Positions 1-64,000 of a stretch of DNA of 64,000 nt are shown piece after piece. The DNA comes from Leptolyngbyaceae cyanobacterium. GTDB lineage: Bacteria; Cyanobacteriota; Cyanobacteriia; Phormidesmidales; Phormidesmidaceae. The notes beneath the pieces were generated by a model. That model was given only the letters and a program-made list of their open reading frames with translations. It made no database searches and was not told where the DNA came from. The position numbers and the translations under genes were made by a program. Location of the stretch: assembly GCA_965263355.1 (NCBI GenBank), contig CBDHHL010000032.1, forward strand, positions 864,001 through 928,000. The letters run 5' to 3'. How positions within the stretch are numbered: the first letter of the stretch is position 1; each line of letters starts with the position of its first letter.

Positions 1-2
1 TA

Positions 3-482
3 ATTGAAGACAATACACTGACCAGCAACTTTGATGATGGCATTGATATTAGTCTGGGGCAACTTCAATTTTTAGGGCTAGTTCCCACCATTGCTACTAG
101 CAATGCTGAGATACTAAATGCGACTATTCGCAATAACACCATTACCAATAGTCAGGATGGGAATGGCATCCTACTACGAAGTTTTGGAGATAATAGCAAC
201 CTGGTCATATTGGTGGATACTAATACGCTGACTAATAACGCATCGGTTGGTTTCAGTGCGACATCCCTCGATACTGATGGGAATGAAAGCACCCGGCTAT
301 GTTTAGAACTGACTAATAACAACAGTGATAATGGCTACTCGCTAAACGAAGTAGTGGGTAGTACCTTTACTGTTGTCGATTTAGGGACGGTAGATGGCGA
401 TAATGCAGGTACGGTCAACTTTAATATATTACCTGCAAACCTTAACTTTGGTGACGTTACAAGTTTGGCTGATTGTCCCTAA
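3..482 (+). CDS. C-terminal part of a right-handed parallel beta-helix repeat protein (starts upstream of the window)
   Basis: The frame of ORF 210..482 is open back to base 3 (IEDNTLTSNFDDGIDI...IRNNTITNSQDGNGILL...VDTNTLTNNASVGF), with recurring xxNTIxxNxxxGI beta-helix units. Confidence 0.7.
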   Translation: MEDNTLTSNFDDGIDISLGQLQFLGLVPTIATSNAEILNATIRNNTITNSQDGNGILLRSFGDNSNLVILVDTNTLTNNASVGFSATSLDTDGNESTRLCLELTNNNSDNGYSLNEVVGSTFTVVDLGTVDGDNAGTVNFNILPANLNFGDVTSLADCP

Positions 483-616
483 GTCCTGGAACGACGCCCC
501 ATGGGTTAATGTCCAAATAACGTGATTACATTGGGCGTAGCATTTTGCTTATATCATCTGCTCACTGCCGCTCATTATTTGGGATTTTATTTTTGCACAG
601 GTCCCTAATAAAAAAA

Positions 617-725
617 CTTCCAAATGTTATGACTAGCCCGCACAACATTTGGAAGAACATTTAACAGGATATTTGAAATAAGTCTAAATTCCTACAAGCA
701 CTACTTCGCCCAAAGAGTGCTTGTA
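617..725. terminator. Two hairpins (CTTCCAAATGTT..AACATTTGGAAG; TACAAGCACT..AGTGCTTGTA) between convergent genes
   Basis: Inverted repeats read directly; terminator role is inferred from position. Confidence 0.5.
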
Positions 726-846
726 AAAGCTGTTTTTCTAGATTTATTTCGGGGGTCGTGTTCATACATTAAATTAACTAAATACATTGATGTTCATAAC
801 CGTAATTTTATCTATTTTGGTGGGAAAAGGTCTATATGACCATGTA

Positions 847-953
847 ATACCAAATCCGAATTTATTAAACCCGATTAAAAATGGACAATCCTGTAGGGAC
901 AATCCCTTGTGGATGCCCTTCGATACCGGGTGCTATTAGTCAGGATTTCGTAT
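847..953. mobile_element. MITE-like element with 11-bp imperfect terminal inverted repeats (ATACCAAATCC / GGATTTCGTAT)
   Basis: The TIRs differ by 1 mismatch. The left half recurs at 12948 and the right half at 20965-21014. Confidence 0.6.
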
Positions 954-1079
954 ATGGCGATGATGCACGATCAGTGAGTGGTAAGTAATGGTACGCGTAA
1001 GTGCATGGCCTTGTTTTTTTGGTAAATGAGGTTTTACCGATAACAGCTATCTTGCTAAAGCGTCAGCATGAAAATAATG

Positions 1080-1260
1080 TACCGTTTTGAAACATGTTTG
1101 AGATCTGCTGTCCCCTTACGTTGGTGAAGCCTGCCCTTCGGGCTTAGGGGGACTTATAGGGGGTTATTGACAGTTAGCATTATCGGTCAAAACCCCTCCG
1201 CCTACGGCACCTCCCCTTAAAAAGGGGAGGAAAGTCTGAAGCATAATTTCAAGCTGGTAT
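1080..1260. repeat. Composite REP/MITE-like palindromic element
   Basis: Ends TACCGTTTTGAAA / TTTCAAGCTGGTA are imperfectly complementary. Internal hairpins are TCCCCTTA..TTAGGGGGA and CCTCCCCTT-AAA-AAGGGGAGG. Confidence 0.5.
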
Positions 1261-1279
1261 TTTATTTGGCTGCTAGCCC

Positions 1280-2377
1280 CTAAGCACTGGTTTTACATTG
1301 TTTTGCTTGGTGATCGATTAACTGCTGTACCTTGACTATGGTCTGGTTAAACTCTGGCCCTTTGCGCTGGGGCATGGTTTCAAATGCTCGCTGTTCGTCT
1401 TCCATCATCAGGACATCTTGCTCTACCAAACCTGCTAGTAAGCCACGGGCGGCATTAAACAGCCGATTTTTTATAAACCGTCGAAACCCCATGGGTAACT
1501 TATGTAATCGATGAAAGGCAGCTAAGGAAACGAAGTGAACCAAATAGGCCTTAGTCTGGGTTTCACTGACAGGGCAAAAGAGACAGTAAATCTTAAAGTC
1601 GCTACCCAGGACAGACTGCCAGTGGGGATAAATATAGCTAACGTCCAGATTAGTGGGGCGTAGCTTACGCATGGCCGGGATAAACAGTTGGCCCACGGAG
1701 TAAATTTTGTCGATTTTGTAATAACTTTCGGCATCGTAGTGGGCATCTACCCGCACTGGACTCGTGTCAATGGCATTGAGCACAGGGTTTGCCCAAGCTT
1801 GTAAGTCATCGTGTAGTCGCCCATGGTACATGTCCATTAGGTTCTCGATCAGAAATGAGAAGTGTGAACGGGTGTCGATCACCGTATAGGAAGCGATGTA
1901 GTTAATATGGTCCCATTCAGGTAATCCCATCAAGGGTACGGTATCTGCATTGTCTGCATCGCCTGGAAATAACCAGATAAAACCATCCTGTTCCTTGACT
2001 GGATAAGTACGCAGACGACAGTTGGGCAGTTTTTGTTGTTTGCTCAAGTAGGGGACATTTACACAGGTACCCGCTGCATCGAACTGCCAGCCATGGTAAA
2101 TACATTCCAACCGATTATCCTGCACCTGACCGTGGCTCAGTCGCACCTGACGATGGGGACAGCGGTCTTCAAGGGCATGGACAGTGTGGTTACTGTCGCG
2201 GTAAAGCACTATCTGCTGATGCCACAGCACTACTCCCAGAGGTTTATCCGTTAACTCGCTACTTTGAGCAACCACATACCAGTGGTTAGGGTTAATGGGG
2301 GCACAACGAATGGCCTCAAGCGATGCAAACGATTGACGAGGTGGGGAAAAAACGGGCTGAACCGTTGAAATATCCAT
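1280..2377 (-). CDS. Rieske non-heme iron oxygenase (aromatic ring-hydroxylating / CAO-PaO-like family; possible CruH carotenoid hydroxylase)
   Basis: Rieske motif CPHR...CIYHGW and mononuclear Fe site ENLMDMYHGRLH. The CruH identity is inferred from the nearby co-oriented cruE-like gene. Confidence 0.85.
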   Translation of the reverse strand: MDISTVQPVFSPPRQSFASLEAIRCAPINPNHWYVVAQSSELTDKPLGVVLWHQQIVLYRDSNHTVHALEDRCPHRQVRLSHGQVQDNRLECIYHGWQFDAAGTCVNVPYLSKQQKLPNCRLRTYPVKEQDGFIWLFPGDADNADTVPLMGLPEWDHINYIASYTVIDTRSHFSFLIENLMDMYHGRLHDDLQAWANPVLNAIDTSPVRVDAHYDAESYYKIDKIYSVGQLFIPAMRKLRPTNLDVSYIYPHWQSVLGSDFKIYCLFCPVSETQTKAYLVHFVSLAAFHRLHKLPMGFRRFIKNRLFNAARGLLAGLVEQDVLMMEDEQRAFETMPQRKGPEFNQTIVKVQQLIDHQAKQCKTSA

Positions 2378-2515
2378 GGAGACATCAAGGATTCGGACTA
2401 ATTAGATTACACCCTAACGCGCCAATGCCAGAAGAGAAACCATAAAATGGAAAAATCCGAGGTAAGACAAACGAATGGAATTAGTTAGATAATTGATGAT
2501 CTGTGCGAGGTTGCC

Positions 2516-3400
2516 ATGTCAGTGGATAAATTGATAGTCAAATTAACTCTGACGCTAGGGACTACGGCTCTGCTTAGCTGTCAGTCTCCCGCATCGACAT
2601 CGGTGCCGGTGGAATCATCTGATGTTGGCCCGTCTAATGGCCCGTCTGAAATCACCTTAGCTGATTCGGCAGCTCCGCTTTGGGAAAGTGATTTGAGTCA
2701 GCCTGATTGGATGAACCATTGGCAACCTCGCAATGATAAGTCCTGGGGATTTGATAACTTTGAATTGCTTCCTATGGCTGACGGTCCCTTTGACCATGTG
2801 CTCAGGGTTCACTATCCAGTGGGAACCGCCAGTCCATCGGTCTCACGGCAGACGGATACTCCCCTTGGGGGGGCTCAGTTTTATGGCGACCTGTTTCTCC
2901 CGGCTCGCACCCAGCTACGGCTCAGCTACTATGTTCGTTTTGCTGAAGGGTTTGATTTTGTTAAAGGAGGAAAATTGCCTGGTTTATTTGGTGGTATCGG
3001 GGCCAGCGGTGGCAACGTTCCCGACGGGACCGATGGGTTTTCGGCCCGGCTGATGTGGCGAAAAAATGGTCAGGGTGAAGTGTATGCTTATTTACCCACC
3101 AGTGACGCCCATGGCACGTCCATTGGCCGAGGTGCCTGGCGGTTTCAGTCAGGTATCTGGTACAAGCTAGAGCAAGAAATCAAGCTCAATACCCCCGATC
3201 AGGCAGACGGTGAAATTCGTATTTGGGTGAATGACAACTTGGTGCTTGAACAATCAGAGATTGTCTTTCGGACAGCAAACTCGTTAGAAATTGACGGGAT
3301 ATTTTTCTCCACCTTTTTTGGGGGTGGGGATCCCTCCTGGGCCACCCCTAAAGATACCTACGTTGATTTTGCTAATTTCTCGGTATCGGCAGGAAATTGA
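2516..3400 (+). CDS. Polysaccharide lyase family 14 (alginate lyase-like) lipoprotein
   Basis: FDFVKGGKLPGLFGG, GFSARLMWR, GEVYAY and FSTFFGG are PL14 motifs. Lipobox LLSC follows a hydrophobic N-terminus. Confidence 0.85.
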   Translation: MSVDKLIVKLTLTLGTTALLSCQSPASTSVPVESSDVGPSNGPSEITLADSAAPLWESDLSQPDWMNHWQPRNDKSWGFDNFELLPMADGPFDHVLRVHYPVGTASPSVSRQTDTPLGGAQFYGDLFLPARTQLRLSYYVRFAEGFDFVKGGKLPGLFGGIGASGGNVPDGTDGFSARLMWRKNGQGEVYAYLPTSDAHGTSIGRGAWRFQSGIWYKLEQEIKLNTPDQADGEIRIWVNDNLVLEQSEIVFRTANSLEIDGIFFSTFFGGGDPSWATPKDTYVDFANFSVSAGN

Positions 3401-5460
3401 ATTGGTCGCCCCTGTACAACCACATGTTCAACTTTGATGTTGTTGGTTTGTTTGAGCATTAGGGGTTCGCGGAGACCGGTTGCGATCGCAAGATTACTCA
3501 ACGAACTATCCACCACCTGCTGCAGGCTAATTCCATTTAACCGTGCGATCGCAGCCGTATCCGTAGGCTGTAGTGTAAACCCAACAAAGTGAACATTGGC
3601 TAACGCCTCTGAGCGGTTGGGCTGGACCTGTAAAACCGTATCAGCTTTGGAGCGATCAAAGCGAACGGCCAGGACTGTACGTCCGGGGCCTTGCCCTTTA
3701 AGGGTTAGCTGTCCTCGGTTAATGGTGACAGGCTGCAACAGATCCAATTCCCCAATGGGCAAGCGCAGCTCTACGGGTTGATTATCTGCCGACTCTGTTG
3801 AGAGGGTATCGATCAAAGCCTGTAGTGCCTTGCCATCGTCCTGACCATCATTAGGCCAGATACCATGATCCATCACCTCAATCACCTGGATAGGGTTAGC
3901 AGATCTTACCTGATGGCTTAGTCTCAGTCCGGCAATATCCCAAGCAGGGTTGAGAGTCCCCATGAGCCAACACAGACATATGCCAAAAACAAACAATTGC
4001 ACATACAGTAGCAACCGAGATGTTCCCAGTTTCATTACCCGTTCTACCCCCTGACCATGGGCCGAAATACTCTGAGATCCGCGATTGGTCCACTTTTGTT
4101 GGGCTAGGTTCATTTGGGTCCAAATTTTAACTAGAGATCCCCCCCACTGGGATAACAACAACAATGGTAAATGAATTAGTTTCAAGGTTGAGCTACGTCC
4201 CCAAAAGGTAAGCATCAACATCAACGAACGGCTAGCAACAACCCAGCAGATAACCACTGCAGTTGCTCTCCAATGACCTTGGAGTAAGGATAACAACAAA
4301 AATCCAGGAGTAATCAAACAGGTCCAAAAACTGATGCGCTGGTCACACAGACTCCACCAAGTAAACCAGCCTGTAGTAACAGGTCCCAGGCTGATGGCTC
4401 GACCATTATTGCGCAACATGTTGCCATACCAGCGGCGCATATTGTTATAAGCACGATCCACCACTGACCCTGACAGCGTCTCGATAGAATTTACAATGGC
4501 ATCAGGGACATAGAACATGTCATATTTATGACGCAACAGCCAGAACCAGGTACTCTTGTCGTCTCCAGACAAAAACTTAAACCGCCCCCAAAGCCAATCA
4601 TTGAGATAATCTTGCTCTAATTGATCCGCAAATGATGGCTGTAGTGCAGCGTGAGCCCGAAATAATGAAAAGCGCCCAGTGAGACACATCACCTTGTGAG
4701 AGAGTGAGTCAGAACACATTTGCATTTGTCGCTGGGCAAACCGCAAATGAAACCACTCAGAAAAGAAATAGGATCCTTTCACCACCGGTAGCTCGTCAGT
4801 CGTTAAAGCCCCCATTTTAGGCAATAATCGGAAAAAGGGTAGACAGTGCCGCAGGGTACCTGGCAGTAATTCCGAATCCCCATCCATTAGGGCAACCACC
4901 GTATCAGCCGGTAAATCTAGCTGGGCCAGGTGACGCAAACTATCGGCCATGGCCTTGCGCTTACCGTCTTTCTGCGTCATCTGGATCAGGCGAATCCATT
5001 TGAGACCTGGATCTTCCTGTTCCACAATGTCACGAATGGCAGCATTCTCGTCATCGCTACTACTATTAACCAGAACAGTCGTCGGCTGAGCCAGGGTTTT
5101 TGCCTCACTGACAATGGCCTTAAAGACGCGTTCTGAAATCCAGAGCTGTTCTTTATAGGTGGGAACCAAAAAACACATATGGGGCAACTCTGTCACCGGT
5201 ACTGCATCGGCCCGACGACGCCAGCGAGGAAAGACCCGATGCAAGTAGTAGCGCGCCCGTAACATGCGCAACAAAAACCAGGACCAGCGCCAAATGCCAA
5301 CGGCCCCGAGACTAACCAGACCAAAAATATTCCAGATCGCCAAGTTTCCAGAATTTTGCAATAGATAGAGACCGCCTAATCCACAGCTAAACAATGCCCA
5401 AAACATAGCTGTGCTGATATAAGCGCTCATAGAGCGTTGCTGGGTCAAAGAGGTAGTCAT
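3358..5460 (-). CDS. alg8: Alg8-like GT2 mannuronan/alginate synthase fused to a C-terminal pectate-lyase-3-like beta-helix domain
   Basis: DGDS, SEWFHLRFAQR, LTGRFSLFRA, GRFKFLSGDDKS, RWYGNMLR and DQRISFWT match Alg8 motifs. The C-terminus NDGQDDGKALQALID...LPIGE...LTLKGQGPGRTVL is a beta-helix cap. Confidence 0.85.
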   Translation of the reverse strand: MTTSLTQQRSMSAYISTAMFWALFSCGLGGLYLLQNSGNLAIWNIFGLVSLGAVGIWRWSWFLLRMLRARYYLHRVFPRWRRRADAVPVTELPHMCFLVPTYKEQLWISERVFKAIVSEAKTLAQPTTVLVNSSSDDENAAIRDIVEQEDPGLKWIRLIQMTQKDGKRKAMADSLRHLAQLDLPADTVVALMDGDSELLPGTLRHCLPFFRLLPKMGALTTDELPVVKGSYFFSEWFHLRFAQRQMQMCSDSLSHKVMCLTGRFSLFRAHAALQPSFADQLEQDYLNDWLWGRFKFLSGDDKSTWFWLLRHKYDMFYVPDAIVNSIETLSGSVVDRAYNNMRRWYGNMLRNNGRAISLGPVTTGWFTWWSLCDQRISFWTCLITPGFLLLSLLQGHWRATAVVICWVVASRSLMLMLTFWGRSSTLKLIHLPLLLLSQWGGSLVKIWTQMNLAQQKWTNRGSQSISAHGQGVERVMKLGTSRLLLYVQLFVFGICLCWLMGTLNPAWDIAGLRLSHQVRSANPIQVIEVMDHGIWPNDGQDDGKALQALIDTLSTESADNQPVELRLPIGELDLLQPVTINRGQLTLKGQGPGRTVLAVRFDRSKADTVLQVQPNRSEALANVHFVGFTLQPTDTAAIARLNGISLQQVVDSSLSNLAIATGLREPLMLKQTNNIKVEHVVVQGRPIQFPADTEKLAKST

Positions 5461-5536
5461 AATCCTGCCCTAAAAACGAGATATAGGTAATAAGAAAATA
5501 GAAATTTGCTCGAAATTTGTTGCAGCGTCGACGGTA

Positions 5537-6907
5537 TTAAAACAACCTGCTCAGAAATGCTATCGGATTTCTCTGGGTGCTAAAGGTAAGGGAGGCAGAG
5601 TCGCCAACACCACAGAATCGAGAGGCTTGGCCTTGAGCCTGGGTAGGGGGCATGCTAACGCGTACACGGGCTAAGGATTGCCCCACCAAATTAGCTGGAA
5701 CAGTCGGCACTAGGGCTTCAGCTCGAGCTTTAGTAATTTCACCAGCACTAATGGCGGTAACAAAATCGACGTTGCCAACAATGGTGCCAGCATTACCATG
5801 TTTAATGCGCACGGGTTTATTAGTGTCAATACGTCTTGCTTGGTCGGTGCTAACTAAGGCTTCCACCCAAAGCTGATTGCAGTCTAAAAGTGACAACAGT
5901 GCTGTAGGACGATTAACTTGTTCGCCCGCATCATGATTTGTTGCATAGACTACACCCTCAAAGGGAGCAAGCAGGGGGATCAAAGAAGAATCGTCAGAGA
6001 GGCTGGCGTTAACGGTTGTTTGCTTGGCAAGTTTTGCCTGAGAAGGTTGCGCCTCTAACTCGATTGCCAGCAGAGCAATTTGACTATTCTGACGTTGAAT
6101 TTCTTCCATCAGCCGACGTCGTTGGGATTGTAAGTCCTTAAGGTTTGACTGAATTGGGGCTTGTTGAGCCAATGCATCGGCATTGAGCCGAGCGATATTT
6201 TGCTCAGATTGAGCCTGTTCTACAGCCGCTTGACTAGAGCGCCAGTTGGCTTCGAGTTCATCTACTTCCTGTTGCGACACAGCGCCTTTGGCTAGAAGCG
6301 TGTTAAACCGCTCATACTTGTTCTGGGCAGCGTTTTCTTGGGAAATGGCTGCCGTTAGTGCCGCATCAGAATAATCAACGGTTTCAGCGGCAACATCTAC
6401 AGTAACAGATCGTATTAACTCTTCCTGACGATTCAATTCCTGTAACTGCTGATTTAACAATTCTAATGCTTGCTGAGCTGACGTTAATTGAATCTCTATT
6501 GTCTGATTAGTGAGTTGTGCATTATTTGTTGCGATCGCTACAAAATTTTCGCTTGATGGTTGTTGTGTAAACGGAGTTAACTGTGCCAACACCTGTCCTG
6601 CTTTTACCCGTGCTCCTGGCCGAGCATAAAAATTTTTGATTTTGCCATCCACCGGAGCCTGAATTCGCACGGATCGACCATTAACCAAACCATAATCAAC
6701 GCTTAAATGAGTTAATCGATAAGCAATCGACGCCACACCAATACTTGTTGCCACTACCCCTAGAGAGACATAAGCTAAACCAACTAAGCCACGCCGCCAA
6801 ACGGGAATCGCTTCCTTGGGAAGAGATAATTTGTACTGAGATGCACCAGGAGAAAAAACCTTGGGCTCAGAAGCCCCAGACATAGAATCAACCATGAACC
6901 CCAACAA
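5537..6907 (-). CDS. HlyD-family membrane fusion protein, Alg44-like (no PilZ domain evident)
   Basis: N-terminal TM, lipoyl-like IQAPVDGKI...GARVKAGQVL, long coiled coil and APFEGVV; lies directly upstream of the alg8-like gene. Confidence 0.8.
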   Translation of the reverse strand: MLGFMVDSMSGASEPKVFSPGASQYKLSLPKEAIPVWRRGLVGLAYVSLGVVATSIGVASIAYRLTHLSVDYGLVNGRSVRIQAPVDGKIKNFYARPGARVKAGQVLAQLTPFTQQPSSENFVAIATNNAQLTNQTIEIQLTSAQQALELLNQQLQELNRQEELIRSVTVDVAAETVDYSDAALTAAISQENAAQNKYERFNTLLAKGAVSQQEVDELEANWRSSQAAVEQAQSEQNIARLNADALAQQAPIQSNLKDLQSQRRRLMEEIQRQNSQIALLAIELEAQPSQAKLAKQTTVNASLSDDSSLIPLLAPFEGVVYATNHDAGEQVNRPTALLSLLDCNQLWVEALVSTDQARRIDTNKPVRIKHGNAGTIVGNVDFVTAISAGEITKARAEALVPTVPANLVGQSLARVRVSMPPTQAQGQASRFCGVGDSASLTFSTQRNPIAFLSRLF

Positions 6908-6917
6908 TTTAACTATG

Positions 6918-6979
6918 ATTAATGACCTAAACAGAAATGCATTAATGACCTAAACAGAAATGCATTAATGACCTAAACA
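6918..6979. repeat. 23-bp tandem repeat, about 2.7 copies (ATTAATGACCTAAACAGAAATGC)
   Basis: Exact copies at 6918 and 6941, partial copy at 6964. Confidence 0.95.
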
Positions 6980-7714
6980 AGTAGGCATGAAAGTTTATGC
7001 GTTCGCTCATCAAAAATATTACATACAATCCTGGAGTTCTCATCAGCTAAAATTGCGGACTTCACACAAGCAGATGCGACCATAGCTATTAGTCGAATAC
7101 GTATTCTCACGTATATGCGTATAACTTTTTAAAAAAAATCATAGATGTATAAAATGTCTATCAAGGCGTCTTAAGTAATTGATATAAAAAGGATAGAGCG
7201 CCTAAATCTTTCAGACATCAAATAACGAACATAATGATTATGTATAAAAAAGTTCCTCCCATTTTTATCAGGCACTTTTTTAAAGAAAAAATATAAAGTT
7301 TACACAATCTTTATCTAAGTGATTTTTTACGTGAATATACGCATACTAAAAACGTATTTAAATCACATACCGAGTAAGTGTTTTAACTGTAAAAATCTGC
7401 GTTTAGTTATCTCAATATTTCAATATATTTAGGGGGTATGGACCAGATTCTAGATTGTCATAGCACTGTCTAAAACACTGATTTTCCTAAACATACGACA
7501 AATTGCGTAGACCATATGAAAAACTGGCACAGCAAGTGATAAGTAATTTCCGGTAGATTGCTTTTTGTATGCAACAAGCATTTCAATGCATAAAGACGTT
7601 TACGTCCAAAAATAGCTATTAATATCGAGATTTTTCGCTCACAAACCGCTTTAGTCAATTTGACAAATCTGCATCTGTTGAGTTTCCTTGGTTGGGTCCT
7701 GCTTGCTAATCTTG

Positions 7715-9739
7715 TTAGACCTTAAAGACACCTTCAGGATTTACCGACATGAGCGGACGACGGGCACTACCTTCCTTGTGTAACACCTCGTTGGCAGCGA
7801 GCAAACCACTGCTAATCGCCCGTTCCATTAAGCCGCAGGGGAATGGCATTTTGACCCAGTCTCCAGCAAACATGAGGTTGGGCACAGCGGTAGCGCTACT
7901 GGGGCGATTGGGATAGCTGCCCGGAGGGAATCCGGCAAAGTTCTTTTGGTTTACCAACTCCTGGTGCAAAATATTAGCACCTTCAAGTGCAGGAACAATT
8001 TTCCAAAGTTCTTGTTTAAACGTATCCAAAAGAGCTTGTTGGGTGGGAAAATCACTCTCTTTATAGCAGTAGGCATGAAGCTCAACAACGCTGCCACCAG
8101 TCTCTTCTGCCCACTTAGTATAATCTCCTTGCACCTTATGATAGAGAGTGATGCTGTCAGTAAGGTCATATCCAGAGAGGGAAGTAAACCAGCTGTATTC
8201 CCAGTCAAAATCACGATCTAACCAAAACCGTCCAACGGCAAATGGGTCGGCCACTTGCAGCCCATTTATCTGAGCCATAACGGTCGGATGGGGATCTCCT
8301 TGGGAGAGGGAAAAGAGATTTTTGATACCAGGAATATCAGCGGCAAAAATAAAGTAGTCAGCGGTTAGATTGTTTACCAGTGTATCGGTATTTTTGACAG
8401 TGGGAGCAGCAATCAACTGGATACGGTTGTGCTCCCGCCTAAGCACCTTAAAGTGGGCTAAATCCTCTTGAGCAGGACCGCTCATCACCTTGCCATCAGT
8501 ATCGTAGGCAGCCCCGTGACAGGGACAGATAAACCCTTTGCCATCGGCGGCAACTGTTTTGTTGACGCTACAGCCTTGATGGGTACAGGTGAGGGAGATC
8601 GCTTGATCGCTGTTGTTTTCTACGACAAATAATCGGTCACCTGCACCATAGTAATTGGTAGTATCGGTGCTGAGGAGGGGGTTGCGATCGCACCAAAATG
8701 GCACCGGATTCACCGCAATATTGCCGTTCTGATAATCAACGCTAGCAATTTTGCCATCGTCCCAATTAATTTGACTGACGGTTACGCCAGTGAGAATGCG
8801 ACCGCCATTGGCCTCAATGGCGGCACTCAGCGGCTCCACCAGACAGCGCCCCATATCTTCACAGGTGCCGTTAAAGGCTAACCCCTCGGGATTACCAAAA
8901 AAGTAAAAATGGAAAAACTGCATTAGCTCACCGGCACTAAGGACATCCGGCGCATTTAAGCTGGACTTAGCAAAGGGCAAAAAGTATAGATCGTACAGCC
9001 CCTTAGGAAACTGACCCTGGCCCCATTCATCCACTGAAAGATGGTCTAGCCGCTCATAGGTCTGGGGCATGCGGAAACTGGTAATCTCCCGAAACACCTC
9101 CAGATGCTTCAAATTGGTCAAATTAATCCCCCAGGTCAGGCGATTTTCTGACGAAACCGCCAGGTCCACAATATTCCAGGGGAAGGACGCGTTACTAGGA
9201 TAGAATGCCTCAGGTTTATAGCCATTTTTGTAGAGAACGGCATAGAAATTAAGGGACCGAAAATTATCCTGGACCTGCAGTTCATCCACCAAACTAAACA
9301 GGTTGTAATACTGGGGAAAAAAGCCATGGAAGCCATGTTCCATTCGCAGCTCATGCTCCCCCACCTGGATCGGCCAGCTAGCAATTTTACCGCCTAATTG
9401 GGGGGCACGCTCCAGCAGGGTAACCGCCACCCCGCGTTTGCTCAGTTCATAGGCAGTGGCCAAACCGGCCAATCCTCCGCCAACGATAACGGCTGTGGTA
9501 GAACGCCCTACTTTGTGAGGTAAATCAAGCCGATCAACTTGATGGAGTGTAGGTTGGGGTTTAGTAAAGCGAGTATAGCCAAGGGTACCGCCAACGGCTC
9601 CAACTCCCAATAGCTTAAGCGCACTCCGTCTTGAGATATCAGAGGTTAGCAGGGTGTCAGGGAATAGATTCATTAAGGAAATAAACGTAATCGGTGAGCG
9701 ATTGGGGTCAATAAAACTGGCCAATAGTGCGGCCATCAA
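7715..9739 (-). CDS. cruE: FAD-dependent carotenoid desaturase/methyltransferase with internal Rieske domain (CruE/CrtU-like); start may be 9673
   Basis: Tat-like SRRSALKLL, GGGLAGL FAD motif, EHGFHGFF, Rieske CTHQGC...CPCHG and a C-terminal FAGDWV...LMERA. Confidence 0.75.
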   Translation of the reverse strand: MMAALLASFIDPNRSPITFISLMNLFPDTLLTSDISRRSALKLLGVGAVGGTLGYTRFTKPQPTLHQVDRLDLPHKVGRSTTAVIVGGGLAGLATAYELSKRGVAVTLLERAPQLGGKIASWPIQVGEHELRMEHGFHGFFPQYYNLFSLVDELQVQDNFRSLNFYAVLYKNGYKPEAFYPSNASFPWNIVDLAVSSENRLTWGINLTNLKHLEVFREITSFRMPQTYERLDHLSVDEWGQGQFPKGLYDLYFLPFAKSSLNAPDVLSAGELMQFFHFYFFGNPEGLAFNGTCEDMGRCLVEPLSAAIEANGGRILTGVTVSQINWDDGKIASVDYQNGNIAVNPVPFWCDRNPLLSTDTTNYYGAGDRLFVVENNSDQAISLTCTHQGCSVNKTVAADGKGFICPCHGAAYDTDGKVMSGPAQEDLAHFKVLRREHNRIQLIAAPTVKNTDTLVNNLTADYFIFAADIPGIKNLFSLSQGDPHPTVMAQINGLQVADPFAVGRFWLDRDFDWEYSWFTSLSGYDLTDSITLYHKVQGDYTKWAEETGGSVVELHAYCYKESDFPTQQALLDTFKQELWKIVPALEGANILHQELVNQKNFAGFPPGSYPNRPSSATAVPNLMFAGDWVKMPFPCGLMERAISSGLLAANEVLHKEGSARRPLMSVNPEGVFKV

Positions 9740-9915
9740 CTATACGGATACCTCAGGTCGGATGGATTGTCCGTATTTAATTTGCTTAAAGAGAATCAAC
9801 GTTAGCCAGGTGTTCAATAAATAAGTATGGTTAGCAGTGCCTTGAGAAGATAGCTATGATAAATCAATTTTGGTACAAATCCTAAACCATAAAGGACGGC
9901 AGCCGTAAAACACTT

Positions 9916-10701
9916 ATGGTCTATTTAATGGCTCAAATTAACCGGTATTGGCAGGAAATTCTAGCCGTTGCTGAGCGTATTCTACTAGAGCTGGTAAGAC
10001 GGCGACGTAGTTTGATTTTTTGGGCCATTTTCCCCACCTTGCTGTTATTTCTCAATGGGGCGATCACGGCGGAGCGGGCTCAGCTAGAACTGGCAGAGGC
10101 CTTGGCGATTGTTGCACCCCCCACGCTGGTGGGGGCGGCACTATTTTTTAGCTGCTTAGGGGGTAGTGTGGCGACGGTCGTCGCTGAGCGTGAGCAAAAT
10201 ACGCTGAAACGGTTATTTCTTTCGCCGCTGCGGGGGGTGTCCTATTTTCTGGGCATTGTGCTTGCCCATAGTGCCATTGGATTGGGGCAGACGTTACTGG
10301 TGTTTGCGATCGCACTCTTCTGGGGCGCTACATTTCCCGGTTCATGGCCCCTGGCGATGCTAATCATTTTGCTGAGTATTCTTACCTATGTGGGGGTGGG
10401 GTTTATCTTGGGCACCCAGTTTGCCCGCCGCACCGAGGATGTCAATGCATTGGTCGCGGCCTTTGGGGTGCCGTTGTTGATTTTGGGCGGTGCCTTTATG
10501 CCCACGTCTATTTTTCCTGACTCCTTGCTACGGCTGGCCCGGTTTAACCCTATTTTTCATATGACCGAAGCGTTAACCTTAACCATGGCCGGTGAACCGG
10601 CAGGGGAACATCTGGGTTTTCTGAGCTTATTTGCCTTAGCGATGGTGGTTAGTGGCTGGTTGTCCTATCGGCGTATGCTGCGTCTGGAGCGGCAGCTTTA
10701 A
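9916..10701 (+). CDS. ABC-2 type transporter permease
   Basis: Six TM segments, EREQNTLKRLFLSP and LGGAFMP...NPIFH motifs. Confidence 0.9.
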   Translation: MVYLMAQINRYWQEILAVAERILLELVRRRRSLIFWAIFPTLLLFLNGAITAERAQLELAEALAIVAPPTLVGAALFFSCLGGSVATVVAEREQNTLKRLFLSPLRGVSYFLGIVLAHSAIGLGQTLLVFAIALFWGATFPGSWPLAMLIILLSILTYVGVGFILGTQFARRTEDVNALVAAFGVPLLILGGAFMPTSIFPDSLLRLARFNPIFHMTEALTLTMAGEPAGEHLGFLSLFALAMVVSGWLSYRRMLRLERQL

Positions 10702-10776
10702 CAAACGGCGAGTTAAGGCACTGCCCTTACATCAGCCTTGATGTTATAACCAAACTGTTGCCCTAAATCTTGCAAT

Positions 10777-11382
10777 TTGGTTATGCCTAAGGTTTTAGAT
10801 CCCCAAGCGAGTTATACCTTCCACTCATATTTCGAGATGCGGTACAACGTTGCTGATATCCTGGCAGATTTGGGGTTTAACTATGATCGACGTTATCTGA
10901 ATTTGCCTCAAAACGGACGTTCTCTTAATACCACACGCATTGAAGAAACTTTACAGCGTAATCTCCGCTATGCCGAACCGTCTAGCGAAGCAGCACGGCG
11001 CGAATTGTTGATTGCACCTGTTTTGGTAGAGCTGTGTGAACTGTTGGATGCCCGTTTGGATATTGAATACCCGATTAAGGTATCCAATTGGTTAAAGGGG
11101 TCAATTGATTATCGGGTAGTGACGGCCAATACGATCACGATTGTTGAAGCAAAGCAGGCAGACTTAACCCATGGGTTTGTACAACTGGCGGCGGAGTTGA
11201 TTGCGCTAGATAAGTGGATTGATGAAGATTTGCCGTTGTTGTATGGGGCAGTGACCACAGGAGAAGATTGGCGGTTTGGAATTTTAGATCGCGAAGCGAA
11301 ACAGGTCACCCAGGATATTGCCTTGTATCGTGCGCCTGAAAATGTAGAGACGTTATTGCGAGTATTGATGGCGGTTGCTTAG
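10777..11382 (+). CDS. PD-(D/E)XK-fold protein (HsdR N-terminal-like), cyanobacterial multicopy family
   Basis: SEAARRELLIAPVL...GSIDY...IVEAK...YGAVTTGEDWRFG. Confidence 0.7.
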   Translation: MVMPKVLDPQASYTFHSYFEMRYNVADILADLGFNYDRRYLNLPQNGRSLNTTRIEETLQRNLRYAEPSSEAARRELLIAPVLVELCELLDARLDIEYPIKVSNWLKGSIDYRVVTANTITIVEAKQADLTHGFVQLAAELIALDKWIDEDLPLLYGAVTTGEDWRFGILDREAKQVTQDIALYRAPENVETLLRVLMAVA

Positions 11383-11458
11383 ATTTGTGCATCCTACCCA
11401 ACTTCGACAGCTAAAATATGCCTGGAGCTAATCTATGACCTAGAGCAGTAGCAATCCC

Positions 11459-12085
11459 ATGACACGTCCGCCAATTTTAGATAAAACTCAAAGCTATACA
11501 TTTAGCAAGTATTTTGAGCTAATGGCTGATCCGGAGGATATTTTTGCGGAGTTAGGGGCTAGCTTTAAAAAACAAGCCTTGCAATTACCGACTGCATCGG
11601 AGAAATTAGATTTCTTACCAGCTCTCGAAAAGAGACTTTTACAGACGCTTGAGTTGGTTGATTTAACGAGTGAAATGGCACGTCGTGAGACTCTGATTGC
11701 GCCTGTTTTATTAGAGGTTTGCGCACAAACCCATCAGCCGTTAAAAATTGAGTATGCAGTCGATGTCAGCAAATGGCTACGGGGTAGCTTGGATTATTTT
11801 ATTCCCGGTGCGCAAAATCTATTAATTATTGAGGCGAAACAGGCAGATTTGGCGCGAGGGTTTGTGCAACTAGGGGCAGAGTTGATTGCGCTAGATCAGT
11901 GGACGACATCGAATCAGCCTTTGCTGTACGGGGCGATTACAACGGGAGATGCCTGGAAATTTGGCTGTTTTGAACGGGCAGATAAAATACTACGGCAAGA
12001 TATTGGTTTGTATGCAGTCCCATCTGACTTAAAGCAGGTGGTGGCTATTTTACTCGGGATTATTCAAGGTCATGCGTCAGCGTAA
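11459..12085 (+). CDS. PD-(D/E)XK-fold protein, tandem paralog of 10777..11382
   Basis: SEMARRETLIAPVL...GSLDY...IIEAKQADL...YGAITTGDAWKFG. Confidence 0.7.
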   Translation: MTRPPILDKTQSYTFSKYFELMADPEDIFAELGASFKKQALQLPTASEKLDFLPALEKRLLQTLELVDLTSEMARRETLIAPVLLEVCAQTHQPLKIEYAVDVSKWLRGSLDYFIPGAQNLLIIEAKQADLARGFVQLGAELIALDQWTTSNQPLLYGAITTGDAWKFGCFERADKILRQDIGLYAVPSDLKQVVAILLGIIQGHASA

Positions 12086-12135
12086 TCATGTCCACAGGTA
12101 ATATTATCTCCTACCCAATGGCTAAAGTTGTTTAT

Positions 12136-12534
12136 CTACACCCAATTTTCAACAGTTAGTCCAGGTACACGGAGAAACTCTTTTTCATTGTTGGTAATCA
12201 AGTTAATACCTAGACTGAGTGCTTGAGCGGCGATCAGAAAATCTAAGGGGCCAATAGGTGTACCCTTTTTCTCAAGTTGAGCACGAATCGAGCCATAGGT
12301 TTGCGCAGCAGCCATGTCGAAATCGATGATTTCTAACGGTAGTAAAAACTGATCTAACGCAGCTTGATTTTTGTCTGGTTGCTGACTTTTTTGAGTGCCA
12401 TGGGTGAGTTCAGAGACGGTAATAGTAGACACGCCAATATCCCCAACTTCACAGGCTCGAAAACGGTCAAAAACTTCAGGTGGTTTACGTTTGATGATGT
12501 AGATGCAAATGTTGGTGTCGAGTAGATATTTCAT
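12136..12534 (-). CDS. vapC: VapC PIN-domain toxin
   Basis: MKYLLDTNICIY, GTPIGPLDFLIAAQA and LITNNEKEF. Confidence 0.95.
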   Translation of the reverse strand: MKYLLDTNICIYIIKRKPPEVFDRFRACEVGDIGVSTITVSELTHGTQKSQQPDKNQAALDQFLLPLEIIDFDMAAAQTYGSIRAQLEKKGTPIGPLDFLIAAQALSLGINLITNNEKEFLRVPGLTVENWV

Positions 12535-12657
12535 ACACCGTCTAAGTAGAAATGATGTGTCAGGCGTACCCTAGCCCCTCTGGGGCGACCGTGCCAACGA
12601 CTCCGCTCGGTAGTACGTTGGTTGCTAGCTTTGACTCCGCTCAGCTAGCAGACTTAT
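12535..12657. repeat. REP-like hairpin insert between vapB and vapC
   Basis: Two GACTCCGCTC-cored hairpins (CCAACG..CGTTGG; GCTAGC..GCTAGC) and GCCCC-TCT-GGGGC. Confidence 0.55.
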
Positions 12658-12891
12658 CTATTCAAATAGGTCTTCGCGTTCTTGATGTTCAGGCTGTTCT
12701 CGGTCTTCCATAAAGTCATCGGAAAATTGCTCGACGCTATCGATCAGTAACTGCCAGGGATTTTGGTAGGGCAGGAGTACTACGGCATTACCTACTCGTT
12801 TGATGTAAACCTGATCGCCTTCAAATCGAAATGATTTGGGTAACCGAACGGCTTGACTTTGACCATTTTGAAATAGTTTTGCTGTGTTCAT
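12658..12891 (-). CDS. vapB: VapB (AbrB/VagC-type) antitoxin
   Basis: TAKLFQNGQSQAVRLPKSFRFEG. Confidence 0.95.
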   Translation of the reverse strand: MNTAKLFQNGQSQAVRLPKSFRFEGDQVYIKRVGNAVVLLPYQNPWQLLIDSVEQFSDDFMEDREQPEHQEREDLFE

Positions 12892-12947
12892 AGTTGGGCT
12901 GAGTATATATTTTAAGTGTATATTTTCTATGGGTATTTGGTGTTTGA

Positions 12948-13070
12948 ATACCAGATCCGAGTTTATTAAACCCGATTAAAGATAGCCAACCCTGTGGGGG
13001 CATTGGGGATGCTCCATTTCTGTGTGGCTCTAATATTATGTGCCTGTAGGGGCATTGGGGATATCCTGAA
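12948..13070. repeat. Partial copy of the 847-953 element plus two CCTGTRGGGGCATTGGGGA units
   Basis: ATACCAGATCCGAGTTTATTAAACCCGATTAAA here versus ATACCAAATCCGAATTTATTAAACCCGATTAAA at 847. Confidence 0.75.
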
Positions 13071-13118
13071 ATATAGGCTTAAATAGAGGAAAATTGATGG
13101 TTCTTTTCCTGGAAAGTC

Positions 13119-15998
13119 GTGTCCCAATCTTTTTTTCTCGGTCGTACTCAAGAGCAAGATCAGTTTCGGCGGGTGCTGGAGCAATATGTGCCGCTGTCAT
13201 GGGCGCAGCGGCAGTTGCCAACCCTTTCGCGTCCCTTTACTAAGGTCCGTAGTCTGCCGGAGCACCCCTATATTTTCTTAGTGTACGGCCCAGGTGGTAT
13301 GGGTAAGACTACGTTGACCAAACGATTAACTTGGCTCGCGGATAAAGAATTTAAGCACCAATTTCAAACTGTTTTTCTAGACTGGGAGCGCGAACAAGGG
13401 CTAGAGCCACGGTTGCGGGAGGGATATGACAATATTCAGCCAGAAACAATACTTGATATTCTGCACAAGCAACTGGAAAAACAGCTTTCTAATTATACGG
13501 GTAAGACCTATAGTACAGCCCGTGAGAAGTTACGCGAAGTTGAAAGCAAGGTGGAAAAGGCACTACAAAGTCAGACACCAGAGCAGGGGCTGAATAATGA
13601 TGTACTGAAGTTAGGTGGAAAAGGCATTGCCTGGATTATTCGCCAGCAGACAGGGCTAAATCTGGTCAAACCAGAGGATATTGAACGGGTTCTTAAAGTA
13701 AGTGCTGAGGGACTACACCAGATAACACGATTTGTTGATAAAGCATTAGATTCAGAGGAGCGCATCTTATATCAACAACCCCATGAGCAGCTGGCTGAGA
13801 CCTTGGGGAAAGAAATTCAGAAAATTAGTCAGCGGCAATCACTTGTATTATTTCTGGATACTTACGAAATTGTAGATCGCCGAGCCTGTGACTATACGCT
13901 GCGTCAGGTGATCCGCACAGCTGGTAATAGAGCGATTTGGGTAATTTCAGGGCGTTCAAATTTAGCAGAGAGTGGGCGACGGGGAGATCGACCATTTAAT
14001 GGCTACAGTCGTGATTTTTCAGGAGATTGTTTATCGGTCAATAAACTAAACGAGTTTAGTCGTCAGGAGGTGAATGACTATTTTAACCATATGGTGCCAG
14101 ATAAACCTCTAGATGACGACCAAGCTCAAGCAGTTGCTGACTTTAGCCAAGGCATCCCATTTGTGGTGGATAGAGCGGCTGTGATGTATCGTGAAGGCAA
14201 GCCAATTGAAGAGATCGTTGAACCTGTTACCGCTGAGCTAGGAAAGACGACTGCCCGAGATGCAGTGATTCGAGCGACGTGTGAGCGTTTTTTAGTGCAT
14301 TGCTTTGAGCAATCAGATGAGGCAAATAAACAAAACGATCTGCGGGTAATTTATGCCTTAGCGATGATGCGTCGTCCCTATGCGGAGCTGCTGCGGGAGA
14401 TGGTAGACGAGGCGAACAGCCTGGAAAATCGACTGGAAATATTGCAGGAACGGTATGGATTTTTAGAAGTGGAAGAAATTCATCTAGATGAAAAGCTGGC
14501 TAACTTTTTGCGAGATTATTTGCGTCAAGAGGTCCGACGAACTGATCCATTAGTACAAGCAATTAATGAGACTGCCATCGCATGGTTAGATTTAAAGCTT
14601 GAGTCTACCAGTAAAGGCATTACGGATACGGCTGATTTATATACGGAAGAAAGTTTGTCCGAGCTGATGCTGGATCGGGTGCATCATGCATTTTGGCAAG
14701 GAGAAGAGACCTTTTGGCGTTATTTTGTACCTCGATTTATTGAGGCGTGGCAGTACAGCCAGACTTGGGCGCAGCGGGCACTAGAGGTGGCAGATACATT
14801 TGCGCTAAACAATAAAGATGGTCAAAAAAGGCTGCAGTGGATGGCGGCTGTCTTAAACAAGGAAACACGATTAGAGGCGACACCTAAATTATTAGATGAC
14901 CTGGTAAGAGTAGAACGCCGTCAATGGTTGCAGCCTGAACACAGTCTAATTTTGCAGTTTCAGCACGGGCGTTTGTATTACTTGCAAGATCAAAATCAGC
15001 TTGCTTTGAACAGCTACTCTAGTCTAGAAAATAAGTTGTTGTCAGACACCCAACAATTGAAACAAGATTTAGCTGAGGCACTCTATTTTCTTAGTGGAGA
15101 ATTTATTTGGCCGAATGGGGCTACAGACGCCGTTTATTCAGAACCTGGAGAAATTGCTATTCGAAACTCATTAGCATTGCATCCTAAGCCAATGAGTTCT
15201 TATTACTATCGTCAGGCAGCAGTTTTACATAGTGCAAAACGCTATACAGAGGCAGTTTCAAGTTTTAAACAAGCGATTCAAATTGATCCATCTGATGCAC
15301 AAAGCTACTATGGTTTGGGTGTAACGTACAACGCTCAGAAACGCTATGACGACGCGATCGCAAGTTACCAGAAAGCGATTGAGATAGACCCGTCCTATGC
15401 AACGGCTCACAACAATTTGGGGAGTACGTACAACGATCAGAAACGCTATGACGACGCGATCGCAAGTTACCAGAAAGCGATTGAGATAGACCCGTCCGAT
15501 GCAATGGCTCACAACAATTTGGGGAATACGTACAACGATCAGAAACGCTATGACGACGCGATCGCAAGTTACCAGAAAGCGATTGAGCTAGACCCGTCCT
15601 ATGCAACGGCTCACAACAATTTGGGGATTACGTACAACGCTCAGAAACGCTATGACGACGCGATCGCAAGTTACCAGAAAGCGATTGAGATAGACCCGTC
15701 CGATGCAAAGGCTCACTACAATTTGGGGATTACGTACAAAGCTCAGAAACGCTATGACGACGCGATCGCAAGTTACCAGAAAGCGATTGAGATAGACCCG
15801 TCCGATGCAATGGCTCACAACAATTTGGGGATTACGTACAATGATCAGAAACGCTATGACGACGCGATCGCAAGTTACCAGAAAGCGATTGAGCTAGACC
15901 CGTCCGATGCAAAGGCTCACAACAATTTGGGGATACGTACAACGCTCAGAAACGCTATGACGACGCGATCGCAAGTTACCAGAAAGCGATTGAGATAG
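13119..15998 (+). CDS. STAND-type P-loop NTPase with C-terminal TPR array (NLR-like); frameshifted at about 15933, intact gene would run to about 16947
   Basis: FLGR pre-motif, Walker A GPGGMGKT, Walker B LVLFLDTYE, GxP motif (QGIPF), followed by 34-aa TPRs. Confidence 0.85.
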   Translation: MSQSFFLGRTQEQDQFRRVLEQYVPLSWAQRQLPTLSRPFTKVRSLPEHPYIFLVYGPGGMGKTTLTKRLTWLADKEFKHQFQTVFLDWEREQGLEPRLREGYDNIQPETILDILHKQLEKQLSNYTGKTYSTAREKLREVESKVEKALQSQTPEQGLNNDVLKLGGKGIAWIIRQQTGLNLVKPEDIERVLKVSAEGLHQITRFVDKALDSEERILYQQPHEQLAETLGKEIQKISQRQSLVLFLDTYEIVDRRACDYTLRQVIRTAGNRAIWVISGRSNLAESGRRGDRPFNGYSRDFSGDCLSVNKLNEFSRQEVNDYFNHMVPDKPLDDDQAQAVADFSQGIPFVVDRAAVMYREGKPIEEIVEPVTAELGKTTARDAVIRATCERFLVHCFEQSDEANKQNDLRVIYALAMMRRPYAELLREMVDEANSLENRLEILQERYGFLEVEEIHLDEKLANFLRDYLRQEVRRTDPLVQAINETAIAWLDLKLESTSKGITDTADLYTEESLSELMLDRVHHAFWQGEETFWRYFVPRFIEAWQYSQTWAQRALEVADTFALNNKDGQKRLQWMAAVLNKETRLEATPKLLDDLVRVERRQWLQPEHSLILQFQHGRLYYLQDQNQLALNSYSSLENKLLSDTQQLKQDLAEALYFLSGEFIWPNGATDAVYSEPGEIAIRNSLALHPKPMSSYYYRQAAVLHSAKRYTEAVSSFKQAIQIDPSDAQSYYGLGVTYNAQKRYDDAIASYQKAIEIDPSYATAHNNLGSTYNDQKRYDDAIASYQKAIEIDPSDAMAHNNLGNTYNDQKRYDDAIASYQKAIELDPSYATAHNNLGITYNAQKRYDDAIASYQKAIEIDPSDAKAHYNLGITYKAQKRYDDAIASYQKAIEIDPSDAMAHNNLGITYNDQKRYDDAIASYQKAIELDPSDAKAHNNLGIRTTLRNAMTTRSQVTRKRLR

Positions 15999-16245
15999 AC
16001 CCGTCCGATGCAACGGCTCACAACAATTTGGGGATTACGTACAACGCTCAGAAACGCTATGACGACGCGATCGCAAGTTACCAGAAAGCGATTGAGATAG
16101 ACCCGTCCGATGCAACGGCTCACAACAATTTGGGGATTACGTACAACGCTCAGAAACGCTATGACGACGCGATCGCAAGTTACCAGAAAGCGATTGAGAT
16201 AGACCCGTCCGATGCAACGGCTCACAACAATTTGGGGAGTACGTA
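15324..16245 (+). repeat. About 9 near-identical 102-bp tandem repeats encoding TPR units, each with a HIP1 site
   Basis: GACGACGCGATCGCAAGTTACCAGAAAGCG occurs at 15348, 15450, 15552, 15654, 15756, 15858, 15959, 16061 and 16163. Confidence 0.97.
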
Positions 16246-16947
16246 TGAAGACGCTATGACGAAGCGATCGCTACCAAAAATTGAAGCTTATTGATTGAGC
16301 TCCCTATGCCTATCCTCATCGTAATTTAGGGGATGTTTATAAGGCACTTGAACAATATGAGGATGCGATCTCAAGTTACCAGAAAGCGATTGACTTAGAC
16401 CCTGACAAGCCTATTTTGAACTAGAATTAGGTAATGTATTGACCTATCACGGACAGTATGAGGATGCGATCTCAAGCTACCAAAAAGCCATTGAACTCAA
16501 TCCAGAATATGATTATGCCCATGATCGACTCGGCTGGGTTTCCTGTTAGATAATCAACTAGACAAGGCTAAACAAAGCTTTTGAGAAAGCTATTGAGATA
16601 GATGACAACAGATGTTAGTTCAAATTCAACTTAGTTATTTACCTACGACAAAACAATAACAATCTTGAAAAAGCACATGAACTATGGCAACAAGGCTTAG
16701 AATTAGTTGATGAAGATAGAGATTGGATAAAGCTCGTTCCCGTGCACTTTTACACATTTATCCTAGGCAAAAACAGAACAAGGCATGACTCATATGCAAT
16801 CCTAATAGTGCTAAGGTAGACATTGCAGCCTTAGAAAATGCCCTTGGCGATGCAGAAATCCTTGCCACCTGTCCTCAGCCCCCTGACCGCATCCAAGATA
16901 TGATTACCCTCCTCCGCAATGCCATCGCCCAACCATCAACCCAATAA
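15999..16947 (+). pseudogene. Out-of-frame continuation of the NTPase-TPR gene with multiple indels
   Basis: TPR fragments in shifting frames (HRNLGDVYKALEQYEDAISSYQKAIDLDP; GQYEDAISSYQKAIELNPEYDYAHDRLGW), ending ...LLRNAIAQPSTQ* at 16947. Could be sequencing error. Confidence 0.65.
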
Positions 16948-17101
16948 AACGATGAATGTCGAATTCATTGGGTTGATCAAAGCACAGGCAACAGCAAAGA
17001 TTTTGGTAGGGTAGCAACCCAACCTACACATACTGCATTCTAAATTCCCATCTGTTAAAATTACCGATTACCCCTCCCCCCAACATTTCACAATTTGTTT
17101 C

Positions 17102-17130
17102 TTGACTCCCTAGATCAACTGCTCTACCGT
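17102..17130 (+). promoter_or_regulatory. Sigma70-type promoter TTGACT-N17-TACCGT overlapped by the imperfect palindrome TAGATCAACTGCTCTA (possible LexA-like operator)
   Basis: Hexamers and spacing read directly; the operator identity is inference. Confidence 0.5.
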
Positions 17131-17164
17131 AAACAACAGGTCCACGAGACCTTCAGAACTCAAC

Positions 17165-17245
17165 CCCTTAGCGCTATCGACAGGTGCTACCAACACCCAC
17201 CGACAGCTAACCTAGCAAGCTGAACCAGCCAGCTTGAAGGCTAAT
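17165..17245 (-). ncRNA. Putative cis-antisense small RNA (about 80 nt)
   Basis: Minus-strand promoter TTGCAA-N16-TACATT (17277-17250). Hairpin GCUGUCG..GGUGUU-GGU-AGCACC..CGAUAGC needs G-U pairs available only on the minus strand. Confidence 0.4.
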
Positions 17246-17369
17246 GTTAAATGTACCTTAGCCCTTCCAGTTTGCAACCCTTGCAGGACGGCTAAGGCTT
17301 GAGTTTTGGTCCATAGGCCAGGTAAACCATTACCTGGCCACCTATCCACCTACAAAAACGACCAAAACC

Positions 17370-17615
17370 ATGTTCCAAGACAACACCCAGGGCGCAGACG
17401 CGGCCAACATCCCCCCTGCCGCCAATACTCTCCCCGACCACCAGTTTGACATCGTCCGACACACCCTGTTCGGCACCCTAGACGCCGTCCAAAACACCAT
17501 CAAACTCCTCCACAAACTCAACTACGCCGACCCCAACGACTGGAGCCGCCCCCTACCCACCGGACGCGTCAACGAAGTCATGGCCATCTTGACCAAACGC
17601 GTCCGCGTAGACTAA
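17370..17615 (+). CDS. Small hypothetical protein (81 aa), resembling a multicopy cyanobacterial family
   Basis: ATG after an A-rich leader; VRHTLFG...TIKLLHKLNYA...WSRPLP...EVMAILTK pattern recalled from other cyanobacteria; followed by a GTAG hairpin. Confidence 0.75.
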   Translation: MFQDNTQGADAANIPPAANTLPDHQFDIVRHTLFGTLDAVQNTIKLLHKLNYADPNDWSRPLPTGRVNEVMAILTKRVRVD

Positions 17616-17628
17616 TTCAAGACCTATC

Positions 17629-17662
17629 CCAGTAGGGACATTGCCTGCAATGCCCCTACTGG
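17629..17662. repeat. GTAG-type REP hairpin / terminator
   Basis: CCAGTAGGGACATTGC-CT-GCAATGCCCCTACTGG. Confidence 0.7.
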
Positions 17663-17738
17663 CAAACCCGTGGCATAGCCCCAGTAGCACGCCTATCCCT
17701 CACATTCGCCCAGATCGCTCTGAACGATTACCTGAGGC

Positions 17739-18539
17739 CTAAATCGCCTGCACAATTAAATCAACCGCACGCGGCTTACCAAAGGCAGCATGGTATCGGG
17801 TATAGTCCCCCGGCTGCTCGATGGTGCCCAGTTCTCGGTAAGTACCGCCAGCCCCTTCAATCAGCGCCTTAGTCGCAGCAATATCCCAAATCTTGAGGTT
17901 ATATTCGACCATTACCGCAACAGCACCGCGAATAGCGAGACCATGGGCATAAACATCGTAGTAAATGCGAGAATGAGGGTGAAACCGCAGAACCTTCCAT
18001 AAAACATCCGTATTGCCCCCGCGCTCAAACGTCGCTGGACAGTTGGTGGCAATAATATCCGTCGATGTTAGGGCAGGGCTTTCAAGATCGAGCAGTTGAA
18101 TCTGTTTACCATTGCGATAAGTGCCACAGGGTAAGCCCCCACGAAAACTCTCGCCCAATACCGGAAAATCAATCCACCCGAGGACAGGGTTACCTTGGTA
18201 CAACAGACCGATAATGGTGCCAAAGGTGGGAATCCGATTGATGAGATTTTGCGTGCCATCAATCGGATCAATGGTCCAAACAAACTCGGCGTCGCCATTT
18301 TCAGTGCCGTATTCTTCGCCAATGATGCCATGGTGCGGATAATGTTTACGGATTAGCGTCCGGGCTAATTCTTCGCACTTGAGGTCAACTTCACTGACTG
18401 GGGTGTTGTCCGCTTTGATTTGGGTACTAAAAGAGTTATCTTGCCACAACGTCAGAATCAGCTCACGGGTCTGGCTAAGCAGATCATCACCGACGCTCAG
18501 CAACTCCTGGTAGAAATCGTTTCCTGGTTGGTCCTTCAT
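17739..18539 (-). CDS. Inositol monophosphatase family protein (histidinol-phosphatase HisN-like)
   Basis: KADNTPVSEVD, GIIGEE, WTIDPIDGT and LKIWDIAA. Confidence 0.85.
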   Translation of the reverse strand: MKDQPGNDFYQELLSVGDDLLSQTRELILTLWQDNSFSTQIKADNTPVSEVDLKCEELARTLIRKHYPHHGIIGEEYGTENGDAEFVWTIDPIDGTQNLINRIPTFGTIIGLLYQGNPVLGWIDFPVLGESFRGGLPCGTYRNGKQIQLLDLESPALTSTDIIATNCPATFERGGNTDVLWKVLRFHPHSRIYYDVYAHGLAIRGAVAVMVEYNLKIWDIAATKALIEGAGGTYRELGTIEQPGDYTRYHAAFGKPRAVDLIVQAI

Positions 18540-18687
18540 GGGCGGATATTCAGCGTGATTTAGGGTACTGCCAAAGGCTTATAGATACCAGCCTACCTGG
18601 GTATAACCCGAAAAAGACAATTATGTTTTCTCGGCAGCTAGGACGTTTACTTTATGATAAATTGACTCCCCCAATCCCCACTAAATA

Positions 18688-19716
18688 ATGCAAACGCTTA
18701 CCATCACCCGACCCGACGACTGGCATCTGCATGTGCGTGACGGGGCCATGCTAAAAGCGGTGTTGCCCCATACGGTGCGCCAGTTTGCCCGCGCCATCAT
18801 CATGCCAAACTTAAAGCCGCCAGTGCGGTCGGTGGCCGATGCAGCGGCCTATCGCGATCGCATCATCGCCGCCATGCCAATGGGCTCCCGGTTTGAGCCC
18901 TTGATGACCCTCTACCTCACCGATAACACAGACCCCTCAGAAATTATTGCGGCCAAGGCATCCCAGTTTGTCAAAGCGGTTAAGTATTACCCAGCTGGGG
19001 CAACCACCAATTCAGACTCTGGGGTAACGGATATTCGGAAATGCGATCGCGTCTTTGAGGCAATGCAACAGGCCAACTTACCGCTGTTACTCCATGGGGA
19101 AGTCACCGATAAACAGGTGGATGTGTTTGATCGCGAGAAACAATTTATCGAGCAACATTTAATTCCCCTGAGACAGCGATTTCCCAACCTACGTATTGTG
19201 CTTGAGCACATTACCACCTCAGATGCCGTAGCGTTTGTCCTGGCTAATAACAATATTGCAGCGACGATCACACCGCAGCATCTGTTGTTTAACCGCAATG
19301 TTCTCTTTCAGGGCGGTATTCGCCCCCATTTTTATTGTCTGCCAATTTTGAAACATGAGCACCATCGTCAGGCAATTTTGCAAGCCGCCACCTCCGGTAA
19401 TCCTAAGTTTTTTCTAGGGACCGATAGTGCGCCCCATGATCGCGATCGCAAAGAAACCGCCTGTGGCTGTGCAGGCTGCTACTCTGCTCTACATGCCATA
19501 GAGTTGTATGCAGAAGCGTTTGAGAGCGCTGATGCCCTCGATAAACTAGAGGCCTTTGCCAGTTTTCACGGCCCAGACTTTTACCAACTCCCCCGCAATA
19601 CTGAGCAAATCACCCTGGTCAAAACAACCTGGCGCATTCCTGAGCAATTGTCCCTGACCGACTCTCAACTTGTCCCCTTACGGGCAGGTGAAGAACTCCC
19701 ATGGCAGATGGTATAA
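18688..19716 (+). CDS. pyrC: Dihydroorotase
   Basis: [39 protein letters not shown] and CGCAGC. Confidence 0.98.
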
Positions 19717-19755
19717 CTGAACATATGCCATGCCTACAAATTTGTAAATTCAGCT

Positions 19756-20388
19756 ATGCTCCAAAGTCTAGCCATTTCTAAGAATATTCTGACAATGGCA
19801 GCTGTCCAAAAGCGGTTTGGCATAGTACCCAGTCCAGACCCAAAATTCTTTGCAGAATGGGTAAACGATTTACCTGAATTAACGTCTTTGGAAATAGATA
19901 CCCTTGACCAAATTAAGGCTAGATTTGATCGCCACAGAAATCAGGGACCGCTTGCCGAAGGCACGATTAATCAACTCCTGATTTCCCCTCTTCTTACCTT
20001 GGCCGCTCTGTACGATGAACCCTTTTTTGTCTCCACAGAGCCGAGTTTAGCAATCGAACTAAAAGACCAGGACGAAATCCTACGCGGACGGATTGATACG
20101 CTGATTGTTCAGCATCAGTTTTGGGTACTGGTGATTGAGTCTAAGTCAACCATTGCGTTTTCAATCGCCCTTCCTCAAGCAATGACGTATATGATGGCTA
20201 ACCCTCATCCAGAGCGTCCAGTTTATGGCCTCATTACCAATGGTGATGAGTTTATGTTTATTAAAATGTTGACCCAAGGGTTGCCTCAATACGATCTCTC
20301 TAATGTCTTCTCGTTAATCATCCCGCGCCGTAATCAACTGTATGAGATTCTCCAAATTCTCAAGCAAATTTGTCAGGTTATGAGTTAG
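19756..20388 (+). CDS. Type I restriction HsdR N-terminal-like PD-(D/E)XK protein
   Basis: RGRIDTL...LVIESK...PQAMTYM...YGLITNGDEFMF. Confidence 0.75.
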   Translation: MLQSLAISKNILTMAAVQKRFGIVPSPDPKFFAEWVNDLPELTSLEIDTLDQIKARFDRHRNQGPLAEGTINQLLISPLLTLAALYDEPFFVSTEPSLAIELKDQDEILRGRIDTLIVQHQFWVLVIESKSTIAFSIALPQAMTYMMANPHPERPVYGLITNGDEFMFIKMLTQGLPQYDLSNVFSLIIPRRNQLYEILQILKQICQVMS

Positions 20389-20403
20389 TCAGGTAACAGT
20401 AAA

Positions 20404-20958
20404 ATGAACAATACCAATGTCCAACGTCTACCCAATTATATGTCCCAATTGCAGTGCGGATTGGGATGGGATGCTCAAGCCGAGATAGAACTAGATTTGG
20501 ATATGGCTGTTTTAGCCCTGGCCAGTAATGGGAAATTAGCCGCTGGGAAAGAAGGATTTATCTATGCAGGACATCCACGCCACCAATCAGGTGCAATCCA
20601 GCTACTTAATGACAATATTACGGGTGAAGGGGAGGGCGATGACGAGCAATTGCTGATCAGTTTATCAAGATTATCCACTGATATTACAAAACTTATGTTT
20701 GTTGTCAATATCGATTTTGGTGAAGAGCAGCAACAAGATTTTAGCCAGACCCAAAATGCGTTCTGGCGTCTCATAGATTGTTCTAGTCGACAGACCTTAC
20801 TACACCAGTCTTTGTCTAATGCCCAATGGCAAGGTATTACAACGCTTTTGGTCGCTGAGTTAGACCGTATAGATGATCATTGGCAACTTATCCCGTCTCT
20901 AGAACCCAGCCCCCAGAAAAATCTCAATGAACTCCTAAATGAATATAGTGAACAATGA
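20404..20958 (+). CDS. TerD family protein
   Basis: GLGWD...DLDMA...DNITGEGEGDDEQ. Confidence 0.9.
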   Translation: MNNTNVQRLPNYMSQLQCGLGWDAQAEIELDLDMAVLALASNGKLAAGKEGFIYAGHPRHQSGAIQLLNDNITGEGEGDDEQLLISLSRLSTDITKLMFVVNIDFGEEQQQDFSQTQNAFWRLIDCSSRQTLLHQSLSNAQWQGITTLLVAELDRIDDHWQLIPSLEPSPQKNLNELLNEYSEQ

Positions 20959-20964
20959 ACAACT

Positions 20965-21014
20965 CTGTAGGGGCACTCCCTTGTGGATACCCTTCTATAC
21001 CGGGTGCTATCAGT
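20965..21014. repeat. Partial copy of the right half of the 847-953 element
   Basis: CTGTAGGGGCACTCCCTTGTGGATACCCTTCTATACCGGGTGCTAT here versus CTGTAGGGACAATCCCTTGTGGATGCCCTTCGATACCGGGTGCTAT at 891. Confidence 0.8.
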
Positions 21015-21276
21015 TCTGTTCCCATTCTCTTCTAGTGAGTTCACTAGGATTGCACGAATCGGCAATAACGTCTATTCCTAGCCGTAGATTGTCGGCTGCG
21101 ATTCGGTAAGCTAATCGATATCCCCCGCCTTCAACCTTTACACCACACAAGTCCCTAAGCCCTTGTTCAAGGGTATCAATCCGTAAGTGAACCGCATTGA
21201 TCCGCTGAGCAAGTCGTTTAGATAATGTGGTCTTGCCAGTTCCTGGTAATCCTGGAAATATGAATAATTTGGCCAT
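21010..21276 (-). pseudogene. Truncated AAA_33-family P-loop kinase
   Basis: GLPGTGKTT, HLRIDTLEQ and VIADSCNP...TRREW. It stops at 88 aa at the edge of the repeat element. Confidence 0.7.
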
Positions 21277-21491
21277 AGATTGTATCTGTCAGGAAAATTT
21301 AGTAAAAAAATATATTTAACCTCATCGTGACTTGGTATTCCTGGTCTTATCTGCCTGGAATTTAGCTAGATAGGATTGAGGTTATATTGAGGAGCTGTTT
21401 TGGGTTATTTAGCGTCTAGTTGAACAGCTCTTACCGGTGTGACGGTATGCTCCGTCAATCTTTAACGTTAAAAAATTATAAGGAAACACAA

Positions 21492-22214
21492 ATGCAAGTT
21501 CTTTCTCGTTTGCTGACGTCTACAAGCTGTGCGTTACTTGCGATCGCACCAGCCCTGCTGAGTCAGGCCGCTTTTCCCCAAGCTGCGTCAGCGACACCGG
21601 CTCAGTCAGCTGAGACCAACACTTCAGTACAGCTGGCTCAAAATACCCGACCAAAAATTACTGTTTTGCCCCTATCCCACGGTGACGTTAGTTCCGACTA
21701 TTGGTGGTACTACAGCTACTATCGCGGTCAGGGCGCTGCTCGTGGCATTAGCGAATTGCTGATCAACGAGCTGGTTAACGACGGTGCTTACTCAGTGGTT
21801 GACAGCAGTCAGTTTACAGTGCAGTCCGGCAATATTGTGGATGAAGGTGCAGCCTTAGACCAGGCTCAAGCCATGAATATCGATGCTGTGGTTGCTGGAA
21901 CCATCACCCAGTTTGACCTGCAAGATAACGAAAAATGTGTCAGAGTTCCCTTTGTAGGCCGTACCTGCAGTAGTGAAACCAATGCCACCGTTCAGCTCAA
22001 TGTGCGTTTAATTGATCCCGTTACCCGAGAGATTATTGCCACAGCCGAAGGGGAAGGTGCAGCCTCCCAAAGCGGCGGTTCCATTGACCTATACCGGGGT
22101 CCCGATGCCAGCTCTGATGACAATCGCGCCCTCGATGAATTGTTGACAGAAGCCACAGAGCAGGCCATCGACAAAATCGTACCTGAAATTACAGCCGCTG
22201 AATCCCGCTTTTAG
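21492..22214 (+). CDS. CsgG/HfaB family exported protein
   Basis: Signal peptide, RPKITVL...GISELLINELV...GTITQFD...VQLNVRLID; AAGGA precedes the ATG at 21492. Confidence 0.8.
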   Translation: MQVLSRLLTSTSCALLAIAPALLSQAAFPQAASATPAQSAETNTSVQLAQNTRPKITVLPLSHGDVSSDYWWYYSYYRGQGAARGISELLINELVNDGAYSVVDSSQFTVQSGNIVDEGAALDQAQAMNIDAVVAGTITQFDLQDNEKCVRVPFVGRTCSSETNATVQLNVRLIDPVTREIIATAEGEGAASQSGGSIDLYRGPDASSDDNRALDELLTEATEQAIDKIVPEITAAESRF

Positions 22215-22289
22215 GGTATCAGCGCAAAGCGAGACGCCCCCCTCGCCTTGCGAAACGACTCCCTTAAGAATGTAAAGTTCGGCATACTC

Positions 22290-22393
22290 TGCGAGAAGCG
22301 CAAAGCTCTACGGAGTTCGGAATTCGGAGTACTTTTCGAGAAGGGCAAGCTCTAAAGAATGCGCTTCCCTTCCGAATTCCGAATTCCGAATTT
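22290..22393. repeat. STRR-like heptamer repeats (TTCGGAA / TTCCGAA) in inverted arrangement
   Basis: TTCGGAATTCGGAG...TTCCGAATTCCGAATTCCGAAT between convergent genes. Confidence 0.75.
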
Positions 22394-22400
22394 CTACCAA

Positions 22401-23993
22401 CTATCGAGCCATTACCCGCATGGTACCAGGATTACCTGGATTCCCATCAATGGCAACCATACGACCATTGGCATCCAGGTGTCGCACAATTTTATAGATC
22501 TCCTCCACCGCATCAGGACGACCCACCTTATCAGCAACCTCTGTCAGGGTGAGGGAGCCACCAGTTTTACTGAGCACATCCACCACCATGTTTTGTAAAT
22601 TCAGAATGCTAGCCGCTGCTTTTTTACCTGCTTCCACACCAGGCTGATGGTAAGCATTAATGTTGACCACCGCTGCGTATAGACTGACTGCCCGCTCATA
22701 TAGGGCAATTAGTGCACCCACTACAGTTGGTGTTACCTCAGGAATGGTAATCGTGATGGACTGCCGGTTGTTTTCAAACAAGGCCTTACGAGTACCTTGC
22801 AAAAAGCCTGAAAGATAATCACCAGATGTCACACCTGGATCAATTTCTGTCGAGTTACCGTCGCGATCCTTGAGCACCTCAATCAGGGTCACAAAGAAGT
22901 TATTCACCCCTTCACGCAGCTGCTGTACATAGGCATGCTGGTCAGTTGAGCCCTTATTGCCGTATACCGCAATCCCCTGAAATACCTGATTGCCATCTAG
23001 ATCAGTTTCTTTGCCCAAAGATTCCATAATCAGCTGCTGTAGATAGCGGCTAAACAGCAACAAACTGTCTTTATAGGGCAAAATCACCATGTCTTTCTCA
23101 CCCTTGCCATTGCCTGCGTGATACCAGGCTAACGCCATTAATGCCGCTGGGTTATTTTTGAGATCATGCACCCGTGTTGCCGCATCCATTTGCTTGGCAC
23201 CCGCTAGAATGGCACGAATATCAATACCCTGTAGCGCCGCAGGCAGCAACCCTACGGAAGATAGTTCAGAGGTGCGTCCACCCACCCAGTCTTGCATGGG
23301 AAACATGGCTAACCAATTGGCATCTTTGGCAACTTTATCCAGCTTACTGCCCCGCCCGGTGGTAGCTACTGCGTACTTTGAGAAGTCCAAACCGCGTTTT
23401 TCATAGGCGGCTTTGACCTCAAGCATGCCGTTGCGAGTTTCCGGAGTACCTCCAGATTTAGAAATGACCAATACCAAGGTGGTCTTTAGTCGGTCACCTA
23501 GCTTGGCTAAGGTCTTATCTACACCAGCTGGGTCTGTATTATCGATAAAGTTGATGGTTAACGACGGGTTTACTGCGCCGAGTGCTTCGGCAACAAACTC
23601 TGGCCCTAGGGCCGAACCACCAATGCCGATGGACAAGATATCGGTAAAGCGTTCCTCGCCAGGGGGCGTAATCGTAGCTGTATGAATTTGCTGGGTAAAA
23701 TTTTCTATATCGCGCAGGGTATTAACAATTTCGCTACGAAGATCATCATTGGGAGCCAGATCGGGATCCCGTAGCCAATAGTGACCGACCATGCGGTTTT
23801 CATCTGGATTTGCGATCGCACCTCCTTCCAATGCATCTATCGATTCAAACGCCTTTGCAAACCGAGGCGTCATCTCAGCTACAAAGGCATCGTCGAACGT
23901 TACACGACTGACATCCAAGTAGAATCCTAGGTCCTCATTGAAATAGAGCCAGTCTTGATATCGTTGCCACAACGCGGTCGCATCCATAGTCAC
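22401..23993 (-). CDS. pgi: Glucose-6-phosphate isomerase
   Basis: [35 protein letters not shown] and [12 protein letters not shown]. Confidence 0.98.
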
Positions 23994-24347
23994 CTCTCTA
24001 AGGCTGCAATTTTTTTTGTCACTAAACTATATTCACATTCAGCGCTGTCGTTTTTCGTATTGGAGAATTCAGAGTTTATGGCTTGAATGTGGTTTGAACC
24101 AAATGAACTTAATGCACCGACTTAATGCACCGACTGTCAGTGTAGTGATCATTCCTCCTTAAGACCCCAAAATTCTTGAAGGATTTCACGATTCGTTGTG
24201 GAAACTGTAAACCACGTAACAGTCGAGTATCTTGTTTAGCCACACTTCTTGAGTAAAATTGTAATAACCGTCACACTCATGCACACTCATGGTTATTACA
24301 CAGCAAACTGCCCCCGTTAAACGACAGGGTCTTTAATCATCGTCATA

Positions 24348-25340
24348 ATGGATCTAGTTACCCTTCAAGGACTGCTCGATAACATTTCCTTTGCGGTCCT
24401 CTTCATTACGATGCTCCTTTACTGGAGTAGCCTCGCCTTTGATCAAGCTACCTGGCTTCAAACCCTGGGTACGACTGGTATGGCTATTGCTAATCTCTGC
24501 ACGGCAGCGTTGCTAATAGCTCGATGGATTGAAGGCGGGTATTTCCCCCTCAGCAATCTCTACGAATCTCTCTTCTTTATTGCCTGGGGGATTACGGCTA
24601 TTCACTTTGTGGCCGAGCGTATGAGTAATAGCCGTTGGGTAGGTGCTATGACGGCCCCAGCTGCCATGGGGATTACCGCCTTTGCCACCCTTACCCTACC
24701 TAGCAATATGCAGGTTTCCGAGCCGTTGGTACCCGCCCTTAAGTCTAATTGGCTGATGATGCATGTCAGTGTGATGTTGCTGAGTTATTCAGCCCTGATG
24801 GTGGGTTCTTTGGTTGCGATCGCATTCCTGGTGGTCACCCGTGGTCAGGCGGTTGAACTCAAAGGGAGTTCTGTGGGGACCGGGGGATTTCGCGATCGCA
24901 AATACATTCTCAAACGTGCCCCTGAAGCAACACCTGAACCCACCTTATCCACCGTAGGTGGAGGCACTGCAGTGCTAGAAAAACCTGCTAAGGAAACAGC
25001 AGCCCTGTCAATGCAGCGCCTTACCTTGGCCGACACCCTAGACAACATCAGCTACCGCATCATCGGTCTTGGCTTCCCCTTACTCACCATCGGCATCATT
25101 TCTGGTGGTGTTTGGGCCAACGAAGCCTGGGGCTCCTACTGGAGTTGGGATCCCAAAGAAACCTGGGCATTAATTACCTGGCTCGTATTTGCCGCCTATC
25201 TCCACTCCCGCATTACCAAAGGTTGGCAAGGCCGCAAGCCCGCCTTTATCGCTGCCACCGGTTTTATGGTGGTTTGGGTCTGCTACCTGGGCGTGAATTT
25301 ATTAGGTAAAGGGTTACACAGCTACGGTTGGTTCTTTTAA
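24348..25340 (+). CDS. ccsA: Cytochrome c biogenesis protein CcsA (system II)
   Basis: [36 protein letters not shown] and GLHSYGW. Confidence 0.97.
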
Positions 25341-25363
25341 TCGAATTATTCTTGCTCCCAAAA

Positions 25364-25436
25364 GACGGTGGGCAATGCCAAGGTCGACGCCATAAATCGT
25401 GGCCCCTAGCAGACGGTGGGCAGTGCCCAACCTACG
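25364..25436. repeat. Two REP-like units (GACGGTGGGCARTGCC..., ending in CCTAC)
   Basis: Direct repeat read in the sequence; GTAG-type REP end. Confidence 0.55.
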
Positions 25437-25484
25437 GTTCAAAACGTTTGCATAGCAGCAACTACAGGCAATAACCTATGCCCT

Positions 25485-25520
25485 TTCCAAATTTCTGGAA
25501 AGCCTTCCAGAAATTTGGAA
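25485..25520. terminator. Perfect 16-bp stem hairpin between convergent genes
   Basis: TTCCAAATTTCTGGAA-AGCC-TTCCAGAAATTTGGAA. Confidence 0.7.
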
Positions 25521-25579
25521 TTCACCCCGCCATAACCCCAAACCCTACAATTAGGGATAACTCGGTATGAGGGAAGCCC

Positions 25580-26236
25580 CTACGTCGCCACTCCTGCAAA
25601 TAAATTTCCAAACGACTGCTCCTGTGCATCCGCACTCGTCACAATCTCCACAACCTTATTATCAGCCGCAGGCTCGCTCAGAGCTGCAATACATACCTGA
25701 GCCACCTTCTGCCGAGCAATTCCCCCCTCAAACAACGTATCTGCCCCAGACATCACAATTGCCTCTTTGCTATCCTCACTCCGCAATCCACCAGGCCGAA
25801 CAATCGTATACGTCAAACCACTTTTGATGATGTACCCCTCTGCCTGCTTCTTCCAAAACAGCACCAACCAGAATAGGTTAAGCGGATGAAAAAACTTAGA
25901 AACACATAGCGAAGACACAATCACAAACCGCTTAACACCGTTTGCCTTAGCTGCATCCACCAAATTCTTAGTCCCCTCAAAATCCACCCGATAAGGACCT
26001 GTTACATCAAAACTAGGAGCCGCTCCCGTAGCGCAAATAACAGCATCACATCCTGCTATGGCGGCCCTAATGGTGTCTGGCTTCAACACATCCCCAACCA
26101 CCACCTCAACAGCATCTACAAAATTAGCGTTTGTACGATCCCGCACCATAGCTCTAACGGCATTACCCGAACTGCTTAGCTGATTAGTCACATGCAGCCC
26201 TGTCTTCCCAGTCGCACCCACAACCAATACCTTCAT
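25580..26236 (-). CDS. NAD(P)H-binding atypical SDR (Tic62/NmrA-like)
   Basis: VLVVGATGKTG, VDFEGTKNL and YTIVRPGGL. Confidence 0.92.
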   Translation of the reverse strand: MKVLVVGATGKTGLHVTNQLSSSGNAVRAMVRDRTNANFVDAVEVVVGDVLKPDTIRAAIAGCDAVICATGAAPSFDVTGPYRVDFEGTKNLVDAAKANGVKRFVIVSSLCVSKFFHPLNLFWLVLFWKKQAEGYIIKSGLTYTIVRPGGLRSEDSKEAIVMSGADTLFEGGIARQKVAQVCIAALSEPAADNKVVEIVTSADAQEQSFGNLFAGVAT

Positions 26237-26403
26237 CCGTTTCTTCTGCAGTCGTCACTACAGCTATTACCAACACGATCAAACTACCAAACTGTAACGA
26301 TGGCTTCACTATATAAAGAAGCGGTTGGCTACAACTTACAAAGTCGTCAACTAATCTATCGGGGTATCCACTCAAGCCGGGAAATTCTGGTTAAGTAGGA
26401 ATC

Positions 26404-26465
26404 TAGAATCCAGGAGCCAGAATTTAGAAGGGATATGGCTTCTGGCTCCTGACTTCTGACGTCTA
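26404..26465. repeat. Degenerate STRR heptamers in inverted arrangement
   Basis: CAGGAGCCAGAA...TTCTGGCTCCTGACTTCTG. Confidence 0.6.
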
Positions 26466-26855
26466 CCCTGAGGAAAACTTCCCGCTTTAAGTTGGTACCC
26501 ATCTATCGTTTATCCCAGGCTTATATAAACCGTCCGTATCTTTGAAAATCATTAAGCCATTATCGAAAAAATCTTCATCCCTGAAAAATCGATTAAACTT
26601 AATAAATCACAAAGTAACTTAAGTGAAAGGCTAAAATTACTTTTTATATATAGAGGAGTTAATATTGTTCATAAGTTCATACCCGTGGTTTGCCGATGGT
26701 AGCTTGTTTTTTTAACTCGGTAACCTAGTAACCATAACGATATATCCTTTGGCTTCTTCCATTAGCCTGGTTATCATAGAGGCGACTCAAAGTCACCATT
26801 AATCGTTAGCAAGTATGCCCTGTATCCTGATCTTTCATCTGTAGGTTACCTTTGA

Positions 26856-27548
26856 GTGTTTCTTAGCTTTATGAACGTGTCCTCTACGCAGTACCCTCAG
26901 CCAGGAGTTTCAAGCGCTTCACAGGTGTCTATTAATCCAGAGCAATCGGCACTAGGTGATAGCAAAGAGTGGCAGACACCGGAAACTATTGTTTTTGAGG
27001 GCTATTACGTCGGCAACATGGAGATGTTTGCTGATATTGATACCGTTGCTGACTATCTGAACGCCCACCAAGGCTGGTTTACTCGCTGCGCGCAGCCTAT
27101 GGATGTCAAGCCCATCGGACATAATGGGTATGCCATTTCACTAGGTCGTTTTGGTAGCCTCAATTTTCAGATTCAACCTAAAATTGGTCTGCATTTGCTG
27201 CCTCAGAATAAGGGCGTTTATCGGATTGAGACCATTCCTGTGCCAGGGTATGAGCCCGAAGGGTACGATGTTGATTTCCGTGCTGCTATGTCTTTGGCTG
27301 AAAAACGGCAGGAAAAGCTACCCGTGAAACAGTCAACCCAGGTAGAATGGGAGCTTAACTTACAGACTAAAGTACAAATGCCAAGGTTTATCCAGGCATT
27401 ACCTCAATCTTTGGTCAAAGCATCTGGTGATAAGCTGCTCAATCAAATTGTGCGTCAGATATCCAGACGACTTACTCGTAAGGTACAAGAAGATTTTCAT
27501 AAAATGATGAATCTGCCATTACCAGGTCGAAAGGCAAGGCACCAATAA
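26856..27548 (+). CDS. DUF1997 family protein
   Basis: YLNAHQGWFTRCAQPM...PKIGLHLLP...PRFIQALP...LTRKVQEDF. Confidence 0.8.
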   Translation: MFLSFMNVSSTQYPQPGVSSASQVSINPEQSALGDSKEWQTPETIVFEGYYVGNMEMFADIDTVADYLNAHQGWFTRCAQPMDVKPIGHNGYAISLGRFGSLNFQIQPKIGLHLLPQNKGVYRIETIPVPGYEPEGYDVDFRAAMSLAEKRQEKLPVKQSTQVEWELNLQTKVQMPRFIQALPQSLVKASGDKLLNQIVRQISRRLTRKVQEDFHKMMNLPLPGRKARHQ

Positions 27549-27558
27549 CGTTTCTGAC

Positions 27559-28668
27559 ATGACCTTTACGGTAATAACCCGCGGTTTCAAACAAGAATTT
27601 GAACGGTGGACTGATGCGCTTGAGACTGCAAATGGTCTAAGACCCCAGCTCAAAAGCTGGTTCGTTGACATTCGGATCTTTGATGGCAGAGACTTGGTCT
27701 GGATGTATAGCAAATTACGCGCTCACCCAGAGTACATTGGACCTGGCACCTACGATCGATTGGCACGGTTATTTATGGCCGAAGGTCGCAGGTCAGCAGC
27801 GAGTCGTCAACCTTGGGATATTCGGGGACATCAGTTTAACTGGGGTGAACGTACGTACCTGATGGGCGTTATTAATGTCACGCCCGATAGTTTTAGTGAT
27901 GGTGGTCAGTTTAATTCTGTAGAAGCGGCGCTAAGTCAGGCGCAACTATTGTTAGATGCCAATGTTGACATTTTAGATATTGGCGGTCAGTCTACTCGAC
28001 CAGGGGCTGAGCAAATTTCCCTTGATGAGGAACTTAATCGGCTGATCCCGGTGATTGAAGCTATTCGCCGGACTGACGCCTTAAAACAGGCAGTGATTTC
28101 GGTGGATACGACTCGGGCCACTGTGGCCCGTGCTGCTGTTGATGCTGGGGCAGATATTATTAACGACATTTCAGGTGCTACCTATGAGCCCAACATCCTT
28201 AAGGTCGCCGCTGATCAAGAAGTGCCAATAATTCTGATGCATCTCCGGGGGACTCCCGAAACGATGCAACAGATGACAGACTATGAAGATCTGATGGTGG
28301 AAATTTCCAAATTTTTGCGTCAGCAGATAGCGCAAGCGCTATCTGCGGGTATTCCCATCCAGAATGTGTGTATTGATCCAGGCATTGGTTTTGCTAAGAC
28401 CTATCCCCAAAACCTGGAGATTTTGCGGAATTTGTCAGACTTAACAGAGCTGGGGTGTCCAATTTTAGTAGGAGTATCTCGTAAAAGCTTTATTGGTTGG
28501 ATTTTGGAGCAGCCGGATCCGCAACAGCGTGAATGGGGAACAGCTGCAGCTTGTACGGCAGCTATTGCTGGAGGGGCTGATATTTTACGAGTGCATAACG
28601 GCATAGCAATGGCAGATGTGACCCGTGTGGCAGACGCTATCTGGCGAAAAAATGAGTCGCCATCATAG
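27559..28668 (+). CDS. folP: Dihydropteroate synthase with an extra N-terminal domain of about 80 aa
   Basis: MGVINVTPDSFSDGG, DIGGQSTRPGA, IDPGIGFAK, VGVSRKSF and ILRVH. Confidence 0.95.
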   Translation: MTFTVITRGFKQEFERWTDALETANGLRPQLKSWFVDIRIFDGRDLVWMYSKLRAHPEYIGPGTYDRLARLFMAEGRRSAASRQPWDIRGHQFNWGERTYLMGVINVTPDSFSDGGQFNSVEAALSQAQLLLDANVDILDIGGQSTRPGAEQISLDEELNRLIPVIEAIRRTDALKQAVISVDTTRATVARAAVDAGADIINDISGATYEPNILKVAADQEVPIILMHLRGTPETMQQMTDYEDLMVEISKFLRQQIAQALSAGIPIQNVCIDPGIGFAKTYPQNLEILRNLSDLTELGCPILVGVSRKSFIGWILEQPDPQQREWGTAAACTAAIAGGADILRVHNGIAMADVTRVADAIWRKNESPS

Positions 28669-28977
28669 CTACAAAAATCAGGATAAAGAATGGTTCAGGC
28701 ATGAGATGTGATTACCTGGGAATTCTTATAAGTGAATATTGATACTGAAACGGCTAAAAGTTACCGGAGATCTATGTAAATTTCGGTAGGGAGTAGGTTG
28801 TAAAGACCAATCAGCACAGTCTACGGTTAATGGAACCTGGGTATAGCATTGGTACTTTAATATTAAGGCCTTAGGCTGTGATACAGTCGGCACGGGGAAA
28901 TCAGGACTTGTAACCGGCATGATTGAGTCCAATTGCTGGTGACAATACAACTATCTGGTGGATAAAAGAGGAAACCT

Positions 28978-30903
28978 ATGCAACAGAAATTAACAACACT
29001 TATGTTGTTGAGTACCGTTATCGGTATCGGTGCAACCGCCTCTGCGGAAGCAAGTGGTTCTTCATTGGTTGATCTACCAACACAAGTTTCTCTAAATAGC
29101 CCTTTACTACCAGGGGTTGAGCCAGTAGTCGCTACTGCACTTAGTACTTCAATTAGCCCCCCAACAAGGCGTGATAATGCCCCATCTAATCCGCCATCTT
29201 CCAAAGAAGTAGCTCAGGTTAACAGTATTTTCCCAGTAGCTACAGCTCGTGAAGAGATTGATAGCCTCAACTTACGACGTCAATCGGGAATCGCTATTAG
29301 TCAACAAGTACCGACGACAGCTCCACCGCCTGCGGATAGTTTGCCAGAAACACTACCAGAACCGGAGCCAGAGCCACCAGAGTCGGAACCTGTACTGCCA
29401 CCTGTGACGCCTCAACCACCGACTGATCCTGCTTCAGAAACAGGACCTACAGTTATGGTGCAAAGGTTTGAAGCTTTAGGCAGTACCGTATTTGATCAGT
29501 CAGACTTTAATCAAGTGCTGGATTCCTTTGTTGGTCGTGCGTTAAGTATTGATGAGTTACGCCAAGCTGCGGATTCGATTACTCAGCTCTACCTCAACGA
29601 GGGATTTATTACCTCACGGGCAGTACTTCCTAATCAGCCGATTACGGATGGGGTGGTTAAGTTGCAAATTATTGAGGGCAGCTTAGAGGAGATTCGCATA
29701 GAGGACACTGATCGGTTAGCTAACTATGTGCGATCGCGAGTAAATTTGGGAGCTAAAACCCCTCTTAACCAATTTGATCTCGAAGATCAGCTGCGGTTAC
29801 TACGAGCCGATCCGCTAATTGATAATATTGAAGCCAGCTTACGTGCTGGGACAGGGCTAGGACAAAGTATTTTGATTGTGCGTATTGATGAGGCCGAGCC
29901 GATTGAAGCGCACCTTACCCTTGACACTGATTCGCCCGTCAGTGTTGGCGTCGTTCGTATGGGTGCCAATGTTACTTATCGCAATCCTTTTGGCATTGGC
30001 GATCAAATCCGAGCGGCGGCTTATCGTGCCACCACAGGTGGCTCTCATCTTTACGAGCTTAGCTACAGTGCTCCTATTAACGCCATGAACGGTACTATCT
30101 CAGCTCGTTTTTTACCCAGTGAGTTTGAGATTGTCTCTCCCCAAGAGCTGGCTTCTTTGGACATTGAAGGTGATGCCCAAGTTTATGAATTGACCTATCG
30201 TCAGCCCCTGGTACGCACCCCCCGTGAAGAATTTGCCCTTACTTTAGGTTTTCGTCACCGAGATGGCGAAACTCGTATTGCCTCCACAGATCTTCCGAGT
30301 AATAGCGCTAGTGTGCTCCAGTTTAGCCAAGATTATTTACGTCGCGATCCCCAAGGTGCTTGGGCGTTACGCTCTCAATTTAGTTTAGGTGTCGACTGGT
30401 TGGATGCAACTAATGCGCCCTCCCCTGACCCAGATAGTCAGTTCGTCGGGTGGCTGGGTCAGGTGCAGCGGGCTCAGGTTCTGAATCAGGATCATTTGTT
30501 AATTGTTCAGGCTGATCTGCAACTAGCAAGTGACACCTTGCTGGGGTCAGAACAATTTGTTATCGGTGGGCGTCAATCGGTACGAGGCTATAGTCAAAAT
30601 GCTCGTTTTGGGGACAATGGTGTGCGTCTATCCATTGAAGATCGTATTACACTTCAGCGGAATGAGTCTGGTGCACCCATAATGTTGTTGAGCCCATTTA
30701 TAGATATGGCAGCGGTTTGGAATACAAAATCCGGAACTACTGTCAACGATGATCGTTTTCTTCTCGGTACCGGGTTGGGCTTTACCTATCGTCCACTTGA
30801 AAACGTGGATTTGCGTTTAGATTTGGGTGTACCGCTGGTGGATATTGACGATAGTGCTCCCCAAGATGTGTTCATCTATTTAGATTTTGACCTTGAACTT
30901 TAA
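28978..30903 (+). CDS. ShlB/FhaC/HecB (TpsB) two-partner secretion outer-membrane transporter
   Basis: Signal peptide, Pro-rich linker, POTRA (ITQLYLNEGFITSRA) and the VRGY motif (IGGRQSVRGY). Confidence 0.9.
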   Translation: MQQKLTTLMLLSTVIGIGATASAEASGSSLVDLPTQVSLNSPLLPGVEPVVATALSTSISPPTRRDNAPSNPPSSKEVAQVNSIFPVATAREEIDSLNLRRQSGIAISQQVPTTAPPPADSLPETLPEPEPEPPESEPVLPPVTPQPPTDPASETGPTVMVQRFEALGSTVFDQSDFNQVLDSFVGRALSIDELRQAADSITQLYLNEGFITSRAVLPNQPITDGVVKLQIIEGSLEEIRIEDTDRLANYVRSRVNLGAKTPLNQFDLEDQLRLLRADPLIDNIEASLRAGTGLGQSILIVRIDEAEPIEAHLTLDTDSPVSVGVVRMGANVTYRNPFGIGDQIRAAAYRATTGGSHLYELSYSAPINAMNGTISARFLPSEFEIVSPQELASLDIEGDAQVYELTYRQPLVRTPREEFALTLGFRHRDGETRIASTDLPSNSASVLQFSQDYLRRDPQGAWALRSQFSLGVDWLDATNAPSPDPDSQFVGWLGQVQRAQVLNQDHLLIVQADLQLASDTLLGSEQFVIGGRQSVRGYSQNARFGDNGVRLSIEDRITLQRNESGAPIMLLSPFIDMAAVWNTKSGTTVNDDRFLLGTGLGFTYRPLENVDLRLDLGVPLVDIDDSAPQDVFIYLDFDLEL

Positions 30904-30979
30904 GCTATGTTCAAGGGTTAGCCCATCATTGTCCTAGGTTAAAGAGACGATTCAATACTTAGAAAGATTCAATGAGGAG

Positions 30980-32710
30980 CTATTGTATTGTCGCCTGTAG
31001 AGATATTTTATTCTCTATAGGGTTCGTGGGATGCCCTTTAGAAGACTCCAATAAAAGTTTTTCAAAATCTTGGGCCGCCAGTGCAGGACTAAAGAGATAC
31101 CCTTGCATACTCTGACAATTAAGCTGTTTGAGAATTGAGAGTTCTCTGGCGGTTTCCACCCCACTGGCAATGGTAGAAATATTCAGACCTTGAGCCATTT
31201 CTATAATTGCTCTAACAATCACTTGATTACTTCTGTTGTTATGTAGGTCACGAACAAAACATTTATCTAACTTGAGAATATTAACTGGCAAATACTGTAA
31301 ATGGCTCAAGGAGCCAGAGCCAAAGTCATCAATAGCTGTACTAAAACCTTTGTCTTGAAGCTCAGTTAGCAGATATTTAGTCCGATTTAAGTCCTCCATA
31401 ATTAGCTGTTCGGGAAGTTCTAAATCCACCATTACTGGACTGACTTGAGCAGTCTCGACTATGCCCATCAGTCGGTCTATAAAGTGGAGGTCGCGCAATT
31501 GATAAGCCGACAGATTAACGGCAATACTAATACCGGATAATTTCATTTTTTGCCAATGGGCTAGCTGTCTCAGGGCTGTTTCCAAAATCCATTCGCCTAA
31601 GGGCAGCATGAGTCCATGCTCCTCTGCTACAGGAATGAATTGTACTGGTAACACCGGAAACTCACCAGGTACAAGCCAACGGACAAGGGCTTCTGCACCA
31701 ATAATCTGACCGCTATCTAAATCAACTTGGGGCTGAAAGTAAAGCTGTAATTGGTCCCGTTGCATAGCTCGTCTTAGTCGTTCTGCTAAGGACAATTGAT
31801 TGACAGCTGAGTCTGCTTTTGCCAGGTGGTTTCCTGTTGCTACCAATGTTCTGATAGTAGCTAATTCTAGATGGTGGATGGCCTCAATATAAATATCTGG
31901 TATCAGGTGATGATTATTCATCACCATAGGTTGTTGCAAATCTGCTTTAAGCTTGGCAATGGCTATTTCACAGATAGTTTTGTTAGGTATGCAGGGTGCA
32001 CTCAAAAAAATAGCAAATCGGTTTCCCCCTAAATAAGTTAGGGTACTGATTGATAACCTTGGGTCGTTCCACACTCTTTGCCATTGGTGTAGTTGTTGCC
32101 CAATTGACTTTAGTACTAGCTGGCTAAATGCATGGCCGTAGCCTGTTTGGAATTCAACATAATTATTGAGGTGGATGATCCACAGACCTGACCATGGCAT
32201 TTGCCTAATGCGTTCAAACTGTTCTTTGAGGGTTTCCCAAGTTGCTGCAGACATTAATTGTTTGCAAGTTGACATGGTTGGGGCAAAACTTTTTGCTAAT
32301 TGCTCACGCTTACTTAGCTGTGTTTGTACTGCGCGCAAAAAGCTTTGTACGTTAGTTGGTTTAGTGAGATAATCGTCAGCACCATGCTCCATGCTACGTC
32401 GAAATGTATTGGAGATATCATGGCCAGTCAACATAATCACAGGAATGGTAGTGGTGGCTGGATGCGATCGCAAATTTGTCAACACATCATATCCACTAAT
32501 ATCTGGTAACCCTATGTCACACACAACTAGTTTTGGATGATGTAGCTGTGCTAATTGCATGCCTTCTTGACCAGTAGTAGCGCTCAAGGCTCTAAAGCCA
32601 TTAAGATCTAATAGATCACAAAACACCGTAACTAGATCGGCATCATCATCAATGACCAAAACGGTTGTCATTGAATCAGTTTTTTCAGATATCAACTCAG
32701 ACATCGGCAT
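30980..32710 (-). CDS. Response regulator receiver - degenerate GGDEF - EAL phosphodiesterase
   Basis: VLVIDDD...CDIGLP...KP; GGNRF in place of GGDEF; QPQV..EALVRW, DDFGSG and KLDK. Confidence 0.9.
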   Translation of the reverse strand: MPMSELISEKTDSMTTVLVIDDDADLVTVFCDLLDLNGFRALSATTGQEGMQLAQLHHPKLVVCDIGLPDISGYDVLTNLRSHPATTTIPVIMLTGHDISNTFRRSMEHGADDYLTKPTNVQSFLRAVQTQLSKREQLAKSFAPTMSTCKQLMSAATWETLKEQFERIRQMPWSGLWIIHLNNYVEFQTGYGHAFSQLVLKSIGQQLHQWQRVWNDPRLSISTLTYLGGNRFAIFLSAPCIPNKTICEIAIAKLKADLQQPMVMNNHHLIPDIYIEAIHHLELATIRTLVATGNHLAKADSAVNQLSLAERLRRAMQRDQLQLYFQPQVDLDSGQIIGAEALVRWLVPGEFPVLPVQFIPVAEEHGLMLPLGEWILETALRQLAHWQKMKLSGISIAVNLSAYQLRDLHFIDRLMGIVETAQVSPVMVDLELPEQLIMEDLNRTKYLLTELQDKGFSTAIDDFGSGSLSHLQYLPVNILKLDKCFVRDLHNNRSNQVIVRAIIEMAQGLNISTIASGVETARELSILKQLNCQSMQGYLFSPALAAQDFEKLLLESSKGHPTNPIENKISLQATIQ

Positions 32711-33227
32711 ATATTAGAGTCACTGCAATCAATTAGCTTCTGTGCCAACATCACATCTCGCCATCGATAGAGTACCCAGCCCTACCCTTAGGTGTCTTAG
32801 CCCAATAATCCAAGGCTGATTCCGGACAAGCGGATACCATAGGCAATTTTGCTGATTCTTATAAAAGCATCACAGTACAAATGATGTAAGAGACCTCTAG
32901 TGAATGTTGGTTAGACTAGAATTTCCCCCTAGCTTGAATACCAGATCGTGATCTTACCAAGGTAGTTTCGTACTATGAAGAGTCTGTGAATACTATGCAA
33001 AGATTGAAACCCTAACAGGGAAGAAAACATCTTTCTCGTAAAGATTTAATATAAGCAAGCAAGACCACGCCAATAGCATCACCAGGCTATGGTGTTTGAA
33101 TGCACTAACTATTCAAATTACTAGAGCCTTTAGCGGCTGATATCAATCTTTGTTTTTTACATGCATTCAACCGCTTAAAGGGATTCCTATTATTAACTTC
33201 TTACAATTAATTATCTAGCTATCTTTT

Positions 33228-34430
33228 ATGGACTTACAGCATCTGCGTTTACTACTGGTTCAAGCAAACGAACCCTATCGAGATGGCCTAGAGAATGGCA
33301 CACTGAATGCTGAGCAATTAGTCATGCTAGAAGGGTTGACTACATGGGGATTTCAACTACAACAGGTGGGTGTATTGGGCTGTGCCTCAAATGAAATCTA
33401 TGATGAAATCCTAGACACAGGTGTGCGGGTTATCGGCAGTGGTTTGCCTGCAACCAACGAGGCTATTTTTAAGCGATTAGCAGACTTTTGTCCCACCCAT
33501 CTCGTCATTGATGTGCCCGATACTACCCTTTTTCGTTGGGCTGTGCGTAAGCAAGTGCCCTGCATAGCCATGTTTCGAGAACCTCTGACAGGGCCAAGCT
33601 TGAAGCAACGTTGGGATAACTATCAATTATCTAAAGCCTTAAATCACAGTGGTGTTGACTGGGTTGGTGTTCTAGGCCTCGATAATTGTGAGGCTCTGGC
33701 ACAAATAGGTGTACTTCGGGACAAATTAATTCCTTGGAACTGGCCACCGTCAAATCGGGCTGAAACCTTCGAACCAAAACAGTTGAGATCTAAACCTAAC
33801 CCAATACAACTAATTTATGTTGGTCCTCTTTTCTCGACGCGAGGTATCGGTGATTTACTAATTGCTGCAGCTCAACTGAAGTCCCAAGGATGGAATATTC
33901 AACTCAAACTAGTAGGGCAAGGGGATATTAACCGATTTAAGCTGCAAGCAAAACGACTACTAATAGACCATATTGAATTTATTGAAAATATCCCAGATCA
34001 CAATCTAGTGCATCTTATTCGACAAGCTGACATTTTTGTCATGCCGAGCCGCCACGAATCACCAGAAAACTCAAACACTACTTTGAACACCTGTCTACAA
34101 GCACATACACCAATTGTGGCATCCGATCACCCGATGTTTGCTGGTAGTCTCAGCCATGATGTTAACGCCATGATTTTTCCAGCCGGTAACGCCCGTGCCC
34201 TTGCTCAACGCATCGACTATTTGCTAAATCATCCAGACGTATACACCCGGATGTCTGCGGCTAGTCAAAAAAACTGGCAATCACTACAGCTACCCGTACA
34301 TTGGATATCCCTATTGGAGCATTGGCTTCAGGGAACTCACACATCACATCAATGGCTGCAAAAGCACGTATTGACATCCCTTCTTTATCAGCAGCAGTTA
34401 ACCTCAAAACTACTACAGCCCTCTTCGTGA
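33228..34430 (+). CDS. Glycosyltransferase family 4
   Basis: YVGPL...RGIGDLL, ADIFVMPSRHE and PIVASD. Confidence 0.85.
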   Translation: MDLQHLRLLLVQANEPYRDGLENGTLNAEQLVMLEGLTTWGFQLQQVGVLGCASNEIYDEILDTGVRVIGSGLPATNEAIFKRLADFCPTHLVIDVPDTTLFRWAVRKQVPCIAMFREPLTGPSLKQRWDNYQLSKALNHSGVDWVGVLGLDNCEALAQIGVLRDKLIPWNWPPSNRAETFEPKQLRSKPNPIQLIYVGPLFSTRGIGDLLIAAAQLKSQGWNIQLKLVGQGDINRFKLQAKRLLIDHIEFIENIPDHNLVHLIRQADIFVMPSRHESPENSNTTLNTCLQAHTPIVASDHPMFAGSLSHDVNAMIFPAGNARALAQRIDYLLNHPDVYTRMSAASQKNWQSLQLPVHWISLLEHWLQGTHTSHQWLQKHVLTSLLYQQQLTSKLLQPSS

Positions 34431-34473
34431 ACGCTTGATCCAAATCATTCGTGAACGCTTGATCCAAATCATT
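34424..34473. repeat. 24-bp direct tandem duplication covering the GT4 stop codon
   Basis: TTCGTGAACGCTTGATCCAAATCA occurs twice. Confidence 0.95.
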
Positions 34474-34806
34474 GGATGGGCAAGCTTATTGTTGGAAATG
34501 CCCCTCAGACATGCATTAATACCAGAAAATATTGAAATTTTGGTTATTGGCTATAAATTCTGGTGCAGCTAAACCATAAATTTACGAAGCCTGGTTAAAC
34601 TGCAATATTTGGGACAAATAGTCGTAACAAACACGGGCATCCTGGATCAGTAATGTAGGTCGATAGAAGTAGCCCACTAGATCATATGTCTAGGTAGATA
34701 AAACTAAAAGAACTTGAAACTTTCCTGGATAGAAATCAGTCCAATAACTGAGTAAGAACAAACTAGCCTGCAATTTTCATTCGCCTACATCTTCCTAGAG
34801 ACAGTC

Positions 34807-35997
34807 ATGGAAATCGTTCAACCCCCAACCAATAATCAATTACTATCCAGACATTGTTTACAATTGCTACCGTCTCCCTGTAACTCAAAACATGCTCGGT
34901 CAACGTTTCTTAACCTTGTAGGGATCTTATTCCTCAGTAGCCTTTCCATCAATCTCGTGGCGTCTCCAACATTGGCTCAACTGCCGCCCCTGGATCCTCC
35001 TGTTAACAGCTCTACGACAGCTCAGGGGGGAAATATTAATGAGTCAACTGTTGCTTTGGAAACCTATACATTGGGGCCAGGTGACCAGTTAAGGGTAGAT
35101 GTGTTAGTTAACGATGAAGTATTTGCAGACCCCATCGATCAAATTGTTTTACTAGATGGCTCATTAACCTTACCTTGGGTAGGCAAGATTACTGTTGCTG
35201 GGCTGAATCCGATTCAGGCTGAGGCAAAAATAGTGAATGCCTACAGTCGCTATATTCGTACTCCACAAATCACATTCCAGCTGCTACAGCCTCGACCAAT
35301 TCGGGTAGGTATTGTTGGAGAAATCAAACGCCCTGGTGGTTATACCTTGCAAGTCAACTCAGAAGCTGGTGAAGGATCCGAAGCGAGTGAAAGCCGCACT
35401 CGTTTCTGGCCTAGTGTCACTCAAGCCATTAGTAATGCAGGTGGCATTACCCGTTCTGCAGATGTTCGTTCTGTAATAGTCAAACGTGAAGGTGTATCTG
35501 AACTTATTCAGGTCAATCTTTGGGATTTAGTAGAAAGCGGTGATTTACGCCAGGATGTTCTACTTCGAGATGGCGATCAAATTTTCATTCCTACTGCCCA
35601 AGCCATCGACAATGCTGAAGTAATTGCCCTAGCCAACACTACATTTGCCCCCGAAGCTATAACAGTTAACGTTGTTGGTGAGGTCCCATCTCCTGGAAGT
35701 TTTTCAGTTGCCCCAGACACTCTTTTAAATGAAGCTCTATTGACAGCGGGTGGCTTCAATGCCCGATCTCGTACTAGCCGAGTGGAATTAGTTCGCATTA
35801 ATCCCAACGGTACAGTTTCGCAACAAAGGGTAAAAATTGACTTGGCTCAGGATGTTAATAACGAGCAAAATCCTATTCTCCAGGAAGGAGACACCATTAT
35901 TGTGGGTCGTTCAGGTCTGGCTGCCACTGCAGATACTGCGGAGTTAATTTTCTCACCATTGACTAATTTATTTCTGGGCATCTTTGGTATCCAATAA
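34807..35997 (+). CDS. wza: Polysaccharide export protein (Wza/OPX, SLBB domains)
   Basis: YTLGPGD, DGSLTLPWVG, VGEIKRPG and LRDGDQI. Confidence 0.9.
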   Translation: MEIVQPPTNNQLLSRHCLQLLPSPCNSKHARSTFLNLVGILFLSSLSINLVASPTLAQLPPLDPPVNSSTTAQGGNINESTVALETYTLGPGDQLRVDVLVNDEVFADPIDQIVLLDGSLTLPWVGKITVAGLNPIQAEAKIVNAYSRYIRTPQITFQLLQPRPIRVGIVGEIKRPGGYTLQVNSEAGEGSEASESRTRFWPSVTQAISNAGGITRSADVRSVIVKREGVSELIQVNLWDLVESGDLRQDVLLRDGDQIFIPTAQAIDNAEVIALANTTFAPEAITVNVVGEVPSPGSFSVAPDTLLNEALLTAGGFNARSRTSRVELVRINPNGTVSQQRVKIDLAQDVNNEQNPILQEGDTIIVGRSGLAATADTAELIFSPLTNLFLGIFGIQ

Positions 35998-36074
35998 TTG
36001 ATGCTGATATTGCTTGTGCGTCTCTACTTACTGCTTTTTTAATTACTACGTTTAGATGGCAGCCTAACTTAACC

Positions 36075-37595
36075 ATGAACTTTATTCGTAACGTTATTGA
36101 CCTTAACCTTCAGTATCTATTTGCTGCAACTCGTCGTGGCATCGTGCCTGCAACGACAGCATTTATTCTGACCGTTTTAGGTGCTGCCACAGTCGCAAAA
36201 CTATTAAAGCCAACCTACTTAGCTGAAGGAAAACTTTTATTTAAACCAGACCGTGCGGCAACACTGACAGGCCTAGACGAAACGGGAAGTCCGTTACAAA
36301 CCATTAGTTTCGGAACCCAGCTAAATTCTGAAATTGAAATCATAACGTCAAAACCATTGGTACAGAAAACCATTGATACACTTCAGCTAACCAACGATGA
36401 AGGCGAACCTTTGAAGGTTGAAGATATTTGGCAAAATCTTCAAGTAAGCGTTATTTTCCAAACAGATGTTTTGTCCTTCTCCTACCTAGATCAGGATCCA
36501 GTAAAGGCAGCTGATATTGTCAATACCCTGATGGATTCGTATCGCGCAGAGAAGCTAGCTAACACCCAAACCGACACTGAAAGTGCAGGAGATTTCTTGG
36601 ATCGCCAGCTACCTCTAAGTGCCGAAAGAGTCAGGCAGGCAGAATATGAGCTGAGGATTTTTCGTGAAACTTACAACATCGTAGATCTACCTGAAGAGCG
36701 TGGCATTGCGGTAGCTGCTCTAAATGATTTTCGTAAAGATACAGACGCCATAAAAGCTCAGTTAGGAGGTCTATATAGCGTACAGGAAGATTTGAGTCGT
36801 CAGGTAGGTATGTCTGTTCCTGAAGCTATTCAGGCAAGTACACTGAGTCAATCTGGTCAGGTTACCGGTATCCTTGCAGACCTTAATGCCGTTCGGCGTC
36901 AAATAGCGTTGCAACAGGTTGAATTTACTGAGGAAAGCCCCGTCCTACAGCGATTATTAGCCCAGGAAGCTACCCTTTTAAACCTTTTAAGTGAAGCCAC
37001 ACAATCGTTAGGTGGCGGTACTATTCAAGAGTCTCTGTTGCAACTTAGTGGTGGCGGTGGTGGCAGTGCAGCAGCCGGTGGTGCAGCCGGTGGTGCAGCC
37101 GGTGGCGGTGGTGCAGCCGGTGGCGGTGGTGCAGCCGGTGGCGGTGGTGCCTCGTTGAGAGCCTCGCTGATTCAAAAATATGTCGACAATGAGCTTCAGA
37201 TTACTACCCTAGAGGGACGTCTTGGAGCTATTGAAACTAATGCCAGCGTGTATCAAGAGCGTGTAAATCTCTTTCCAGAACTGGAACAGCGTCAGCGAGA
37301 CTTAATTCGTAACTTGGAGGCTGCCCAAAAAACGTATCAGGAGCTTTTGGGCAAACGGCAAGAGATACAAGTTAAAGAAAATCAGCTCACTAACTTTATC
37401 CAAATCATTGAACCTGCTATTCCACCAGAAAATCCATCATCCCAGGTGGCAGTTAAGGTAATAGCCATGGGGATTATCGCAGGCTTCGCCCTTGCACTCG
37501 CCATTATTGTTGCAATTGACTTCTTCATCGTCGATATCAATGGTGCGAATAAGGCCTATGATCCCGATGTTTATGACATACCTTCAGGGCTTTAA
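36075..37595 (+). CDS. wzc: Polysaccharide co-polymerase (Wzc/GumC N-terminal part, no kinase domain) with a Gly/Ala-rich insert
   Basis: Two TM segments flank coiled coils; EIEIITS...DPVKAADIVN and IIEPAIPP; no Walker A. Confidence 0.85.
   Translation: MNFIRNVIDLNLQYLFAATRRGIVPATTAFILTVLGAATVAKLLKPTYLAEGKLLFKPDRAATLTGLDETGSPLQTISFGTQLNSEIEIITSKPLVQKTIDTLQLTNDEGEPLKVEDIWQNLQVSVIFQTDVLSFSYLDQDPVKAADIVNTLMDSYRAEKLANTQTDTESAGDFLDRQLPLSAERVRQAEYELRIFRETYNIVDLPEERGIAVAALNDFRKDTDAIKAQLGGLYSVQEDLSRQVGMSVPEAIQASTLSQSGQVTGILADLNAVRRQIALQQVEFTEESPVLQRLLAQEATLLNLLSEATQSLGGGTIQESLLQLSGGGGGSAAAGGAAGGAAGGGGAAGGGGAAGGGGASLRASLIQKYVDNELQITTLEGRLGAIETNASVYQERVNLFPELEQRQRDLIRNLEAAQKTYQELLGKRQEIQVKENQLTNFIQIIEPAIPPENPSSQVAVKVIAMGIIAGFALALAIIVAIDFFIVDINGANKAYDPDVYDIPSGL
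37050..37151 (+). repeat. In-frame minisatellite with 12- and 18-bp units (GGTGGTGCAGCC / GGTGGCGGTGGTGCAGCC)
   Basis: Encodes GGGGGSAAAGGAAGGAAGGGGAAGGGGAAGGGGA. Confidence 0.9.
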
Positions 37596-37691
37596 CAGAA
37601 GACTCTTCAATAACGTACCATCGAATGAAATACGTTTTCATAAGTAACGTTTGTCCATTACGTTTCACAAACCATATACACCCGTTGCCTT

Positions 37692-39164
37692 ATGGTGCTT
37701 CAAAATGCTGCTGCAAGCAAACCATTCTCGGAAGCCAAAAATAAAACTGTCTTAAGAAAGATTGTTGATATATATTTTCGCAAAGACCTCATTGATGGTA
37801 TTCTCGAAAAGTTTGAGTATGCTTTCGTTTTTATTTCGTTCTTTCTCTACACAGATGCAGTTTTAATCGTTATCCTGAGTGGCGGAGCTAGCGAAGGAGA
37901 TGGATTTGACTATGGATCAGTCAACTTTGCGCCTGTTCAGCTATTTTATGTTGCTAATCTCGGGCTTACACTTCTTTTCTTGGCCTGTAGATATAAACGT
38001 ACGATCTATGTGCTACTCAGCAATCCATTGATGCTTGCCACCAGCACGCTGATTGCTCTGTCATTTTTATGGTCAGCCTCCCCTGATGATTCATTTACCG
38101 GAGGGATATTTGCGACCTGTAATATGCTGTTTGCTGTGTATGTATCGGGACGATTCACCCTAAAGCAACAGCTCACCATACTCGGCTATGTCATGCTGAG
38201 TCTTGCGATTCTGAATATTGTTTTTGTCAAAGCATTACCCCTTTACGGAGTTATGGGTCCCCCAGTTCACACGGGGGCTTGGCGAGGAGTATTCACCCAC
38301 AAAAATGGGGCTGGAAAAATGATGGTACTCGCCTGCGGTGTGATGCTTACCATGTTCAACGAGGTCAAAGACAATCGCATCAAATGGCTGTACGTAATCG
38401 GGCTATTGCTTTCCTTCTACATGATCAAGAAAACAGGATCTGGGGGGGCCTTAGTTAATTCGATGTTCATTATGATGATTGTCCTCATCACTCAAGTGTT
38501 TAAAACGGCACCGCGAAAGCTGTTTTTGGCACTTATTTTCATGACATCCTCCGCCATCTTTATCAGTGCTGCCTATGTTCCGATCATGACATTTGCTCTT
38601 GGACTAATTGGTAAGGATCCCACGTTTACAGGACGAACGGATATTTGGGAGTTTGTTTTTGAAATGATTGCCAGACGCCCTGCCCTTGGATACGGGGTTG
38701 GTGGTTTTTGGAATGGCACAGATGGACCATCTCTTTATATTATTCAACGAGCTAAGTGGATGGTGCCTGATGCTCACCAGGGTTTTCTGGATATGACCCT
38801 ACAAATTGGTGTGATTGGTACTTCCATGGTGTGCTTGGTGATGTGGCAAACCCTGCTTCGAGGCATTGCTAGAATCCGCTGGTACAGATCATGGGTAAGC
38901 TGCTTTCCAGCAGTCTACGTAATGTATATCTCCCTGATTAATTTATCGGAGTCATCGCTTTTAGCTCCCAACAGTCTCTTTTGGGTTTTGATCTGTGTGA
39001 CTAGCTTTACCACATCATTTGAGGCCAAGTACCTGATTGACTCTGATCGGTTTGGTTTAGTTGAAAACAGTAAGCTAGTAGAAAGTCCAATGATGCGAAA
39101 AATGCAGCCACCCACACCCCCCACAAATACGCCTTCACCCATAGATACATCTTCTAAAGTTTAA
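37692..39164 (+). CDS. wzy: O-antigen polymerase/ligase (Wzy/ExoQ-like)
   Basis: Polytopic; WRGVFTHKN, GKDPTFTGRTDIW and AHQGFLD. Confidence 0.88.
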   Translation: MVLQNAAASKPFSEAKNKTVLRKIVDIYFRKDLIDGILEKFEYAFVFISFFLYTDAVLIVILSGGASEGDGFDYGSVNFAPVQLFYVANLGLTLLFLACRYKRTIYVLLSNPLMLATSTLIALSFLWSASPDDSFTGGIFATCNMLFAVYVSGRFTLKQQLTILGYVMLSLAILNIVFVKALPLYGVMGPPVHTGAWRGVFTHKNGAGKMMVLACGVMLTMFNEVKDNRIKWLYVIGLLLSFYMIKKTGSGGALVNSMFIMMIVLITQVFKTAPRKLFLALIFMTSSAIFISAAYVPIMTFALGLIGKDPTFTGRTDIWEFVFEMIARRPALGYGVGGFWNGTDGPSLYIIQRAKWMVPDAHQGFLDMTLQIGVIGTSMVCLVMWQTLLRGIARIRWYRSWVSCFPAVYVMYISLINLSESSLLAPNSLFWVLICVTSFTTSFEAKYLIDSDRFGLVENSKLVESPMMRKMQPPTPPTNTPSPIDTSSKV

Positions 39165-39290
39165 TGAGTATTGCTGTTCAGCACTTTTCATCTGCTGTAG
39201 CGGATTGAGCAAACTATTTCTCACTATTATTGTTGTGCACTATATGCACAAAGCTATCTTTCTTATACGTCTTAGTTATTAATAAATGAA

Positions 39291-40604
39291 GTGGAAAAAA
39301 TTATTTCTAAAATCAGGGGGATTTTAAGCGGCTCCCTAGCTAAAGACAGCATGTGGATGTTGTCTTCCCAAGTACTGGGAATTTTTATTCAAGGTGCCTA
39401 CTTTGTTATTGTAGCTAGGGTTCTAGGCGCTGAAGCATACGGTATATTTATTGGTATTGCTTCCTTTGTCAAATTAGTTTTTCCGTTTGTTGGCCTGGGT
39501 AATGCTGACATTTTCCTTAAGCACGTTTCAAGAGATCAAAGCTTATTCAGAGGTTACTGGGGCACTACGTTACTGACTTGTTTGCTCTTCAACCTGGGCT
39601 TGATACCTCTGATGCTAGGGCTAGCAAAGTTGATTTTTAGCCCTGAAACATCGCTGCTACTGGTCTTTTTTGTATTGGTAGCAGATTTATTGGGGGGCAA
39701 GTTATGGGACCTAGCCGCTGGTGCGTTTGTTGTCTGTGATCAGTTTAAGCTGGTTGCCCAGAGTAAAATTATTTATGGTCTAGGTAAACTCATTGCAGCT
39801 TTTGGCTTATTGGTCTTCTTTGAGCATGGCAATGTTGTTGCTTGGGGTGGATTATATTGCTTAGGGTCAATTCTACCCGCCCTTTCATCGATACTGACAG
39901 TTAATAAGCTCTTTGGCAAGCCTATATTCAACCTCAGCAAGTATCCACCTGAATTTGCTGAAGGATTTTTCTTTGCCATTGCTCAGTCGGCAGAGACGGT
40001 AAATGGTCAAATTGACAGAACTATGCTGGTCAGTCTGGCTTCAGCAGAAGCCGCTGGTATTTATGCGGCAGGTTACCGGTTTATCGATGTTGGATACATC
40101 ATTATTATTGCCGTAATGAGTGCCACCTACACTCGATTCCTGCGCCATGGTGCTGGTGGCATTAAGGCTGGACTCCAATTTGCAGTAAAGTTAGTCCCTA
40201 TTTCTGTTGGCTATGGAGTAATTTCTGCTATTGCCCTGGTGAGCCTTTCTCCCTTTACAGCCACCCTCTTAGGTGAAGAGTTTGCTCGCTCAGGTGGTGT
40301 GCTGTTGTGGCTAGCGCCTATTCACCTGATTGCCACATTACAGTTCATTGCAGCTGATACTCTGACTGGTGCAGGTTTCCATAGAGTGAGAAGTGCCTTG
40401 CAAGTCACGGCTGCATTTATTAATTTTGGGGCAAACTTATACTTGATTCCTCGTTTTTCTTGGCAAGGGGCCGCTTGGGCCACCCTAACGTCCGAAACGT
40501 TTAAGCTTGTAACCCTTTGGTTGGCTGTCTTCTTTTATAACAGACGAGCAAATATTCAGGGCCAACTGGCCAATGCTGGAACTGCTGGCCCTGATACTGA
40601 TTAA
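39291..40604 (+). CDS. wzx: Oligosaccharide flippase
   Basis: ARVLGAEAYG, IDRTML...AGIYAAGYR and LIPRFSWQGAAWA. Confidence 0.9.
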   Translation: MEKIISKIRGILSGSLAKDSMWMLSSQVLGIFIQGAYFVIVARVLGAEAYGIFIGIASFVKLVFPFVGLGNADIFLKHVSRDQSLFRGYWGTTLLTCLLFNLGLIPLMLGLAKLIFSPETSLLLVFFVLVADLLGGKLWDLAAGAFVVCDQFKLVAQSKIIYGLGKLIAAFGLLVFFEHGNVVAWGGLYCLGSILPALSSILTVNKLFGKPIFNLSKYPPEFAEGFFFAIAQSAETVNGQIDRTMLVSLASAEAAGIYAAGYRFIDVGYIIIIAVMSATYTRFLRHGAGGIKAGLQFAVKLVPISVGYGVISAIALVSLSPFTATLLGEEFARSGGVLLWLAPIHLIATLQFIAADTLTGAGFHRVRSALQVTAAFINFGANLYLIPRFSWQGAAWATLTSETFKLVTLWLAVFFYNRRANIQGQLANAGTAGPDTD

Positions 40605-40606
40605 TC

Positions 40607-41695
40607 TTAGCCATGATGCCATTGCATTAACAAGGATTCCATAGTTTCCATAATTTCAATGGTTTCTGATAAAGGCATCAAATCACTTTCTAATTTACCT
40701 GTTTGAAGACACCTAACAACTTCTGTCGCCTCATAGTTATAGCCGTTGCCAGTGAGTGCTCGATGAATATTTTTGGATTTCTCTTTCCGTAACTTGACGA
40801 GAGTCTTAATCAACTGATTTTGTTTCAGCTGATTGATGGCAGATCGTTTCCAACCAGTATAAATGTTTGGCTTCTGAGATGTTACTACTATAGGTTCTTC
40901 AGAAAAACGGGTAATCGTAATATTCTCTGGTTTATAAAATGGTTCTTTAATAGTTATTTTGCCTCGAGTTCCAACAATCAAAGCTTCATTAGAGCTATAG
41001 CTACGTAAGGTAGAATGTAAAACAGCCATAGCTCCATTCTTATAGCGTAGAATTATGGCTGATTGGTCGTCTACTCCTGTTGTACCGATACAAGGATTTC
41101 CACTAATTTGACTAGGCTTGCCAAGTAGAAGAAAGGCAAGGGATAGTGGGTAAACGCCCCGATCAAGAAGGGCCCCCCCTCCTAGTTCAGGGTTAAAAAA
41201 ACGATTTTTTGGATCAAATTCCGTTGGATAACCAAATCCGGCTGTTAACAATTGGACTTCACCAATTTCACCTGATTGAATTAACTGACGTACTTCCTGG
41301 ATTAGTGGCATAAAGCGCATCCACATAGCTTCCATACAGAATACTCGCTGCTGTTTGGCTACGGTCATCACCTCCCGAGCTTCTTGCGAGGTAACTGTAA
41401 ATGGCTTCTCACAAAGTACTGCTTTTCCTGCATTAAGACATAAAATACTGTCAGCTTTATGGCGTGTTTGAGGAGTTGCAATATAAACAACATCGATGTC
41501 TGGGTCCTGTACTAGCTCGTCATAGCTGCCATAGGCTTTATGGGCACTAAATATGTTTGCTAATTCCTGTGCCTTACCAAGTGTCCTAGAGCCAATGGCC
41601 CATAATTGAGCATCAGTAACAGATTGAAGACCTTCGATAAATTGCATGGCTACTGTACCAGTACCCAATATTCCCCAACGAATCACATTACTCAT
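40607..41695 (-). CDS. Gfo/Idh/MocA family oxidoreductase
   Basis: WGILGTG, VLCEKP, MEAMW and GGGALLD. Confidence 0.92.
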   Translation of the reverse strand: MSNVIRWGILGTGTVAMQFIEGLQSVTDAQLWAIGSRTLGKAQELANIFSAHKAYGSYDELVQDPDIDVVYIATPQTRHKADSILCLNAGKAVLCEKPFTVTSQEAREVMTVAKQQRVFCMEAMWMRFMPLIQEVRQLIQSGEIGEVQLLTAGFGYPTEFDPKNRFFNPELGGGALLDRGVYPLSLAFLLLGKPSQISGNPCIGTTGVDDQSAIILRYKNGAMAVLHSTLRSYSSNEALIVGTRGKITIKEPFYKPENITITRFSEEPIVVTSQKPNIYTGWKRSAINQLKQNQLIKTLVKLRKEKSKNIHRALTGNGYNYEATEVVRCLQTGKLESDLMPLSETIEIMETMESLLMQWHHG

Positions 41696-42001
41696 AACTT
41701 ATATAAATATAGTGTTTGTTTAGATTGAGTTTGTAGTCGAGTAAATCTATATCAGCATCATTACTCTTTGAATAAGTTAGCTCACAAGACCCAGTAAATG
41801 ACTATTGCATCAATAGTATTTATCAATAAAAAGTACAATTCTAATACTTTTATTTGTAATGACCTTTGATTTGTCAGGTTCTGTGTGAATTAACCACAGT
41901 GCTTAAGAGAAGTTTATCTTATTTTTTTGGGAATCTTAGTTTAAGGAGCGATTTATTTCTTTCAGCTCTGTTAAGGCTCATAACCTTATAGAACGATAAG
42001 T

Positions 42002-42137
42002 CTAGTGTATCGTCAAAGCTAAAATTTCAGGTTGGTTACTGATAAAGAGTGAAGGGTAAATAGCAACTCTTCATTCCTTTAAACTCCTTTACTCTTTACG
42101 AGTCTTACCCAAATTTTTAGTCTTGACAGACCACTAG
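42002..42137. mobile_element. MITE-like element with CTAG ends and about 26-bp imperfect TIRs
   Basis: Left end CTAGTGTATCGTCAAAGCTAAAATTT versus reverse complement of the right end CTAGTGGTCTGTCAAGACTAAAAATTT. Confidence 0.65.
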
Positions 42138-42364
42138 ACATAATTTCTGTACAGAGAAACTTTATATGAGTGAGTTCGTCTACAGATGTGTTGCTGGGGC
42201 AAATTACTGAATCCATATTTGTATGGCTTAAATGAGTTCTCGCGACTGTCCGATAGTTTTAATTGTTCTCCTAATGTTTTCCAGATAAAACATTAGTTCT
42301 GATTTTTGTGCGTGTTATCTAAAAGCTTCAATGGTGCAGCTCTGTTAGGTTGAAGGATTAATCT

Positions 42365-43345
42365 ATGAATAATTTACTAGAACGTGATATCTACGATATT
42401 AATGAAGATAACGCTGCAGAACTGTTTGCCCAGCAAGCTAATGCACCTGCACCTGAGCTAGGAAATTTCTCTGGCAGAGGGTTTGTGCTCTGCGCAGGAG
42501 GCCCCTATTTGGAGAGTGCGTATGTTGTGGTTCGTCTCCTGCGTCATTACGGTGCAACGTTGCCGATTGAAGTTTGGCACGCCGGGGAAGATGAGATTCC
42601 TGCTTGGGCAAGACCTGCATTTGTAGAACATGGTGTCACCCTTCACGACATCATGGATTACTGCCAAAATCGGCCCCTCAAACAGATGCGCGGTTTTCCA
42701 ATCAAAACAGCGGCAATCCTCAACACCCGCTTGCGCGAGGTGATGTTTATTGATGCCGACTGTTTCCCCGTTCGCAATCTGGAATTTCTATTTGAGACGC
42801 AAGAATTTAAAGACAATAAGGCAATCTTTTTCCCCGATTACCAGCGTCACTTACTTTTGCCAGATAAACCCGTCTGGGACCACGTAGATATGCCCTACAA
42901 AGGAGATACAGAATTCGAAACGGGTCTACTGTTGTTTGATAAGATTGCCTGCTGGAAAGCTCTCAATCTTGCAGAGTGGATGAATCTTGGGTCAGAGTTT
43001 TGGTATCAGCATGCTATGGGAGACAAAGATACGTTCTATTTAGCCTGGAGAAAAGTCAATCAATCTTATTTCTTAGCACCGGATTGCGTCCGCATTCCCA
43101 CGGTTCTTAGCCGACATTATTGGACAGGGAAAAAGCATTTGGCTGACCACCGCACAGGAACTTCAAAGTATACAGTGCCTTACAAAAAAGGCATCTTTAA
43201 AAGTTACCTAGCTCCCTACAAGGGACGTCCTCTCTATAAGGATTTTATTGACGAGTTTTTACAACGATTTGTCAATAGCAACTATAGTTTACACACCCAG
43301 TTCCTAGACAATCTGAAAATTTATAAAGACGCTTCTGAAGCTTAG
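42365..43345 (+). CDS. GT71 / Mnn2-like alpha-mannosyltransferase
   Basis: LPIEVW, GFPIKTAAIL...EVMFIDADCFP, IFFPD, FETGLLLFDK and GDKDTF match the Mannosyl_trans3 pattern. Confidence 0.75.
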   Translation: MNNLLERDIYDINEDNAAELFAQQANAPAPELGNFSGRGFVLCAGGPYLESAYVVVRLLRHYGATLPIEVWHAGEDEIPAWARPAFVEHGVTLHDIMDYCQNRPLKQMRGFPIKTAAILNTRLREVMFIDADCFPVRNLEFLFETQEFKDNKAIFFPDYQRHLLLPDKPVWDHVDMPYKGDTEFETGLLLFDKIACWKALNLAEWMNLGSEFWYQHAMGDKDTFYLAWRKVNQSYFLAPDCVRIPTVLSRHYWTGKKHLADHRTGTSKYTVPYKKGIFKSYLAPYKGRPLYKDFIDEFLQRFVNSNYSLHTQFLDNLKIYKDASEA

Positions 43346-43653
43346 TACTCAGTCTTGAGTGAACCCTCTTCACGTCTAAAACGGTCATTTTTTCGAGACC
43401 CAAAGGTTTCAACTTGGACGTGGTTTAGCTCAGGAACCTCTGTGGAGAATACTTGAGCGATAAAGCCATTTCAGCTGCAGGAACAATTTACCTGATTTTG
43501 ATTCATGACTGTAGGTGGGGCATCCTAGAGACGCACTTTACTGTGTCTATTTTTAGTTAGCCATTAATTGCAATATACTTTTCAGCTTGGATCATACTGA
43601 AGCTGGCTTAGGTCAGCCACCATTCAATCTCCAACTATTACTTAAATTTAAAG

Positions 43654-44640
43654 ATGCAGGCAATTTCCAACCAACCAACCAATGGAAAGAATAATCTCAG
43701 CACATCCACAAAACTGATGAAGATTTCAGTGTGTGCTGCAACTTACAAGCGACCTGAATTATTACATAAGTTACTAGAATCTCTGAATGACCTGACGTTT
43801 ACCCGCCTTCCCACACCTACTATCGAAGTCATCATTGTTGATAATGACTCTACAGGGTCAGCCGAGGAGACTGTTAAATCAATGCAATCTTCTTTTAAGT
43901 GGCCCTTAAGGTATGTCGTAGAAACTAATCAGGGTGTTACCTATGCTCGCAATCGCTGCATCAGTGAAGCCTCTAAAGAGTCAGATTTCATCGCGATGCT
44001 TGATGATGATGAAACGGCGACTCCCAAGTGGCTGGAGGAACTCTTATTGAGTCAGGAAAAATTCGATGCTGAAATTGTTTCAGGACCTGTTCTAGCTGTT
44101 TACAGTGAAGGACAAGAAGTCCCTGGTTGGATTAAGGCTGGTGACTTTTACTCATTTCCTCGATATAAGACTGGTCGGGAAATGGAGGTTGCTTTTACAG
44201 GCAACGTTATGTTTAGCACTAAACTTTTGAACAATCTCAAAGAAGGTGAGACCTTTTTTAACCATCGCTTTGCCCACAAAGGCGCAGAAGATGTTTATTG
44301 CTTTTCAAGCTTGCATAAAGCGGGTCATAAGATTGTTTGGGCTGATGATGCCGTTCTGTATGAGCCCATTGCCGATCAACGCCTGTCGCTGAAATGGATT
44401 TTGAACCGAGGATTTTGGGCGTGGAGTGTCCATAGCCTGATTGAGAAAGAACTTTATCCATCAATCAGAATTCAAGCTAGTCGAGCCCTTAAGGGTCTAG
44501 GGTTAATTGTGATAGGAACCCTATCTGTTGGACCATCATTACTTTTGGGCAGACATAAAGCTGCTAAGGCCCTAGTAAAAGTATATAAAGGCATGGGTAC
44601 AATTTCTGGACTATTGGGACGCCAGGGTAATTGGCAATAA
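43654..44640 (+). CDS. Glycosyltransferase family 2 (ExoM-like)
   Basis: ATYKRP, IIVDND, ARNR, AMLDDDE and GAED. Confidence 0.9.
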   Translation: MQAISNQPTNGKNNLSTSTKLMKISVCAATYKRPELLHKLLESLNDLTFTRLPTPTIEVIIVDNDSTGSAEETVKSMQSSFKWPLRYVVETNQGVTYARNRCISEASKESDFIAMLDDDETATPKWLEELLLSQEKFDAEIVSGPVLAVYSEGQEVPGWIKAGDFYSFPRYKTGREMEVAFTGNVMFSTKLLNNLKEGETFFNHRFAHKGAEDVYCFSSLHKAGHKIVWADDAVLYEPIADQRLSLKWILNRGFWAWSVHSLIEKELYPSIRIQASRALKGLGLIVIGTLSVGPSLLLGRHKAAKALVKVYKGMGTISGLLGRQGNWQ

Positions 44641-44737
44641 CAGATGGCCAACATTTTCTCAGGCAATGTCTGCACGCTTGTGATTATGTTATTTTTTTTT
44701 AGAATGCCCTTAGTATTACAACGTATATAAATCTCCT

Positions 44738-46621
44738 ATGGCAAACTCTATATTTACTAAGCCCAGTAAACTGTGCTCAAAAATTTTCAGAAAGTTGCCA
44801 GGGATAGCGGGTGCTGTTCTTTTAGCAGCTAGCACCTTGAGTTGCTCAGTGGGGGGAGAGGAAACTAAAGAGATTGAAATTCCAGATTTTAAGATTCTGG
44901 TAGATCAGTTTGGCTATCGTCCTCAAGACCCTAAAGTAGCTGTTGTTGTCTCTGAAGTAGATAGCAATCAACCCTATGAGTTGAGAAATGTAGAAACCGA
45001 TGCGGTTATAGAGGTCATCGAACCAATACAGTGGGCTGATGGAGCTATTCATTCACAATCAGGTGTGAAAGCACTATGGATTGATTTTTCAGAAGTGGAA
45101 GAGCCTGGCAACTATGTTATTGTTCGTCAGGATGGTGAAACTCGTTCAGCTGAATTCGAGATTAACAAAGACGTCTACAAAGATGTTTTAGTTGCTGCCA
45201 CTAAAATGTTTTTCTATCAGCGCAGTGGATATCCAAAAACAAAACCCTTTGCAGATGAGCGTTGGACTGACGGAGCAAGTTATATCGGCACTGGACAAGA
45301 TACCCAGGCTCGATATGTCAAAGAAAAGGAGAATCCCCTTTCTGAAAGAGTAATGCATGGTGGTTGGTTCGACGCAGGGGACACCAACAAATATGTGACC
45401 TATGCGCTTCAACCGATGCACCAATTGCTTAGTGCCTACGGCCAAAATCCAGAAATCTGGACGGATGATTTCAATATTCCAGAATCGGGTAACGGGATTC
45501 CCGATTTGTTGGACGAGATCAAGTTTGAATTGGATTGGCTAATTCGAATGCAGGATAGTGATGGGGGTGCATTTATCAAGCTAGGGACGTTGGATTATGA
45601 TCCGCCTAACACGATTCCCAGTAAGGATACTCGACCTCGATATTATGGCCCTAAGTGCTCATCCTCGACAATTACTCTCGCTAGTGTTTTTGCCCATGCT
45701 GCCGTAGAAATGCGGAATATTCCTGGACTAGAAGACTATGCGACTGAGTTGACATCACGGGCGAGGCAAGCGTGGGACTGGTTTCAGAGCAATCCAGTAG
45801 ATACAGACTGTGATGATGGCGAAATCAAGTCCGGTGATGCCGATATGATTGAAGATGCCCAGATGGGGACAACCGTCAGTGCAGCCGTTTATCTTTTTGC
45901 AGCAACAGGCGATCCTCAATATTCGCAATATGTTGCTGACAATCTTAGTCTTGCTCAGCCCTATAGAGATGGTCCTTGGTCTCGCTATGATCCCTGGCAA
46001 GGAGATGCCCTGATCTTTTATTCTCAATTACCTGATGGTGACAGCACAGTAAAAGAGAAGATTCTAACGGACTTGGAGAGCACGTTGCTGAACCAGCATC
46101 CAGACGCCTATGGCAATGATGATTCGCTTGATCCATTTCGGTCTTATATGCCCGATGAACAATATCACTGGGGCAGCAACATGATCAAGTCAAACTACGG
46201 AAGTATGAACTACGATCCTGTGATGCTGGGCATTCATGAAGCTGAACACCAGGCTTATGTAGAAAGAGCTTTGGGAGCCGTTAACTATATCCATGGGGTT
46301 AATCCATTGGGTCTGGTATATCTCACCAACATGTATGAGTATGGTGCAGAGTCTTCAGCCAACGAGATGTACCATCAGTGGCTGGGCGTAGATGACTATC
46401 AGAATGCCTTAACATCTAAGCGGGGGCCTGCGCCTGGCTTTTTAACGGGTGGTCCCAATCAGTTTTATGCCGGAGATGCTGCCCTTAAGGGAGGTCCTCC
46501 TATGAAAGTCTACGTTGACAAAGCAGCTCAAGAGGTTGCAGCCTGGGAAATTACAGAGCCTGCTATCTACTACCAGTCTGCGTATATTAAATTGTTATCT
46601 AAGTTTGTCACCGCAGAATAG
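44738..46621 (+). CDS. Glycoside hydrolase family 9 endoglucanase with N-terminal Ig-like domain, probable lipoprotein
   Basis: TLSC lipobox, VDQFGY, FYQRSG, GGWFDAGDTNKY, HGVNP and EITEPAIYYQ. Confidence 0.9.
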   Translation: MANSIFTKPSKLCSKIFRKLPGIAGAVLLAASTLSCSVGGEETKEIEIPDFKILVDQFGYRPQDPKVAVVVSEVDSNQPYELRNVETDAVIEVIEPIQWADGAIHSQSGVKALWIDFSEVEEPGNYVIVRQDGETRSAEFEINKDVYKDVLVAATKMFFYQRSGYPKTKPFADERWTDGASYIGTGQDTQARYVKEKENPLSERVMHGGWFDAGDTNKYVTYALQPMHQLLSAYGQNPEIWTDDFNIPESGNGIPDLLDEIKFELDWLIRMQDSDGGAFIKLGTLDYDPPNTIPSKDTRPRYYGPKCSSSTITLASVFAHAAVEMRNIPGLEDYATELTSRARQAWDWFQSNPVDTDCDDGEIKSGDADMIEDAQMGTTVSAAVYLFAATGDPQYSQYVADNLSLAQPYRDGPWSRYDPWQGDALIFYSQLPDGDSTVKEKILTDLESTLLNQHPDAYGNDDSLDPFRSYMPDEQYHWGSNMIKSNYGSMNYDPVMLGIHEAEHQAYVERALGAVNYIHGVNPLGLVYLTNMYEYGAESSANEMYHQWLGVDDYQNALTSKRGPAPGFLTGGPNQFYAGDAALKGGPPMKVYVDKAAQEVAAWEITEPAIYYQSAYIKLLSKFVTAE

Positions 46622-46732
46622 ACATAGGCCATACTTTGCAGTATGGTCGCCAAAATTTTCTATTCAGGGAACTCTATCACTCAAACCGTTCAATAGTAAC
46701 GTCCTATTTTTTAATCCTTATTAGTTTTACCT

Positions 46733-47863
46733 ATGAACATTGCCATTGTCGGGTGCGGCTTTGTTGCTGACTACTACCTTAAGACTCTTCCACTGCATCC
46801 AGAACTTAAGCTAATTGGAGTGATGGATAAAAATCTGGCACGGGCTCAGAAGTTAGCTGACGTATACTCCATCAAGAAAGTTTATGAGACTTTTGACGAA
46901 CTGTTAAAAGACAGTTCTATTGATATTGTTCTGAATCTAACTAATCCTCGCAACCACTATGAGGTGTCTAAAGCCTGTTTGGAATGTTATAAGCATGTTT
47001 ATTCTGAAAAGCCTTTAGCCACCACTATTCCTGAGGCGAAAGAGCTGGTGGAACTTGCCAAAAGTAGAGGTCTGCACATTTCGTCTGCGCCGTGTAATGT
47101 TCTAAGTGAATCGGCCCAAACCCTTTGGAAAGCCCTTAGGGACAATGTTGCCGGTAAAGTCCGGCTAGTCTATGCCGAAATGGATGATGGCCTAGTGCAC
47201 AAAATGCCCTACACGCTTTGGCTGAGTGAATCTGGCATTCCGTGGCCTTACAAAGATGAATTTGAAGTAGGCTGCACCCTTGAACATGCCGGGTATTATG
47301 TAACCTGGTTAACCACCTTTTTTGGTCCTGCAACTACAGTGACTGCATTCTCATCTTGTCTCGTCCCTGATAAAGAGACCGATGTCTCTCTAGACCCTAA
47401 TGATACTCCTGATTTTTCAGTAGCTTGTATCAAGTTTGAATCAGGCGTAGTTGCCCGCCTAACCTGTGGCATTATTGCTCCCCACGATCATGAATTTAAG
47501 GTGATTGGAGATAAAGGAGTTCTCAGCACCCATGACTGTTGGTTTTATGAGAGCCCTGTAAAATTCCAAAAAATGATGAAAATCCGACGTAAGGTCTTCA
47601 TGAGTCCCTTTAAACAGACGATTCCTATGGTCAAAAAGCCACCTAAATTTAAGTCCAAGGGAGCTAATCATATGGACTTTGCCAGGGGTGTGGCTGAACT
47701 GGCTGCAGCTATAAGAGTTCAGCGACCTGGACGTCTATCCGCTGATTTTTCTCTACACAATAACGAGTTAGTTTTAGCTATCCAAAACAGTCTAGATAGT
47801 GAAGGTGTCTATAAAATGACGACAACATTTGATGAGGTTCAACCAATGCCCTGGGCTACATAA
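46733..47863 (+). CDS. Gfo/Idh/MocA family oxidoreductase
   Basis: IVGCGFVA and HVYSEKP. Confidence 0.9.
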   Translation: MNIAIVGCGFVADYYLKTLPLHPELKLIGVMDKNLARAQKLADVYSIKKVYETFDELLKDSSIDIVLNLTNPRNHYEVSKACLECYKHVYSEKPLATTIPEAKELVELAKSRGLHISSAPCNVLSESAQTLWKALRDNVAGKVRLVYAEMDDGLVHKMPYTLWLSESGIPWPYKDEFEVGCTLEHAGYYVTWLTTFFGPATTVTAFSSCLVPDKETDVSLDPNDTPDFSVACIKFESGVVARLTCGIIAPHDHEFKVIGDKGVLSTHDCWFYESPVKFQKMMKIRRKVFMSPFKQTIPMVKKPPKFKSKGANHMDFARGVAELAAAIRVQRPGRLSADFSLHNNELVLAIQNSLDSEGVYKMTTTFDEVQPMPWAT

Positions 47864-48121
47864 TAGTTGCAATAAGCAAGCACATGTTGCCAGTCAACCA
47901 AGTGAAACGACTTTCAGATTATTCTAATTTCAACTAGATTTGAATAGAGTGAAGTCTCTAGCTAAGCATTTATGTTTGTTGCCGTAGCAAGATATATCTA
48001 CTGAAAGGTAATGTAGGTCTTATATAAACCTTGTCCACATCCAGGATTGGGGTTCTTCCGGTGAAGAATCTACATGTTTCAACTTGGAAGTGGTTTGAAT
48101 ATGTTCTAGGATAACTAACTC

Positions 48122-49444
48122 ATGACTGAAAAAAAGTTGAAAGTACTATTAATTATTGAACAATGTAATCCGGCCTGGAACTCGGTTCCGCTCGAAGGAT
48201 ATCATTTGTATGCAGGCATTAGTCGCTTTGTTGATACAACCTTGGTGACCCATGAACGTAACCAGGAAGAACTTGAAAAGGTACATCCTGATGCAGATAT
48301 TGTCTATTTAGAAGATAGCAATTTTATTAAGAGGCTTGAACAATTAGGTGAACGATTGAGTACATACAAAGGCCAAATAATTTGGCCTTTGTTTAATGCG
48401 CTTACCTATCCAGTTTATTGGGGATTCAATCGTGAAGTCTATCGTCAGTTTAAGGATGCGATTGCCCGTGGTGACTATGATTTAGTCCATACAATTACTC
48501 CTATGATGCCGCGCTATCCTGCAAAAGCGGTTAAAGCATGCAAAAAAACACCCTTTATTCTTGGACCAGTGAATGGTGGTGTTCCTTTTCCAGATGGATT
48601 CAAAGAGCTAGGCCGCAGAGAATTCTCTTATCTTAACTTCCTTCGTGCAGTCGGTCGTTCTATTATTCCTGGATACCGTGAGACCTATAAAAAAGCGGAC
48701 TATATTTTAGCGGGGTCAAGTTACACCCTTGGGCTTATCAAAGAACTGTTTCCTAAAACGAGCGATGACAAGATAGAATTATTTTATGAGAATGGTATTA
48801 CCAGTTCCTTTGTTAGAACTGATAAGGATTTTGCTCAACACAAAAAAGCGACTGAAGCCTCAGTAGACAATAAGGTTAAGCTACTTTATGTGGGGCGTTT
48901 AGTTCCCTATAAAGGCGCTGATATGATTCTAGATGCTATCGATCGGCTCGATGCATCTGTCAAAGCAAAAATCAATTTGACAATTGTGGGTAAAGGTTCT
49001 GAGCAAGAGCGCTTAGAAAATCAAGTAAAACGGCTAAATCTTAAGGAGTGCGTTTACTTCACTGGTTATGTTGAACAGTGGCAAACATTGGAGTATTACC
49101 AAACTTCTGACATCTTCTGCTTTCCTTCTGTACGTGAATTTGGTGGCGCAGTGGTACTAGAAGCTATGGCCAATGCGTTACCTTGTATTGTGGTTGACAA
49201 TGGTGGTATTGGTGAATATGTAACAGAGAAAACAGGATTTAAGATTAGTCCCGTGTCTAGAGAGTTTGTCGTTAAGAAAATGGCTATTTACATTGCCCAA
49301 TTGGTTAATGACCACATAATGCGACACGATATGGCCTATGAGGCTCTTCAACGTGCACGAGAATTTACATGGGATATGAAAACTCGTACAGTTGTTAATG
49401 ATATTTACCCGAAGGTCTTAGCAAAACAAAAAAAGGCTGTTTAA
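48122..49444 (+). CDS. Glycosyltransferase family 4
   Basis: VGRLVPYKG and FPSVREFGGAVVLEAM. Confidence 0.92.
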   Translation: MTEKKLKVLLIIEQCNPAWNSVPLEGYHLYAGISRFVDTTLVTHERNQEELEKVHPDADIVYLEDSNFIKRLEQLGERLSTYKGQIIWPLFNALTYPVYWGFNREVYRQFKDAIARGDYDLVHTITPMMPRYPAKAVKACKKTPFILGPVNGGVPFPDGFKELGRREFSYLNFLRAVGRSIIPGYRETYKKADYILAGSSYTLGLIKELFPKTSDDKIELFYENGITSSFVRTDKDFAQHKKATEASVDNKVKLLYVGRLVPYKGADMILDAIDRLDASVKAKINLTIVGKGSEQERLENQVKRLNLKECVYFTGYVEQWQTLEYYQTSDIFCFPSVREFGGAVVLEAMANALPCIVVDNGGIGEYVTEKTGFKISPVSREFVVKKMAIYIAQLVNDHIMRHDMAYEALQRAREFTWDMKTRTVVNDIYPKVLAKQKKAV

Positions 49445-49512
49445 TATAGCTTTCGCGCATCGTTTAAAGCAGAGGTAATCTTTGAAGGATTTAGATAGCA
49501 ATAGTTATAGTT

Positions 49513-49607
49513 ATATAGCAATCCGGCCTAGTCTTTGAATATTTTGAGACTTTGATGCCTTTTAGAAGCTAGAGATGGCTCTCACAAATCAAATTGGATT
49601 GCTATAT
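49513..49607. mobile_element. 95-bp MITE-like element with perfect 12-bp TIRs
   Basis: ATATAGCAATCC ... GGATTGCTATAT. Confidence 0.7.
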
Positions 49608-49699
49608 GCGACACAATCTGACAAATGTATTCAGCAGATTGCTATAAAATTGCCAATTGTAATGTTGAACATCTCTTTTTTTGACTGTTGAAGGGGAAA

Positions 49700-49737
49700 A
49701 GCCAAGAAGCCATTCCTTAAGGAATGGCTTCTTGGCT
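49700..49737. terminator. Perfect 38-bp palindrome between convergent genes
   Basis: AGCCAAGAAGCCATTCCTT / AAGGAATGGCTTCTTGGCT. Confidence 0.7.
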
Positions 49738-49860
49738 GATAAAATTTGCAAATGTTGCTGCTCCTCATTATTTTACTTGTAAGATTCTGAGGAGCAGCAT
49801 TTTTTACAGATGATTCATCTTTTAAATCAAAAACGGTAAATCTTCCTTCTTGATGTAAAC

Positions 49861-50589
49861 CTAGGCTTCGAGTGCCATCAACTCAGAGACTGTCTTAAAT
49901 TGATATCCTTCTTTCTGCAACTGTTGTAAAGCTAATTTAGTCGCTTTAACAGTCTGAGAACGATCAGAATCTCCATCATTCATACCATCATGCATGAGAA
50001 CAATTGAACCAGGCTTCACATTGCGAATGATAGAATCAGCGATTGCTTCTGGTCCAGGATTTTCAAAATCTTTGGGATCAACATCCCAAAGAACATTAAT
50101 TTTCCGTCTGCGGGCAAGCTCCCAAGGTAATCTGATGCGTTTAAGACCATAGGGAGCCCGAAAGAGTATCTCTGATTTAGCACCCAAATCAGTTAATAAG
50201 TCATCTGTTTTCTGAATTTCTGAGCGGATAGTATTGAGGCTAATGTCGACCAACCGCTTGTGGGAATAGGAGTGGTTGCCTAACTCATGCCCCTCTGTAA
50301 TCATGCGACGAGTTGTTTCTAAATTATTTTCGATATTTTCACCAATTGCAAAAAAAGTTGCTTTTGCATCAAACTCGTTGAGCACATCTAACAAGCTATC
50401 TGTGTAGGGATAATTAGGACCATCGTCATAGGTCAGTGCTAGTGCTTTTTCCCGGGTGTTTACACAAGTAACCATTTGCCCAAACAATTGATACTTGTAT
50501 GATTTTGCCAACCAGTCCCAAGCATAGCGAAGCAAGAAAACCAATAGCGCTGTACCAGAAAAACAGATAAAAGCTAGAAAGAAATTCAT
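49861..50589 (-). CDS. Polysaccharide deacetylase (CE4/NodB), membrane anchored
   Basis: ALTYDDGP, HELGNHSYSH, FRAPYG and GSIVLMHD. Confidence 0.95.
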   Translation of the reverse strand: MNFFLAFICFSGTALLVFLLRYAWDWLAKSYKYQLFGQMVTCVNTREKALALTYDDGPNYPYTDSLLDVLNEFDAKATFFAIGENIENNLETTRRMITEGHELGNHSYSHKRLVDISLNTIRSEIQKTDDLLTDLGAKSEILFRAPYGLKRIRLPWELARRRKINVLWDVDPKDFENPGPEAIADSIIRNVKPGSIVLMHDGMNDGDSDRSQTVKATKLALQQLQKEGYQFKTVSELMALEA

Positions 50590-51372
50590 CTTATTGAAAA
50601 ACTAGTTGTTTTTTAGATTAATTAAGTAGGTCGGTTCAATCTTCTGTAAAATACAAGCAAACTGCTTAACTCTTTGGAATCTGCCGCATCCCCTTAATTA
50701 TCAAGGCTTTAAATCTAGTCTCCAGAATTGGAAAACAGAAGGAGGCCTGAATATCTGATAGTTAACTTGGACTACCTACTTATATACACCTTCAAGACGA
50801 ACAAAACATACGAAGGATTGCAGCAAAAACGTGTAAAAGGCTCAAACTCATTGTATCAAGCAGAAGCAAACATATCTCTACGGCAGTTTTATTTCAAGTG
50901 TATACTCACTAATTCGATGAGTAAGACACTTACATGAGAAGAGTAATAGTCACATTAGACTCAAAGGCGTCTTGAATAAGAAATCTGTTAAGCAATGGGG
51001 GTATCTTTAACAAATAGAAGTCATTCACTCGAAAAACTATAAATATATAATACCGTGTAATTCGTAAGGTAGCTTATTTAATAGATTGAGAGCTATGTGC
51101 CTTAGTAGCTGAAACTCTAGTCGTTAACAGCTTTGGAACTTAGAAATAAGTTAGCGTTCTCACGGTGGGAATCATACAGATGTGAACATAATGATTGACT
51201 TTACAGGAAAATGAGGCTGTTTTTTGTTGATTGGAAATGTTAGCCCTAGATTTGTAATATTTTCTTAATGTAGATGTTTATCACATTAAGAAGCTCCTGA
51301 TATAGGGGACTTTTATTTTTCTGTTAAGTCATATATGAGTAGAAACTAGGAATTGGGGATTACTAAGTAACT

Positions 51373-52779
51373 ATGCCGAAAACTCAAGCGAAACGGCTTG
51401 TACGTAATATTAGCGCCCAAGCATTGCAGAAACAGGTGGGCGTACGTCAAGATTTATCTCCCCAGCTTTGGAATCTATCCTATGAGAATCATTTACTTAC
51501 ATTACATGGTATCAATCTCCGAGATATTTTAGAACAGTATGGAAGTCCATTACATGTTTTAAATACACAGAGATTAGAACAAAATGCAAATGCCATGATG
51601 TATGGGCGTCAACAGACTAAGCTGCTGAATGTTTACTATTCCTACAAGACTCATCCTATTCCTCGGGTCTTACAGCTTTTGCATGGTTATGGTATTGGAG
51701 CAGAGGTAATTTCTCCCTACGAATTATGGTTAGCTCTACGTCTTGGAGTAGATCCTCAGAAAATTATTTATAATGGTCCGGCTAAGTCAGACGAATCCAT
51801 TGAAACAGCTATTAAGCAAGGTATCCGCTTACTTAATATCAACCACCGTGAAGAGCTAGAACGTTTTGCCAAAATATCCCGGCAGGTTGGTAAAACGGCC
51901 AATATTGCTATTCGATTAATATTTGCTAAGGGTTGGAGTGGCCAATTTGGTCTAGGAGTTGATACTGGGGAAGCTTTAGAGGTCTATCGCCAAGCTCTGA
52001 GTATGCCTGAACTAAATGTTATTGGTGTGCACTGTCATCGAGGGATACTCTTTAAGGGACTCGATGATATGGCAGGATATCTTCAAGGAATTAAAGATTT
52101 TTTAGATACCCTGCATAGGGAACTTAATTTTCACCCTGAAATTTTAGATGTGGGTGGTAGCATTGCCATATCTACGGTGCGGCCATTTTCAGACTTTGAC
52201 AAAAAGCTAGGTGAAACGTTTCGCATTGAGGTACGAGAGCCAGATCCTCAGAGTTATCCTTTGCTAGAAGACTTTGCAGAATTTATTGCTAAAGATCTCA
52301 CAGGCTATTTCCAAAGCGTTAATCGTCCTTTACCAGAGCTAGCTGTTGAGCCAGGAAGAGCTATTACTGGCAATACGCAGATGTTACTATCTCGCATTGT
52401 CGATACCAAAGAAACAGCTGAAACGTTTACCTATGGAATTTTAGATGCGGGTATTAGTGTTGCTGAAATTGTAAAACTTGAATTTCATCAAGTCTTTCCC
52501 CTACAACGCAAGATTCATCAACTAGAAGAACTTTATCGCCTAGTGGGGCCTATTTGTCATATGGGAGACACGCTGTATCCTGCTTGGCGGTTGCCTAAGT
52601 TAAGCAAGGGCGATGCTATTGCAATTATGGATTCAGGTGCTTACTTCGTACCTGAGGCTCGAGCTTTTTCTTTTCCCAAACCTGGTATTGTTGGATTAAA
52701 CAGCAACGGCGAGTCTTTCGTTATCCGTAAGTCTGACACATTTGAAAGTATTATCCATATGGATTGCTTGGCTGAATAG
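51373..52779 (+). CDS. Group IV PLP-dependent decarboxylase (LysA/ODC-like, divergent)
   Basis: YGSPLHV, YSYKTH (PLP lysine), YNGPAK, HCHRG, LDVGG, EPGRA, GPIC..GD and DSGAY. Confidence 0.88.
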   Translation: MPKTQAKRLVRNISAQALQKQVGVRQDLSPQLWNLSYENHLLTLHGINLRDILEQYGSPLHVLNTQRLEQNANAMMYGRQQTKLLNVYYSYKTHPIPRVLQLLHGYGIGAEVISPYELWLALRLGVDPQKIIYNGPAKSDESIETAIKQGIRLLNINHREELERFAKISRQVGKTANIAIRLIFAKGWSGQFGLGVDTGEALEVYRQALSMPELNVIGVHCHRGILFKGLDDMAGYLQGIKDFLDTLHRELNFHPEILDVGGSIAISTVRPFSDFDKKLGETFRIEVREPDPQSYPLLEDFAEFIAKDLTGYFQSVNRPLPELAVEPGRAITGNTQMLLSRIVDTKETAETFTYGILDAGISVAEIVKLEFHQVFPLQRKIHQLEELYRLVGPICHMGDTLYPAWRLPKLSKGDAIAIMDSGAYFVPEARAFSFPKPGIVGLNSNGESFVIRKSDTFESIIHMDCLAE

Positions 52780-52833
52780 GCTGCGTGTTGCGAAAACTAT
52801 TTTAGAATCTCTTAGCGATATCAATTTTTTCCT

Positions 52834-54120
52834 ATGGTTGCCATTAGTTCACTTAACCAAGCTCCGATTATGATGACTATGGGAGATTATGGGGGGACTC
52901 TAGCAGTTGTCAGGTCCTATGGCAAACATAATCAGCCCACTGTATTAGCGGACCCTAACACATCTACCCTAACCCATAAATCTCGCTATCTTTCAAAGGC
53001 ACTTAAATCTCCACCAGTAGAAGACTTTGAGCGTTTCTTTGATTGGTTGATGGAGTATGGAAAACAGAATCCTGGGGCGTTTCTCTATCCATCTAGTGAC
53101 GATATGACTTGGTTGATCGCTTACTATCGCGATCAGCTAAGCAAATATTACAAGCTTTACAGTCCCGATGTTAAAACTATCTATACACTCCTAAATAAAC
53201 CGGAGCTAAATGCAATCGCAAAAAAGCTGAGTATTCCCATACCAGCTACTATTGCTCCCACCTCTGTGGAAGAACTCAAAGCTCAAGCTCATGATTTAAC
53301 CTATCCGGTACTTATCAAACCCAGAACTCAAATTGGCATGCTCCGCCGTCAAAAGGGATTGGTTTTTGAAACTCCTGAAAAACTGTTAGAGACTTACCCA
53401 AACTACCAGCAAAAATTTTATTATCATCCGCTATTAGCCAACTTTGACCCAGACGTAGTATGGCCTATGGTGCAGGAATTTCATGTATCTGCTGGTCAGA
53501 ATACTTATAGTGTGGCTGGTTTTGTTGATGAAAGTCAAGAAATCTTTTTAACTCGCGCCTCGGCCAAGGTTTTACAATTTCCCATTCGAGTCGGTGTAGG
53601 GCTGTGTTTTGAAAGTCGTCCCATAAACCCTAAAGCCTTGCAATACCTTAAAGCTATTTGCAAAGAAGTTAGTTACTACGGTGTCTTTGAAGCTGAATTT
53701 ATAGTCGATGGCGATCAAATGCTGTTGATGGACTTTAATCCAAGATTTTACGGTCAAATGGCCTTTGAATTAGCCCGTAAGTTACCGTTAGATCAACTGG
53801 TATTAGCTTACGCTAACAACGACTTTGAGTATGGTAAAGCAGTTCAACAGCAGGACCAGATGTGGGACCATAACACAGTTTATCGTTTTAGTAATCGATG
53901 GCGACTGTGGTTGATTTTGACGACTCAGGCCTTTGCTGGACGCTTTTCTTGGGCCGAACGACGTAAGTGGTTAACCTGGGCGAGTCAGGCTGGTGATGGA
54001 TGCGATCCAGTCTACACCGACGATGATCCAAATCCTCGTCGTGCTGACATACAGTCGGTCGTTAAAAGCTGGGTAAAACATCCACGAAGTACGTTTAAGA
54101 CATTTTTTGCAGATCTTTGA
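52834..54120 (+). CDS. ATP-grasp carboxylate-amine ligase (D-aspartate-ligase-like)
   Basis: SRYLSK, LYPSSD, LLNK, YPVLIKPR, MVQEF and EAEF...LLMDFNPRF. Confidence 0.8.
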   Translation: MVAISSLNQAPIMMTMGDYGGTLAVVRSYGKHNQPTVLADPNTSTLTHKSRYLSKALKSPPVEDFERFFDWLMEYGKQNPGAFLYPSSDDMTWLIAYYRDQLSKYYKLYSPDVKTIYTLLNKPELNAIAKKLSIPIPATIAPTSVEELKAQAHDLTYPVLIKPRTQIGMLRRQKGLVFETPEKLLETYPNYQQKFYYHPLLANFDPDVVWPMVQEFHVSAGQNTYSVAGFVDESQEIFLTRASAKVLQFPIRVGVGLCFESRPINPKALQYLKAICKEVSYYGVFEAEFIVDGDQMLLMDFNPRFYGQMAFELARKLPLDQLVLAYANNDFEYGKAVQQQDQMWDHNTVYRFSNRWRLWLILTTQAFAGRFSWAERRKWLTWASQAGDGCDPVYTDDDPNPRRADIQSVVKSWVKHPRSTFKTFFADL

Positions 54121-54391
54121 AAAATCATCTAAATGTTTGGCATAGGGACAGGCTACTTCCTCGATAGATGCCAGTTTCCCTTTCCTACACCAAATATTGC
54201 GCTAATAGGTCTTGACAAGCATACACTGGGGTTTGCGTCCCAGCGTATTGCGCAATATAGTCCAAAAACGTATCTTCGGAGTTAAGAGCATCGACTACGT
54301 TGCACTTTTTGCAGGCCGAGTGTGAAACTTAACAAATACGCTGCAACGTAATAGAGACGTAATAGAATGAAAGCAAAATAGCAGAGATCAT

Positions 54392-54427
54392 AATAAATCC
54401 TCTGATGTTTCAATCAGAGGATTTATT
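54392..54427. terminator. 15-bp stem hairpin
   Basis: AATAAATCCTCTGAT-GTTTCA-ATCAGAGGATTTATT. Confidence 0.55.
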
Positions 54428-55132
54428 GATTTAATGCCTGAATGCAGATAGACAATTGGCCACATGAACGGGCCTACTGTACGTGGCAGTTATGCAGGGA
54501 CTGATGTTACGGATACGTTTGGTAGTGTGATTGTAGATGCTGGATTGAGGGCTGCGATCGCATGTAAAGACATTGCGCCTCTATCCACTGAACAAACCTA
54601 TGTCCTCTGAGTATGCGCGTTACCAGGGCCGATAATGTTTCCCTTACATTTACCTAACCCACTGACCCAATTGTGGCTGAAACCTTACAGGGAAAGGGCT
54701 TTAGGAAAAATCGAAAAAACATCATCCAAACCACAACTTCATTCGTATTAATAGTCAAACAGATAAATCGTTGTTGATGCGAGGTTGAACTGGATATTTC
54801 TGTTGCACTGTAACTAGTGTGATAGTGGAGGCCATTGTTTGTAGTAATTTGTTTAATAAACAAATGAACCATAACCTGTTCAAAAAAACTACAAATAATC
54901 TCATCCAATATCAACGCTTACTCGTATCTATGACTGAATGCAATTGTGTTCTTTTCAAACCTCAAGTTTGATTTAGCCATAGAACAGTAATTGCAATCTG
55001 TTCGTTAGTCCTTTTCTCGTTAAGAATATCCGCAACAGCTATCTTGGCAGTTCTGTCAGGAGCGTTTAAGCGTACTGACTCTTTATCGAGACTGCTCGTT
55101 TTTAGCTATCTACCACTATAGGAGAATCCAAA

Positions 55133-57568
55133 ATGAACGTTTTTCTAGCTTTTTTTGTTAACCAGATTGTTAGCGCATTATTTCAAGATGCCCCTGAGAT
55201 TGAAGATTTAGGAGATATCTTGATTGGTGGCAATGGTGACGACAATCTTCAAGGCGGAGATCAGGATGATATCTTTTTCGGTGGCAACGGAAATGACACT
55301 ATTCTTGGCGGTGCTGGAACTGACATAGTGTTTGCTGGCAGAGGTGATGATATTGTTGTTGGCCAGACAGGTAACGACGTTGCTTTTTTGGGCTCAGGTG
55401 ATGATCGTTTTATCTGGAACAATGGCGATGGGAGTGACTTCATCAACGGTGGATTAGGCTATGATACCACCCAGGTGAATGGAGCAGATGGTCCTGGTGA
55501 TGAGTTTGATTTGAGTCAGGTGGATGGCCAAGCTATTTTCAACCGTCTCAATCTTGGTCTCTTTACACTCACCAATGAAGGTATTGAACAGTTTGAGATC
55601 AATGGTCAGGGGGGGGATGATTCTTTGACAGTGGGTGACCTGACCGGCAGTGAGGTGCAAAAAGTTGTCTTCTCGGGTGGTTATGGTAATGACATATTAG
55701 ATGCCCGTGAAAGCTCCACTACGATTGAGGCGTTTGGTGGTGACGGTAATGACTTGCTGCAGGGTGGTTCAGCAGAGGATACTTTCTTTGCTGGCGCAGG
55801 CGATGATATTGTTGTTGGCCAGCGCGGCAATGACACGGCAGACCTGGGTGAAGGCGACGACCGGTTTATCTGGAATAACGGAGATGGTAGCGACTTCATC
55901 AATGGCGGTACTGGGTTTGACGTCACTCAAGTCAACGGTGCGGATGGTCCTGGCGATGAGTTTGATTTGAGTCAGGTGGATGGCCAAGCTATTTTCAACC
56001 GTCTTAATCTTGGTCTCTTTACCCTAACTAATGAAGGTATTGAACAGTTTGAGATCAATGGTCAGGGGGGGGATGATTCTCTGACAGTGGGCGACCTGAC
56101 CGGCAGTGAGGTGCAAAAAGTTGTCTTCTCGGGTGGTAACGGTAATGACATATTAGATGCCCGTGAAAGTTCCACCACGATTGAAGCGTTTGGTGGTGAC
56201 GGCAATGACTTGCTGCAGGGTGGTTCAGCAGAGGATACTTTCTTTGCTGGCGCAGGCGATGATATTGTTGTTGGCCAGCGCGGCAATGACACGGCAGACC
56301 TGGGTGAAGGCGACGACCGGTTTATCTGGAATAACGGAGATGGTAGCGACTTCATCAATGGCGGTACTGGGTTTGACGTCACTCAAGTCAACGGTGCGGA
56401 TGGTCCTGGCGATGAGTTTGATTTGAGTCAGGTGGATGGCCAAGCTATTTTCAACCGTCTTAATCTTGGTCTCTTTACCCTAACTAATGAAGGTATTGAA
56501 CAGTTTGAGATCAATGGTCAGGGGGGGGATGATTCTCTGACAGTGGGCGACCTGACCGGCAGTGAGGTGCAAAAAGTTGTCTTCTCGGGTGGTAACGGTA
56601 ATGACATATTAGATGCCCGTGAAAGTTCCACCACGATTGAAGCGTTTGGTGGTGACGGCAATGACTTGCTGCAGGGTGGTTCAGCAGAGGATACTTTCTT
56701 TGCTGGCGCAGGCGATGATATTGTTGTTGGCCAGCGCGGCAATGACACGGCAGACCTGGGTGAAGGCGACGACCGGTTTATCTGGAATAACGGAGATGGT
56801 AGCGACTTCATCAATGGCGGTACTGGGTTTGACGTCACTCAAGTCAACGGTGCGGATGGTCCTGGCGATGAGTTTGATTTGAGTCAGGTGGATGGCCAAG
56901 CTATTTTCAACCGTCTTAATCTTGGTCTCTTTACCCTAACTAATGAAGGTATTGAACAGTTTGAGATCAATGGTCAGGGGGGGGATGATTCTCTGACAGT
57001 GGGCGACCTGACCGGCAGTGAGGTGCAAAAAGTTGTCTTCTCGGGTGGTAACGGTAATGACATATTAGATGCCCGTGAAAGTTCCACCACGATTGAAGCG
57101 TTTGGTGGTGACGGCAATGACATCCTTATCGGTGGTGCAGGTGACGACATTCTCATTGGTGGTGACGGTTTCGACTTGCTGATTGGTGGCGCAGGTAGTG
57201 ATATTCTCATCGGTGGCAATGGTGCCGACCTATTTGGCTTCGATACTGGTACTACCTTTAATGCGGCTGATATTGGCACCAATCAAATCCAAAACTTTGA
57301 GGCTATCGATAGCATTGTGCTAGATGTCACTGTCTTCTCACAGTTGACCAGTGCAGTGGGTGGTACACTGTCCGCTAGCGAGTTTGCAGTTGTGAATAGT
57401 GTAGAGGAAGCGGCTCTGAGTGACGCATTAATTGTCTACGGTGCGAATACCGGGAACCTATATTACAACCCGAACGGCGTTGAAGAGGGCTTTGGCAATG
57501 GTGCTCAAATGGCAACAATTGAAGGTGCTCCCACATTAGATGCTAATAGCTTTGTCATTCAGGCATAG
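55133..57568 (+). CDS. RTX / hemolysin-type calcium-binding repeat protein
   Basis: Many GGxGxDxLx nonapeptides; AGGAG RBS; C-terminal LYYNPNG region typical of cyanobacterial RTX proteins. Confidence 0.92.
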   Translation: MNVFLAFFVNQIVSALFQDAPEIEDLGDILIGGNGDDNLQGGDQDDIFFGGNGNDTILGGAGTDIVFAGRGDDIVVGQTGNDVAFLGSGDDRFIWNNGDGSDFINGGLGYDTTQVNGADGPGDEFDLSQVDGQAIFNRLNLGLFTLTNEGIEQFEINGQGGDDSLTVGDLTGSEVQKVVFSGGYGNDILDARESSTTIEAFGGDGNDLLQGGSAEDTFFAGAGDDIVVGQRGNDTADLGEGDDRFIWNNGDGSDFINGGTGFDVTQVNGADGPGDEFDLSQVDGQAIFNRLNLGLFTLTNEGIEQFEINGQGGDDSLTVGDLTGSEVQKVVFSGGNGNDILDARESSTTIEAFGGDGNDLLQGGSAEDTFFAGAGDDIVVGQRGNDTADLGEGDDRFIWNNGDGSDFINGGTGFDVTQVNGADGPGDEFDLSQVDGQAIFNRLNLGLFTLTNEGIEQFEINGQGGDDSLTVGDLTGSEVQKVVFSGGNGNDILDARESSTTIEAFGGDGNDLLQGGSAEDTFFAGAGDDIVVGQRGNDTADLGEGDDRFIWNNGDGSDFINGGTGFDVTQVNGADGPGDEFDLSQVDGQAIFNRLNLGLFTLTNEGIEQFEINGQGGDDSLTVGDLTGSEVQKVVFSGGNGNDILDARESSTTIEAFGGDGNDILIGGAGDDILIGGDGFDLLIGGAGSDILIGGNGADLFGFDTGTTFNAADIGTNQIQNFEAIDSIVLDVTVFSQLTSAVGGTLSASEFAVVNSVEEAALSDALIVYGANTGNLYYNPNGVEEGFGNGAQMATIEGAPTLDANSFVIQA
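55491..57121 (+). repeat. About 3.6 near-identical 456-bp (152-aa) tandem repeats, with a more diverged partial unit upstream
   Basis: GGTCCTGGYGATGAGTTTGATTTGAGTCAGG occurs at 55491, 55947, 56403 and 56859. Confidence 0.97.
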
Positions 57569-57594
57569 TTATAACTGGTTACATCGGTAAAGAT

Positions 57595-57646
57595 AAGAGC
57601 CCTAAGTAGAACAATGTCTCAAGCGCATTGTCTTGCTTAGGGTTTT
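57595..57646 (+). terminator. Probable intrinsic terminator after the RTX gene
   Basis: CCCTAAG...ACAATG..CATTGT...CTTAGGG followed by TTTT. Confidence 0.55.
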
Positions 57647-57784
57647 GAAATCTGAACTAGCCCAATGCTAATAGCCTGTAGCCTGTAGAAAAATCCCAGT
57701 TTCTGCCGGATGCCTGGGTTTAGTGCGGGAATAATGTAAGTATGGTCCTGATACCGATATAGATCTGTCTATGGTTGCCAGCCC

Positions 57785-59149
57785 ATGAAGCATTTACCAG
57801 AAAATACTAGCCGTCGATTGACGATTTTATACGTTTCGTCATTGGGTGCGATCGCAACCCTGGCCATTATGGGTCAAATCCGTGTGCAACGGTTACTTAA
57901 CGAACAAAAGCTAGATATTCAGGTGATTACGGCAGCCCAACGGCAGCAATTAGTCAGCCAGCAATTAGTTAAATCCACCCTGGCCATGAGACTACCTACG
58001 GCGGATGACGTCAGGCAGGAGCAGGCCACACACTTACAAGAGGTTATTCAAAGCGCAGAATCTTGGCAACAGACGCTAATCAATTTGCAAACAGCAACGC
58101 ACCTATCGGAGCAACAGCAACAACAGGTACAGGCTATGACAATCGGCCTTCCGAAGGAATATGAGGTATTGATTGAAACGGCCAAGGAAGAACTCGCAAG
58201 TGCGTCCACTGAGAACACAAGCAACAAGATTCAAAGACCAAGGCAGGAAGTATATGATGTAGCTCAACTACTCAGAACAGAAAAAGCATTTATCAACGAT
58301 ATGGATCAATTGATCCTGGCCTACAACCAACAGGTTGACCTTGAGGCCAATCGTCTGAAGCGCCTTGAACATGGTCTTTTCTTAGTGACAATTACCGTGC
58401 TGATTTTAGAAGGTTGTTTCATCTTTCGTCCGGCCACGCAAAAGATTCGCCACACACTGAAAAGTTTAAAGCAATCCTTACAAGAGACCCAAGAAACAGC
58501 CGCTCATTTAGCCATAGAACAACAAAAATCAGAGAACCTGTTGCTCAATATTTTGCCCCAACCCATCGCTCAGCGGCTCAAAAAAGAGCCCCAGGCCATT
58601 GCCGATGGCTTTTCCAACGTCACCGTTTTATTTGCCGACATTGTTGGTTTTACCCAGCTATCTACCCAGATCTCTCCAGAAGAGTTAGTATCTCTGTTGA
58701 ACAGTATTTTCTCTGCCTTTGATGAACTGGTGGAAAACCATGGACTAGAAAAAATCAAAACTATCGGTGATGCCTATATGGCCGTCGGTGGCTTACCAGA
58801 ACCTCGTGCTGATCATGCCCAAGCTGTAATCAGGTTTGCCCTCAATATGCAAACCGTCATTGACAAGTTTAATTGGGAAACCGGTCACAATTTAAGTATT
58901 CGGATTGGTATTAATTCGGGACCTGTAGTAGCTGGAGTGATTGGTATTAAGAAGTTTATTTATGATCTATGGGGCGATACGGTGAATACAGCCAGCCGCA
59001 TGGAATCCCATGGAGCACCAGGAACGATTCAAATCACAGAAAGTACGTTTCAGCTGATCCAACATCAGTTTCACATTGAGCCGATTGGCCAGATTGCTAT
59101 CAAGGGGAAAGGGCATATGATGACCTATCGAGTCATTGAGGCGGTTTAG
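57785..59149 (+). CDS. Class III adenylate cyclase with a two-TM PilJ/NarX-like sensor region
   Basis: LFADIVGFT, KTIGDAYM and YDLWGDTVNTASRMES; the Lys/Asp pair indicates ATP specificity. Confidence 0.92.
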   Translation: MKHLPENTSRRLTILYVSSLGAIATLAIMGQIRVQRLLNEQKLDIQVITAAQRQQLVSQQLVKSTLAMRLPTADDVRQEQATHLQEVIQSAESWQQTLINLQTATHLSEQQQQQVQAMTIGLPKEYEVLIETAKEELASASTENTSNKIQRPRQEVYDVAQLLRTEKAFINDMDQLILAYNQQVDLEANRLKRLEHGLFLVTITVLILEGCFIFRPATQKIRHTLKSLKQSLQETQETAAHLAIEQQKSENLLLNILPQPIAQRLKKEPQAIADGFSNVTVLFADIVGFTQLSTQISPEELVSLLNSIFSAFDELVENHGLEKIKTIGDAYMAVGGLPEPRADHAQAVIRFALNMQTVIDKFNWETGHNLSIRIGINSGPVVAGVIGIKKFIYDLWGDTVNTASRMESHGAPGTIQITESTFQLIQHQFHIEPIGQIAIKGKGHMMTYRVIEAV

Positions 59150-59276
59150 ATTTTTTATAATGTCAACTACGATCTTTGCGAAGGTAACAACTCACTGAAG
59201 GGGATATTACGAGGATTACGGTTGCCCACTTTGCTAATATGCTAGCACTAATCACTATGCAGCCATTGGCTCTGCA

Positions 59277-60329
59277 TTAGCTCTGCATTGGCAGTGTAAT
59301 TGTAAACACTGTCCCATGTTCATCTGTGTTACAGAAGAGCTTGCCACGATGTTTCTCGACAATAATCTGATAGCTAATTGATAGTCCTAATCCTGTTCCT
59401 TTACCTACTGGCTTAGTGGTAAAAAACGGATCAAACAATTTCGGAGTGATATCTGCCGGGATGCCTGGCCCATTGTTACCAATGCGAATTACAATATTGG
59501 CGGCATCAACCATTGTTTCAATTGTAATTTGGGGATCTTGTAATTTCTGAGTTAAGCTAACCTCTTGCCATCCTTCAACGCCCATAGCAGCCTCTAGGGC
59601 ATCGATCGCATTTGAAAGAATATTCATAAATACCTGATTAAGCTTACCTGGATAACAGTGTACCCTAGGTAAATGGCCGTAGTGTTTTACTAGAGCAATA
59701 CCGCCATGGTAGTTGCTTGGTTTCAGACGGTGGCCGAGAATACTCAGGGTGCTGTCTAACCCCATATGGAGATCGGCCTCCTTGTGTTCAGCTTCATCTA
59801 AGCGAGAAAAGGAACGAAGTGCTCCTGTGATGTTATAAATGCGTTCTGCCCCTTTGTACATAGACTGGAGCAGAGCGTTATAGTCTTCTTTTAGAAAATC
59901 TAGTTCAATCTCTGTAATGAGGTTTTGAATCGACTCAGGCGGGTTGGGATATTCTTGTTGGTAGGCGTACACTAACTTGAGCAAATCCCGGGCATAATTT
60001 TGAGCATAGGTGAGATTACCATAGATAAAGCTCACCGGATTGTTAATTTCATGAGCAATACCCGCCACCAAGATCCCCAAGGCTGACATTTTTTCGGATT
60101 CAACCAGTTGGGTTTGTGTCGCTTGCAGCTCTGTGAGTAAGTTTTCCAAGGCCTGACCACGGTCTTCTAGTTCTTGCTTAGAAGATTGCAATTCTTCAAT
60201 GACTCGTTTCAGGAGAGATTCTGTGCGGGCATTATTAGTTTCTAACAGACGCCGGTCAGCTTGGGAGCGATTCAGTTTTTTTTGGAGCAATCGTACCTTT
60301 CTTTCTAAAGCATTAATCTGATCCTGCAT
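59277..60329 (-). CDS. Cytoplasmic sensor histidine kinase (coiled coil, HisKA, HATPase)
   Basis: GIAHEINNP, NQVFMNILSNA and DPFFTTKPVGKGTGLGL. Confidence 0.95.
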   Translation of the reverse strand: MQDQINALERKVRLLQKKLNRSQADRRLLETNNARTESLLKRVIEELQSSKQELEDRGQALENLLTELQATQTQLVESEKMSALGILVAGIAHEINNPVSFIYGNLTYAQNYARDLLKLVYAYQQEYPNPPESIQNLITEIELDFLKEDYNALLQSMYKGAERIYNITGALRSFSRLDEAEHKEADLHMGLDSTLSILGHRLKPSNYHGGIALVKHYGHLPRVHCYPGKLNQVFMNILSNAIDALEAAMGVEGWQEVSLTQKLQDPQITIETMVDAANIVIRIGNNGPGIPADITPKLFDPFFTTKPVGKGTGLGLSISYQIIVEKHRGKLFCNTDEHGTVFTITLPMQS

Positions 60330-60345
60330 CGCATTTACATGGTCC

Positions 60346-61497
60346 TTAATTGCTACCTAACAGCAACATTACAAACGCTTCGTGATTAAGACAACCCTTA
60401 TCCTGAAAAGTAACGGGTGCAATTTCACCGTAGGAATATAATCCAGCCAGAGGTAGATCAGGAGGCAACAACCGTTGAGCAATCTGAGTTTCTTCCTCGG
60501 TGCGAGTGCCAAGTAAATAGCGACGGGTACAGCAGGTGAACATTAGCGCTGCTGCGGGTCGTTCTCCGGGATAATGCTCAAGCGCTTGACGAGTTGCCGT
60601 TTCACAGGCATTAAGGATATCAGCCTGGCTGGCATGAGCAATTTGAGCATCGACCTGGGCCGGGATATCTACCAGGAAATGAATCTGACCAGTGGTGAGA
60701 TCACACCCCACCGGAGCCCGCAAATAAAAGTTATCACTCTCTTTCTCAAAAATAGCCAGAGGGTATTCTGGAGAAGGGGTCAGGCCACTCAAGTAGTAAT
60801 CATAGAGTTCCAAAGCGGGCTTCTCATTGATGGTATCTACGCTGTTTTTACCCACAGTGCTGATAGTGCCTCGTTGGGAGATAGGGGTCCAACCATGGGC
60901 CATGCCGTAGGAAAATTGGAGGGGCCCAAAAAATAAGAGGATCGGAATGCTATCAGTAATTACCTGCTGGTTAAAAAACTGATGGGTCTGTTGAAATCGG
61001 GCCTGGTCTCCAGCAAGCCCACCAAAGAGAGGGAACTGTTTCCCTAATACAACTTGCAGACTCTCTATGATGGATACACTATTAAGGTGTAAGCTTTCAG
61101 CAATGGTGAGCCCCAGTACTGGCATCTCTGTTTGCCCCTGCTGCGCCTGCGTCACTGCCTGCTGAGCTGCCTTGAGTGGATCTTGAGAGGCAAATTGCCC
61201 CAACCCTGCCTGAATTGTAATGGTATCAGAGACAAACAGCATCAGGACCACCGAGTCTTGTTGAAAACCTGCCTGGGAAGACACTTCCCCGTCAGTGGTA
61301 CCACCAATCAGCTGTAGTTCGGGATATGTTTTGTAAATGTCTGACAGCATAGCTCCGTAGTTGAAGTCTATTGCACTGAGTAAAATTCCGGCTTGGGGCT
61401 GCTGTCCTGCCAAGACGGTTTGACATTGTGCTAAGACATCTGCGATCGCATAATCGGCATCGGCTTCATCACTATGACCCACGACCACCCTCAACAT
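60346..61497 (-). CDS. FIST-domain sensory protein
   Basis: LIGGTTDGE, GGLAGD, HGWTP, TCCTRR and GLYSYGEI. Confidence 0.9.
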   Translation of the reverse strand: MLRVVVGHSDEADADYAIADVLAQCQTVLAGQQPQAGILLSAIDFNYGAMLSDIYKTYPELQLIGGTTDGEVSSQAGFQQDSVVLMLFVSDTITIQAGLGQFASQDPLKAAQQAVTQAQQGQTEMPVLGLTIAESLHLNSVSIIESLQVVLGKQFPLFGGLAGDQARFQQTHQFFNQQVITDSIPILLFFGPLQFSYGMAHGWTPISQRGTISTVGKNSVDTINEKPALELYDYYLSGLTPSPEYPLAIFEKESDNFYLRAPVGCDLTTGQIHFLVDIPAQVDAQIAHASQADILNACETATRQALEHYPGERPAAALMFTCCTRRYLLGTRTEEETQIAQRLLPPDLPLAGLYSYGEIAPVTFQDKGCLNHEAFVMLLLGSN

Positions 61498-61866
61498 ACA
61501 TGCTCCTCCGCTTTAATCAGCATTACTCAAGATGCAGGCCCCAGAGGTTGTTTGCTAAGCAACCGGCCCTATTCAAGGTTAAGACGAAATAACTATAGGG
61601 TTCCCAGGCTGAGTATAATCTCACAATCTGTACTGAGCGACACACACTGAAGCTTTAACTTTGTTTTGCAAGCGTAAGAGCTTGTCAAATTTCACCCAAA
61701 CACATTGGCACAGAAAGGTTCACAGCTGTCATCATCCCTTAAATTAGCAACGACACAAGGTCAATACTATACAAAAGCATACTTCCTATCAAAAATGTGC
61801 GTACTTACATAGAACGTCTATATAACTTATTCTCGTAATGTGTCGGTAGCAACTAGGTAAACAGAC

Positions 61867-62157
61867 ATGAGTAAGCAATTGACAATCGTAGCGAAAATAG
61901 AGGCTAACGCTGACAAAGTCGAATTTGTTAAAGCTGAGCTACTCAAGCTAATTCCCATAACGTTAGAAGAAGCTGGTTGTATTCAGTATGATTTACATCA
62001 GGACAATGACAATCCAGCGGTCTTTGTGTTCTATGAAAATTGGGAAAGCCGTGAGCTTTGGCAACAACACATGAACAACACTCACCTGGCAGAGTATATG
62101 AAAGCAACAGAAGGGGCAGTTGCGTCGTTTACATTGAATGAAATGACTAAATTCTAA
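61867..62157 (+). CDS. ABM-family putative quinol monooxygenase
   Basis: EEAGCIQYDLHQD..NPAVFVFYENW...H. Confidence 0.9.
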   Translation: MSKQLTIVAKIEANADKVEFVKAELLKLIPITLEEAGCIQYDLHQDNDNPAVFVFYENWESRELWQQHMNNTHLAEYMKATEGAVASFTLNEMTKF

Positions 62158-62383
62158 AAATCCCCATTCAGATCTTGCACCTGGCGAAGAAACGCCAGCC
62201 AACCCTGACATTAAAGTCACAAGGTTAACTGCATCAACACCCGCTAAAGGGGTTAGGAGATCGACAAAAGCCATATATAAAAGACTTTACAGCTGATTTT
62301 GTTACTTTAGCGACAGCTCTCAATTAGTGCTCGGTATTGAACCGGGCGTAGGCCCAAGCCTCATGACCAACAGGAAACCCACT

Positions 62384-63397
62384 ATGAAAGCTATTGGTTA
62401 CAAAGCACCCGGTCCAATTGATCGTGAAGATGCCCTGCAGGACATCACCCTTGAAACGCCTAAAGCCGAAGGCCGCGATCTACTCATCAAGGTTAACGCC
62501 GTATCAGTCAACCCCGTGGACACAAAATTACGTCTCAGTGTGACACCAGAAGGCGGGAATTGGCGGATCCTTGGATTTGATGCTGCTGGCGTTGTCGAGT
62601 CCGTTGGACCTGATGTTCAGATATTCAAACCAGGTGATGCGGTTTTCTACGCTGGTTCTATTGTACGCCCTGGCACTAACAGCGAATATCACTTGGTCGA
62701 TGAACGCATCGTGGGCTGCAAACCTGCCAGTCTAAATGACGCAGAAGCTGCTGCATTGCCGCTCACAGCGATCACTGCTTGGGAAATGCTGTTTGATCGG
62801 CTGGATGTAAAACGTCCGACACCACAGGGAGGAAATATTTTTCTGATCGTTGGTGGTGCGGGGGGCGTTGGCTCGATCGCTATTCAATTACTGCGGGCAT
62901 TGACTGATCTCACAGTAATCGCTACTGCTTCGCGGCCTGAGACGCAAGAGTGGGTACGCGAATGCGGTGCCCATCACATCATCAACCACCGCCAACCTAT
63001 GGCACCCCAAATTGAGGATTTGGCTCTTGGTGCTCCTGGTTTTGTGTTCTCCACAAATCACTCCGATTCACATTTTGCTGATATTGTCGAATTGATTGCC
63101 CCCCAGGGTCGCTTTGGTCTGATCGATGATCCCGAAGTGCTCAACGCCACAGCTCTCAAAACCAAAGCCCTGTCCCTACATTGGGAATTGATGTTCACTC
63201 GCTCGTTGTTTGGCACACCGGATATGGCAAAACAGGGCCAACTGTTAAACGAAGTAGCCAAACTGGTGGATGAAGGGCACCTCCGCTCTACCATCACTGA
63301 AGTCGCGGGCACAATTGATGCGGCAACTCTGCGAGCAGCCCATGCTCAGATCGAAAGCGGCTCAGCACGCGGCAAAATTGTGCTTGAAGGATTCTGA
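62384..63397 (+). CDS. Zinc-binding alcohol dehydrogenase family / quinone oxidoreductase
   Basis: AVSVNPVDTK, ALPLTAITAWE, GGAGGVG, HWELMFTR and GKIVLEGF; likely start MKAIGY at 62384. Confidence 0.92.
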   Translation: MKAIGYKAPGPIDREDALQDITLETPKAEGRDLLIKVNAVSVNPVDTKLRLSVTPEGGNWRILGFDAAGVVESVGPDVQIFKPGDAVFYAGSIVRPGTNSEYHLVDERIVGCKPASLNDAEAAALPLTAITAWEMLFDRLDVKRPTPQGGNIFLIVGGAGGVGSIAIQLLRALTDLTVIATASRPETQEWVRECGAHHIINHRQPMAPQIEDLALGAPGFVFSTNHSDSHFADIVELIAPQGRFGLIDDPEVLNATALKTKALSLHWELMFTRSLFGTPDMAKQGQLLNEVAKLVDEGHLRSTITEVAGTIDAATLRAAHAQIESGSARGKIVLEGF

Positions 63398-63407
63398 AAA
63401 AAGTAGG

Positions 63408-63998
63408 TTATAGCGTCAATGACGCCACATTCGATAATTGCCAATGATTTTGATTTTTTTCCACCACGATGGGCTGGACTACAAATTGAGGTGGACTACC
63501 CGCTTTAACATTGATCCGTAAACAAGAAAAAGGACGCCGTTTCTCAGCTCCTCGTCCCTCACGCCCAATAAACAAATGTGACGTAGCCACTTGTTGAGGT
63601 TTACCATTAATCACCTCAAGGATAGTTGGCCCATTCTCACGCTGTCGCCGGAGACTATAACCACTGCCGCCACACACTAGACAAGGAATATTCCCATCGG
63701 CCAACCCACTATCAGTCGTACGCAGATATTCTAAACAATGGGCATGGCCATTAATGATCAAGTCCACCAAGGATCTCCCATGGGTCACCTCACCCAGTTC
63801 TGCTTTCACTTCGGCCAATACCTGACGCAGGTTTTGACGCACAGCCAGGGTTTGGGCCTGGGGCCATTTTGTTGCTTCAGTCACATAGGGAGGATGATGG
63901 AAATACAAGATTCTCCCCCGTGATGTGGAATCTTGCCAAGAGGCAATTAACCGATCTCGCAGCCAGTGAAGTTGTTCTATATCATTGTTGTTATGAAA
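63408..63998 (-). CDS. C-terminal part of a calcineurin-like metallophosphoesterase (extends beyond the window)
   Basis: The frame is open to the window end (...EQLHWLRDRL...ILYFHHPPY...NGHAHCLE...VCGGSG). Confidence 0.85.
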   Translation of the reverse strand, partial: FHNNNDIEQLHWLRDRLIASWQDSTSRGRILYFHHPPYVTEATKWPQAQTLAVRQNLRQVLAEVKAELGEVTHGRSLVDLIINGHAHCLEYLRTTDSGLADGNIPCLVCGGSGYSLRRQRENGPTILEVINGKPQQVATSHLFIGREGRGAEKRRPFSCLRINVKAGSPPQFVVQPIVVEKNQNHWQLSNVASLTL

Positions 63999-64000
63999 TA

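Follow-up and report, generated by a model that had tools for sequence, protein, structure and literature searches.

An interrupted cyanobacterial gene for a STAND-like NTPase with a homogenised TPR array

Highly conserved internal repeats have a precedent in fungal NLRs (Dyrka et al. 2014, PMC4986451), and the preliminary description of the gene treated here, which lies in a 64,000-nucleotide stretch of a Leptolyngbyaceae cyanobacterium contig (the window), had named that precedent correctly. In the passages cited here, the fungal proteins (Podospora NB-ARC/TPR Pa_2_10340 and NWD/HET-E; PMC4986451, PMC13449251) resemble the window protein in placing an NTPase ahead of TPRs whose units are more than 85% identical, in differing in repeat number between alleles (here between relatives) and in having the concave face as the place where sites vary or are under selection. 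Many of the fungal copies are pseudogenes whose repeats nevertheless stay homogeneous, which we count as a further likeness (PMC4986451; Ament-Velasquez and Saupe 2026, PMC13449251). Unlike the fungal NLRs, the window protein has no N-terminal effector, its NTPase is not a Pfam NB-ARC or NACHT domain, it occurs in a bacterium without RIP, and the genomes of two relatives gave no sign that loci swap units.

Bacterial NLR-like WD/TPR proteins (10.1101/2020.01.06.895854, PMC5587647, PMC13449251 section 12) are likewise described, in the parts of these sources used here, from filamentous cyanobacteria and Chloroflexi, and they share both the architecture and the proposal of rapid diversification with the window family. 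Dyrka et al. 2020, Hu et al. 2017 and PMC13449251 state the phenomenon and the hypothesis and describe WD40 diversity at hotspot sites. Internally conserved repeats in cyanobacterial NLR-like proteins are already in print (2020, 2026), and the idea is not new for bacteria. The cited portions of these three sources hold no codon-level test for bacterial TPR arrays, and those of Kaur et al. 2020 (PMC7159879) do not mention homogenised repeats. The family treated here lacks the amyloid motif and the Bell partner that these accounts, as excerpted, report for bacterial NLR-like proteins.

Three further systems are comparable in their parts. MalT and the archaeal STAND-TPR protein 6mfv also join a STAND NTPase, a helical arm and a TPR-like sensor, at only 11–18% sequence identity to the window protein; unlike the latter, MalT has a LuxR DNA-binding output domain and no homogenised repeats. 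Avs proteins, in the sections of PMC13581612 drawn on here, join a TPR-like sensor to a STAND NTPase and oligomerise once the sensor has bound its protein ligand; their sensors wrap conserved phage proteins and their N termini carry effectors (nuclease, SIR2, others), whereas the window protein has no effector and no PADLOC Avs match, although Avs3 and Avs5 are among its fold matches. The array itself aligns without gaps to designed consensus TPR chains (CTPR; 8bu0, 1na0, 2fo7; E 2e-81 for 8bu0) and keeps their L7, G8, Y11, A20, Y24, A27 and P32. Unlike CTPR it belongs to a natural gene, and its units vary at binding-face positions that are constant in CTPR.

Gene architecture and the NTPase module

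The features of the gene are collected in Table 1. Relatives L001, L003 and L070 share with it both the GTG start and the N-terminal sequence MSQS(S)FFLGRTQEQ. Within 12400–17800 Rfam gave no match at E ≤0.1. Promoter-like and terminator-like sites were about as frequent as chance predicts (8 for 8.2 expected and 5 for 4.5). Minus-strand ORFs within the array (for example 15265–15606) were set aside as periodic by-products of the repeat.

Table 1 Features of the gene in the window
Feature	Position	Strand	Description or evidence
Present open frame	13119..15998	+	959 aa from a GTG; encodes NTPase module, arm and TPRs, then 21 out-of-frame residues
Nucleotide-binding oligomerisation module (putative)	13119..14570	+	residues 1 to ~484; invariant columns, AlphaFold2 model, fold matches
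Walker A GPGGMGKT	residues 57-64, nt 13287-13310	+	invariant columns
Walker B-like LDTYEIVD	residues 246-253, nt 13854-13877	+	invariant columns
All-helical arm linking NTPase module to TPRs	14571..15194	+	residues ~485-692; secondary structure, pLDDT >90
Two older TPRs ahead of array	15195..15398	+	sequence/repeat alignment
Homogenised 102-bp TPR array	15324..16245	+	Tandem Repeats Finder, repeat alignment
One-base loss in array	15934..15936	+	GGGGATTACG in other units, GGGGATACG here
Array units past the stop, out of gene frame	15999..16244	+	repeat alignment
Decayed 3' part	16245..16947	+	homology to another two TPRs and to the cap conserved at the family's C terminus

STAND NTPases consist of a nucleotide-binding domain followed by helical and winged-helix domains in an Apaf-1/CED-4/MalT-like fold. 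They are said to have been defined by Leipe, Koonin and Aravind in 2004 through a P-loop core that bears both Walker motifs and, beyond strand 4, a conserved arginine. In the window protein we found the P-loop core with both Walker motifs, the conserved arginine and, in the predicted structure, the helical/winged-helix fold order. The module opens with an FLGRxxE helix, has inserted helices of some 130 residues that separate the two Walker motifs, and continues through GRSNL, with the invariant R279, into helical and winged-helix-like parts. GPGGMGKT, LDTYEIVD and GR(S)NL vary little or not at all across 33–35 relatives, and the window copy retains every invariant residue, including Walker A, Walker B and R279.

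The N-terminal 694 residues are predicted to fold like a STAND-class NTPase of the MalT/Apaf-1/Cdc6 kind (AlphaFold2 model, pLDDT 85). Foldseek ranks MalT first (8bob, E 1e-6), followed by 6mfv (2e-5), Apaf-1 (2e-4) and CED-4 (4e-4), with Cdc6, Avs3 and Avs5 as further matches; in VIA-align, BrxC (Z 15.6) and Cdc6/Orc1 (14.9) equal or exceed MalT (13.8) and plant NLRs (12–13). These fold matches lie over model range 1–484, and the helical arm has structural matches to helical repeat proteins only. At the level of sequence profiles, AAA_16 (19.8 bits, cut-off 32.6), nSTAND5 (18.6, 34), NACHT (17.8, 26.7) and NB-ARC (16.0, 23.5) all miss their Pfam cut-offs, NCBIfam gives only a sub-threshold match to the Sll1717 family (18.6 bits against a cut-off of 75), and a PDB search with the N-terminal 627 residues returned only P-loop-level matches (best E 1e-3). 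Several relatives bear a precomputed PF13191 annotation.

The order first proposed for the protein, a STAND NTPase and then TPRs, is thus borne out by the motifs, TPR_1, the model and the fold matches. The label 'NLR-like' given with it holds for architecture and fold only, because the NACHT and NB-ARC cut-offs are not reached. In the wide sense an NLR combines NACHT or NB-ARC with superstructure-forming repeats and an effector or adaptor domain at the N terminus. No N-terminal effector had been noted before, and none was found: only about 50 residues precede Walker A, and an effector is absent too from all 48 relatives with the FLGRxxE motif, in which a candidate start lies at most 24 codons upstream of that motif.

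The interrupted frame and the 3' end

The gene had been described as spanning 13119–16947, which is not one open frame. Read from the GTG, the frame stops at 15998 (stop codon 15996–15998) because one base is missing in the seventh unit (15909–16009, GGGGAT-ACG), and the last 21 of its 959 residues are out of frame. To match the final ~700 bp (16245–16947) to the family's C-terminal module, whose conserved cap ends ...ATCPQPPDRIQDMITLLRNAIAQPSTQ, the reading frame has to be changed about seven more times and two in-frame stops (16282 and 16616) passed; the lesions include a 7-base deficit near 16245–16250 and frame changes near 16301, 16423, 16542, 16579, 16769 and 16803. Counted as nine, the lesions all fall within the last 1013 of 3829 bases (P 6e-6). 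As it is interrupted inside the array and decayed at its 3' end, this copy cannot, as read, be called a working receptor. The N-terminal 600 codons have a dN/dS of 0.05–0.11 against L070, a low value that is compatible with recent gene death because dS against L070 is near saturation (~1). A C-terminal signature regular expression, applied to score intactness across loci, was uninformative.

Four sequencing runs were listed, each in contig form and none as RNA. We compared the window with public contigs from runs X1–X3, which do not span the array. The contigs do not differ from the window over the flanks (15250–15351 and 16919–17000) and hold the tail only as variants at 96–97% identity. Bins 15781–15839 and 16607–16783 are without cover in any run and 16253–16311 has almost none, and no contig piece among those listed bridges the deletion site, the pieces ending at 15924 and 15931. 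In the one contig over 16473–16575, a variant from run X1, an additional A after 16541 brings the family frame back, so that some or all lesions may represent poor consensus or a different allele; a loose end in X3 before 16831 encodes TIESGASISA, near the family's TIEAGASVAA. The variant contigs also carry substitutions at 16534, 16887 and 16918, and over 16607–16783 their implied divergence exceeds 5%. Contig differences at 15600 and 15607 (TPR positions 34 and 2) were not counted, as the contigs fit several units equally.

It is somewhat unlikely that the gene is intact in the organism and that the array deletion and tail frame changes are consensus errors from long reads or mixed strains. 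Such errors would suit a gene on a 3.9-Mb contig, which suggests a long-read assembly, and flanks that match X1–X3 exactly, with no contig carrying the window's own tail sequence; the restoring A and the family-like end in X3 point the same way, as do the one-base offsets seen in the arrays of L011 and L062. Yet the other 44 long frames in the window look uninterrupted, which would confine the errors to 1 kb, several lesions (the 7-base deficit, multi-base gaps near 16301) are not homopolymer slips, and the substitutions and divergence of the variant contigs look like another allele or strain rather than a better reading. Moreover, at the same syntenic site beside the PIN pair, Leptolyngbya sp. 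PCC 7375 retains only a 245-aa remnant (L036), which shows that natural decay of this gene happens. With lesions that the public contigs do not confirm, the window copy is either truncated or a pseudogene, or else its state is in part an artefact of assembly.

The repeat array and its variable codons

Tandem Repeats Finder gives the array a period of 102, 9.0 copies and 96% matches, so that the earlier count of about nine near-identical 102-bp repeats broadly stands, with seven variable columns; these values place the array past the mark of roughly >85% DNA identity for high internal conservation. The octamer GCGATCGC is present in every array unit, and a 42-base core of the unit has nine exact copies in the window, all in the array (0 expected, 100 shuffles). 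The canonical TPR register places unit starts at 15399 + 102k and is backed by Pfam TPR_1 positions 1–34 and by the alignment, free of gaps, to consensus-TPR chains of solved structure. TPR_1 matches in seven stretches (E 3e-83), which places superstructure-forming repeats at the C terminus. The second older TPR (15297–15398) is a hybrid whose final 75 bases are already homogenised-unit sequence, and the full units 16010–16111 and 16112–16213 both agree with the consensus, and so with one another, at every base. In the arrays of the relatives L011 and L062, some offsets depart from the unit length by a single base in either direction.

The eight core units vary at 7 of 102 nucleotide columns, in TPR codons 2 (T/M/K), 5 (N/Y), 9 (I/S/N), 12 (N/K), 13 (A/D), 30 (I/L) and 34 (D/Y), with AAC/AAT at codon 12 as the sole synonymous change. 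All four gametes are present for position pairs 13/34 and 30/34, and the alleles are therefore differently combined among units. In each of these respects, namely positions and alleles, the single synonymous change and the differing combinations, the preliminary description was accurate, as was its list of the concave-face hypervariable TPR positions (2, 5, 9, 12, 13, 33 and 34 in the cited part of Magliery and Regan 2005). Six of the seven variable codons fall in that published set (hypergeometric P=3.5e-5), as do eight of the nine non-synonymous alleles (P 3e-5); these P values, like those of the family-wide test below, are rough, because allele counts are non-independent events and the repeat alignment ignores recombination. 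The window N:S of 9:1 alone does not depart significantly from the neutral expectation (P=0.33). The non-random feature in the window is the placement of the changes, not this ratio.

The protein family is found in filamentous cyanobacteria (Leptolyngbya, Leptothoe, Pseudanabaena) and Chloroflexi; its members were recovered by alignment-based scans of genome contigs, a single-protein scan having given none. For a family-wide test we left the window out and took independently homogenised arrays of at least three units at ≥90% nucleotide identity (n=16). At the seven positions of the set, 109 alleles are non-synonymous and 6 synonymous, compared with 74 and 60 elsewhere in the unit (odds ratio 14.7, Fisher P 1.7e-13), and the excess persists among 27 arrays at an 85% threshold. 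The in-set N:S also exceeds the neutral 0.78 (P 5e-7), and synonymous alleles within the set occur at positions 5 and 34 only, those elsewhere being spread out.

Relatives differ in repeat number as well. P0002 and the L070 frame are identical at 819 of 820 positions and differ in length by exactly one 34-residue unit, and P0003 and P0004, 95.8% identical, differ by 170 residues, or five units. The non-synonymous excess on the concave face and these repeat-number differences fit concerted evolution with diversifying selection. The earlier reading as a putative receptor whose specificity is reshuffled by recombination is partly supported, while the copy in the window is broken as read. The donor pool envisaged for it did not emerge: the unit occurs in the window only within the array, the arrays' own units of L011 and L003 have no second locus in genomes of 9.4 and 6.8 Mb, and, being confined to their own arrays in these two relatives, they give no sign of a donor pool in trans.

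It is unlikely that the protein has a housekeeping role as an ATP-dependent regulator or scaffold, for example as a switch of the MalT type that lacks the DNA-binding domain, with TPRs that bind a conserved cellular partner. MalT is the best fold match, an effector domain is absent, and PADLOC has no model at E <1e-3 for residues 1–694 (generic TPR models only for the whole protein); besides the PIN pair, the immediate context consists of metabolic genes, no neighbour gene is conserved in more than five of the 69 family loci compared (plus the window), and no defence neighbour is conserved in those 69 loci. A conserved partner would, however, leave unexplained the amino-acid excess on the binding face, the gain and loss of units between alleles 96–99.9% identical, the frequent decay, and divergence faster than that of the flanks, which are 80–85% identical in nucleotides to L001 and L003 where the NTPase part is 63–72% identical, in patches only.

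More improbable still is a very recent neutral amplification in which the differences are random mutations or leftovers of older repeats and there is no selection for diversity. It would accord with the window's unremarkable 9:1 ratio and with high internal identity being read mainly as young age, as in the cited passages of Hu et al. 2017 (PMC5587647); against it, placement is non-random both in the window and in the 16 other arrays, synonymous changes are scattered through the unit outside the set, and the differences between units are isolated single-base changes, not conversion-tract blocks. Diversity-generating retroelements are described as diversifying putative sensors in multicellular bacteria (PMC10907252, as excerpted), and a targeted mutator of this kind as the writer of the variable sites is very improbable and was rejected on the base pattern, since the changes (C>T, C>A, A>T, T>G, T>A, G>T, A>C; adenines 2 of 10) have no adenine bias and all units vary mutually rather than one variable copy against one template.

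Proposed explanation and meaning

Our preferred reading, which we consider probable, is that the gene is a lineage-specific, damaged copy of a stand-alone STAND-class ATPase-TPR family, with an array that diversifies by duplication and deletion of units under selection. By analogy with MalT, Apaf-1 and Avs proteins, the concave face of the TPR solenoid would bind a ligand, and binding would release ATP-dependent oligomerisation of the NTPase module. Within the array, whole 102-bp units would be duplicated and deleted by unequal recombination or slippage, which would keep them 96–100% identical, and selection would hold amino-acid differences at concave-face positions 2, 5, 9, 12, 13 and 34; this would be the regime of the repeats with high internal conservation in fungal NLRs. 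We infer both the receptor function and the trans-acting output. The copy here would at best still encode a shortened protein of 959 aa, in which the NTPase module is intact and some seven TPRs follow it; it may also be a pseudogene.

A more far-reaching reading is distinctly speculative. The effector-less family would be a bacterial counterpart of the hypervariable fungal NLRs, retuning its specificity inside one array without a donor pool through unit duplication and loss and selected point changes. The damaged copy would then be alive, its out-of-frame consensus units past the frameshift serving as a silent reserve from which recombination could return units to the translated part, or its one-base shift as an on/off or length switch, and the 959-aa protein would signal through a partner encoded elsewhere.

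For annotation, homogenised arrays of this kind are a warning: because they break frames and defeat assemblies, what the bare DNA suggests is a 'receptor' may turn out to be a pseudogene. For bacteria, the regime in which recombination holds units near-identical while binding-face residues stay different has so far been stated mainly as an expectation in the literature cited here. The 16 arrays, from cyanobacteria, Chloroflexi and other bacterial phyla, add codon-level evidence that STAND-TPR sensors share this regime with fungal NLRs. The case also marks out a widespread family without an effector domain or a fixed neighbour.

Variation within the TPR array

The STAND-TPR gene contains a single homogenised repeat array, with a period of 102 bp, 9.0 copies and 96% matches (Tandem Repeats Finder), and a 42-base core of the unit has nine exact occurrences, all inside the array (0 in 100 shuffles). 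The array was cut in the canonical TPR register with unit starts at 15399 + 102k, in agreement with Pfam TPR_1 (positions 1-34 corresponding to residues 863-896, nucleotides 15705-15806), and its alignment to consensus-TPR chains of known structure, for example 8bu0 (E 2e-81), is free of gaps. Every unit also contains the octamer GCGATCGC, which we take to be HIP1, the highly iterated palindrome of cyanobacteria. Seven nucleotide columns differ in all among the eight core units. The variable codons are 2 (T/M/K), 5 (N/Y), 9 (I/S/N), 12 (N/K), 13 (A/D), 30 (I/L) and 34 (D/Y), and codon 12 also holds the sole synonymous change (AAC/AAT), the repeat structure that the preliminary description had reported.

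Magliery and Regan 2005 (PMC1261162) identify positions 2, 5, 9, 12, 13, 33 and 34 as the most variable of the TPR motif, each of them exposed on the concave face that binds ligands; the preliminary description had named the same seven. Six of the seven variable codons in the window array (hypergeometric P 3.5e-5) and eight of its nine non-synonymous alleles (P 3e-5) fall within this published set. The near-lack of synonymous changes had also been pointed out; it holds as an observation but not as evidence, because the bare ratio of nine non-synonymous alleles to one synonymous allele is not unusual (P 0.33). The evidence in this array is the placement of changes, not the scarcity of silent ones. 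The alleles do occur in differing combinations among repeats, as had been claimed: all four combinations are found for the position pairs 13/34 and 30/34, which requires recombination between units or recurrent mutation.

Many relatives carry homogenised 102-bp arrays of their own, including the related loci L011 (9.6 copies at 97%), L027 (98%) and L008 (97%). For a family-wide comparison, units in the same register were grouped per locus at a nucleotide identity of at least 90%, with at least three units per group, yielding 16 distinct arrays other than that of the window. The seven published positions hold 109 non-synonymous and 6 synonymous alleles, against 74 and 60 at the other 27 positions (odds ratio 14.7, P 1.7e-13 by Fisher's test); with the threshold lowered to 85% identity, 27 arrays give 216:15 against 167:141 (P 6e-26), and the in-set ratio lies above the neutral expectation of 0.78 (P 5e-7), although these P values are rough since the counts are of alleles and not of independent events, and recombination is ignored. 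The direction, an excess of amino-acid variation at the published positions, is unambiguous. Sequence comparison further indicates that units are gained and lost between near-identical genes. The related protein P0002 and the frame of L070, the closest DNA relative, have 819/820 identity, and a single 34-residue unit separates them. P0003 and P0004 (95.8% identical) are five units apart. In the genomes of two relatives (9.4 and 6.8 Mb), the unit of each relative's own array was found nowhere else, which places homogenisation there within a single array.

Protein fold, family and genomic neighbourhood

The C-terminal part of the protein is canonical TPR (Pfam TPR_1). The N-terminal 694 residues match many ATPase models, but in their P-loop region only, every match scoring under its cut-off (AAA_16 19.8 against 32.6, nSTAND5 18.6 against 34, NACHT 17.8 against 26.7, NB-ARC 16.0 against 23.5), and have no meaningful match in PADLOC or NCBIfam. 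Conserved features are an FLGRxxE helix, the Walker A motif GPGGMGKT, LDTYEIVD and GR(S)NL, after which come a helical arm and the TPRs. With an AlphaFold2 model built from 35 relatives (pLDDT 85, pTM 0.74), the best Foldseek matches in the PDB are MalT (8bob, E 1e-6) and an archaeal STAND-TPR protein (6mfv, 2e-5), followed in order by Cdc6, Apaf-1, Avs3, Avs5, CED-4 and Dark. VIA-align ranks BrxC (Z 15.6), Cdc6/Orc1 (14.9), MalT (13.8), the archaeal ATPases 2fna/2qen and plant NLRs (12-13), with all matches covering model residues 1-484. At the level of the fold the protein is of STAND class by architecture; it does not belong to Pfam NACHT or NB-ARC.

The relatives found are 53 proteins among 5.8 billion; species genomes contributed 69 loci and metagenomes 53. 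Their hosts are filamentous cyanobacteria (Leptolyngbya, Leptothoe, Pseudanabaena, Geitlerinema) and Chloroflexi, with a few Acidobacteria and one myxobacterium. A candidate start lies at most 24 codons upstream of FLGRxxE in all 48 loci where the motif was found, so that the protein has no N-terminal effector domain, as the preliminary description had maintained. No neighbour gene is common to more than five of the 69 family loci.

The window locus is syntenic with L001, L003, L036 and L070, with flanks that are 79-86% (left) and 82-85% (right) identical at the nucleotide level. The NTPase part of the gene is 63-72% identical to L003 in a patchy manner, and only its first 61 bases can be aligned to L001; these identities indicate that the STAND gene evolves faster than its surroundings. 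The PIN gene and its partner ORF occupy the corresponding site in L001, L036 and L070. PADLOC detected no defence system adjoining the gene, only three PD-(D/E)xK paralogs, which have no Pfam family at E 1e-3.

Features of the window at and around the STAND-TPR gene
Feature	Position	Strand	Remarks
PD-(D/E)xK paralog	10777-11382	+	~200 aa; PADLOC PD_DExK nuclease model, E 5e-26
PD-(D/E)xK paralog	11459-12085	+	~200 aa; same model, E 3e-25
PIN-domain (VapC-like) gene	12136-12534	-	left of STAND gene, divergent
Small partner ORF	12658-12891	-	upstream of PIN gene
48-codon ORF	13097-13243	+	overlaps start of STAND gene
STAND-TPR gene	13119-16947	+
Frame from GTG	13119-15998	+	959 aa
Repeat array	15324-16245
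Short repeat unit	15909-16009		one base missing
Decayed tail	16245-16947
7-base deficit	~16245-16250		tail lesion
In-frame stops	16282, 16616		tail lesions
Frame changes	near 16301, 16423, 16542, 16579, 16769, 16803		tail lesions
C-terminal cap	16500-16947 (compared stretch)
Conserved element	17038-17615		right of STAND gene
First part of conserved element	17038-17369		~330 bases
81-aa ORF	17370-17615	+	MFQDNTQG...LFGTLDAVQNTIKLLHKLNYADPNDWSRPLPTGRVNEVMAILTKRVRVD
PD-(D/E)xK paralog	19756-20388	+	~200 aa; same model, E 2e-6

The first part of the conserved element to the right, directly upstream of the 81-aa ORF, shares 82-85% identity with L001 and L003, which exceeds the conservation of the STAND gene, and contains an obvious hairpin; its variable sites fall 29/24/23 by phase, showing no codon periodicity, and it has no Rfam match at E ≤0.1. 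It may be a conserved leader or an RNA not yet described. The ORF itself is conserved in the same two loci, with changes biased to the third codon position (24/15/9) and no Pfam or PADLOC family. At the other end, an ATG with a purine-rich AGAGGA box precedes the GTG start by 22 bases in a different frame, opening the 48-codon ORF; box, ATG and the roughly 50 bases before them hardly vary among L001, L003 and L070, and the ORF is possibly a regulatory upstream ORF. The C-terminal cap is nearer to P0006 (88/142 identical residues) than to P0002 (77/141); for the NTPase part the identities are 83% with P0002 and just about 47% with P0006. These values hint at separate histories of the sensor/cap and the NTPase module, a mosaic formed by recombination.

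The interrupted frame

An interruption of the frame had been missed in the preliminary description. In the assembly, one repeat unit lacks a base at about 15935 (GGGGATACG against GGGGATTACG in every other unit), which leads to a stop within the array; the tail of the gene is decayed. After the stop come two more full units, both matching the consensus and one another; a partial unit ends the series. The tail remains recognisably homologous to two further TPRs and the family's conserved C-terminal cap, ending ...ATCPQPPDRIQDMITLLRNAIAQPSTQ, and a reading of it has to pass through all the tail lesions of the table. Nine lesions were counted, all within the last 1013 of 3829 bases and none in the first 2.8 kb (P 6e-6). 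Over the first 600 codons, dN/dS against L070 is 0.05-0.11, which at a dS of about 1 says little about recent history. Every residue invariant across 33-35 relatives is retained.

Public evidence on the lesions comes from four sequencing runs that partly cover the stretch as contigs, compared here over 15250-17000. Contigs of an organism termed 'organism A' match both flanks without difference (15250-15351 and 16919-17000), and none of the contigs placed there carries the tail sequence of the window itself. The sole contig across 16473-16575, from run X1, has two base differences and an extra A behind 16541, with which its reading runs on as GWVYLLDNQLDKAKQSF (compare GWVYLLYDQLDKAQQSF in P0006); a frame-preserving version of that one site therefore exists in public data. 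A loose contig end in run X3 encodes TIESGASISA, close to the family sequence TIEAGASVAA. Both observations speak for a problem of assembly or consensus, which we nevertheless consider rather unlikely as the source of the lesions. Substitutions in the contigs at 16887 and 16918, together with the presence of two alleles in X1, are a sign of another allele or strain and not of a cleaner reading of the same DNA; the remaining long frames of the window appear intact, and several lesions are not homopolymer slips. Natural decay is moreover documented at the syntenic site, where Leptolyngbya sp. PCC 7375 holds only a 245-aa remnant (L036) adjoining the homologous PIN pair. Real damage to the window gene is the probable explanation.

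Frame-breaking unit spacings of 101 and 103 bases are also seen in the homogenised arrays of L011 from Leptolyngbya sp. PCC 7375 (10806/10907) and L062 from a Chloroflexia MAG (10259/10362). Such arrays either break often or are often misassembled.

Relation to known receptors and proposed working

The window array follows the same regime as fungal NLRs whose repeats are highly conserved internally. For these, Dyrka et al. 2014 report polymorphism in repeat number and positive selection acting on the concave TPR side; according to Ament-Velasquez and Saupe 2026, many fungal NLRs with such repeats are pseudogenes, of which some are intact in certain strains alone, and the pseudogenes retain nearly intact repeats. 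In Podospora, homogenisation extends across a family of loci, whereas in the two relatives here it occurs within one array. For bacteria, the phenomenon is already published in kind: Dyrka et al. 2020 (preprint) describe NLRs with WD and TPR repeats at 80-90% internal identity, Hu et al. 2017 (PMC5587647) report diversity at hotspot sites of prokaryotic WD40 proteins that are highly repetitive, and PMC13449251 (section 12) concludes that NLR-like proteins of this sort occur in all domains, Cyanobacteria included. No codon-level test on bacterial TPR arrays was found in the freely readable main texts searched. The repeat observation is real and statistically sound. The reading of the gene as a variable receptor, put forward in the preliminary description, is right in kind but goes too far for the copy at hand, a copy that is either frameshifted and decayed or wrongly assembled.

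The family lacks an effector domain as well as a fixed partner gene. By analogy with MalT, Apaf-1 and Avs proteins, in which ligand-released oligomerisation is established (PMC13581612), the TPR solenoid would bind a ligand on its concave face, and binding would release ATP-dependent oligomerisation. Unequal recombination inside the array may generate new combinations of binding-face residues.
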